Source: Massilicoli timonensis (GTDB lineage: Bacteria > Bacillota_I > Bacilli_A > Erysipelotrichales > Erysipelotrichaceae). From it: 32,000 nucleotides of DNA. The number at the start of each line of letters is the position of its first letter. Position 1 is the stretch's first letter. The position numbers and the translations under genes are program-made. The stretch is taken from contig NZ_LT963434.1 in the NCBI RefSeq assembly GCF_900199515.1, positions 2,042,180 to 2,074,179 on the forward strand. The letters are read 5' to 3'. Shown piece by piece: positions 1 through 32,000 of this stretch. The notes below the pieces were generated by a model. It did no database searches, was not told the origin of the DNA, and was given only the letters and a program-made list of their open reading frames with translations.

Positions 1-476
1 TCCACTGCCGTTACGCTCAAAGTGTAAGTGCCTTCCTTTAACGATTCCTCTTCTAAGGAATAAGATACTTCAACCGCACTTTTGTCGATCACTTCGACGA
101 TTTCATCAAAAGAACGCATGCTTCCTAAAAGGAATGTATGAGAAATAAACTGAATCCGCGGTTTTACATCATCAACCAGCTCGATGACGATTTCGTAATC
201 TTTGCCTAAAAAAGAAACCGTGACACGATGTTCGCCGATTTTTGAGAACTGAAACAGCGATTCCTCAAATTCCGTATTTTCTTCTTCCGCCTGTCCTTCA
301 AAATAATAAGCGCTGGAAGTCGGGATTTCTTCTTTATAACTGATCGTAAATATCTGCTGTTTCAATGCGACATGCGCTCTACAATACTGATATATGCCAA
401 GGCATACGATCATTACGACGATCAAAGAAGCGGATGCAAGTAAAACATGTGAAGCAGACAGCCGATATTTCTTCAT
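1..476 (-). CDS. membrane-anchored hypothetical protein, N-terminal part (gene continues past left edge)
   Basis: Absent from the ORF track because it is open at the window edge. My own minus-strand translation from ATG at 476 gives MKKYRLSASHVLLASASLIVVMIVCLGIYQY... and stays open to position 1. GGAGGGG SD lies 4 nt upstream (complement of 481-487). N-terminal hydrophobic anchor. Confidence 0.7.
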   Translation of the reverse strand, partial: MKKYRLSASHVLLASASLIVVMIVCLGIYQYCRAHVALKQQIFTISYKEEIPTSSAYYFEGQAEEENTEFEESLFQFSKIGEHRVTVSFLGKDYEIVIELVDDVKPRIQFISHTFLLGSMRSFDEIVEVIDKSAVEVSYSLEEESLKEGTYTLSVTAV

Positions 477-563
477 AAAACCCCTCCATTATGTCATATT
501 TTATCATAAAATCAAGGTTTGTATCAAACAATGCAGGCAGGCATACAATAGATTGGTGATGTG

Positions 564-1649
564 ATGAAGACAATTAGTTTATGCATGATCGTGAAAGATG
601 AAGAAGCAGTGCTGAGCCGTGCGCTTGACAGTATAAAAGATGTTGTAGATGAAATGATTATCGTCGATACAGGATCAAAAGATCAGACCAAGGCGATCGC
701 TTCCCGCTATACGCCGCATGTATATGATTTTATCTGGTGCAGCGATTTTGCCAAAGCGCGCAACTATGCGTTTTCAAAAGGGACGATGGATTATTTGATG
801 TGGCTGGATGCCGATGATGTGCTGAAAGAAGCAGATCGACAGGAACTGCTTGCCCTCAAAGAAACATTAAATGATGATGTGGATATGGTGATGATGCCAT
901 ATGTCGCCGCAGTACATGAAGATGGCTCGGTTGCTTTTTCTTATGAGCGGGAGCGCTTGTTTCGCAGAGATCGCCATGATCAATGGCAGGGAGCGGTACA
1001 TGAAGTGATCGTGCCTGCCGGTAAGATCTTGCACAGTCGTGTGCATATTTGGCATCAAAGCATTAAAAAAACAAAGACCAGACGAAATTTGGATATTTAC
1101 GAAGCAATCAGAAAGACTCGTTCCCTAGATGCCAGAGAACAGTTTTACTATGCCCGGGAATTACAAGAATGCGGGGAATCAAGGGCTGCTGTACAGGCGT
1201 TCATCACTTTTTTACAGCGTGGTGACGGCTGGGCGGAAAACTGTATTGATGCGTGCAGGCATTTGGCTTATTTAGAACCGGAAGAGGCATTAAACTGGCT
1301 ATTCCACAGTTTTATCTATGGGAAACCGCATGCTGAGGTCTTATGTGAGATCGGCAGTTGTCTGTTTCAAATGCGCCGTTATCAGGAAGCGATCTATTGG
1401 TATCGGCAGGCACTGCATGCCAAAAGAGTGAAGGGCGCATTTATTGTGGAAGATGCGTACGGCTTTTTGCCATCACTTGGCTTATGTGTTTGTTATGATC
1501 AGCTGCATCAGCAGAAAAGAGCGTATCATTGGCATTTGCGAAGCAAACACTATCATCCTGAACACCCCTCAGTTCTGCATAATGAAGCTTATTTTCAACA
1601 GATCTTAGGCAGTTTGCATGCGAAACAGGGAAAAACTATGATAAAATAG
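564..1649 (+). CDS. family-2 glycosyltransferase with C-terminal TPR-like helical repeats
   Basis: N-terminus LCMIVKDEE...IIVDTGSKDQT...DFAKARN...LDADD is the GT-A/GT2 DxD fold. The C-terminal half is helical-repeat-like. ATG at 564 follows GGTGA. Confidence 0.8.
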   Translation: MKTISLCMIVKDEEAVLSRALDSIKDVVDEMIIVDTGSKDQTKAIASRYTPHVYDFIWCSDFAKARNYAFSKGTMDYLMWLDADDVLKEADRQELLALKETLNDDVDMVMMPYVAAVHEDGSVAFSYERERLFRRDRHDQWQGAVHEVIVPAGKILHSRVHIWHQSIKKTKTRRNLDIYEAIRKTRSLDAREQFYYARELQECGESRAAVQAFITFLQRGDGWAENCIDACRHLAYLEPEEALNWLFHSFIYGKPHAEVLCEIGSCLFQMRRYQEAIYWYRQALHAKRVKGAFIVEDAYGFLPSLGLCVCYDQLHQQKRAYHWHLRSKHYHPEHPSVLHNEAYFQQILGSLHAKQGKTMIK

Positions 1650-1673
1650 CGGCAATCAATGGGAGGCAAGAAG

Positions 1674-2231
1674 ATGCAGGAACAAGTATTGTATTACAGC
1701 GGTGCATTGGATCAAAAAACGAGTGAAGCGATCCTTGCGGCGCTTGAAGCATGTCAGATTGCTTATACGGTTTTAGAAGACAGCGATCTGGATCAGTCGA
1801 TTCAGTCATTATTGAACACTAAGAAGCAAGCGGTCATCGTTAATCGGCGGCATCAGGAAGCCTGCATGCTGTTTCGCGAGGGAAAAGAGCAGACTTTTGT
1901 AAAACTGCGCCGTGCCTTTGCACAAAGGCAGATCATCTATTCTGGATCAAAGGCAGTTGTAACAAAGCATAACCGTACATGGTCTTTTATCAAACTGTTA
2001 GAAGAGGTCGAAGAAGAGCATCGCTATTTTCAACTTTATGAAGTAATCTTAAAACAGTTAAAAGAAAGTGAAGCTTTGCGGGAAGAAGCATATGAGCCGC
2101 ATACGTATCATAAGCTTCAGCTCGCACGGCTCCATGTATTTCAAACGCTGCAAAAGCAAAGCGATTATTCCGCTTTGCTTAGCGTACAGGCGGAATTACA
2201 ACAGGCGTTGGCGCAGCTATGTAAAAAATAG
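1674..2231 (+). CDS. hypothetical protein (possibly DUF3783-like)
   Basis: ORF with GGAGG (1661-1665) 8 nt before ATG 1674. The segment AVVTKHNRTWSFIKLLEEVEEEH resembles my recollection of the DUF3783 core. Family call is weak. Confidence 0.55.
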   Translation: MQEQVLYYSGALDQKTSEAILAALEACQIAYTVLEDSDLDQSIQSLLNTKKQAVIVNRRHQEACMLFREGKEQTFVKLRRAFAQRQIIYSGSKAVVTKHNRTWSFIKLLEEVEEEHRYFQLYEVILKQLKESEALREEAYEPHTYHKLQLARLHVFQTLQKQSDYSALLSVQAELQQALAQLCKK

Positions 2232-2240
2232 CGGGAATTG

Positions 2241-2269
2241 TTGTAAGTCTTTTTGAAAGAGGCTATAAT
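2241..2269 (+). promoter_or_regulatory. sigma-A type promoter TTGTAA-17-TATAAT
   Basis: TTGTAA 2241-2246, 17-nt spacer, TATAAT 2264-2269, about 30 nt upstream of the aminopeptidase SD. Confidence 0.55.
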
Positions 2270-2300
2270 GGTAAAATAGAAAGGAAGGAAAGAAGCAATT

Positions 2301-3680
2301 ATGGAAAGAGTGTTAGCATGGAATACATATGATGAAGCGAAAAAACAGGAAGTGTTTGCTTTTAGTGAGGACTATAAGCGCTTTATCTCTGTTTGTAAAA
2401 CAGAACGGGAATGTGTAGCGGAAACGATCCGCATGGCAGAAGCGAAAGGGTATCGCAATTTAGATACGCTTGTGGCATCTAATACGCCGTTAAAGCCGGG
2501 CGATAAAGTATATGCCAACAATATGGGAAAGACGATCGCCTTGTTTGTGATCGGCAGTGAACCGTTGGAAGCGGGCATGAAGATCTTAGGGGCACATGTG
2601 GATTCTCCGCGTCTTGACATCAAACAGAATCCACTGTATGAAGATCATGATCTGGCTTTGCTTGATACACATTACTATGGCGGTGTGAAAAAATACCAGT
2701 GGGTAACGCTGCCGTTAGCGCTGCATGGCGTTGTGGTGTTAAAGGATGGAACTAAGGTAGAAGTTGTCATTGGAGAAAAAGAGGAAGATCCGGTAGTGGG
2801 GGTCAGTGATTTATTGATCCATCTTTCAGCCGATCAGTTGAAGAAAAGCGGCAGTGAAGTAGTAGAAGGTGAAGATCTGAATATCTTGGTCGGTTCTATG
2901 CCTTTAGATAAAGAGGGCAGCGATCAGGTCAAAGCGATGGTTTTGGATATTTTGCGGAAAGAGTATGGCTTTGCGGAAGAAGATTTTTTATCAGCGGAAT
3001 TAGAGGTGGTTCCGGCAGGAAAGGCAAGAGATTATGGCATTGATCGTTCTATGATCATGGGCTATGGACATGATGATCGGGTTTGTGCCTATACTTCGTT
3101 AATGGCGATGCTGGAAGTGGAAACCTGTGATAAGACATGTGTGTGTCTGTTAGTGGATAAAGAGGAAGTCGGCAGCATCGGCGCCACCGGCATGCAGAGC
3201 AAGTTTTTTGAAAACAGTGTTGCGGAAGTGATGAACCTTTGCGGCAATTACAGTGAACTGGGCGTGCGGCGCGCCTTAAAGAATTCTAAGATGCTTTCCA
3301 GTGATGTGAGCGCTGCCTATGATCCTAACTATGCCAGTGTCAATGAAATGAAGAATACGGCATTTTTCGGAAAAGGCATCGTTTTCAATAAATATACCGG
3401 TTCGAGAGGAAAAGGCGGCTGTAATGACGCCAATGCGGAATTTATCGCGGAACTGCGTCAGATCATGGAAAAGGAAGGCGTTGTATTCCAGACAGCTGAG
3501 CTTGGAAAAGTAGACCAGGGCGGCGGTGGAACGATCGCTTACATTCTGGCACAGTACAATATGGAAGTGATCGACTGCGGGGTAGCGGTACAAAATATGC
3601 ACGCGCCTTGGGAAGTTGTTTCCAAAGCTGATGTTTATGAAACGAAACAAGGATATGTGGCATTCTTAAAACATGCGTAA
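2301..3680 (+). CDS. M18-family aminopeptidase
   Basis: 459 aa. GAHVDSPRLDIKQNPL, YGHDDRVC and LVDKEEVGS motifs are typical of M18 aminopeptidases. AAGGAAGG SD. Confidence 0.85.
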   Translation: MERVLAWNTYDEAKKQEVFAFSEDYKRFISVCKTERECVAETIRMAEAKGYRNLDTLVASNTPLKPGDKVYANNMGKTIALFVIGSEPLEAGMKILGAHVDSPRLDIKQNPLYEDHDLALLDTHYYGGVKKYQWVTLPLALHGVVVLKDGTKVEVVIGEKEEDPVVGVSDLLIHLSADQLKKSGSEVVEGEDLNILVGSMPLDKEGSDQVKAMVLDILRKEYGFAEEDFLSAELEVVPAGKARDYGIDRSMIMGYGHDDRVCAYTSLMAMLEVETCDKTCVCLLVDKEEVGSIGATGMQSKFFENSVAEVMNLCGNYSELGVRRALKNSKMLSSDVSAAYDPNYASVNEMKNTAFFGKGIVFNKYTGSRGKGGCNDANAEFIAELRQIMEKEGVVFQTAELGKVDQGGGGTIAYILAQYNMEVIDCGVAVQNMHAPWEVVSKADVYETKQGYVAFLKHA

Positions 3681-3691
3681 GAGGAAAGGCG

Positions 3692-3722
3692 CTGATCGCA
3701 AACGGTCAGGCTTTTTCTTTTT
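3692..3722 (+). terminator. rho-independent terminator
   Basis: 7-bp stem CTGATCG/CGGTCAG (one G-U) with loop CAAA, followed by GCTTTTTCTTTTT. Confidence 0.6.
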
Positions 3723-3822
3723 GTAATCGTGATCTTTAAGCACATGGCACGATCAAAATGCAAGCAGGAGTGATGATAAGCCCGCTATGCGCTGCGCCAA
3801 TAAAATAGGGGGCGATCTTTCT

Positions 3823-3851
3823 TTGTATCGGAAGATAGATTGTGCTACAAT
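3823..3851 (+). promoter_or_regulatory. promoter TTGTAT-17-TACAAT with TGc extended -10
   Basis: TTGTAT 3823-3828, 17-nt spacer, TGcTACAAT 3843-3851. It precedes the SD AGGAAG and ATG 3882. Confidence 0.55.
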
Positions 3852-3881
3852 CATAGTAACAGAAAAAAGGAAGTGGGCAGA

Positions 3882-4820
3882 ATGCGAAAAATCAAAATAC
3901 AGGAAATCGATGGTTTTTTGATCGGGCAGGAACAAAATGAGAAGGCCGGAACCGGATGTACGGCGATCATTTGTGAAAAAGGCGCGGTAGCCGGTGTCGA
4001 TGTGCGCGGCGGTGCACCGGCAACGCGGGAAACGGATTTATTAAATCCATGCAATACAGTGGAACAGATTCACTGTGTGATGTTAAGCGGCGGCAGTGCG
4101 TTTGGCTTAGATGCGGCAAGCGGTGCCATGCGCTATTTAGAAGAAAAAGGCATTGGCTTTGATATGGGAACCGTTAAAGTGCCGATCGTCTGCGGTGCGT
4201 CATTATTTGATCTGCATATCGGAGATCCGCATATCAGACCGAATCAGGAAATGGGTTATGCGGCCTGTACCAAAACAGATCAGCTGTTTCAGGAAGGGAA
4301 TTACGGCGCCGGATGCGGCTGTTCTATCGGCAAAACGCTGGGAGCTGCTCATGCGATGAAAAGCGGGATCGGCGCTTATGCCATGCAGTTTGGTGATGTG
4401 CAGATCGGTGCAGTAGTAGCGGTCAATGCCTGCGGTGATATTTATGACTATGAAAATCATGAAATCATCGGTGCAGCACAAAAGGAAGGTGTTTTCTATC
4501 CGGCTGAACAGTTATTGATGCAGAAGATGGAAATGCCTATGGGCAATACGACGATCGGCTGTGTGATGACCAATGCCAAGCTTACCAAAGCACAGGCGAA
4601 TAAACTAGCCGCAATGGCACATGACGGCTATGCACATGCGATCACCCCGACACATACGATGTCTGATGGAGATACGATCTTTGCAATGGCAAGCGGAACG
4701 GCATCATGTGATTTCAATCTGCTTGGAGCACTTGCGGTAAAATGTGTGGAACAAGCAGTCATAAACGGATTCAAACAGGCGAAAAGCGCCTATGGACTGC
4801 CTGCTTATCAAAAGAAATAA
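3882..4820 (+). CDS. P1/S58 (DmpA-type) Ntn-hydrolase aminopeptidase
   Basis: GTGCTAI, VRGGAPATRETDLL, LSGGSAFGLDAA and GNTTIGCVMTNA (self-cleavage site context) motifs. The real start is probably ATG 3882, not the TTG at 3840 in the track. Confidence 0.8.
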   Translation: MRKIKIQEIDGFLIGQEQNEKAGTGCTAIICEKGAVAGVDVRGGAPATRETDLLNPCNTVEQIHCVMLSGGSAFGLDAASGAMRYLEEKGIGFDMGTVKVPIVCGASLFDLHIGDPHIRPNQEMGYAACTKTDQLFQEGNYGAGCGCSIGKTLGAAHAMKSGIGAYAMQFGDVQIGAVVAVNACGDIYDYENHEIIGAAQKEGVFYPAEQLLMQKMEMPMGNTTIGCVMTNAKLTKAQANKLAAMAHDGYAHAITPTHTMSDGDTIFAMASGTASCDFNLLGALAVKCVEQAVINGFKQAKSAYGLPAYQKK

Positions 4821-4835
4821 AATACAAAATCAGGG

Positions 4836-4870
4836 AAGAACAGCGGATGGGAAGATCGGCTGTTCTTTTT
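4836..4870 (+). terminator. rho-independent terminator
   Basis: 9-bp stem AAGAACAGC/GCTGTTCTT followed by a T-run. Confidence 0.75.
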
Positions 4871-4949
4871 AGGAGAAAATAGCGGAAGAAGGGAATCAAA
4901 ATACCTTTCCGTACAGTCATTGCATACGTGAAATTTAAGAAAATAAAGA

Positions 4950-4978
4950 TTGAAAACAACAATAATGTTTGTTATAAT
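4950..4978 (+). promoter_or_regulatory. promoter TTGAAA-17-TATAAT for tRNA-Arg
   Basis: TTGAAA 4950-4955, 17-nt spacer, TATAAT 4973-4978, 20 nt before the tRNA 5' end. Confidence 0.65.
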
Positions 4979-4998
4979 GGTGTGGCAGTAAAAGAAAG

Positions 4999-5075
4999 GT
5001 CCACGTAGCTCAGTTGGATAGAGCATGCGCCTTCTAAGCGCACGGTCGGGGGTTCGAATCCCTCCGTGGACGCCA
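4999..5075 (+). tRNA. tRNA-Arg (anticodon TCT)
   Basis: Hand-folded cloverleaf: acceptor GTCCACG/CGTGGAC, D arm GCTC..GAGC, anticodon stem TGCGC/GCGCA with loop CTTCTAA, T arm GGGGG-TTCGAAT-CCCTC, encoded CCA. Confidence 0.95.
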
Positions 5076-5086
5076 TTGAGAAAGAA

Positions 5087-5108
5087 AGCCACAGCAGTGG
5101 TTTTTTTT
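5087..5108 (+). terminator. weak terminator after tRNA-Arg
   Basis: Short stem AGCCAC/GTGGTT (one G-U) with loop AGCA, followed by eight T. Confidence 0.45.
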
Positions 5109-5270
5109 ATATCACTTTTTCACTAAGTGAGATCAGAAGCGAAGTGCTTCTATAAATACGGATAAGCTATGTCATGGTTTGTTTCGTTTTATTGCCGATG
5201 CATGCAGACGCAAGCTGCTTCTCTTACATATCACTTTCTCATGTCTTTCATGATCACAGGATAAACAGAT

Positions 5271-5307
5271 CTGATTATTTCTTGGGAAATAATCAGGAAG
5301 TAATCAG
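5271..5307. repeat. three copies of an 11-mer (perfect inverted pair plus adjacent direct copy)
   Basis: CTGATTATTTC (5271-5281), ttgg, GAAATAATCAG (5286-5296), then immediately GAAGTAATCAG (5297-5307, 10/11 identical). Confidence 0.85.
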
Positions 5308-5432
5308 TTGCAGATTGGTAGGAGACGACAAGATCATCTAAATAACAAGCACGCGATGCTATATTGCTTTTTTCAATGCTTTATTGATCTAGTAAAAATA
5401 TTTCTCGTATTCTCTGATTCATCTCTGAAAAA

Positions 5433-5450
5433 TTGATAATGTTTTCACAA
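5433..5450. promoter_or_regulatory. candidate Rex-type operator
   Basis: TTGATAATGTTTTCACAA versus the remembered Firmicute Rex consensus TTGTGAAnnnnTTCACAA gives 12/14 specified positions. It lies 15 nt upstream of the hydrogenase -35. Confidence 0.3.
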
Positions 5451-5465
5451 ATTTTCTAAAATACA

Positions 5466-5495
5466 TTGAAAAAGCATATTGTTTTTCGTTATAAT
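5466..5495 (+). promoter_or_regulatory. promoter TTGAAA-18-TATAAT
   Basis: TTGAAA 5466-5471, TATAAT 5490-5495, followed by GAGGTGA SD (5506-5512) and ATG 5518. Confidence 0.7.
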
Positions 5496-5517
5496 ATAGC
5501 AGGATGAGGTGATATTT

Positions 5518-7038
5518 ATGAGTATGAGAGGAATTTATAATTCAGTAACCGACATCAGAAGAAAAGTGTTTACTGAAATTGCCAGACTGGCATATGAAGG
5601 CGGCGATTATGCAGAGAAGATCGAGCGTTTGCCTTACAAGATCCTGCCGGGTGAAAGAGCGACTTATCGTGATTCCATCTTTTTGGAACGTGCGATCATC
5701 GGGGAACGTCTGCGTTTGGGAATCGGGCTGCCTTTGCGCAAAATGGATGAGCATTCGTTGTTGAGCGACGGTATTGAAGAAAGTGCGATCGCTGAAAAAT
5801 ATTATGACGATCCGCTGATCAATATCATTAAGTTTGCCTGCAACGCCTGCCCTGAAAAACAGGTTGTTGTAACGAGCACTTGTCAAGGCTGCTTAGCACA
5901 TCCATGTAAAGAAGTATGTCCAAAAGATGCCATCAGCATCATTAACGGAAAATCGGTGATCGATCAGGAAAAATGTATCAAATGTGGCAGATGCGTGGAT
6001 GTTTGTCCATATCATGCCATCAATAAATTAGAGCGTCCTTGTGCCGCAAGCTGTGGCATGGATGCAATTCGTTCCGATGAATTCGGACGTGCTGAGATCG
6101 ATTATGATAAGTGTGTTTCCTGCGGTATGTGTCTGGTAAACTGTCCGTTTGGGGCAATCGTTGACAAGGGGCAGATCTTCCAGATCATTCATGCGATGAA
6201 AACCGGAAAAGAAGTGATTGCGGCGATCGCACCGGCATTCGTCGGACAGTTCGGCCCTACGGTAACGCCTGAAAAAGTAAAAGGGGCATTGAAAGAATTA
6301 GGGTTTGCGGATGTTGTGGAAGTTGCGATCGGTGCCGATCTTTGTACGGTGGAAGAAGCCGAGGACTTCTTAAAGAAAGTACCGACAGAGCAGCCGTTCA
6401 TGGCTACCAGCTGCTGTCCGGCTTGGTCGGTAATGGCGAAAAAGCTGTTCCCTGATTTCAAACCGTACATTTCAATGGCAATGACACCGATGGTATTGAC
6501 CGGTCGTCTGATCAAGAAGCAGAAGCCGGATGCAAAAGTCGTATTCATCGGACCTTGCGCCGCTAAGAAGCTGGAAGCCAGCCGTAAGAGCGTGCGCAGC
6601 GATGTTGATTTCGTATTGACATTTGAAGAAGTAATGGGCATGTTTGAAGCCAAAGGCATTTCATTGGAGCAGGCAACGGCTGATGAACCGTTTACAGAAG
6701 GAAGCAGCCATGGACGTGGATTTGCGGTAAGCGGCGGCGTTGCCAATGCGGTAAAACAGTGCATTCAGAAAAAACATCCGGATATGGAAGTATTGATCGA
6801 TTCAGCAGAAGGCTTGAAAAATTGCCGTACGATGCTGATGATGGCTAAGGCCGGAAAACGCAATGGCTATCTGTTGGAAGGAATGGCATGCCCGGGCGGC
6901 TGTGTTGCCGGTGCCGGTACGTTGCAGCCGGTTATGAAATCAACGGCATTGGTTAAGAAGTACACAGCAGATGCGGAAAAGAAAATGGCATTTGAAAGTG
7001 AATATCTTGACAATTTAGAGTTGATCACCAAAGATTAA
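5518..7038 (+). CDS. monomeric [FeFe] hydrogenase, group B-like (N-terminal extension, ferredoxin-like Cys clusters, H-cluster domain)
   Basis: Several CxxCxxCxxxCP clusters. H-cluster signatures are TSCCPAW, GPCAAKKLE and EGMACPGGCVAGAG. The start is likely ATG 5518 rather than GTG 5509. Confidence 0.85.
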   Translation: MSMRGIYNSVTDIRRKVFTEIARLAYEGGDYAEKIERLPYKILPGERATYRDSIFLERAIIGERLRLGIGLPLRKMDEHSLLSDGIEESAIAEKYYDDPLINIIKFACNACPEKQVVVTSTCQGCLAHPCKEVCPKDAISIINGKSVIDQEKCIKCGRCVDVCPYHAINKLERPCAASCGMDAIRSDEFGRAEIDYDKCVSCGMCLVNCPFGAIVDKGQIFQIIHAMKTGKEVIAAIAPAFVGQFGPTVTPEKVKGALKELGFADVVEVAIGADLCTVEEAEDFLKKVPTEQPFMATSCCPAWSVMAKKLFPDFKPYISMAMTPMVLTGRLIKKQKPDAKVVFIGPCAAKKLEASRKSVRSDVDFVLTFEEVMGMFEAKGISLEQATADEPFTEGSSHGRGFAVSGGVANAVKQCIQKKHPDMEVLIDSAEGLKNCRTMLMMAKAGKRNGYLLEGMACPGGCVAGAGTLQPVMKSTALVKKYTADAEKKMAFESEYLDNLELITKD

Positions 7039-7055
7039 AACAGAGATAAAATCAG

Positions 7056-7107
7056 AAACTATGTCGCAGGAAAGGCGTTCGATCCTTTGCTTTGCGGCAT
7101 AGTTTTT
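7056..7107 (+). terminator. rho-independent terminator
   Basis: 13-bp outer stem AAACTATGTCGCA/TGCGGCATAGTTT (one G-U) plus inner AAAGG/CCTTT, followed by a T-run. Confidence 0.8.
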
Positions 7108-7191
7108 ATTAGTATTGTCATAGCAGATACATACGATAAGTGTGTTTGTTTACAAATAAATAGAGATAATCGTTAGCGGTTACAGTAAATG

Positions 7192-7220
7192 TAGATAAAT
7201 ATGGGAAAATATGGTATAGT
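7192..7220 (+). promoter_or_regulatory. promoter TAGATA-17-TATAGT (TGg extended -10)
   Basis: TAGATA 7192-7197, 17-nt spacer, TGgTATAGT 7212-7220, upstream of the strong SD GAAGGAGG 7263-7270. Confidence 0.5.
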
Positions 7221-7274
7221 GTAAACAAGCAAAGATAGCGTCTGTAAAAGGAAACAGACGAGAAGGAGGAAAAG

Positions 7275-9756
7275 ATGAAAAAGAAAGTATCGTTGCTTTT
7301 GGCAAGTCTATGCCTGATGCTAGGCATGGCAGTAAAACCGAACATGATTTTTGCCCAGGGGGGGGGGTACTGTAAATCAGTACTCTGAAACTGAGATTGG
7401 CGGATTAACGCTGGATGATTGGGATTGGAGACCTGGACCAAATGGGATCTCATTAAAAAAATATAAAGGGAATGCCGTAAATGTTGTCATTCCATCAGAG
7501 TTTGAAGAAAGACCAGGTGTATCAGTAGAGATTGCAACTTTTGATGGAATGTTTGATAATCTTGAGAAAGAAAATCCAACAGCAGATATAGACGGTTATG
7601 ACCACTATAATACATTAGTATCATTAAAAATAGGAACGACTAGCCAGAAAGTAGCACTTGGAACAGAATCCCTTCGAGGTGCATTTTGTCCAATTAAATA
7701 TGATGGTCTTTTTGATGTGCTGGAAACAATAGATTTGAGTGGTTTGGATACAAGTGGTGTTACAGATATGTCTAATATGTTTATGTCTTGTATTTCACTT
7801 AAAGAAATAAAAGGCTTAGAAACGCTAGACACAAGTAAAGTCGAAACTATGAATGCAATGTTTTGGGATTGCCCTTTATTAAAAAATTTAGATTTGACCC
7901 ATTTCAATACAGAGAATGTAAAAGATATGAGTTATATGTTTATGGCTTGTCTCAACTTAGAAAGTTTGGATGTTAACAGTTTTGACACGAGTAAAGTTGA
8001 AAGAATGGACTATATGTTTACTATGTGCGAAAATCTAAAAAATATAGAAGGACTAAATCATTTTGATACAAGCAAAGTAGAGAATATGTATGGAATGTTT
8101 TCCGATTGTGAAAAAATCAATGTTTTTGATTTAAGCAGCTTTGACTTAAGTGGGTTCAAAACAAGTAACGCGGACAGAATGGCAGAAATATTTGACTGTG
8201 ATGATTTTATTGACGATCCGATTCCTACCATTATCATTACGGAAGATGAAAAACTAATCGAAAGATATAATGATCCTGACAGTATCAAAGGGAGAATCCC
8301 TTATTTTGGCAATGTTTCTTTTGATGCCAATGGCGGTGTATTTGCAGATGGAAGCACAAAGCAATTTACGGTTGTAAATGATGAAACCAATCACTTTATC
8401 TATGCAAATGAAACAGAGGTCGATCAAGCAAAAGCTGCTGTATCCGCAGTGCCGGGAACTGACATTCTGATGAATAACCCATCTACTAGTCTAAGCAAAG
8501 AGGGAAGCGTATTCAATGGCTGGTATTTAGATGAAGCATGTACGAAGCCATTTGATGAAGCAACAACGATCGACTTTACGACATTAGCGAACGGTACGCT
8601 GCACTTATATGCGGGATACAGTGAACCGCTTCAAGCAGTCGAACTGATCGCATATGAAGGAGGATCGGGAACCGACGCCAGCAATCATGGCGATGCCTTG
8701 CCGGAACCGCAATGGGAAGAAGGCTTGGAAAGCTATGCGATCAGCGTAGATGGAGAAGCATGGGATCTGGAAGAAGAGGGAGTGCCATTTGCATGGGAAT
8801 ATCGAAACAGCGAGGGAGAGAAGGTAGAGAGCGCAGCGAAAGCGGGAAGCTATGCACTGTATGCATTACCAAGAGTAGATGATAAAGAGATCCGATTAGA
8901 TGAACACATATTGAGTATACCGGAAGAAGGGATGGCAGTAGGGGAAGTAAAGGTAAGAGAAGTAAGCGATGAAAGTGCAGAGACACTGAGCAGTGAGATC
9001 TATAAGGGTGTATATGAAGAAGAAGGAGCATGCCAGATCAAAGAGGCACATGCACATGTAAAAGCAGGGACGCAGTTTTATAAGAACGGGAATACGATGT
9101 ATCCGGTAAATGAAGATGCGAAGATCGTGCTGTTATGGGATGAATTGATCGAAGAGGTATTGGGATCAGCAGAACGGATGGAAGCACTGCATGCAAAGGG
9201 AATGGAAGCAGTGAAAGGGATGGATGAAACGAAGGAAGTAAAAAGAGAGTTTCGGTATTTGGATCTGGTCGATCAAAATGACGGGAACTTATGGGTAGGA
9301 ACGGAAAAGGAAACGGTAAGCGTATATTATCCATATCCAGAAGGAAGCGAAGAAGGGGATCGGTTTGCGGTCGTGTATTATGAGGGATTGACAAGAGATT
9401 ACACGATGCAGATGAGCGAAGAGGCTTTGGATGAAGAGATCGCAAAGAGCAAGGCGAGAGAGATAGAAGTAAGAAAGACAGAGGGTGGATTGGAGTTTGA
9501 GGTAGGAAGCAAGGAGTTTGGGACATTTGAGGTGATGTGGCAGAAGGAAGAGAAACCGACAGAGCCGGAGGAGAAGCCGAATACACCAAATGAAGAGGAA
9601 AAGGGAGAAAGCAATATCGAGGAGATCAAGAAAGAGGAGAGCGAAGCAGTACATACAGGAGATGAAGTAAGCAAGGGAATGTATTATGTGCTGCTAGGGG
9701 GAAGTATGATCGTGTTCGCTGCAATGTTACGCAAGAACAGAAGAAGCGAACAGTAG
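7275..9756 (+). CDS. BspA-type (DUF285-like) leucine-rich-repeat surface protein, frameshifted at a G10 tract (signal-peptide ORF 7275-7388, body ORF 7351-9756)
   Basis: ATG 7275 encodes signal peptide MKKKVSLLLASLCLMLGMAVKPNMIFAQ. The body has six DTSxVxxMxxMFxxCxxL repeats, a Listeria-Bacteroides-type repeat (NVSFDANGG...GSVFNGWYLDEACTKPF), a Glu-rich region, and a C-terminal TM with basic tail. The two parts are in different frames and would be joined by removing one G. Confidence 0.8.
7358..7367 (+). repeat. homopolymeric G10 tract
   Basis: Counted directly: cccaGGGGGGGGGGtac. Confidence 0.95.
7729..8205 (+). repeat. six tandem LRR units of about 26 aa (protein-level repeat)
   Basis: The core (D/N/K)T(S/E)x(V/A)xxM recurs at body-ORF residues about 133, 160, 186, 212, 239 and 270. 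Confidence 0.8.
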
Positions 9757-9772
9757 TAAAACAATGCAAATG

Positions 9773-9803
9773 AGCAGGTAGGAAAGACTGCCTGCTTTCT
9801 TTA
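9773..9803 (+). terminator. rho-independent terminator
   Basis: 9-bp stem AGCAGGTAG/CTGCCTGCT (one G-U) followed by TTTCTTT. Confidence 0.65.
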
Positions 9804-9820
9804 AGAAATATGAGTAAAAT

Positions 9821-9877
9821 AAAACCATATCTGTCAAACATGTCCTAATAAATAAGACTTGCTCAGATATGGTTTTT
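9821..9877. terminator. bidirectional hairpin between convergent genes
   Basis: Perfect 13-bp arms AAAACCATATCTG/CAGATATGGTTTT with a 30-nt loop. A/T runs lie on both sides. Confidence 0.55.
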
Positions 9878-9913
9878 CTTTCAGAAATCATCATTTACAT
9901 GATGATTTCAGCG

Positions 9914-11572
9914 CTATGATTGGAAATAGAAATCACTGAAATCATACTTGAATACGCGATACGCATATTTCTCTGCTTCATAGTGATATTCACGAATCAG
10001 ATTGCCTTCCTTGTCATATTCATTGAAGCAGTTGGATTTTCCGGAGCTGCTGATCAAGTGATCCTGATACCATTCACAGCTAGAAACGATGCTGGAATAA
10101 GGCAGTGCAACTTGATCCACCAAAGTATAAGTGCCGCTGTTTTCATCAACAAGGTATTGATAATAATAAGAGGCAGTTCCTTCTGTGTAAGTGCCGGCGC
10201 CGATAAATGCGCTCCAGTCCAGATCCTGTCTGGTCCTTGCATTGGTAAAGTTGTTATTGAACATATACAGGTAATACTGTCCTTCCGGTAAACTATCATC
10301 TGCTAAATAAGTGATGGTGTGCTGACCTGACTGTGAGATGAAGTCTGTACCTTTCGCATAGAGAAGCGTATGCGCATCATCATCGTTTTCCTGATATAAG
10401 GAAGCATCTGCTAAGAAATAGGAAATGCTTGGATTGTTTCGATAATCACTGATCTTGATAATGGTACTTAATTCACGAGAGCTGACGATCAGATCATCGC
10501 CCATAAAATCAAAGAAATTGAGATGTATCCAGTCTAATTCATCTCCGCCGTAGGTATTGCCTTCTTCCGGTGATACAGCTTTTGCATATAACTGCGGCAA
10601 TAGATCTTTCATATCAACAAGTTCTTTGACTTCATTCGTTTCCAGGTCTAACGAGATCATCACATCTTCGATGGTCATGTCATTGTCCTCATTTACCAAT
10701 ATGACGAGTTCATTATGTTCTTCATCATAGCGAAATTCATGGTGCTGTTTATAAGAACCGATAGAATAGAGATTGGTGATCTTGCCAAGTTGATTTACAG
10801 TCATAAAGCCATTTTTGCTATAACTGTATAACAGTTCATCACCGACTTGTTCGATGCGGTCGCTGCGATAATTCTTTAATGGCAGTTCACCGCGCAAGAC
10901 ACCGTCATTGTCATACAGGTATATATTGGAATTAAATGATTTATCTAATCCGAAAACCGCAAATAGGCCATCACTCAGTTCTTGTGCGGAATCACCGTTC
11001 TCGATGGCAAGCTGTGTATTGTTTTGAGTAGCACACTGCGGCATTTCAATCGTGTAAGTGTGGGTTGCAATCGTTTTTCCTTTATCGTCGCTGTAAGTGA
11101 GCGTTAAAGTGTTTTTCTCTCCATAGACAAAGCCAATGACCTGTGAAGCATACCCTTCTTCTATTGCGACAGTAACAGCAGTCTTGGAAAAATCTTGGAT
11201 CGTTTCATCTTCCACATGGATCTCATAAGAAAGAGTATAGGCTTCATCTCCGTGATAGGCTACTAGCAAGGAGGAGGTATTGGTGCCGAAAGGGTTGTAT
11301 AACAGCAGTGGAGAGGCCACCGTATATTCATCTAATGCTTCTGTGATTTTATCCTCTACGACACTTTGATAATTAAGCGAATAGATCGAATCCGCATCGG
11401 CATCTACCTCATAAACAGATTCCCCTAGTGTTTCAGAAGGAATGATGCGTGTGTGAAGGGAACGCCAAAAAGTCGTTTTTTGAATCTGATTGCTGGAAAA
11501 GCCATAGATGATCCCGCCGGCAACTGCCAGACATAGAATGCCAGCGATTACCCAGTGTTTTTTCTTTTTCAT
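9914..11572 (-). CDS. membrane-anchored arylsulfate sulfotransferase (ASST)-like beta-propeller protein
   Basis: N-terminal anchor MKKKKHWVIAGILCLAVAGGIIYGF. YKQHHEFRYDEEHNELVIL and DWIHLNFFDFMGDDLIVSSRELSTIIKI resemble remembered ASST motifs (HHE..., DWxHxN...SSR...IKI). Confidence 0.6.
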   Translation of the reverse strand: MKKKKHWVIAGILCLAVAGGIIYGFSSNQIQKTTFWRSLHTRIIPSETLGESVYEVDADADSIYSLNYQSVVEDKITEALDEYTVASPLLLYNPFGTNTSSLLVAYHGDEAYTLSYEIHVEDETIQDFSKTAVTVAIEEGYASQVIGFVYGEKNTLTLTYSDDKGKTIATHTYTIEMPQCATQNNTQLAIENGDSAQELSDGLFAVFGLDKSFNSNIYLYDNDGVLRGELPLKNYRSDRIEQVGDELLYSYSKNGFMTVNQLGKITNLYSIGSYKQHHEFRYDEEHNELVILVNEDNDMTIEDVMISLDLETNEVKELVDMKDLLPQLYAKAVSPEEGNTYGGDELDWIHLNFFDFMGDDLIVSSRELSTIIKISDYRNNPSISYFLADASLYQENDDDAHTLLYAKGTDFISQSGQHTITYLADDSLPEGQYYLYMFNNNFTNARTRQDLDWSAFIGAGTYTEGTASYYYQYLVDENSGTYTLVDQVALPYSSIVSSCEWYQDHLISSSGKSNCFNEYDKEGNLIREYHYEAEKYAYRVFKYDFSDFYFQS

Positions 11573-11782
11573 GTCATGCCTTCTTTCTGTATTGTCATTA
11601 TATTATGATTATAACGGAAATACCTGAAATGAGACTGAAAAAAGTGAAAAATATAGGATTGATTCGTGCTTTTTTAAGGTATTATACGGGGTTTATGGAA
11701 AGATCGTAAGGCTGCATCTAGAAATGTATGATTCGAGCATAAACAGGTGAAAGCAAAAAAATCATTTTTTTGAAAAAAGGAC

Positions 11783-11811
11783 TAGTCAAACACTTTGTTT
11801 TATGGTATTAT
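11783..11811 (+). promoter_or_regulatory. promoter TAGTCA-17-TATTAT (TGg extended -10) for tRNA-Gly
   Basis: Hexamers at 11783-11788 and 11806-11811, with TG at 11803-11804. Confidence 0.45.
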
Positions 11812-11829
11812 ATGAAAGCACTGAGCAAT

Positions 11830-11903
11830 GCAGATGTAGTTTAATGGTAGAACACAACCTTGCCAAGGTTGATACGGGGGTTCGATTCCCCTCATCTGCT
11901 CCA
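11830..11903 (+). tRNA. tRNA-Gly (anticodon GCC)
   Basis: Hand-folded: acceptor GCAGATG/CATCTGC, anticodon stem CAACC/GGTTG with loop TTGCCAA, T arm GGGGG-TTCGATT-CCCCT, encoded CCA. Confidence 0.95.
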
Positions 11904-11913
11904 TAAAAAAAGC

Positions 11914-11948
11914 AACTTACGAGTTCATAAAGGCTCGTAAGTTTTTTT
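11914..11948 (+). terminator. rho-independent terminator
   Basis: Perfect 10-bp stem AACTTACGAG/CTCGTAAGTT followed by seven T. Confidence 0.85.
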
Positions 11949-12321
11949 ATATTTTTTTCAACTGGTTTTTCATTATATATTAGTTTCCAGATCTTGAAAG
12001 AATTGGTTATTTTTCATTTTGAATATCTTTATATATGAATATTACATCTTCTTAAATGAGATTGCTCGTTTCGCTTAACTGTTTCTTTCCTTTCGGCTGA
12101 GCCCAGTCAGTAAATTTTTCAGGCGCATGTCCGAAAACGGCTAGACATAAAACATCATTTTGCGGTAATCTATAGGTAAGGAGATCTAAGATGAAAAAGT
12201 TTAAGCAGAAGGACTTATATGAGATTCTTCGCTCATGGACAGAACAGATGGAATGAATGAGTGATAAAACGCGCCAAAAGATGCTGATGATTATTTTAAG
12301 ATCGGATAGGAGGGAAAAGCG

Positions 12322-12861
12322 ATGATCGAAATAACATACTATCAATCACCGATTGGAGAACTGCTGCTGGCAGCGAAAAACGATAAGCTGATCGGTTTGT
12401 GGATAAAGGATCAAAAATATTATTTATCGAATGTTCAGGAAGAGCTGAAAGAGAGAAGCGATCATGCTCTTTTGAATCAAACAAAGGAATGGCTGGATCG
12501 ATATTTCAATGGCGAAAAGCCTTCGATAAAGGAGCTGGAGCTAGAGCCGATCGGGAGCGAGTTCAGAAAAAGGGTATGGGAAATCCTATGTGAGATCCCT
12601 TATGGCGAAGTCATGACTTATCATGACATAGCGAAGCGAATTGCAAAAGAAAAGGGAATCAAACGCATGTCTGCACAGGCAGTCGGCGGTGCAGTGGGAC
12701 ATAATCCGATCTCTATCATTATTCCCTGTCACAGAGTCGTAGGAAGCAATGGCAGTCTGATCGGATATGCAGGAGGCATCCAAAGAAAGAAATATTTGCT
12801 GGAACACGAAAAGGCAGATATGAGCAAGTTATTTGTACCGGTGAAAGGAACCGCAATCTAA
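12322..12861 (+). CDS. ogt: methylated-DNA--protein-cysteine S-methyltransferase, copy 1
   Basis: Active site IIPCHRVVGSNGSLIGYAGG, plus the N-terminal domain and helix-turn-wing segment YGEVMTYHDIA. Confidence 0.9.
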   Translation: MIEITYYQSPIGELLLAAKNDKLIGLWIKDQKYYLSNVQEELKERSDHALLNQTKEWLDRYFNGEKPSIKELELEPIGSEFRKRVWEILCEIPYGEVMTYHDIAKRIAKEKGIKRMSAQAVGGAVGHNPISIIIPCHRVVGSNGSLIGYAGGIQRKKYLLEHEKADMSKLFVPVKGTAI

Positions 12862-12908
12862 GCGATCTGTTTTTATGATCAGCAGATGAGCAAACAATGG
12901 AGGGAAGC

Positions 12909-13442
12909 ATGATGTATCGCAAACAATATCGATCTCCGCTTGGAATGATCACCTTAAACGCAGACGGAGAAAATCTGACAGCAGTCTGTTTTGAAGACGG
13001 AAAAGATTATGGAAGGTATATACAGGATGGGGAAGAAAGGGATCTGCCGATATTCGATGAGGCAATCCAATGGCTGGATCAATACTTTCAAGGGAAAGAT
13101 CCGGGTCCGATCCCCCGATATAAGCGAAATGATATGACGCCGTTCAGACAGGAAGTAATTGATGAACTGTTAAAAATTCCCTATGGGCAAACAGTTACAT
13201 ACCGTGATCTGGCAAAAGCGATCTGCGCAAAAAGAGGATGGAAAAGAATGTCGGCGCAGGCTGTCGGCGGTGCGGTCGGATGGAATCCGATTTGTATCAT
13301 GATCCCCTGTCACAGAGTCGTAGGAAGCAATGGCAGTCTGATTGGATATGGGGGAGGCATCCATAATAAGTTAAAACTTCTTGCATTAGAAGGCGTGGAT
13401 ACAAACAGTTATACGATACCTAAGAAAGGAACCGCTTTATAA
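12909..13442 (+). CDS. ogt: methylated-DNA--protein-cysteine S-methyltransferase, copy 2
   Basis: Active site MIPCHRVVGSNGSLIGYGGG. GGAGGGA SD at 12899-12905 favours ATG 12909 or 12912 over 12897. Confidence 0.9.
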   Translation: MMYRKQYRSPLGMITLNADGENLTAVCFEDGKDYGRYIQDGEERDLPIFDEAIQWLDQYFQGKDPGPIPRYKRNDMTPFRQEVIDELLKIPYGQTVTYRDLAKAICAKRGWKRMSAQAVGGAVGWNPICIMIPCHRVVGSNGSLIGYGGGIHNKLKLLALEGVDTNSYTIPKKGTAL

Positions 13443-14020
13443 TGGAACAGGCAAAAAGAAGATGCCGTTGGGTAAACGTAAAAAATCCGCTTTCTGTCAA
13501 ATATCATGATCATGAATGGGGGAACCCGCATTATGATGATAAGTATCTGTTTGAGTTTTTGGTATTAGAGTCTTTTCAGGCGGGCTTGTCTTGGGAGTGT
13601 GTGCTGAACAAAAGAGAGGTATTGCGGGAAGCATTTGATGGTTTTGACTACGATCAGATAAGCCGATATGATGAAGAGAAAATCAATGCGCTTTGCAGTT
13701 ATCCTAACATGATCAAAAACAAATTAAAAATAAAGGCTGCGGTAACGAATGCAAAAGTATTTATCGAAATACAAAAAGAGCATGGCAGTTTCGCTAACTA
13801 TATTTGGGCCTTTTCCGATCATAAGGTAATCAAAAATGTGGACGATCAGTTTCATGTTACTTCGGCACTGTCAGATACAGTTTCAAAAGATTTAAGAAAA
13901 AGAGGGATGAAATTCGTTGGCTCCATCATCATATATTCTTATTTGCAGGCTATTGGCATGATTGATGACCATGAATTAGGATGTGATTTTTATAAGCGTG
14001 ACGGTGATGAGAAAGGATGA
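13442..14020 (+). CDS. tag: DNA-3-methyladenine glycosylase I
   Basis: YHDHEWGNP...LFEFLVLESFQAGLSWECVLNKRE is the Tag signature. The start overlaps the ogt2 stop (TAATG). Confidence 0.9.
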   Translation: MEQAKRRCRWVNVKNPLSVKYHDHEWGNPHYDDKYLFEFLVLESFQAGLSWECVLNKREVLREAFDGFDYDQISRYDEEKINALCSYPNMIKNKLKIKAAVTNAKVFIEIQKEHGSFANYIWAFSDHKVIKNVDDQFHVTSALSDTVSKDLRKRGMKFVGSIIIYSYLQAIGMIDDHELGCDFYKRDGDEKG

Positions 14021-14104
14021 AGGATGACTTGTCATTAAGAACGGATGCGAAACCCTGCATGGATGCCGGATATCGGCTTCCATCATGCGCATAGGAGGGA
14101 AATC

Positions 14105-14139
14105 AAAAGCTTACAGACAATGCGATCTGTAAGCTTTTT
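14105..14139. terminator. bidirectional rho-independent terminator (tag / merR convergent)
   Basis: Perfect 13-bp arms AAAAGCTTACAGA/TCTGTAAGCTTTT with an 8-nt loop. Confidence 0.85.
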
Positions 14140-14171
14140 ACTTTATCAATGATGTTTCGCGTATGCCATGT

Positions 14172-14615
14172 TTAGCGGTGCGTACGTTCATACTTTGCTC
14201 TGATTTCCTCCGGCATTTCCTGCGGCTTGATGTTTTTGACCTTTGCTTCTGTACGCTCTGCACATGCCATGTCATAATACCAGCATTTATAATCAATGAA
14301 GTCCATGACATTTTGCAGCTCCTGCATTTTTTCCTGTACTTCTTTTTTACGCTGGTAAAACAGTTCTCTTCTCAGTTCGATCGTTTGATCGCCTTCTTTG
14401 CACCAATCAAGGAAGCGTTTGATGTCTTCTAGCTGCATGCCTGCTTTTTTCAAACACTCAATGACGGTCAAAGTTTCGATCTGGGCATTACCGAATTTAC
14501 GGATGCCGGAGGGATCGCGCTTGATCGTTTCCGTAAATAAACCGATCTTGTCATAGTAGCGCAAGGTCGATACCGTTAATTGAAACATATTGGCAACTTC
14601 TCCGATGTTATACAT
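14172..14615 (-). CDS. MerR-family transcriptional regulator (AdhR/NmlR-like Cys context)
   Basis: MYNIGEVANMFQLTVSTLRYYDKIGLF is a MerR HTH. Start is at the Met preceded by AAAGGAAG. Cys54 sits in the context IECLKKAGM. Confidence 0.85.
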   Translation of the reverse strand: MYNIGEVANMFQLTVSTLRYYDKIGLFTETIKRDPSGIRKFGNAQIETLTVIECLKKAGMQLEDIKRFLDWCKEGDQTIELRRELFYQRKKEVQEKMQELQNVMDFIDYKCWYYDMACAERTEAKVKNIKPQEMPEEIRAKYERTHR

Positions 14616-14649
14616 AAACAACTTCCTTTCTAAAATCATCAAAATATGC

Positions 14650-14680
14650 TTGACCTAAAGTTAGGTTTATCCTACATAAT
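14650..14680 (+). promoter_or_regulatory. MerR-type promoter: TTGACC-19-CATAAT with dyad ACCTAA-AG-TTAGGT
   Basis: TTGACC 14650-14655, 19-nt spacer, CATAAT 14675-14680. The perfect 6-2-6 palindrome is at 14653-14666. Confidence 0.65.
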
Positions 14681-14707
14681 TATAGTGTGGCAGATGGTAT
14701 CTGTCAA
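14679..14707 (-). promoter_or_regulatory. consensus promoter TTGACA-17-TATAAT for merR (minus strand)
   Basis: The complement of 14702-14707 is TTGACA and the complement of 14679-14684 is TATAAT, with exactly 17 nt between them. Confidence 0.7.
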
Positions 14708-14721
14708 GAAAGGGTGATCAT

Positions 14722-15672
14722 ATGAGCAAGAGGATATGCAAGATCAGTGGTGCTGTTCAAGTAGAAAGCATACGCTTTAGGAACCGTTATGGAATTGATC
14801 TTGCCGGCGAATTGTACTATGCCAAAAGTATCGACAGGCAGAAAAAACATGCGGCAATCGTGATCGGCGCCCCATATGGCGGCGTCAAGGAGCAGGGACC
14901 AAGCGTATATGCCAATGAACTGGCTCAAAGAGGTTTCGTAGTGATGACGTTTGATCCTTCTTTCAGCGGAGAATCCGGCGGCAGTCCCAGAAATGTGGCA
15001 AGTCCTGATCTTTATAGTGAAGATGTCAGCGCCGCAGTAGATTATTTAGGCGTTGAGGTATCGTTTGTGGATCGGGGAAGGATCGGTGCATTAGGTATCT
15101 GTGGATCAGGAGGCTTCGTGTTGTCGGCGGCGCAGGCAGATACGCGTATCAGAGCAGTTGTGACTGCTGCTTTATTTGATGTGAGCTATATGAGCAGACT
15201 TGGATTAAACGAAAAGCAGCTGCAGGAGGAAAAACAGCGATTGTCTTATCAAAGATGGATTGATTTTCAGCAAGGGGAACCGCAATATTTGCCCATGTAC
15301 CCGCTGACACCGAGTGAATCGATACCAGAGGAATTAAACGGTATCTGGCGGGAATTTTATTCTTTCTATGGTCTGAAACGCGGTCATCATCCAAATGCGA
15401 GAGGCGGCAAGACGACGACCAGTGCGATGGCTTTTTTGAATTATCCGCTTTTACACTATATACAGGAGCTTGCGCCAAGAGCGGTATTGTTCATTACCGC
15501 AGATCAGGCGGAAAGCCGGTTTCTGAGTGAATACTATTATGAGAAAGCGGCTGAGCCAAAGGAGCTTTATGTGGTTTCAAACTGCAATCATATCGACTTG
15601 TATGATGATGTGAAAAAGATTCCTTTTGATAAGATCGAGCAGTTTTTCAAAACACAGCTGTATGGGCAATGA
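14722..15672 (+). CDS. alpha/beta-fold hydrolase with Cys in the nucleophile elbow
   Basis: 316 aa. G-I-C-G-S-G elbow (ALGICGSGGF) and C-terminal NCNHIDLYDD (candidate catalytic His). Confidence 0.75.
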   Translation: MSKRICKISGAVQVESIRFRNRYGIDLAGELYYAKSIDRQKKHAAIVIGAPYGGVKEQGPSVYANELAQRGFVVMTFDPSFSGESGGSPRNVASPDLYSEDVSAAVDYLGVEVSFVDRGRIGALGICGSGGFVLSAAQADTRIRAVVTAALFDVSYMSRLGLNEKQLQEEKQRLSYQRWIDFQQGEPQYLPMYPLTPSESIPEELNGIWREFYSFYGLKRGHHPNARGGKTTTSAMAFLNYPLLHYIQELAPRAVLFITADQAESRFLSEYYYEKAAEPKELYVVSNCNHIDLYDDVKKIPFDKIEQFFKTQLYGQ

Positions 15673-15722
15673 CCAAAAGCAGTGAAGTAGATCAAGTTTG
15701 ATAAACAGAAAGGATGAGGAAG

Positions 15723-16331
15723 ATGAAAAAACGGATGCTTGCATTTGTTTGCTTCTGCGCGCTGATCGGCGTTGTCGGCTGTGAGAAGCAGGCAAATAAA
15801 ACAGAAGAGGAAGCAAAGCCAAGTGAACAGGAAACAGTGGATGCGAAAGCGCAAGAGCAGGATGAAAAGAGTCTGGTTTTGTATTTCAGCGCAACCGGCA
15901 ATACAGAAGCGGTTGCCCAGACGCTTGCGGAGGCAACGGATAGTGAACTTGTGGAGATCATACCGGAAGTGGCATACAGCGAAGCGGATCTGGACTATGG
16001 AAATGATCAGTGCCGTGCCAATCAGGAGCAAAATGATGATGCGGCGCGGCCGGGTATTCAAAATGTTATCAGCATTGATCGCTATCAGCGTATTTATCTC
16101 GGTTACCCGATTTGGTGGGGCACCAATCCCAAGATCATTTTGACTTTGTTTGATGAAGTTGATTTTGATGGGAAAGAGGTCGCTTTATTCTGCACATCGG
16201 GCGGAAGTGGAATCGAGACCAGTGTACGGGAATTAGAAGCGTATCGGGAATCGGTAAACTGGCTTGGCGGACAGCGTTTTGCCGGTGCAGATGCTTCACA
16301 GGTGCGTGCATGGGTGGATAGCCTGCAGTAA
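15723..16331 (+). CDS. flavodoxin-like lipoprotein (predicted exported, lipid-anchored)
   Basis: MKKRMLAFVCFCALIGVVGC carries a lipobox (Cys codon 15780-15782). This is followed by an acidic linker, then LVLYFSATGNTE and YPIWWGT...FCTSGGSG flavodoxin motifs. Alternative start at 15714. Confidence 0.8.
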   Translation: MKKRMLAFVCFCALIGVVGCEKQANKTEEEAKPSEQETVDAKAQEQDEKSLVLYFSATGNTEAVAQTLAEATDSELVEIIPEVAYSEADLDYGNDQCRANQEQNDDAARPGIQNVISIDRYQRIYLGYPIWWGTNPKIILTLFDEVDFDGKEVALFCTSGGSGIETSVRELEAYRESVNWLGGQRFAGADASQVRAWVDSLQ

Positions 16332-16487
16332 GAAAAGACTTGCTGATGAACTTCAAGCGGCGATCAAAGGAATCCCAGAAACTTGTTTGCATGATGCGGT
16401 TTGATTTGGCGAAATCTTAAGAAGCAAGTGGTATTTTACCTATTTGTGCTGATATGCGCAAAATAAACGAAATGAAATGATCTGAAA

Positions 16488-16516
16488 TTGACAAGCAGGG
16501 GAATTGGATATATAGT
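16488..16516 (+). promoter_or_regulatory. promoter TTGACA-17-TATAGT
   Basis: TTGACA 16488-16493, 17-nt spacer, TATAGT 16511-16516. Confidence 0.75.
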
Positions 16517-16545
16517 TAGATTGCTAATTATTAGTAAACTAACTA
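16513..16545. promoter_or_regulatory. 33-bp near-perfect palindrome, candidate MarR operator
   Basis: TAGTTAGATTGCTAAT-T-ATTAGTAAACTAACTA. Arms match at 14/16 positions. It overlaps the -10 and the expected transcription start. Confidence 0.6.
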
Positions 16546-16562
16546 ATGAAGGAGGGATGGTA

Positions 16563-17009
16563 ATGGACAAACTGGCCCTGCATACGTTGCTATTTCGGAT
16601 CACACAGTTACAGAAGGCGCATTTGCGGCCGCGCATGCGTTCTTGTGATCTGACACAGGGACAGCCGAAAGTGCTGCATTATTTAGCAAAGCACGCTCCA
16701 TGCCGGCAGATCGAAATTGCCCGCAGCTGCAATATCGAGGCGGCAACCGCATCAAAGCTGCTGGACAACATGGAAGCGAAAGGCTTGATTTGCAGAGAAG
16801 CGGTACCAAGTGACAAACGCGCGGTGGCGGTCGTGATGAGCGAACAGGGAAAACAGGCGTTCATGAAGTGGCAAAGCCGTTATCGTGAGGTGGAACAGAT
16901 CGCCTGCCACGGTTTTGATGAATCGGAAAAAGCACTGCTGTGGAATCTGTTGGAGCGGGTCTATGAAAACCTGCAAGAGGCAGCGGTAGAGGAGGATGCA
17001 CATGCTTAA
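16563..17009 (+). CDS. MarR-family transcriptional regulator
   Basis: Winged-helix core LTQGQPKVLHYLAKH...QIEIARSCNIEAATASKLLDNMEAKGLICRE..SDKRA. GAAGGAGGG SD before ATG 16563. Confidence 0.85.
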   Translation: MDKLALHTLLFRITQLQKAHLRPRMRSCDLTQGQPKVLHYLAKHAPCRQIEIARSCNIEAATASKLLDNMEAKGLICREAVPSDKRAVAVVMSEQGKQAFMKWQSRYREVEQIACHGFDESEKALLWNLLERVYENLQEAAVEEDAHA

Positions 17010-18750
17010 AAAACTGTATCCTTATATGAAGCCATATCGCTTATCTTTATGGATCGCGGTACTGTGCGTTTCTCTTGAAACTGTTTTTGAGCTCATCATT
17101 CCGATGATGATGGCGGATATGATCGATGTCGGTGTAGCGGCGCGCGATCTTGACTATATGATTTGGAAAGGCATGCAGATGTCGGTATGCGCGGTCGTTT
17201 CTTTGATCTTGGGACTGCTTTACGCTCGATTTGCGGCAGTTGCGGCACAGAGCTTTGGAGCCGATCTGCGTATGGCGGAGTTTGAACAGGTGCAGAACTA
17301 TCGCTTTTCCAGTTTAGATCGTTTTGAGACTTCTTCTTTGGTTACACGCTTGACCAACGATGTGAATGTGCTGCAAAATGCGATTTCGCAAGGACTGCGT
17401 CCCGGCGTGCGGGCGCCGATGGTGCTGCTTACCGGTTTGAGCGTCGCCTTTATGATGAATGGAGAGTTGGCGCTTGTATTCGTTGTTGCGATTCCGATCT
17501 TGGGCGCCGCCTTGTTTATGATCGTGCGCAAGGTCGCGCCGATGTATGAGAAGCTGCAAAAAGCGATCGATCGGGTCAATCTGATCGTACAGGAAAATCT
17601 GACGGCGATCCGTGTAGTAAAATCATATGTGCGTGAGGATTTTGAACAGCGAAAATTTGCGGAAGTCAATGAGGATCTGATGAAAGTCAGCCAGCGGACC
17701 TTCCATTTTGCACAGATGAATATGCCGGCCTTTCAGTTTGTCATGTATGGAGTCATCATCATGATCTTGTGGTTTGGCGGCAATATCATTGAAGTAGGCG
17801 GCATGCAGGTGGGAGAGCTGACCGGATTTTTGAGCTATGTGTTACAGATCCTGAATTCTTTGATGATGCTTTCCGGAGTCTTTCTGCTGCTCATTCGCTC
17901 GATTGCTTCCGCAAAGCGAATCGAAGAGGTGCTGGATGAACCGCGTGATGAAAATTCTGCGCTTTGTACCCATGCACAGATCCAAAGCGGTTCGATTGAT
18001 TTTGAACATGTGTATTTTAAGTACAGTGAGGATGCATTGGAATATGTTTTAAGCGACATCAATCTGCATATCGAGAGCGGACAGACGATTGGGATCATGG
18101 GTGGTACCGGGGCGGCTAAAAGTACGTTGGTACAGCTCATTCCCCGTCTTTATGACACCAGCAAAGGCACGCTGAAGATCGACGGACGACCGATCGAAAC
18201 CTATGATCTGTATGAACTGCGTGATCAGATCAGCATGGTCTTACAAAACAACACGTTATTCAGCGGCACGATCAGGGAAAACCTGTGCTGGGGCAACCCA
18301 CATGCGACACAAGAAGAGCTGGAATGGGCTTGCCGCATTGCCTGTGCCGATGAATTTATCAAACAGAAGCCGAATGGCTATGATGAAGATCTGGGACAGG
18401 GCGGCGTGAATGTATCCGGCGGACAGAAGCAGCGGCTCTGTATTGCCAGAGCATTATTAAAGCATCCCAAGGTGCTGATCTTTGATGATTCTACTAGTGC
18501 CGTAGACAGTGCGACAGAAAGTACGATCCGCGAAGGACTGGCTTCTTTGAAAGATGTGACGAAGATCATCATTGCCCAACGGGTTACTTCCGTCATGAAT
18601 GCCGATCAGATCATCATCATGGAAGATGGAACGATTGCCGACAGCGGCACGCATGAGGAACTGTTGGCGCGCAATGCAACGTATCAGTCCTTATATCATT
18701 CACAGCAGGAAGGAGTGTTGGAAGATGGCAAGACCGATTTCCGGCGCTAA
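17002..18750 (+). CDS. ABC exporter half-transporter (TMD-NBD), subunit with degenerate catalytic residues
   Basis: Walker A GGTGAAKST, signature VSGGQ, Walker B LIFDDS (Asp where the catalytic Glu is expected), switch AQR (Gln instead of His). Start overlaps the marR stop. Confidence 0.9.
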   Translation: MLKKLYPYMKPYRLSLWIAVLCVSLETVFELIIPMMMADMIDVGVAARDLDYMIWKGMQMSVCAVVSLILGLLYARFAAVAAQSFGADLRMAEFEQVQNYRFSSLDRFETSSLVTRLTNDVNVLQNAISQGLRPGVRAPMVLLTGLSVAFMMNGELALVFVVAIPILGAALFMIVRKVAPMYEKLQKAIDRVNLIVQENLTAIRVVKSYVREDFEQRKFAEVNEDLMKVSQRTFHFAQMNMPAFQFVMYGVIIMILWFGGNIIEVGGMQVGELTGFLSYVLQILNSLMMLSGVFLLLIRSIASAKRIEEVLDEPRDENSALCTHAQIQSGSIDFEHVYFKYSEDALEYVLSDINLHIESGQTIGIMGGTGAAKSTLVQLIPRLYDTSKGTLKIDGRPIETYDLYELRDQISMVLQNNTLFSGTIRENLCWGNPHATQEELEWACRIACADEFIKQKPNGYDEDLGQGGVNVSGGQKQRLCIARALLKHPKVLIFDDSTSAVDSATESTIREGLASLKDVTKIIIAQRVTSVMNADQIIIMEDGTIADSGTHEELLARNATYQSLYHSQQEGVLEDGKTDFRR

Positions 18751-20581
18751 GCCGAAAGATTTCCGCTATACCTGGAAGCGGCTCATGCACTTCCTCGCAT
18801 TACAGAAATACCTGCTTTTGCTGGTCGGCGTTTTGGTGATCATTTCAGCCGGAGTGGAACTGATCGGCACTTATTTATTAAAGCCGATCATCAATGAATA
18901 TATCCTTCCGGCAGATTTATCGGGCCTGCTTGCGGTACTGGGATTTATGGCGCTCATGTATGGTGGCGGAGTAGCGGCGACATACGGCTATACCCAGATC
19001 ATGGTAAAAGCCGCGCAGAAAATCGTCTGTGAAATCAGAAACGCCCTGTTTGCGAAAATGCAGAAGCTGCCGCTAGTGTTCTTTGACAGCCGCACCCATG
19101 GTGATACGATGAGCCGATTTACCAATGATATTGATACTTTGGCAGAAGCGCTGAATAACAGCTTTGCGGTCGTGATCAAAAGCTTTATCCAGATTACAGG
19201 AACATTGACGCTGATCGTGCTCTTAAACTGGCAGCTGTCGATCATCGTATTGATCTGTTATCTGTTAATGTTTGCCTATATTTTATACAGCAGCCGCAGA
19301 AGCAAATACTATTATCATTTCCAGCAGAAACACTTAGGTGCGTTAAACGGCTTTGTGGAGGAAATGGTAGAAGGGGCGAAGGTCGTCAAGGTCTTTCATC
19401 ATGAACGGGAAAATCTGGAGGCCTTTGCCAAGAAAAACAAAGAACTGCGCAATGCGGCAATCGGCGCTTTAACGTATTCCGGCAGTATGGTGCCGATCGT
19501 CGTCAGTATCTCTTATGTGAATTATGCGATCGTTGCCGTAGTCGGCGGTTTTATGGCGGTCAAAGGCTGGAGCGATCTGGGTTCACTTGCCAGTTATCTG
19601 GTATTTGTGAGACAGCTGGCAATGCCGATCAATCAATTCACGATGCAAAGCAATTTCTTGCTTTCGGCAATGTCCGGGGCAGAGCGCATCTTTGAAGTGC
19701 TGGATCAAAAGGATGAAATAGATGAAGGAAAGGTAACACTGGCAAAAGTGAAGATCCTTGACGATGGTACGATGATAGAATGTAACGAAACGACCGGAAA
19801 CTGGGCATGGCGTCATCCGCGTGCGCACGGAGTCGAACTGGTGCCGTTAAAAGGAGATGTTCGCTTTGCGCATGTTACTTTCGGCTATCAAAGCAGTCAT
19901 CCGGTATTGAAGGACATTTCCTTATTTGCCAAGCCGGGCCAAAAAATCGCCTTTGTCGGTGCTACGGGAGCAGGTAAAACGACGATCACCAACTTGATCA
20001 ACCGCTTCTATGAGATTTCTTCCGGTGTGATCACTTATGATGGCATTGACATCCGTTTGATCGATAAGGCAGATCTGCGCCGCTCTTTGAGCATCGTATT
20101 ACAGGACACCCATTTATTTACCGGTACGATTGCGGATAATATCCGCTATGGGAATTTAGAAGCAAGCGATGAAGAAGTGATCGCGGCAGCCAAATTAGCC
20201 AATGCCTATTCTTTTATCAAGCGTTTGCCAAAGGGGTATGATACGATGATAAACGGTGATGGCGGCAATCTTTCCAGTGGCCAAAGACAGCTGCTGGCGA
20301 TCGCACGGGCAGCCATTCACAATCCACCGGTATTGATCTTAGATGAAGCGACCAGCTCGATCGATACGCATACGGAGAAATTGATCGAACAGGGCATGGA
20401 CGCCTTAATGGAAAATCGAACGGTATTTGTGATCGCGCATCGTCTTTCAACTGTACGCAACGCCCAGGCGATCATGGTATTGGATCATGGAGAGATCATC
20501 GAAAGAGGCACGCATGAGGAACTGTTGGCGCAGAAAGGGGTTTATTATCAGCTTTATACCGGGCAGTTTGAATTAGAATAA
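18725..20581 (+). CDS. ABC exporter half-transporter (TMD-NBD), canonical-catalytic subunit
   Basis: Walker A GATGAGKTT, signature LSSGQ, Walker B LILDEATS, switch AHR. ATG 18725 follows GAAGGAG and overlaps the upstream gene by 26 nt. Confidence 0.9.
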   Translation: MARPISGAKPKDFRYTWKRLMHFLALQKYLLLLVGVLVIISAGVELIGTYLLKPIINEYILPADLSGLLAVLGFMALMYGGGVAATYGYTQIMVKAAQKIVCEIRNALFAKMQKLPLVFFDSRTHGDTMSRFTNDIDTLAEALNNSFAVVIKSFIQITGTLTLIVLLNWQLSIIVLICYLLMFAYILYSSRRSKYYYHFQQKHLGALNGFVEEMVEGAKVVKVFHHERENLEAFAKKNKELRNAAIGALTYSGSMVPIVVSISYVNYAIVAVVGGFMAVKGWSDLGSLASYLVFVRQLAMPINQFTMQSNFLLSAMSGAERIFEVLDQKDEIDEGKVTLAKVKILDDGTMIECNETTGNWAWRHPRAHGVELVPLKGDVRFAHVTFGYQSSHPVLKDISLFAKPGQKIAFVGATGAGKTTITNLINRFYEISSGVITYDGIDIRLIDKADLRRSLSIVLQDTHLFTGTIADNIRYGNLEASDEEVIAAAKLANAYSFIKRLPKGYDTMINGDGGNLSSGQRQLLAIARAAIHNPPVLILDEATSSIDTHTEKLIEQGMDALMENRTVFVIAHRLSTVRNAQAIMVLDHGEIIERGTHEELLAQKGVYYQLYTGQFELE

Positions 20582-20682
20582 AAAACAGATAAAGCATTGT
20601 GCTTGAGATGGAATGTTCTGCTGCACAAGATATCATCAAGCGATCGAATCAAGAAAACAATTAAAAAGAAGGAGGCTGTTTT

Positions 20683-21156
20683 ATGAAAAACAAATTAGTG
20701 GCATATTTTAGTGCAAGTGGTGTAACGGCACATTTGGCGGCTCATCTGGCTGAGGCAGTCGATGCGGATCTGCATGAGATCAAACCGCTTGTGCCTTACA
20801 GCGATGCCGATCTCAACTGGAATGATGCGCACAGCCGCAGCAGCGTGGAAATGAAGGATAAGACATCACGTCCTGCCATTGCCAATCATGTGGAACACAT
20901 GGAAGGCTATGATACCATCTATATCGGTTTCCCGATCTGGTGGTACACCGCCCCGACGATCATCCATACCTTTTTAGAGCAGTATGATCTAAACGGTAAA
21001 ACGATCATTCCTTTCGCAACATCAGGAGGCAGCGCAATGGGAGCGACCAATCAGGATCTTGCCCCATCATGTCCCGGCGCGATCTTAAAAGAAGGAAAAC
21101 GCTGGAATGCAGATGCTTCTTTGACCACATTAAAAAATTGGGCAGAACAGTTATAA
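20683..21156 (+). CDS. flavodoxin-like protein (cytoplasmic paralogue of 15723-16331)
   Basis: LVAYFSASGVT and FPIWWYTAP...PFATSGGS motifs. No signal peptide. AAGGAGG SD. Confidence 0.85.
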   Translation: MKNKLVAYFSASGVTAHLAAHLAEAVDADLHEIKPLVPYSDADLNWNDAHSRSSVEMKDKTSRPAIANHVEHMEGYDTIYIGFPIWWYTAPTIIHTFLEQYDLNGKTIIPFATSGGSAMGATNQDLAPSCPGAILKEGKRWNADASLTTLKNWAEQL

Positions 21157-21170
21157 AGTGAGGCAGTGAA

Positions 21171-21683
21171 ATGGAATTCAAAGATGTAATAAACAATCGC
21201 TATTCTTGTAAGAACTTTGACGGCCGCAAAGTAGAGCGTGCGGCATTACAGGAAATTTTAGAAGCCGCAAGGAAAGCGCCGACTGCGAAAAACTTGCAGG
21301 AATATCATCTTTATGTCATAGAAAGTGAGGAAGGATTGGCAAAGATCGATCGCTGTACGCCGTGTCGCTATCATGCGGGTACCGTAATCATGGTAACCTA
21401 TGACAGCACCAATGTCTTTGTCTATCCCGGTGACAAGCGTGATTCCGGTATAGAAGATGCGACCATCGCCGCAACGCATCTCATGCTTGCGGCAGCCGAT
21501 CAGCAGGTAGACAGCTGCTGGATCAATTACTTCGATCCGCAAGAACTGGCAGAAGTCATGGAGCTGCCAAAACAGGAAGAAGTGCTGATGCTATTAGATC
21601 TGGGCTATCATGCGCAGGGAACAGGACCGCTGTCATCTCACAGTGAACGCAAATCGCTGAGGGAAACGGTTACTTATTTGTAG
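21171..21683 (+). CDS. nitroreductase-family oxidoreductase
   Basis: RYSCKNFDGRKVERAALQEILEAARKAPTAKNLQ is a typical nitroreductase N-terminus. 170 aa. Confidence 0.85.
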   Translation: MEFKDVINNRYSCKNFDGRKVERAALQEILEAARKAPTAKNLQEYHLYVIESEEGLAKIDRCTPCRYHAGTVIMVTYDSTNVFVYPGDKRDSGIEDATIAATHLMLAAADQQVDSCWINYFDPQELAEVMELPKQEEVLMLLDLGYHAQGTGPLSSHSERKSLRETVTYL

Positions 21684-21699
21684 ATAAGATGCAGGGATC

Positions 21700-21748
21700 A
21701 AACCACCTGTTTACGATCTTATGAAAGGATCATAAGCAGGTGGTTTTC
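21700..21748 (+). terminator. rho-independent terminator
   Basis: 10-bp stem AAACCACCTG/CAGGTGGTTT with further inner pairing, followed by TTTTC. Confidence 0.75.
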
Positions 21749-21971
21749 TATGCGCAAAGCATGCAATTAAGGGAAAGGGAATGGCAGGAAGAAAAAGGTT
21801 TCCTTTATTTGTAAGATCAGACTGTTTTTGCGTTTGACATGCTATTTTAAGCTTACGCTACATAAGAAACAAAAACGATGCCACACTATTTAAGAATTTC
21901 CTATCGGAAATTTAATAACTGTTAAGATTTCACATTCCCTTTCTGTGATAAAGTAAAGACAGGTGATGATC

Positions 21972-22628
21972 ATGAAAGGTTTATTTTCAATAATCAGTTT
22001 TGCTTTAATCAATATCATGGGACTTGTACAGTTCAATATTCCCACTTTGCAGGAAAAACAGGCGGATCATTTGATGATCGTTGCGCATCCGGATGATGAG
22101 ATTTTGTGGGGCGGTGATGAACTGCGGCGGGAGAACTATGTCGTGGTATGTTTGACAAATGGCGATAATGATGTGCGGCGCAAGGAGTTTTTTTCGGTGA
22201 TGAAACAAAGCGGGGACAAAGGCATTATCCTCAGTTTTCCCGATAAGGTAGCGGGCAAGCGCAGCGAGTGGAAAAAAGAATATACGCAGATTGAAAAAGA
22301 AGTCGAACAGCTGATGAAATCACGTGAATGGAAAAAGATCGTAACGCATAATCCGGATGGAGAATACGGACATAATCATCATAAGATGACAAGCCGCATC
22401 GTAACGGATATCGCAGAAGAAATAGGATACCGCAATCTCTATTATTTCAATCATTACACCAAAAAAGATGATCTGAAGAAAAGTGATGAACAGCCGTATA
22501 TCAGCGAAGCGGGCATTAAGTGGAAAGGAGAAATGATGAAGCTTTATCAATCACAAAGCGCAGTCAATGAGAAACTGAAACATATGTATGGCTATGAAAA
22601 GCTGATCCCGCAAAAAGAGTGGGAATAA
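21972..22628 (+). CDS. PIG-L/LmbE-family N-acetylglucosaminyl deacetylase with N-terminal signal-anchor
   Basis: MKGLFSIISFALINIMGLVQF is hydrophobic. MIVAHPDDEILWGG and GHNHH are metal-site motifs. AGGTGA SD before ATG 21972. Confidence 0.8.
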   Translation: MKGLFSIISFALINIMGLVQFNIPTLQEKQADHLMIVAHPDDEILWGGDELRRENYVVVCLTNGDNDVRRKEFFSVMKQSGDKGIILSFPDKVAGKRSEWKKEYTQIEKEVEQLMKSREWKKIVTHNPDGEYGHNHHKMTSRIVTDIAEEIGYRNLYYFNHYTKKDDLKKSDEQPYISEAGIKWKGEMMKLYQSQSAVNEKLKHMYGYEKLIPQKEWE

Positions 22629-22677
22629 TGTTCCTTAAATTTGCTTGTCTATGATGATTGTATGAACAAAAGAATCG

Positions 22678-22707
22678 ATGCTTCCCGATAAAGGGAGGCA
22701 TTTTTTA
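22678..22707 (+). terminator. rho-independent terminator
   Basis: 9-bp stem ATGCTTCCC/GGGAGGCAT (one G-U) followed by TTTTTT. Confidence 0.7.
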
Positions 22708-22713
22708 TACAAT

Positions 22714-22737
22714 AAAAACCGGCATCTGCCGGTTTTT
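22714..22737. terminator. bidirectional rho-independent terminator
   Basis: AAAAACCGGCA-tc-TGCCGGTTTTT, perfect, with A-run and T-run flanks. Confidence 0.85.
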
Positions 22738-22775
22738 CATAACATCAAACATTTTATCACTATCATAATTAAGGA

Positions 22776-22850
22776 AGGGGCAAAGCAGAATAGGAGAGGG
22801 AGGAATTTTATTAAATGTTCATGTCATGTAAGAATCACCGCTTTGCCCCT
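22776..22850 (-). other. long GC-rich hairpin in the gtrB 3' region enclosing a CCUCCCUCUCC motif
   Basis: Perfect 11-bp arms AGGGGCAAAGC (22776-22786) and GCTTTGCCCCT (22840-22850) with a 53-nt loop. The minus-strand loop reads ...AAUUCCUCCCUCUCCUAUUC... Confidence 0.4.
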
Positions 22851-22854
22851 GTCC

Positions 22855-23766
22855 TTAAAGCGGCAGATTGCTCTCTTTTACGATATAGAGCGGTCGCTGC
22901 TTATTTTCCATATAATCTTTTGTTACATATTTGCCGACGATGCCGATGAAGATCAGCTGGATCCCACTTAGCAGCAATAAGATCGTGACCAATCCGATCG
23001 CAAAGCTTGGGGCAAATAGCAGAAAGCCTAGGGAGATGACAGATGCCAGACATAAGGCGATCCCCAATACCATCGCCATATGTACCGGTGCTTCAGAGAA
23101 AGATAAGATACCTTCCATCGCATAGGAGAATAATGATTTCAGGCTCCATTTACTGTTTCCGGCTGCCCGTTCTTCATCTTCAAAGGGAATCCATTTGGTC
23201 TTAAAGCCGACAAAGCTGAACAATCCTTTAGAATAGCGGTTGTATTCCTTCATTGATAAGATCGCATTGATCATACAGCGTTTCATCATCCGGAAATCGC
23301 CTTCGCCCTCTTTCATCTCGACATCGCTTAAACTGTTGATGACCTGATAAAAGTTGTGAGATACGAATTTGCGCAGTCTGCTGTCATGCGTGCGGGAAAT
23401 TCTGAGCCCACCGGCACAGTCATAGCCTTCTTCGCTGATCGCCGCATACATATCTTTCAAAAGATAAGGCGGATGTTGTAAATCAGCGTCCATGATGACC
23501 GCATAATCGCCATGACAGGCTTTTAATCCCGCATACATGGCCGCTTCTTTTCCGAAATTGCGGGAGAAAGAAACATAAATGCAGTGTTCGTCAATGGCTG
23601 ACAGCTGTTTGAGCAGCTTCAGCGTATCATCGCTTGAACCGTCATTGACCATGACGATTTCATAGTCCACCGGCATCTGATCCACCTGCTTACAGAGAGC
23701 TTCATGAAATAATAAGATGCTTTCTTCTTCATTGTAACATGGTACGATAATGCTTAATAAACTCAT
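22855..23766 (-). CDS. polyprenyl-phosphate glycosyltransferase (GtrB/CsbB type, GT2 with two C-terminal TM helices)
   Basis: SIIVPCYNEEE...VMVNDGSSDDT...IMDADLQHPP motifs with hydrophobic C-terminal helices. AAGGAG SD. Confidence 0.85.
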   Translation of the reverse strand: MSLLSIIVPCYNEEESILLFHEALCKQVDQMPVDYEIVMVNDGSSDDTLKLLKQLSAIDEHCIYVSFSRNFGKEAAMYAGLKACHGDYAVIMDADLQHPPYLLKDMYAAISEEGYDCAGGLRISRTHDSRLRKFVSHNFYQVINSLSDVEMKEGEGDFRMMKRCMINAILSMKEYNRYSKGLFSFVGFKTKWIPFEDEERAAGNSKWSLKSLFSYAMEGILSFSEAPVHMAMVLGIALCLASVISLGFLLFAPSFAIGLVTILLLLSGIQLIFIGIVGKYVTKDYMENKQRPLYIVKESNLPL

Positions 23767-24161
23767 ACGATCATCTCCTTATGTTCCTTGAATACAAATA
23801 TTTTGGCGGCGATATAATTAAACAGCAGCACAGCTCCCGATACAAACAGCTTAGAAAGCATGATGGCGATCGGCATCCGTGATAACAGAAATAATAAAAC
23901 ATTTTCCATCAGCAGGGAAAGCACTCTGCTGGTAAAAAAGGAAACCGCCTGCCGCGTGAGATTGCCTTTGCTTTGAAAAACGATGCCGCGGTTGGTAACG
24001 AAAGCAAATAAAACGGCAAATATCCATGCGATGCTGTTTGATGCGATCAGTTCAATGCCTAAGATCACATGGCATAAATAAAACACGATAAAGTTAATGG
24101 CGGTCGTGCAGATGCCAAACCAGATATACAGCAGGGTTTCACGAATTTGTGCTTTTCTCAT
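23763..24161 (-). CDS. GtrA-family small membrane protein (putative lipid-linked sugar flippase)
   Basis: About 132 aa with four hydrophobic helices. It sits between yfhO-like and gtrB-like genes. GGAGG lies 10 nt before ATG 24161. ATGA overlap with gtrB. Confidence 0.7.
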   Translation of the reverse strand: MRKAQIRETLLYIWFGICTTAINFIVFYLCHVILGIELIASNSIAWIFAVLFAFVTNRGIVFQSKGNLTRQAVSFFTSRVLSLLMENVLLFLLSRMPIAIMLSKLFVSGAVLLFNYIAAKIFVFKEHKEMIV

Positions 24162-26631
24162 AACGAATGCGCCTCCATTTCGCAAATAACAATACGCCTA
24201 AGGCGGTAAGGGACAGGATCTGTGCAGGAACTTTCAGTGGCGGCTGAAAATGAATCTTCACACGGTGCGTGCCTTTGTCGATCTGACATCCCACAAAACT
24301 GAGATTTACCGTTTCGAGCGGTACCTTCTTGCCATCGATCCAGATCGTATAACCGTCCTGTAACGGCAAAGAAGTGATCAGCCAGCCGTCCTTCTGCATC
24401 GTGATCTTCGCTTCATAAACAGCGTTTGTTTCATCATAAGTTTCATCAGTTACTGCCGTTTTGTTCTGCCACATCGTCTGAAAAAGAGCAGTCGGCAGTC
24501 GATAGGTTCGGATGTCGCTGAGCTGATAGTTGCCCGAGGAGAAAGTGATCTCTAACTGATCGCTTTGATGGGTGTAAAAGGTAAATTGGGTATGATGATT
24601 GGGATAAGTGGCGCCGCTGCCGCTGAGACGGTTACGCATGCCGTTGATCGTTACATCCAGATCGTTATAGTTAGAATGGATCGGTTTGATCTGCATCGTC
24701 ATGATCAGGATCTCATCTTGTAAAGGGTCCTGCAATGACAAACGCATCGTCTCTTTTTGACGGCTGTTAATATGCAATGTGTTTTGCTTGGCGCTGATCC
24801 ATTTCCCCTGCCGGCTGATTTCCTGCAAGTTCCATGTTTCCTTTGTCGGCTGTATCTGTGTGGTTTCGATCATGTCTTTGTCAGCAGAAACGACCGGTGT
24901 CAGTAAGAGCTGCGCGATCTTGTCAATATCTGACAGTGATGCAAACTGTGTTTGGGAAATGACTTGATCGCTGCCATAAGCAAAGGGCAGCACGTTTTTA
25001 TTTTCATATAAGGTCAAAGCACCTTTTTCGGCAATCGGCACATAACCGTAAGGCGGCTTGTTCTCGCTGATCAGATAGCGGGAAGAGCTGAAAGCCAAAA
25101 AGAAGGGATTGCCGTTTTCCAAGGTCGATACACGATTGCGTAAGGAAAGGTTGTTGCGCATGACATCATAATAGAAATGATTGTAGGACTGGGCATGGAT
25201 CGAACTGTAAATAGAAGTTTTGCCAAGCGGTGCCATGCTGAGATTCATCGACTGTGCATTTTCATGGTAGTCGGCGATCTTTGTAAAAGGTGTATGCGCT
25301 AAATCCAGCGATGCGATCCATGCTTTTTTCGCTGCCAGTTCTTTGATCCGCGCATAGGAGATTCGCGGTTCTCCCTGATTCGCCTGTACCAAGATGATTG
25401 CCATGATCAGCAGATAAGCATAATAGCCCTTTTGTTTGCGATTACCATTAGCCCAAAGAATCACAAAGGCGATCACAAAATCCCAAAATGCCCACAGCAT
25501 GTTTTTTTGATAAACGATCAGCGCACTGATCAAAAGCAAACAGAGCGTTTGCTTGGCAGAAAGCGATTCATGACGATCCAGCCATTTACATGTTAATAAG
25601 ATCAAAAACGGAAGCAGAGGGATGAGCGCTTTCGGGCGGGCATATAAGCCAAGATTCATAAGGTAAAGACAGATCGGTAAAAACAATATGCCCAGCATCA
25701 CGATCGCCGCAATTCCCTCTCTGCTTTTATATTTTCCTGCCCATAGGAACAGACAGAATCCCATTAGCAGGCCGACCCCCATACAGTAAGGGGAATAAAG
25801 CAGCGCTTCCATCTTTATGTCCGGAGTGAAGAGCGCAGGCAGCGAAAACGCCGCAGATGTCTTTGCTCCGGATGTGAACAACGCATAGGCGCACGGCATC
25901 CAGAAGAAAGCCGATACCAGTACTGCCCCGCTATGCAATAGGATCAAACTTTTCCATAGCTTTTTGGCAGACAGTTGATGCGGATCCCAGCTCATCATCA
26001 GATAGGCGAAGCAGGCAAGCGCCCCACCGACCGTAAAATAAAAACTGGTCAAGATCATCATCGTGATCGCAAACAGATATAGATCGTATTTCTGCTTTTG
26101 TAATAAGCGATCCGCACCGTAAAAGCCTAGGATGACAAACGGCATGTAAAGCACGAAGATGACCTGTTTGGCGCTGTGATAAAACATCGGCGCCGCCAGC
26201 AAAAGACAGAGTGCTCCGAAAAACGCGGTTGCCGCTGCGACATGGCGTTTCAGAAAATGATGCAGCAAGATGGCGCTGCTTCCCAGCGCGCTTAAATGAA
26301 TGATCGGCAAGATGAGCGACATCGAAAGGAAAGGAAATAAGTAAGATAACAGCACATCATAGCGATATAAGCCATAGTAAGCAAATGAAAAAACATTTTG
26401 TCCGCTGCCAAGATCGCTCATGAAATCCGGAAATAAACGATGTGTTCGGTAAAAGAAAGAACGGAAATCATCGGCAATGGCGATGTGCTGCGTATACCAG
26501 TCAGTCGAGGATCCAAATCCCTCCAACCAGATCAAACAGCCAAGTGCGCATAAAAAGGGAATGGCAAATAAAATGAGATCTTTCCACGAACGTTTCCATG
26601 CGATTCCCAAAGCATGCGGAAGTCGGCGCAT
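24139..26631 (-). CDS. YfhO-family polytopic membrane glycosyltransferase
   Basis: 830 aa. Many TM helices, then a soluble C-terminal domain. The N-terminal DWYTQH...LGSGQNVFSFAYYGLY pattern is typical of YfhO proteins. Confidence 0.8.
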   Translation of the reverse strand: MRRLPHALGIAWKRSWKDLILFAIPFLCALGCLIWLEGFGSSTDWYTQHIAIADDFRSFFYRTHRLFPDFMSDLGSGQNVFSFAYYGLYRYDVLLSYLFPFLSMSLILPIIHLSALGSSAILLHHFLKRHVAAATAFFGALCLLLAAPMFYHSAKQVIFVLYMPFVILGFYGADRLLQKQKYDLYLFAITMMILTSFYFTVGGALACFAYLMMSWDPHQLSAKKLWKSLILLHSGAVLVSAFFWMPCAYALFTSGAKTSAAFSLPALFTPDIKMEALLYSPYCMGVGLLMGFCLFLWAGKYKSREGIAAIVMLGILFLPICLYLMNLGLYARPKALIPLLPFLILLTCKWLDRHESLSAKQTLCLLLISALIVYQKNMLWAFWDFVIAFVILWANGNRKQKGYYAYLLIMAIILVQANQGEPRISYARIKELAAKKAWIASLDLAHTPFTKIADYHENAQSMNLSMAPLGKTSIYSSIHAQSYNHFYYDVMRNNLSLRNRVSTLENGNPFFLAFSSSRYLISENKPPYGYVPIAEKGALTLYENKNVLPFAYGSDQVISQTQFASLSDIDKIAQLLLTPVVSADKDMIETTQIQPTKETWNLQEISRQGKWISAKQNTLHINSRQKETMRLSLQDPLQDEILIMTMQIKPIHSNYNDLDVTINGMRNRLSGSGATYPNHHTQFTFYTHQSDQLEITFSSGNYQLSDIRTYRLPTALFQTMWQNKTAVTDETYDETNAVYEAKITMQKDGWLITSLPLQDGYTIWIDGKKVPLETVNLSFVGCQIDKGTHRVKIHFQPPLKVPAQILSLTALGVLLFAKWRRIRYEKSTNS

Positions 26632-26694
26632 AGCATCATCTCCTTTTCACACCGTTAGTTTCTCATCTATTTATTAAATTATGCCCTATGAAAA

Positions 26695-26710
26695 TCTTAA
26701 TAATTCTTAA
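26695..26710. promoter_or_regulatory. 10-bp-phased direct repeat TCTTAA-n4-TCTTAA (candidate response-regulator box)
   Basis: TCTTAA at 26695-26700 and 26705-26710, in the 146-bp divergent region between yfhO and the response-regulator gene. Confidence 0.3.
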
Positions 26711-26777
26711 ACGCTGATAAAAAGTGAAAAAACTTGTTGTATAATGAGGACAAAGAATAGGAGAAGAGGATGGTCAT

Positions 26778-27467
26778 ATGCAAAATAAAATATTGGTCGT
26801 AGATGATAATCAGGAGATTCGTGAAGTGATCCGCGTATTATTAGGCAGTGAGGGTTATGAGATCATGGAAGCATCTAACGGAAGTGATGCCATTGCTTTG
26901 GCAAAACAAGCTGATCTGATCATTTTAGATATCATGATGCCGCAGACAGATGGCTTTCAGGCGTGTATCAAGATCCGTGAATTTTCCAATGCGCCGATCT
27001 TATTTTTAAGTGCCAAGGGGCTGGATCAGGACAAAGCATTAGGCTTTTCCAGCGGCGGCGATGATTATTTGACAAAGCCGTTTTCTTACAATGAGCTGCT
27101 TGCCCGCGTCAAAGCGCTGCTTAGAAGATATCAGGTCTATAAGGGAAAACGAGAAGAAGTCGAAGAACCGGTTTTACAAAGACAGGATCTGAAATTAGAT
27201 ACGAATACCCATGTCGTTTATCAAAACGGGAAACTGGTCAATTTGACCGATCTGGAATACCAGATCTTGTACTTGCTGATGAAATACCCGCACAAGATCT
27301 ATTCGATCCAGAATCTGTATGAGAGCATTTGGAAAGAACCGTATTTCTATACGGCCAATAATACCGTAATGGTACATATCCGGAATTTACGAAAGAAGCT
27401 GGAGGTGGACAGTGATGCGCCAAGCTACATCAAAACCGTTTGGGGAAAAGGATATCGCTTTGAATAA
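26778..27467 (+). CDS. OmpR/PhoB-family response regulator
   Basis: Receiver motifs ILVVDDN, LIILDIMMP and LSAKG, plus the winged-helix C-terminus YIKTVWGKGYRF. Confidence 0.9.
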   Translation: MQNKILVVDDNQEIREVIRVLLGSEGYEIMEASNGSDAIALAKQADLIILDIMMPQTDGFQACIKIREFSNAPILFLSAKGLDQDKALGFSSGGDDYLTKPFSYNELLARVKALLRRYQVYKGKREEVEEPVLQRQDLKLDTNTHVVYQNGKLVNLTDLEYQILYLLMKYPHKIYSIQNLYESIWKEPYFYTANNTVMVHIRNLRKKLEVDSDAPSYIKTVWGKGYRFE

Positions 27468-29385
27468 ACCGCATAAGATGAAGAAAAGCGCCTTTTTCAT
27501 CAGAGTTTACTTAGTGCTGCTGATCAGTGTGGTCACCTTCTTTACGCTTTATGCGTATCGCAATGACGTATTGGATTACTGGGTGGAAAAGAACCGGATC
27601 GATCCTTCGCCTACTTTGCAGGAGGTGGAAAACATAAAGAAAGCCTTTTTGCAATATGATCCCGGTCAAGGGGATAAACAGGCAGCGGAAACGATCATCA
27701 GAGAAGAACTCGGATCTGACTATGACTTCATGGTATTGATCGAAGGCACTTGGACCGATACACAATCCGAGGTAGAAGCGGAAGAGTACTACAATATGTA
27801 TGTGCAGTCTTATATTTCACCTATGAGCAGTTATAGAGCAGAGTATGCTTATAGCTTTTCACTGACCTTTGGTAATGACAAGGCAGGCGAGATCACGCTG
27901 TATCCGCTGTTTGGTGAATTCTATGCGATGGCAAGGACGGTCTGTCTGCTTTTGGCGCTGCTTGTCGGCTTGATCATTGCCATAGGACTTTATCTGTCAC
28001 ACCGCCATCATTTGGGCAGCCGGATCACGCAGCGGCTTATGAAAAGTCCCGCGTTGAAATGGCTGCATCATCTCTCTGTCAAACTGCTGGCAGTCAATTT
28101 ATTTGCGGTGCTGTTGGCAGCTTCCACCTTTTTCTTTTTATATGAGAACCGTTACAGTTTTTTTGAGTTTGTCAATGAAATCGGCTATCAAAGGCAGGAT
28201 GTCGATGCCGTTGCCAAACAGGTACAGACGATGATCGAAGAAAAGCAATACCGTTTTCATGTCGATGAATCATCAGAAAGCGCCAATGCGCAGGCGTTAA
28301 GCAAAGATATTGCGGCGCTGATACCGGAAGATCTCAATGTTTATCTATATGATGAAAACACGTTTTATTATGCCGGATCGTACCAAAACACAGAAACGCG
28401 CTTTGTTCGCGGAAGCATGTATAATGTCAATATCGTTGCCAATCCCTGTATCAGGATTTATCCGGCACAGCTGGCAGATGGGATCGGAGAATTATGGATC
28501 ATTTATTATCCGTTAGTGGAACTGGTATTGCCATATGTCATCGTGGTTGCAATGATTGCCATTTCTTTATATCTCATCATCAGTTTATCTTTTACGCAGA
28601 AAAAAGTAACGGAGATCCGTTATATTTATGACGATATCGAAGTATTGTCAAATGGGGATTGGGATCATGAGGTATTTCAGGAATCAAGCGATGAGATCGG
28701 GCAGCTGGGCGATCATCTGAACCATATGCGCATATCCTTTTCTGAGAACATGGAGAAAGAAGCAGAAGCGAAAAGGGCCAATCAGGAACTCATCAATGCG
28801 ATGTCGCATGATCTGCGTACGCCGCTTACTTCGCTCATGGGGTATTTGGAGATCCTGCAGCATGAAAAATATGAGCCGGAGCAGTTATCGGAATATTTGC
28901 ATAAGTGCATGGAGAAATGTGGGCAGTTGAAAGATCGGGCGGATTCTTTGTTTAATTACTTTATGGTGTTTTCCGAAGAACCGCTGGAATTACAGGAAAT
29001 CAGTATCTTTCAGTTTATGGAAATCGTGGATAACATGAAAGAGGAATTGGAATTAAACGGTTTTCACATTGCGATGGATGAATTATCGCAGGATGCACTG
29101 GTCGAGATCGACCGCAGACAGATGGAGCGTGTGTTTGACAATGTACGCACCAATCTGATGAAATATGCAAGAAAAGAGGGCGTAGAGATCAAACTGTTTT
29201 TAGATAAGCGTTTTACGATCATGATCAAAAACAGCTGTAAAAGACAAAGTGAAGCAGAGAGCAACTGCATCGGCTTAAAAAGCATTTATAAGATCATGGA
29301 GCGGCACCGCGGTAAAATGGAGGCGAAAAAGGAAGGAGAGGAATTTATCCTGTTTCTGCATTTCCCGATCTCGCATATCGCTTAA
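27415..29385 (+). CDS. sensor histidine kinase with four TM helices and two large extracytoplasmic loops
   Basis: H-box AMSHDLRTPLTSLMGYLEIL and N-box NVRTNLMKYA. The start is either ATG 27415 (GGAGGTGG SD 27401-27408, 53-nt overlap with the RR gene) or ATG 27478. Confidence 0.85.
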   Translation: MRQATSKPFGEKDIALNKPHKMKKSAFFIRVYLVLLISVVTFFTLYAYRNDVLDYWVEKNRIDPSPTLQEVENIKKAFLQYDPGQGDKQAAETIIREELGSDYDFMVLIEGTWTDTQSEVEAEEYYNMYVQSYISPMSSYRAEYAYSFSLTFGNDKAGEITLYPLFGEFYAMARTVCLLLALLVGLIIAIGLYLSHRHHLGSRITQRLMKSPALKWLHHLSVKLLAVNLFAVLLAASTFFFLYENRYSFFEFVNEIGYQRQDVDAVAKQVQTMIEEKQYRFHVDESSESANAQALSKDIAALIPEDLNVYLYDENTFYYAGSYQNTETRFVRGSMYNVNIVANPCIRIYPAQLADGIGELWIIYYPLVELVLPYVIVVAMIAISLYLIISLSFTQKKVTEIRYIYDDIEVLSNGDWDHEVFQESSDEIGQLGDHLNHMRISFSENMEKEAEAKRANQELINAMSHDLRTPLTSLMGYLEILQHEKYEPEQLSEYLHKCMEKCGQLKDRADSLFNYFMVFSEEPLELQEISIFQFMEIVDNMKEELELNGFHIAMDELSQDALVEIDRRQMERVFDNVRTNLMKYARKEGVEIKLFLDKRFTIMIKNSCKRQSEAESNCIGLKSIYKIMERHRGKMEAKKEGEEFILFLHFPISHIA

Positions 29386-29399
29386 AGAGATGGATATCA

Positions 29400-29436
29400 A
29401 AAGAAATGTCAGCAGTCGTGCGGCGTTTCTTTTTTT
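29400..29436 (+). terminator. rho-independent terminator
   Basis: 9-bp stem AAAGAAATG/CGTTTCTTT (one G-U) with a 15-nt loop, followed by a T-run. Confidence 0.55.
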
Positions 29437-29574
29437 GCATAGGACATTTGCGGGGAATGGGATTGTATAAAAAAAGATGATTTTGTAAACGATTACACTT
29501 TCTTTTTTTGAAACGTGCTTTTTCAGTTTGATTATATTATAATTACGATATGAGATAGAAAAGGAGAAACCATT

Positions 29575-31212
29575 ATGAATCGTGCTATTTATATTACCGG
29601 TCATAAAAATCCCGATACTGATTCGATCTGTGCGGCGATCGCTTATGCGCATCTGAAGCAAAGCTGCGGAATTGATGCGATCGCATGTCGCCTGGGCGAA
29701 CTGAACACAGAAACGGAATTTGTCCTGAATAAGTTTAAGGCGCCGCTGCCTAAGCTCATTCACAGTGCCCGCTGTAAGCTAAGCGACATCGACATGGATC
29801 AGGCAGAACTGGTCAGTCCCGATACGACGATCAAAGAGGCGTGGGATCTGATCATTCGCATCAAGAATAAATCACTGTTTGTCGTGGACGAGCAGCAGCG
29901 TTTGATCGGTGTCGTTTCGATGTCGAGCTTATCGAATGTGCTGATGAGTGATTTTAAGAACATCCGTGAATTTATGATGAAGACCCCACTATCTAATATA
30001 CAGAAAACATTGAATGCGACCTATATCGTAAAAAGCGATCTGTATAAAAGCAGCGGTTATGTGCATATTTTGGTGTCAGGCGATCTGGCGGATTGTGAAG
30101 ATGTCTTTGAAAATTCGATCGTGCTGCTGGGCAATCAGCCGGATATTCAAAAGAAAGCGATCTTGCAGGGGGCAAGCTGTATGATCGTGATCGGCAATCC
30201 GCAGGTAAGCGAGGAAATCATTGATCTGGCAAAAGAACGGGACTGTTCGATCCTCTCTACGCCATATGACGCATTGCAGGCAGCGCGCTTGATTTATCAG
30301 ACACCTTCGATCGACAATGTGATGGGTTTAGATGTCATGGTATTCCATGATCGGGAATTTGTCGATGATGTATCGGATAAGATGAGCAAGACGCGTTTCA
30401 GAAGTTATCCGGTGTTGGATGAGCATAAACGGGTCATCGGCGCCGTATCGCGTTTTCATCTGTTCAATTATGAAAAAAAGAAGCTGATCTTATTGGATCA
30501 TAATGAGCGTTCACAGAGCATCAATGATCTGGAAATGGCAGAAGTGCTGGAAATCATCGACCATCACCGCATCGGCGATATTGAAACGAGCAATCCGATC
30601 AATTTTCGCAACCAGCAGATCGGCAGCACCTGTTCCATTATTGCGACGATGTATAAAGAGCAGGGCATTGAGCCGACACCGACGATCGCGGGATTATTAT
30701 GTTGTGCGATCATATCGGATACGATGAATTTTAATTCTCCGACATCAACGGCACTGGATCGCTCGATTGCCGATGATCTGGCACAGCTTGCGGGCATTGA
30801 TACGGATGCGCTCGCCAAAGAAATGTATGAATCGGTGGCGACGCTGCGTTTTAAGTCTTTCGGGGAAATTCTTTATAATGATTTTAAGGAATTTTCCATA
30901 GAAGGCACCAGACTGGGGATCGGACAAATCAATCTGTTGGATATTCGTGAACTGGAGATCATCAAGAAAGAGTTTGTCAATTACATGGAAAAGGTCAATA
31001 ATGCGAATCAATATGATCTGCTGATGATGGTCTTTACCAATGCGGAAGGCAAGGGCAGCAATCTGGTGTTTGTGGGAAGCAAGGGCTGGATCATCGATCA
31101 GGCATTCAAAGATGCGCAGAAGGAAAAAATGTATTTTGTGGAGAATGTCGTATCGCGTAAAAAACAGCTGATTCCGGCAATCTCAAAAGTATTGAAGGAA
31201 GTATCGCTTTGA
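29575..31212 (+). CDS. family II (DHH/DHHA2) inorganic pyrophosphatase with CBS/DRTGG regulatory insert
   Basis: N-terminus ITGHKNPDTDSICAAIAYA, then LLDHNE and IIDHHRIG (DHH motifs). A CBS-like pair and a DRTGG-like segment are inserted. AAGGAG SD. Confidence 0.85.
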   Translation: MNRAIYITGHKNPDTDSICAAIAYAHLKQSCGIDAIACRLGELNTETEFVLNKFKAPLPKLIHSARCKLSDIDMDQAELVSPDTTIKEAWDLIIRIKNKSLFVVDEQQRLIGVVSMSSLSNVLMSDFKNIREFMMKTPLSNIQKTLNATYIVKSDLYKSSGYVHILVSGDLADCEDVFENSIVLLGNQPDIQKKAILQGASCMIVIGNPQVSEEIIDLAKERDCSILSTPYDALQAARLIYQTPSIDNVMGLDVMVFHDREFVDDVSDKMSKTRFRSYPVLDEHKRVIGAVSRFHLFNYEKKKLILLDHNERSQSINDLEMAEVLEIIDHHRIGDIETSNPINFRNQQIGSTCSIIATMYKEQGIEPTPTIAGLLCCAIISDTMNFNSPTSTALDRSIADDLAQLAGIDTDALAKEMYESVATLRFKSFGEILYNDFKEFSIEGTRLGIGQINLLDIRELEIIKKEFVNYMEKVNNANQYDLLMMVFTNAEGKGSNLVFVGSKGWIIDQAFKDAQKEKMYFVENVVSRKKQLIPAISKVLKEVSL

Positions 31213-31227
31213 TAAAGAGGTGATGGG

Positions 31228-32000
31228 ATGCGTGATGAAAAGGAAATGCTGGGACTGATCATTGAAACAGCACGTTTGGATGAACGCATCAAAGCGGTAT
31301 GGATGAATGGGTCTCGTGCCAATCCTCATGCAAAGCGGGATTTGTTTCAAGATTACGACATTGTTTATCTGGTGGAGGAAACAAAGCCGTTTTATGAAGA
31401 TGCTTCTTGGATCGATCGTTTCGGCGAGCGGCTTTATGCACAGCGTCCCGATGAAGTGGATCGATGCAATGGTCTGCCGGTGGATTTTGATCAATGCTAT
31501 GGCTGGCTGATCCAGCTTGCGGATGGCAATCGCTTAGATCTGCATGTGGTAACAAAGCAGGATCATACGTTTTTAGAGGACGGTATGTATGTGGTGCTGC
31601 TTGATAAAGAGCATCGTTTTGATGAGCGGCATCTGCCAAGTGATGCTTTCTATTATGTGAAAAAGCCGACACAGAAGCAGTTTTGGGCATGTTGCAATGA
31701 GTTTTGGTGGTGCCTGAATAATGTAGCGAAGGGATTGTGGCGAAAGGAAGTCCCTTATGTGCATGATGCGCTGTATCAGGGCAGTCATCCACAGCTTATC
31801 AGGCTGTTGTACTGGCAGGTCGGATTTGCACATGATTTTCAGGTTTCCTGCGGGAAAAGCGGCAAGTACCTTGAGGACTATCTGGAAAGGGATGTCTGGA
31901 ATCGCTTTTTGCATACCTATGCCGGTTTTGAGATAGCAGATCTTTGGCAAGCAGTTTTCTGTATGTGCGATCTGTTTATGGAAACCGCGCAGGAGCTGGC
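31228..32000 (+). CDS. ANT(6)/AadE-like nucleotidyltransferase, N-terminal 257 codons (runs off right edge)
   Basis: Absent from the ORF track because it is open at the window edge. My own translation from ATG 31228 (AAGAGGTGA SD) gives MRDEKEMLGLIIETARLDERIKAVWMNGSRANPHAKRDLFQDYDIVYLVEE...CCNEFWWCLNNVAKGLWRKE. This parallels the ANT(6)-Ia sequence as I remember it. Confidence 0.75.
   Translation, partial: MRDEKEMLGLIIETARLDERIKAVWMNGSRANPHAKRDLFQDYDIVYLVEETKPFYEDASWIDRFGERLYAQRPDEVDRCNGLPVDFDQCYGWLIQLADGNRLDLHVVTKQDHTFLEDGMYVVLLDKEHRFDERHLPSDAFYYVKKPTQKQFWACCNEFWWCLNNVAKGLWRKEVPYVHDALYQGSHPQLIRLLYWQVGFAHDFQVSCGKSGKYLEDYLERDVWNRFLHTYAGFEIADLWQAVFCMCDLFMETAQEL

Follow-up and report, generated by a model that had tools for sequence, protein, structure and literature searches.

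The window, the whole 32-kb stretch of DNA that was analysed, comes from the human gut bacterium Massilicoli timonensis (Erysipelotrichaceae) and carries on its forward strand a surface-protein gene whose export signal and body lie in different reading frames. A 37-codon open reading frame, MKKKVSLLLASLCLMLGMAVKPNMIFAQGGGYCKSVL, runs from ATG 7275-7277 to TGA 7386-7388 and contains a run of exactly ten G at 7358-7367, and the +1 frame holds a mechanically called open reading frame of 801 codons with a TTG start (7351-9756). All of these elements had been described in a sequence-only reading of the region and were found when the letters were read directly; the Shine-Dalgarno (SD) sequence, which that reading had put at 7263-7270, actually lies at 7262-7269. 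The features of the locus are as follows.

7180..7274, + strand: part of the 5' cassette that precedes the ATG (promoter-like site, 5'UTR and SD), conserved in the 12-locus alignment
7192..7220, + strand: promoter-like TAGATA, 17-nt spacer and TATAGT, preceded by TG (extended -10), from a consensus scan
7239..7260, + strand: 5'UTR hairpin CGTCTGT-AAAAGGAA-ACAGACG, directly upstream of the SD, from folding
7262..7269, + strand: SD GAAGGAGG with a 5-nt spacer to the ATG, read directly and conserved in all aligned loci
7275..7357, + strand: signal-peptide coding region MKKK / VSLLLASLCLMLGMAV / KPNMIFA|Q, frame 0, from the sequence and open reading frame
7358..7367, + strand: poly-G tract, G10, out of frame (OFF), read directly, with G7 to G12 at the homologous position
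7369..9756, + strand: surface-protein body, 795 codons plus stop, an open reading frame in the +1 frame relative to ATG 7275, 100% identical to P0001
7386..7388, + strand: TGA at which the signal-peptide frame ends with a G10 or G7 tract, read directly
7732..8130, + strand: DUF285/PARCEL 26-residue repeat (LRR-like) region, hypervariable in the family (PF03382, TIGR02167)
8473..8574, + strand: Listeria-Bacteroides repeat (Flg_new) segment (PF09479, 27.9 bits against a cut-off of 27)
9544..9603, + strand: PEEKP(T/S)E heptad repeats, present in different numbers of in-frame units from allele to allele, from protein lengths and sequences
9646..9756, + strand: putative C-terminal sorting signal, AVHTGDE, hydrophobic MYYVLLGGSMIVFAAML, basic RKNRRSEQ and stop, read from the translation

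The G10 tract is the sole G/C run longer than five in the 32 kb, the next longest being five, and the G9 pattern, expected 0.02 times from dinucleotide-preserving shuffles, was observed twice, both times inside the tract. Removing one G in silico gave an 826-aa fusion (...IFAQGGGTVNQYSETE...) and adding two (G12) likewise joined the signal-peptide and body frames, as the sequence-only reading had anticipated; a G9 or G12 tract encodes a linker of three or four glycines at the predicted mature N-terminus. The tract is thus a slippage-prone repeat whose length sets the frame, as in simple-sequence-repeat contingency loci. GGAGGTGGC is an example of a G9-locked tract. No SD was found ahead of TTG 7351, in agreement with the earlier view that the body lacks one of its own, and NCBI's 735-aa annotation (P0001) starts at the body's first in-frame ATG and describes a product devoid of any signal peptide. 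TTG 7351 was rejected as the true start because it has no SD and its product would have no export signal yet carry a wall-sorting signal.

At least six paralogous loci begin with the same cassette of promoter-like site, 5'UTR, signal peptide and poly-G. Across the 12 aligned loci its identity starts near TTACAGTAAA and runs through the signal peptide and the tract, and its upstream part is nearly base-for-base common to paralogous loci with unrelated flanks. The promoter-like site falls in the block conserved among paralogues and probably functions as a promoter. Folding of 7221-7300 gave -14.2 kcal/mol (z = -3.3; equally stable shuffles 0/200), and the diverged paralogue L021 keeps the hairpin stem by a two-sided change (CGTTTGT...ACAAACG). 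A basic n-region, a hydrophobic core and small residues at -3 and -1 were recognised by eye in the ATG 7275 frame only, where the variable sites among paralogues are synonymous leucine codons (CTA/CTG, CTA/TTA/CTG/TTG) or conservative exchanges (A/T, V/I/A) in frame 0. Following the -3/-1 rule, cleavage would occur after IFA. A lipoprotein was considered and rejected, the residues before Cys13 (A-S-L-C) being a misfit to a lipobox.

NCBI names P0001 'BspA family leucine-rich repeat surface protein [Massilicoli timonensis]', and the sequence-only reading had likewise called the protein a BspA-type LRR surface protein. That reading agrees with the product name, but the BspA-type LRR part did not hold: Pfam LRR_5 (PF13306) scored 21.5 bits, below its cut-off of 27.7, and the protein belongs instead to the DUF285/PARCEL families, with 104.3 bits for PF03382 (cut-off 25, E = 4e-30) and 103.3 bits over five repeats for TIGR02167 (cut-off 30, E = 3e-30). 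It is a DUF285/PARCEL-repeat surface protein, 'BspA-type LRR' being just the label that NCBI gives it. In the AlphaFold model pLDDT is about 90 at body residues 10-260; the mean is 50, and the model is confident for the first ~300 residues only. A fold search of the PDB returned nothing significant (weak LRR matches to TLR9 and BACCAC_03700, E > 0.01) and a sequence search likewise none, so that neither assigns a fold to the C-terminal half. Column identity among paralogues falls to 0.5-0.65 in the repeat region, and the heptad region comprises 2-6 units, so that protein lengths move in 7-aa steps (801/815/822/829; 786/793/807; 945/959/966).

The C-terminus, with its hydrophobic segment and RKNRRSEQ tail, suggests sortase anchoring, with AV(H/N)TG(D) in place of the canonical LPXTG. 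The NCBIfam LPXTG surface-protein subfamily gave a weak match (E = 1.9e-4, 21.9 against a cut-off of 47), and the UniRef name of the family fragment P0255 is 'LPXTG cell wall anchor domain protein'. Because the neighbouring surface protein in L018 ends in APNTGD, a transmembrane segment and KKKLN, x(N/H)TGD is suggested as a species-specific sorting motif. No sortase gene was found in the 32-kb window.

Comparing tract length among orthologues, as the sequence-only reading had proposed, revealed G7, G8, G9, G10, G11 and G12 at exactly the same position in related strains and paralogues. At the DNA level 16 loci were read (G10 in nine, G7 in two, G9 in two, and G7TT, G8 and G12 in one each); the 12 of these that were aligned do not differ in the 33 nt before the tract or the 23 nt after it, and the tract itself is the one place where their coding 5' ends differ by an indel. 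Natural in-frame alleles occur as G9 in L009 and L021 and as G12 in L010, and their products begin MKKKVSLLLASLCLMLGM...FAQGGG(G)TVNQ. The window's own locus, flanked by a hydrogenase-like gene upstream and an arylsulfotransferase downstream, was seen in four states in four assemblies: G10 (the window), G9 ON (L009), G7TT (L002) and G7 (L007). Over 12.4 kb L009 (ON) and L002 (OFF) share 99.78% identity; the 4.97 kb upstream shows no differences, and those that exist cluster in the gene together with its 5' cassette. Length polymorphism among close relatives thus covers both frame classes between conserved flanks, as in a contingency locus. The diverged paralogue L021 has kept a pure G run although its signal-peptide DNA and promoter differ, and the N-terminal and repeat regions of L001 (pheST locus) and L010 (PTS-Fic locus) show one difference in 370 codons.

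A wider census covered 97 distinct protein N-termini from a 15-billion-protein collection, from which tract lengths were inferred as G10 (56), G11 (26), G8 (6), G9 (4), G12 (4) and G7 (1). In-frame lengths thus make up 8/97 distinct N-termini, or ~6% by a contig-weighted hand count, against the 1/3 expected from unbiased slippage, the counted sequences not being independent samples, since they share ancestry and paralogues undergo gene conversion. ON and OFF forms occur together within five separate 90%-identity paralogue clusters. The 137-aa repaired N-terminus, used as a query, matched four fragments only, since ON forms sit in clusters with OFF representatives; the ON forms were recovered from the cluster listings. 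On the 2.09-Mb contig of the window, the G11 paralogues P0165 and P0193 stand beside the window's G10, the tract lengths of the source-genome paralogues P0008, P0165 and P0193 being inferred from N-termini only. The tract-flank DNA pattern had no matches in the genome-contig collection, from which the source species is apparently absent, and a protein scan of the same collection with the conserved C-terminal half returned only unrelated Flg_new-repeat proteins from other taxa. In metagenome assemblies built from Illumina data, homopolymer error could account for some of the +/-1 variation, and trouble of Illumina sequencing at G tracts has been described (PMC9187656).

We consider it likely, with a probability of about 0.8, that the G10 run acts as the switch in a simple-sequence-repeat contingency locus. 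The G7-G12 variants, the invariant flanks and the natural in-frame alleles support the slipped-strand switch put forward in the sequence-only reading, and judged from these comparisons the tract very probably works as an ON/OFF switch of known type, driven by slippage and OFF in the window assembly. Transcription would start from the conserved promoter-like site and translation from ATG 7275, so that the ribosome would make the Sec signal peptide first and then translate the G tract. If this is G9 or G12, the ribosome would carry on across a Gly3 or Gly4 linker into the 795-codon body (ON), giving an exported, probably sortase-anchored PARCEL/DUF285-repeat surface protein; with G10/G7 or G11/G8 the frame would be lost and translation would stop after 32-37 codons (OFF), the body by itself offering no SD, start codon or export signal. 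Slipped-strand mispairing in replication would add or remove G, probably changing tract length at a high rate within a clone, and each copy would toggle independently. The ON product is predicted to be exported and wall-anchored, and it may act as an adhesin or antigen. The gene is one of six or more paralogues in Massilicoli timonensis, each of which couples the common cassette to a variable repeat domain and to a C-terminal half that is conserved, a set that resembles a combinatorial surface-variation family.

The rarity of ON alleles together with the modal G10 requires an additional assumption in the switch model, namely counter-selection of a majority ON allele or a mutational bias; alternatively, it could hint that G10 itself is maintained. 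The latter would suit a recoding mechanism, in which G10 (or G11) is the working form and RNA polymerase slippage, or a ribosomal +1 (G10) or -1 (G11) frameshift on GGG, gives constitutive low-level expression. Besides the strong predominance of G10 in all paralogues and the under-representation of in-frame lengths, a tRNA-Gly should, from the sequence, be able to re-pair perfectly after a one-base shift in the G run, and slippage-prone homopolymers are a known device according to a review cited in PMC9187656. We nevertheless regard recoding as improbable: G10/G7 and G11/G8 are both common and would require opposite shifts, natural in-frame G9 and G12 alleles occur in five paralogue clusters, the tract has no significant RNA structure downstream (z = -1.3), the shift site offers neither a slow codon nor a stop, and in Bifidobacterium breve, the closest studied case, expression followed the G-tract length of the DNA (PMC9187656).

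The out-of-frame assembly and the truncated 735-aa product, the only one that NCBI annotates, might also be read as a plain pseudogene, in which a +1 G insertion inactivated a once-intact gene that is now decaying around a tract with no regulatory role. Dead copies do exist: L017 (pheST locus, cluster of P0007) has a G7 tract followed, 101 codons on, by an in-frame TGA, and L006 is a 5'-truncated remnant. Yet the open reading frame extends to its normal stop (457-953 codons) in all nine G10 loci, and the body is under purifying selection, with dN/dS of 0.04-0.15 in the C-terminal half and 0.2-0.5 in the N-terminal and repeat part, which argues against a plain pseudogene. With reading frames intact and dN/dS low, the gene is kept functional despite its OFF consensus, as expected of a contingency locus. 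The signal-peptide frame is conserved too, a closely related ON allele (L009) exists at the window's locus, and six or more paralogues have kept a pure G run, even though no glycine codon is used less in the window's genes than GGG (12.5%). The last alternative, a sequencing or assembly artefact hiding a true G9 and an ordinary intact gene, draws on the error-proneness of homopolymers this long on all platforms and on the differences between RefSeq tract lengths and those measured in culture in PMC9187656, but it is the least credible, since G10 occurs at the homologous site in nine independent assemblies (the window and eight others, from different projects and assemblers) and the exact 37-aa G10 product on 46 contigs, which makes a one-off error unlikely, and a systematic error would neither spread from G7 to G12 nor specifically deplete G9. 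Assembly error and a plain pseudogene are thus both unlikely.

Switches placed within the export-signal coding region of adhesin genes are known from Neisseria, where pilC has a poly-G tract in its signal-peptide coding region and opa has CTCTT repeats in its leader peptide. The opa genes form a multigene family; each copy switches on its own, and most copies are OFF. These are Gram-negative pathogens with unrelated proteins, and the opa repeat is a pentamer; in Massilicoli the tract lies at the junction of signal peptide and mature protein, where it would encode a harmless glycine linker.

The sortase-dependent pilus genes bbr_0113 and bbr_1889 of B. breve UCC2003 are switched by replication slippage in a G tract (PMC9187656). 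In this Gram-positive gut commensal the tract (about G11-12) likewise separates an ORF with a Sec signal from one with a sorting motif, the downstream ORF has neither an SD nor a signal peptide of its own, tract length sets whether the fusion protein is made, and the database sequence is out of frame (PMC9187656). B. breve differs in belonging to the Actinomycetota and in having pilin operons, with a polar switch on downstream pilus genes, at one or two loci per genome, whereas Massilicoli, of the Erysipelotrichaceae, has a monocistronic PARCEL-repeat gene and at least six paralogous loci with one 5' cassette. Switching was measured experimentally in B. breve and is deduced here from between-strain comparison.

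Erysipelotrichia are commonly seen as close walled relatives of Mollicutes, whose PARCEL lipoproteins share the repeat family PF03382/TIGR02167. N-terminal poly-G has been noted in the PARCEL/DUF285 lipoproteins MAG1330 and MAG3260 of Mycoplasma agalactiae, the poly-G case being a curation remark that carries no population data, and contingency tracts at PARCEL ORFs in M. capricolum (PMC2996958). Those are lipoproteins of wall-less bacteria, whereas the protein described here has a type-I-like signal peptide with no lipobox and a putative C-terminal wall-sorting signal. Candidatus Mycoplasma girerdii has a BspA-like family of at least 28 paralogous LRR surface-protein copies, eight of them with length-variable simple repeats, in which the consensus is usually OFF and low-frequency ON variants appear in metagenomic reads (PMC5476646). 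Its OFF-dominated consensus matches our OFF-dominated census, but the repeats are dinucleotides (e.g. CA) and no homopolymers, and a shared 5' cassette is not described (PMC5476646). Given these close precedents in Bifidobacterium (PMC9187656) and among the PARCEL and BspA-like proteins of Mollicutes (PMC2996958, PMC5476646), the rarity that the sequence-only reading ascribed to such loci in gut Firmicutes was overstated.

The species holds a second poly-G, a G11 in the TTGACA/TACAAT promoter spacer of another surface-protein gene, adjoining paralogue D, so that poly-G control of surface proteins appears to recur in Massilicoli timonensis. We tentatively raise the possibility of a genome-wide poly-G 'phasome' for wall-anchored surface proteins, comprising the at least six independently toggling cassette genes, repeat domains exchanged between loci and the promoter-spacer poly-G, in which selection in vivo by IgA or phage against expressing cells would account for the roughly five-fold depletion of in-frame alleles in gut metagenome consensus.

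In mucosal pathogens homopolymer phase variation is a textbook phenomenon, and the mechanism as such is not new. It has been documented in few gut commensals, and our literature searches found no case for Erysipelotrichaceae. What the locus would add is a cultured human gut Firmicute with a multi-copy, switchable surface-protein repertoire. Annotation pipelines truncate or split such genes, as in the 735-aa NCBI product that lacks the export signal. The ON/OFF state of each copy would be readable by strain-level metagenomics. The strong excess of OFF among consensus alleles offers a testable handle on selection by the host (IgA) or by phage on a commensal. If the phasome is real, it would be a commensal-Firmicute counterpart of the Neisseria opa genes and the Campylobacter phasome, readable from public metagenomes.

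The 5' end of the surface-protein gene, read directly in the window sequence, is laid out as follows:

7262-7269: SD, GAAGGAGG
7275: start codon, ATG
7275-7388: signal-peptide ORF of 37 codons, MKKKVSLLLASLCLMLGMAVKPNMIFAQGGGYCKSVL, terminating at TGA 7386-7388
7358-7367: G tract of exactly ten G
7351-9756: mechanical ORF of 801 codons in the +1 frame

This agrees with the sequence-only reading, apart from the SD, which is present but had been placed one base too far downstream (7263-7270). Removal of one G or insertion of two joins the frames as that reading had stated, the G9 fusion being 826 aa long (...IFAQGGGTVNQYSETE...). The G10 tract is a clear outlier in the window: the longest other G or C run across the 32 kb is at most 5, sequence shuffles give an expectation of 0.02 occurrences for G9, and GGG is the rarest glycine codon in the window's genes (12.5%).

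From metagenome assemblies at ENA and JGI we read 15 related loci as DNA, making 16 sequences with the window. The sequence-only reading had proposed comparing tract length in orthologues, and the lengths do differ, from G7 to G12: G10 in 9 of the 16, G7 and G9 in two each, and G7TT, G8 and G12 in one each. In a 12-locus alignment the tract is the sole indel in the coding 5' stretch, and its flanks are invariant over 33 nt on the 5' side and 23 nt on the 3' side. A near-identical block, from ~95 nt upstream of the ATG to roughly the first 25 body codons, recurs at loci with unrelated flanks. It spans the G tract with the adjoining signal peptide and body start, and upstream of these the SD, a UTR hairpin and a promoter-like TAGATA-17-TGgTATAGT.

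Paralogous loci, their flanking genes and the sequences read at each (L handles are loci from metagenome assemblies)
Locus A: hydrogenase-like / arylsulfotransferase; window, L002, L007, L009
Locus B: pheST / metallophosphatase; L001, L004, L017
Locus C: PTS-BglG / Fic; L003, L005, L010
Locus D: sigma factor / RarA; L018, L019, L020
Locus E: flanks not characterised; L008
Locus F: glycogen phosphorylase / PHP; L021

The window's own locus reads G10, G9, G7TT and G7 in four assemblies. L009 (G9) is ON, with an 818-aa product that includes the signal peptide, and L002 (G7TT) is OFF; the two are 99.78% identical across 12.4 kb, with 0 differences in the 4.97 kb upstream and the differences concentrated in the gene and its 5' cassette. 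Separately, 11 of the 27 differences lie at L009 11079-12053, ten of them within 11079-11427, just downstream of a methyltransferase-like pair whose copies may have undergone gene conversion. In the window this pair (12322-13442) consists of two tandem O6-methylguanine-DNA-methyltransferase-like genes with a common 122-nt stretch, 85% identical.

Tract length could also be deduced from proteins. Among the best 14 protein matches none has the signal peptide fused to the body; several begin MPRGGGTVNQYSE, which corresponds to the +1-frame TTG at 7351 and hence to G10, and one begins in the third frame. In listings of 15 family clusters, tract length could be told from the N-terminus of 97 distinct proteins.

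Tract lengths in the census of 97 distinct proteins
G7: 1, OFF
G8: 6, OFF
G9: 4, ON
G10: 56, OFF
G11: 26, OFF
G12: 4, ON

ON and OFF forms occur side by side in five separate 90%-identity clusters. The window's exact 37-aa G10 peptide is called on 46 contigs and a 36-aa G7 leader peptide on 33. The 2.09-Mb source contig carries further paralogues with G11 (proteins P0165 and P0193) beside the window's G10, so tract lengths vary inside one genome. The modal length depends on the paralogue: G11 dominates the L021-type cluster, in which G9 or G12 is found on about one fifth of contigs (hand count). In-frame lengths make up 8% of the census against a naive 33%, the sequences counted not being independent. 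This scarcity and the strong G10 mode are only partly explained; it is plausible that selection in the gut disfavours ON as the majority allele.

A classical slipped-strand ON/OFF switch, as first suggested from the window alone, is the best-supported reading, favoured by the strain-to-strain comparison of tract lengths. With G9 or G12 the signal peptide would be joined to the body through a Gly3-4 linker, and with the remaining lengths translation would end after 32-37 codons; the body, lacking start signals or a signal peptide of its own, would not be exportable when out of frame. The tract seems to be placed where added glycines do no harm, the predicted cleavage site falling between IFA and QGGG. 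Recoding, in which transcriptional slippage or ribosomal frameshifting would restore the frame from G10, is the main rival. Three points count against it: the two out-of-frame classes are each common, in-frame alleles occur, and RNA structure, looked for downstream of the tract, was not detectable. A one-off sequencing or assembly error is argued against by the repeated finding of G10 in independent assemblies from different projects. Nor does the gene look dead: the body ORF is open through to its normal stop in nine of nine G10 loci, pairwise dN/dS values run from 0.04 to 0.15 for the conserved C-terminal half and from 0.2 to 0.5 across the N-terminal and repeat region, signal-peptide variants in frame 0 are synonymous Leu or conservative A/T and V/I/A changes, and L021, diverged in signal-peptide DNA and promoter, yet keeps a pure G run.

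True decay is also seen in the family and looks different. At L017 4523-5001 (pheST locus, cluster of protein P0007) G7 is accompanied by an in-frame TGA (...GTDSLY-stop-AFYEG) where paralogues have Arg/Gln; this allele is truly dead yet widespread, with 13 cluster members and the 36-aa G7 leader on 33 contigs. L006 ~3600-3750 (minus strand) has a 5'-truncated cassette without promoter, SD or ATG, one extra nucleotide within the signal-peptide region, a G8 tract and a body broken after 42 codons, and is a family remnant.

The 5'UTR hairpin (window 7239-7260), which immediately precedes the SD, exceeds all 200 shuffles of 7221-7300 in stability (z = -3.3), and its stem is preserved in the diverged L021 (3970-3990) by a two-sided change (CGTCTGT/ACAGACG to CGTTTGT/ACAAACG), while the A-run in its loop differs between loci; mRNA stability and translation control are possible roles. 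L001 6001-8448 (pheST) and L010 5001-7484 (PTS-Fic), from different strains and chromosomal loci, share one allele of the N-terminal region and repeat domain, with 1 difference over 370 codons, and have C-terminal halves 16 changes apart, and one locus can hold different repeat-domain alleles across strains (window vs L002/L009; L003 vs L010). Together these suggest that the variable cassette has moved between loci by recombination or gene conversion. Next to paralogue D, outside the window, a second poly-G (G11; L018 and L019 1254-1284) lies within the spacer that separates a perfect TTGACA from TACAAT; the assembled spacer measures 19 nt, and G9 would bring it to the optimal 17. The gene downstream encodes a 572-aa protein whose signal peptide is MKRKNVVFTTLTSFALAAAMFSSTVPVHA and whose C-terminus carries an APNTGD-TM-KKKLN sorting signal. 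The arrangement resembles phase variation of a further surface protein through its promoter spacer.

DUF285 (PF03382, E = 4e-30) and five PARCEL 26-residue repeats (TIGR02167, E = 3e-30) are recognised in the repaired protein, with a marginal Listeria-Bacteroides repeat match; it scores under the Pfam cut-off for BspA-type LRR_5, the family of the earlier label 'BspA-type LRR'. Its C-terminus (AVHTGDE, a hydrophobic stretch, RKNRRSEQ) resembles an LPXTG-like wall-sorting signal, with a non-canonical motif and a sub-threshold NCBIfam match. PEEKP(T/S)E heptads (21-nt units; window 9544-9603) precede it, two here and up to six elsewhere, so that protein lengths step by 7 aa between alleles; the array is an in-frame stalk of variable length. 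Confidence in the AlphaFold model is limited to the N-terminal domain and the repeat solenoid, and PDB fold and sequence searches returned nothing informative. Housekeeping genes flank the gene: upstream lies an [FeFe]-hydrogenase-like gene, and downstream an arylsulfotransferase gene in convergent orientation. The 32-kb window holds no sortase gene. tRNA-Arg(TCT) (4999-5075) and tRNA-Gly(GCC) (11830-11903) bracket the hydrogenase-like, surface-protein and arylsulfotransferase genes, with no sign of recent insertion between them, since L002 and L009 have the same arrangement.

An NCBI Massilicoli timonensis protein encoded on a 2,090,366-bp contig matches the body at 100% identity; this 735-aa version lacks the export signal because it begins at an internal Met, and 604-aa and 853-aa calls in the family likewise start at internal Met codons. 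Which start metagenome gene callers choose, TTG 7351 or a third-frame ATG, depends on tract length. Window 7275-9756 and its relatives are thus split or cut down in public annotation, and in protein databases family members therefore pass for N-terminal variants unrelated to one another.

Neisseria pilC and opa are the classical analogues of such a switch. In Bifidobacterium breve, a G tract separates the Sec signal and LPXTG motif of pilin precursors on two ORFs, and its length controls pilus production and changes in vivo (PMC9187656). The BspA-like genes of Ca. Mycoplasma girerdii number at least 28; in the eight with length-variable repeats, OFF is the consensus state and ON variants occur rarely (PMC5476646). 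Our literature search found no published link between phase variation and Massilicoli or Erysipelotrichaceae. The mechanism is of an already known kind and the Massilicoli case is a new instance of it, which adds to the known systems one 5' cassette common to six or more loci and an apparent inter-locus exchange of the variable repeat domain.

Follow-up and report, generated by a model that had tools for sequence, protein, structure and literature searches.

Three-component teichoic-acid glycosylation is exemplified by CsbB/GtcA/YfhO of Bacillus subtilis and by Lmo2550/GtcA/Lmo1079 and GtlA/GtlB of Listeria, and the known cargo of these systems includes GlcNAc. In the Arn pathway (ArnC/ArnD/ArnEF/ArnT), which gives cationic peptide resistance, a GT2 enzyme makes an undecaprenyl-phosphate-linked N-acyl sugar, which passes to a deacylase, a flippase and finally a GT-C transferase. 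The deacylases of the Arn and NaxD systems belong to families other than PIG-L and act at the cytoplasmic face of the membrane. PmrAB, which includes an OmpR-family regulator, binds TTTAAG-N5-TTTAAG direct repeats and controls NaxD-dependent GalN modification (PMC10927774). In streptococci, PplD de-N-acetylates GlcNAc of a wall polysaccharide to GlcN, adding positive charge and protecting the cell from cationic host proteins (PMC8807736). GalN modification of mycobacterial and corynebacterial arabinogalactan involves PpgS, Rv3632 and Rv3779, and the factors responsible for flipping and deacetylation are not yet identified (PMC9671496). Finally, Clostridioides difficile encodes 'Pig-L' CD630_23150, which has a predicted N-terminal TM segment and whose deletion alters envelope-related phenotypes; the study reads this protein through GPI-anchor biology, gives no substrate and makes no mention of YfhO (PMC12613277).

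Here, we analyse a locus of a gut member of the Erysipelotrichaceae in which a PIG-L deacetylase gene, the genes gtrB, gtrA and yfhO, and a two-component system lie side by side. Coordinates refer to the window, the whole stretch of 32,000 nucleotides that was analysed. Our main reading, to which we give a probability of roughly 0.5, is that a sensor-regulated module adds an N-acetyl sugar to a wall polymer, and that the acetyl group is removed outside the cell, leaving a positive charge.

Layout of the locus and its six proteins

The original prediction placed six genes here, with two deacetylase motifs, overlapping reading frames and a 146-bp divergent region, and ORF coordinates and Pfam matches agree on every point. 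The proposed family assignments of all six proteins are supported by Pfam, NCBIfam and fold matches. On the plus strand, positions 21972-22628 encode a predicted membrane-anchored, outward-facing zinc de-N-acetylase of the PIG-L/LmbE family (CE14; 218 aa), as judged by Pfam, an AF2 model searched with Foldseek, alignment with MshB and the topology of its clade. The ORF list starts this gene at GTG 21963; the ATG at 21972 is preceded by an AGGTG ribosome-binding site. The gene is its own transcription unit and converges on the glycosylation operon, with terminator hairpins between it and gtrB (22677-22737). A terminator scan and the sequence place one hairpin at 22677-22702 on the plus strand and a second, GC hairpin at 22714-22737.

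The operon lies on the minus strand. Its gtrB gene (22855-23766) encodes a putative GT2 polyprenyl-phosphate sugar synthase of the GtrB/CsbB type (303 aa; PF00535, Glycos_transf_2, 119 bits). The protein carries a DAD motif and, towards its C-terminus, two hydrophobic segments (residues 220-238 and 259-277). Orthologs in linked loci are 52-57% identical. Its best NCBIfam matches, PgfS (306 bits, cut-off 500) and ArnC (147 bits, cut-off 529), are both below cut-off. The gtrA product (23763-24161; 132 aa; PF04138, GtrA_DPMS_TM, 63 bits) is a small membrane protein of the GtrA/GtcA family with four hydrophobic segments, and a putative flippase for lipid-linked sugar. The gtrA ATG, preceded by GGAGG, lies 23 nt within yfhO, and the gene meets gtrB in a 4-nt ATGA; gtrA thus overlaps both of its flanking genes. 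The yfhO gene (24139-26631) encodes an 830-aa protein assigned to the YfhO family of GT-C-type extracytoplasmic glycosyltransferases (PF09586, 141 bits). It is one of a divergent group of YfhO proteins that match the Pfam model weakly and accompany the PIG-L gene. Residues D44, H49 and R57, which follow the first hydrophobic segment (18-36) close to the N-terminus, are invariant over 19 PIG-L-linked orthologs. The C-terminal third matches PgfM1 (60 bits) and PgfM2 (44 bits) in NCBIfam.

Divergent from yfhO, across the 146-bp spacer (26632-26777), lie two plus-strand genes. At 26778-27467 is an OmpR/PhoB-family response regulator (229 aa; Response_reg and Trans_reg_C), whose best NCBIfam match is the VanR family (235 bits, below the cut-off of 350). 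The sensor histidine kinase follows at 27478-29385 (635 aa; HisKA and HAMP). Four hydrophobic segments, as predicted, bound two outside loops and are followed by HAMP, HisKA and a reduced ATP-binding domain. Its start is most likely ATG 27478, 10 nt past the regulator stop and matching the start of its orthologs, rather than GTG 27412. The kinase gave no match to Pfam HATPase_c and its DxGxG G1 box is absent, which makes kinase activity uncertain. Orthologs occur in two forms, with two TM segments (440-464 aa) or four (593-676 aa), and the H-box and N-box are invariant in both.

The deacetylase, its partners and a shared promoter element

The PIG-L protein scores 48 bits against PF02585 (Pfam cut-off 28.2) and contains the AHPDDE and GHNHH motifs. 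Its AF2 model (pLDDT 92) matches PIG-L-fold enzymes in Foldseek at E 4e-8, and residues H39, D41, D42, Y132, H134 and H137 align with H13, D15, D16, Y142, H144 and H147 of MshB. All zinc and catalytic residues of MshB are kept except D146, replaced by H136, which is nearly invariant in the clade. The N-terminal signal anchor (residues 1-19) is, as predicted, the sole hydrophobic segment; a linker of about 12 residues and then the catalytic domain follow.

The original prediction named a cytoplasmic PIG-L domain as evidence that would count against it. In silico, the clade shows the features of exported proteins. An N-terminal hydrophobic segment is present in 98 of 99 homologs, flanked by a net charge of +2.8 before and +0.26 after, a positive-inside bias, and about eight of the 99 have canonical lipoboxes such as LSGC or LTAC. 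Long forms are fused to Big_2, CWB2, choline-binding, fn3 or RicinB domains by Pfam matches, and wherever domain order could be resolved the first four of these follow the anchor and precede the PIG-L domain. About 60 protein clusters have a polytopic DUF6056 membrane protein with the PIG-L domain fused at its C-terminal end. In three further clusters, all on short metagenome contigs, the PIG-L domain and its fusion partner, cytoplasmic CoaBC, are both truncated, and these fusions look like rearrangements. Because signal anchors or lipoboxes and wall-binding fusions occur in it, the clade is predicted to work outside the cell, and comparative evidence shows this enzyme as facing outward.

Many gut Firmicutes keep the deacetylase paired with the transferase. 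Of 80 loci from the Erysipelotrichales and Clostridia (two classes), 59 have a YfhO gene next to the PIG-L gene, often on the same strand with a gap of <300 bp; the gene orders number at least six. These counts overstate independence, because the loci are phylogenetically related. The other 21 loci, which include short contigs and loci with unrelated neighbours, have no adjacent YfhO. Among 41 genomes of relatives, eight carry the PIG-L clade; YfhO is found in 8/8 of these versus 21/41 overall, and six of the eight have it next to PIG-L. About 26 loci also link the two-component system to the PIG-L gene, and regulator orthologs (54-63% identical) adjoin the module in about 22. Several genera have PIG-L, regulator and kinase in that order on one strand, with 6-40 bp between the first two.

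The module also shares a cis element. TTAAGAWTT has five matches in the window against 1.44 expected, and four of the five fall in the module's two promoter regions, both of which carry TTAAGA direct repeats. Two of these boxes lie 32 bp apart on the plus strand upstream of the PIG-L gene (21890-21898 and 21922-21930), and two lie 10 bp apart on the minus strand in the yfhO/regulator divergent region (26692-26710); both pairs are candidate regulator sites. The motif is conserved: in orthologous loci of other genera, TTAAGA direct repeats are about 25 times denser in the promoter regions of yfhO, PIG-L and the regulator than elsewhere between the genes of these loci (20.6 versus 0.82 TTAAGA per kb). 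Unconserved neighbours were the other observation that could have spoken against the prediction; YfhO, the two-component system and the cis element all recur with the PIG-L gene. With neither objection borne out, the predicted sensor-controlled decoration and deacetylation is supported.

A proposed route to positive wall charge

Comparative evidence shows the outward location of PIG-L, its intact active site and its genetic linkage to YfhO. What we infer is the sugar, the acceptor and whether deacetylation comes before or after transfer. In the proposed scheme, GtrB would first charge undecaprenyl phosphate with an N-acetyl-hexosamine on the inner side of the membrane; this class of sugar, of which GlcNAc is the likeliest, is suggested by the deacetylase partner. 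GtrA, as its family implies, may then flip the lipid-linked sugar to the outer face, where YfhO would transfer it to a wall polymer. The source genome has single YfhO and PIG-L genes, five TagF-like genes, four LCP genes and three separate CE4 deacetylases, and a search of it for members of the Sulfatase/LtaS family found none. Type I lipoteichoic acid is an unlikely acceptor given the lack of an LtaS-family gene; with TagF and LCP genes present, the acceptor is probably a teichoic-acid-like polymer made by TagF. The anchored PIG-L enzyme, held by one helix with its catalytic domain outside, would cut the N-acetyl group to leave a protonatable amine (GlcN). The regulator and kinase may switch on both transcription units through the TTAAGA direct repeats. 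If correct, this would let the cell raise its positive surface charge on induction, in a lineage in which no Dlt D-alanylation gene was found: searches for DltD gave no match in the source genome or across 41 Erysipelotrichales genomes.

Deacetylation might instead precede transfer, with PIG-L turning flipped C55-P-GlcNAc into C55-P-GlcN on the outer leaflet and YfhO transferring GlcN directly. We consider this order improbable, yet several observations point towards it. The linker from anchor to first strand is only about 12 residues here and some homologs are lipoproteins, two features that would hold the active site at the membrane surface, and about 60 clusters carry the domain as a direct fusion to a polytopic membrane protein. 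The mycobacterial scheme likewise puts flipping and deacetylation of the lipid-linked sugar ahead of transfer (PMC9671496), and NaxD works on undecaprenyl-phosphate-linked GalNAc (PMC10927774). However, 2-3 Big_2, three CWB2 or choline-binding repeats past the anchor put other members in the wall, off the bilayer, which argues that these members, at least, act on a polymer, and one such form lies directly upstream of a YfhO gene (L091). A wall substrate could also be something other than the YfhO-borne sugar. If the enzyme deacetylated peptidoglycan, or GlcNAc of the backbone or linkage unit, it could make or unmask the YfhO acceptor, or alter charge independently under common regulation. PplD is a precedent for an outside deacetylase that targets linkage-unit GlcNAc (PMC8807736), and two relatives have a Big_2-fused PIG-L in a TagF/Glf cluster, with YfhO non-adjacent in one and the nearest YfhO 15 kb away in the other. 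Such a substrate seems rather doubtful, given that tight adjacency specifically with YfhO has been rearranged repeatedly in the 59 loci, and that the three CE4 enzymes may already serve peptidoglycan.

Glycosylation of a surface protein, as by Streptococcus mutans Pgf, with the deacetylase trimming protein-linked HexNAc, is distinctly doubtful. It draws on PgfS as the best NCBIfam match of GtrB and on the PgfM1/PgfM2 matches of YfhO, but all three scores are far under their equivalog cut-offs (500, 1400 and 1500, respectively). No Pfam-annotated surface or adhesin gene occurs in positions 18599-31212 of the window (flanks of the 80 loci were checked in part), and fused relatives bear modules that bind teichoic acid or wall polymer (CWB2, choline-binding), some of them inside TagF/Glf/ABC-2 clusters. 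It is very hard to credit, finally, that the genes are juxtaposed by chance and that PIG-L is a cytoplasmic housekeeping enzyme with an N-terminal anchor. To our knowledge, the structurally characterised PIG-L/LmbE enzymes recovered by the fold search are all soluble and cytoplasmic, and the PIG-L gene is a separate, convergent unit here. Linkage kept in at least six gene orders and two classes, the topology evidence (lipoboxes, wall-binding fusions and charge bias) and the cis element common to the PIG-L and yfhO promoter regions contradict this account.

Comparison with described systems

The proposal that this combination is new holds in part: no description of PIG-L together with YfhO was found in the literature searched, but the concept has close precedents. 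Like the present enzyme, CD630_23150 is described as a bacterial PIG-L protein with a predicted N-terminal TM segment. MshB, BshB, BC1534, diacetylchitobiose deacetylase and the teicoplanin deacetylases share its fold and its zinc and catalytic residues (PMC4101496). Cytoplasmic PIG-L/LmbE enzymes mostly use GlcNAc-bearing substrates, and are only 12-20% identical to it; unlike them, its clade has a signal anchor or lipobox, wall-binding fusions and H136 at the position of MshB D146.

At the level of the module, the closest analogues are CsbB/GtcA/YfhO, PplD, PmrAB-controlled Arn and NaxD, and mycobacterial GalN modification. Like the CsbB/GtcA/YfhO systems (PMC7389260), the operon co-transcribes overlapping genes for a GT2 synthase, a GtrA-family protein and a YfhO GT-C transferase; unlike them, it has a divergent YfhO that travels with a dedicated exported deacetylase and a two-component system, in a genome without an LtaS-family gene. 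PplD parallels the proposed outside de-N-acetylation of a wall polysaccharide and its gain of positive charge, yet it is a CE4 (beta/alpha)7-barrel acting on the linkage unit, whereas PIG-L has a CE14 Rossmann-like fold, and PplD has no reported linkage to a GT-C transferase or two-component system. As with PpgS, Rv3632 and Rv3779, a GT2 enzyme, a small membrane partner and a GT-C protein would bring an amino sugar to a wall polysaccharide via a polyprenyl-phosphate N-acetyl-sugar; organisms and acceptor differ, and here a candidate deacetylase class is genetically linked to the transferase. PmrAB-controlled Arn and NaxD follow the logic proposed here, down to an OmpR-family regulator with TTAAG-type direct repeats. 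Their acceptor is Gram-negative lipid A, whereas the PIG-L enzyme would act outside the single membrane of a Firmicute, in a Gram-positive-type envelope.

Family, active site and orientation of the PIG-L protein

Each of the six reading frames of the module lies where the original prediction placed it and belongs, by ORF list and Pfam, to the family then proposed. The PIG-L gene (21972-22628, plus strand) starts at ATG 21972, preceded by an AGGTG ribosome-binding site. Its product matches a single Pfam family, PF02585 (CAZy CE14), with 48 bits against a cut-off of 28.2, over profile positions 1-128 of 129. An AF2 model built on 99 homologs (pLDDT 92) has the Rossmann-like alpha/beta fold typical of PIG-L/LmbE proteins. 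When this model was compared with the PDB using Foldseek, the top 38 ranked matches were all PIG-L-fold structures (E 4e-8 to 5e-5, 12-20% identity), diacetylchitobiose deacetylase, TT1542, BshB, MshB, BC1534, Orf2* and teicoplanin deacetylases included. We rejected a CE4 polysaccharide deacetylase identity, since the protein lacks Polysacc_deac_1 (PF01522) and the fold matches include no structure of the CE4 type.

The AHPDDE and GHNHH motifs expected of the family are present. A single-sequence search of solved structures gave no match, and a profile search with the clade reached only MshB. In the alignment of the clade profile with MshB, the zinc triad H39, D42 and H137 falls on H13, D16 and H147 of MshB, the general base D41 on D15, and the catalytic residues Y132 and H134 on Y142 and H144; MshB D146 is replaced by H136 in the window protein. 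H39, D41, D42, Y132, H134 and H137 are invariant across the 99 homologs. Given the confident PIG-L fold, the match to MshB residue by residue and this clade-wide invariance, the enzyme looks catalytically competent. Most characterised PIG-L-fold enzymes use GlcNAc-bearing substrates, and this is the sole basis on which the sugar is named GlcNAc here.

The sole hydrophobic segment of the protein is N-terminal, as noted originally, and every in-silico indicator of topology (anchors, charge bias, lipoboxes, wall-domain fusions) agrees with the earlier suggestion in pointing to an outward-facing catalytic domain. A hydrophobic segment precedes the first strand in 98 of 99 homologs; mean net charge falls from +2.8 on its N-terminal side to +0.26 over the 15 residues that follow. 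Canonical lipoboxes (for example LSGC, LTAC and LTGC) are found in about eight homologs and AxA-type cleavage sites in others. Longer relatives carry accessory domains of kinds that occur in exported or wall-bound proteins. Loci L013, L015 and L090 have Big_2 domains in twos or threes, L080 combines a Listeria-Bacteroides repeat with three CWB2 domains, and L063 and L091 have choline-binding repeats; there are also fn3 domains and, in the precomputed Pfam list only, RicinB domains. Wherever domain order could be resolved, these lie between the anchor and the PIG-L domain. The sole architecture discordant with an outward location is a fusion of PIG-L to the cytoplasmic protein CoaBC; its three clusters have both halves truncated, come from contigs of 1.8-3.6 kb and look like rearrangements, and we set them aside.

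Other architectures involve membrane proteins or duplication. In about 60 clusters (~704 aa; among P0136-P0199, e.g. P0146) a polytopic membrane protein of the DUF6056 type carries a PIG-L domain of the clade at its C-terminal end; the DUF6056 domain spans residues 9-470, and its first helix is followed by an SNDDW motif. Profile-profile comparison of DUF6056 with YfhO (hhalign) gave 50% probability, with the alignment running over a hydrophobic stretch. The AF2 model of the fusion is poor (pLDDT 65), and Foldseek searches with it returned nothing below E 1e-3, with ArnT (5f15) and STT3 (6ftg_5) only weakly matched; for these reasons we make no claim that DUF6056 has a GT-C fold. At L063 (10555-12468), a choline-binding-repeat::PIG-L gene is followed, in the place of YfhO, by a gene for a DUF6020 membrane protein, which may be another transferase partner. 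Clusters P0124-P0128 (~440 aa) have two PIG-L domains of the clade in tandem behind a single signal anchor.

Association of PIG-L with YfhO

Three-component glycosylation of teichoic acids is an established system, and the minus-strand genes gtrB (22855-23766), gtrA (23763-24161) and yfhO (24139-26631) encode proteins of the corresponding types. GtrB (PF00535, 119 bits), with a DAD motif and two C-terminal hydrophobic segments, has the features of a GT2 polyprenyl-phosphate glycosyltransferase. GtrA (PF04138, 63 bits) has the four hydrophobic segments of its four-helix family. YfhO matches PF09586 with 141 bits over positions 28-829 of 835 and has an invariant Asp near the N-terminus, past the first hydrophobic segment. 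The overlaps described originally are there, 23 nt between gtrA and yfhO and an ATGA between gtrB and gtrA; with the start and stop codons of neighbouring genes overlapping in this way, YfhO has the character of a co-transcribed polytopic GT-C-type protein. As for the ArnC equivalog of NCBIfam, it was rejected at 147.5 bits against a cut-off of 529. Terminator hairpins, seen in the terminator scan and in the sequence, lie between the convergent PIG-L and gtrB genes; the promoter and terminator scan as such returned no more sites than in shuffled sequence, and we take no promoter positions from it.

The PIG-L clade occurs in 7 of 40 relatives, or 8 of 41 genomes when the source genome is included. 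All 8 also have a YfhO gene, versus 21 of 41 overall, and 6 of these 8 have it next to PIG-L. We extended the comparison in a one-genome-per-species scan, which returned 445 relatives, and examined the best 80 loci, which come from Erysipelotrichales, Lachnospiraceae, Ruminococcus, Eubacterium and others. YfhO lies within 3 kb of PIG-L in 55 of these by tblastn; three loci missed by tblastn were recovered by Pfam (L030, L054 and L091) and one further locus has YfhO within 10 kb, which brings the total to 59 of 80 loci that are mutually related and do not represent independent trials. Gene order varies considerably. PIG-L may converge on gtrB, as in the window; diverge from yfhO, with the regulator and kinase genes following on the PIG-L strand; come last in a yfhO-gtrA-gtrB-PIG-L operon; precede or follow yfhO directly; or head a PIG-L-yfhO-gtrB-gtrA series. 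PIG-L and YfhO make up the conserved core; GtrB lies no more than 3 kb away in 27 loci, and GtrA in 21. Since the linkage persists through gene rearrangement across two classes, we regard it as strong evidence that PIG-L and YfhO form a functional pair.

Two further gene arrangements were observed. In one genus, a Big_2-fused PIG-L gene heads a cluster (L013, G040:C43, 5199-11126; L015, G032:C100, 4918-10971) encoding UDP-galactopyranose mutase, two TagF-like glycerophosphotransferases and an ABC-2 permease, a gene content that ties the clade to synthesis of a teichoic-acid-type polymer even where no YfhO is adjacent. In the window, the kinase gene is followed by a gene for a CBS-DRTGG-DHH-DHHA2 manganese-dependent inorganic pyrophosphatase (29575-31212), and a 71% identical protein is equally placed by the module in two relatives (L009 and L014). 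This placement is probably merely syntenic.

The two-component system and its candidate operator

The regulator gene (26778-27467, plus strand) is separated from the divergent yfhO by 146 bp, the spacing originally reported. Its product, with PF00072 (94 bits) and PF00486 (87 bits), belongs to the OmpR/PhoB family; against the VanR-family model it scores 235 bits, below the cut-off of 350. Conservation of the neighbours of the operon, at issue since the original prediction, extends to this pair, a 54-63% identical regulator standing with its kinase beside the module in about 22 loci. The kinase (27478-29385, plus strand) most likely starts at ATG 27478. Pfam finds HisKA and HAMP domains and gives no HATPase_c match at E 0.001 or better. 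In 11 orthologs (those of the window, L018, L020, L028, L033, L035, L039, L041, L065, L071 and L079) neither the H-box nor the N-box varies; the family has no DxGxG G1 box, and a conserved N...ESNxIGLKS stretch stands in its place. Orthologs are either proteins of 440-464 aa with a single sensor module and two transmembrane segments or proteins of 593-676 aa with two modules and four segments, and because both forms occur, the first module is gained or lost between genera.

TTAAGAWTT has five matches in the window, against 1.44 expected, and four of the five are in the promoter regions of yfhO and PIG-L. Those at 26692 and 26702, on the yfhO strand, make up one candidate operator (26692-26710), and those at 21890 and 21922, on the PIG-L strand, another (21890-21930). 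In ten loci from other genera, TTAAGA occurs at 20.6 per kb (45 in 2,180 bp) upstream of yfhO, PIG-L or regulator genes, versus 0.82 per kb (9 in 10,930 bp) in the remaining intergenic DNA of the same loci, which has similar A+T content; the spacings there are about 10 bp or 21-23 bp. Judged by sequence, the repeats are the phylogenetic footprint of a candidate direct-repeat operator common to both transcription units. These direct repeats, with their 10-bp period, resemble the PmrA box, TTTAAG-N5-TTTAAG or YTTAAK. In Gram-negative bacteria, naxD, one of the lipid A amino-sugar genes, is under the control of the PmrA box TTTAAG-N5-TTTAAG (PMC10927774). The likeness may be a family trait only.

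Acceptor, order of reactions and relation to known systems

The source genome (2.5 Mb, 97% complete) has one YfhO and one PIG-L gene. It contains no DltD and no member of the Sulfatase/LtaS family, and its sole DltB-like MBOAT scores far below the cut-off. Full-length MprF was not seen with the LPG_synthase_C model, which finds the C-terminal domain only, in a 305-aa open frame (G000:C4:328011-328796). Five TagF-like glycerophosphotransferases, four LCP ligases and three CE4 deacetylases, all three away from the module, are encoded. Because TagF-like and LCP genes are present and LtaS is not, a wall-linked TagF-made polymer is the most plausible acceptor. DltD was found in none of the 41 Erysipelotrichales genomes searched, module or no module, and we therefore discarded lack of Dlt as a way to tell carriers from non-carriers; a route to positive charge other than Dlt would close an evident gap in this lineage. 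The hints at acceptor and sugar are indirect: the partnership with a deacetylase, the fusions to wall-binding domains, and TagF and LCP genes in a genome without LtaS.

We favor deacetylation after transfer, on the polymer, and give it a probability of about 0.5, since the wall-binding fusions would place the enzyme in the wall and the gene for one of them is immediately followed by a YfhO gene. The strongest alternative is that the flipped, lipid-linked sugar is deacetylated before transfer. The short linker of the PIG-L protein, the lipoprotein forms among its homologs and the fusions of PIG-L to membrane proteins all speak for this order, which is also that of the scheme for mycobacterial GalN modification (PMC9671496); set against the wall-binding fusions, we consider it a distinctly less probable course. 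Another PIG-L substrate, such as peptidoglycan or the linkage unit, is improbable. Slightly more doubtful still is protein glycosylation of the Pgf type, suggested solely by NCBIfam matches that fall below threshold (PgfS, 306.5 against a cut-off of 500; PgfM1, 60 against 1400; PgfM2, 44 against 1500). The linkage and the topology described here effectively eliminate a chance neighbourhood or a cytoplasmic location of the enzyme. The interpretation first offered for this module is thus supported as far as sequence reaches.

Gram-positive bacteria are known to acquire positive surface charge by D-alanylation, by lysyl-phosphatidylglycerol and by CE4 de-N-acetylation. How sensitive commensals are to cationic peptides and lysozyme of the host, how phages adsorb to them and how the immune system recognises them all depend on surface charge. 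If the chemistry proposed here holds, it would constitute a fourth, enzymatically distinct route, in lineages abundant in the gut (Erysipelotrichales and many Lachnospiraceae and Ruminococcaceae). It would also supply a function for the exported PIG-L proteins, a large and uncharacterised clade, and for a divergent YfhO group.

Among the papers searched, none mentions YfhO along with PIG-L or LmbE, and combinations of YfhO with deacetylase terms retrieved no paper on the pairing either, consistent with the novelty claimed for it. PplD de-N-acetylates a wall polysaccharide on the outside of the cell and thereby adds charge; as a CE4 enzyme it is a functional analogue only, and we rejected it as a relative of PIG-L (PMC8807736). 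A deletion has been made of a C. difficile PIG-L protein that has a transmembrane segment at its N-terminus, and its authors interpret it through GPI-anchor biology (PMC12613277). In mycobacterial GalN modification, the deacetylase of the pathway is still unidentified (PMC9671496), and the clade offers a candidate enzyme type for that step. Tentatively, and with somewhat less confidence than we place in the order of reactions, we propose that exported PIG-L proteins are a missing enzyme class that converts HexNAc added by YfhO- or DUF6056-type transferases to free amino sugars on wall or teichoic polymers. The result would be an inducible charge system of Dlt-less gut Firmicutes, controlled by its own two-component system through PmrA-like TTAAG repeats, and a Gram-positive counterpart of the lipid A pathways of Arn and NaxD.
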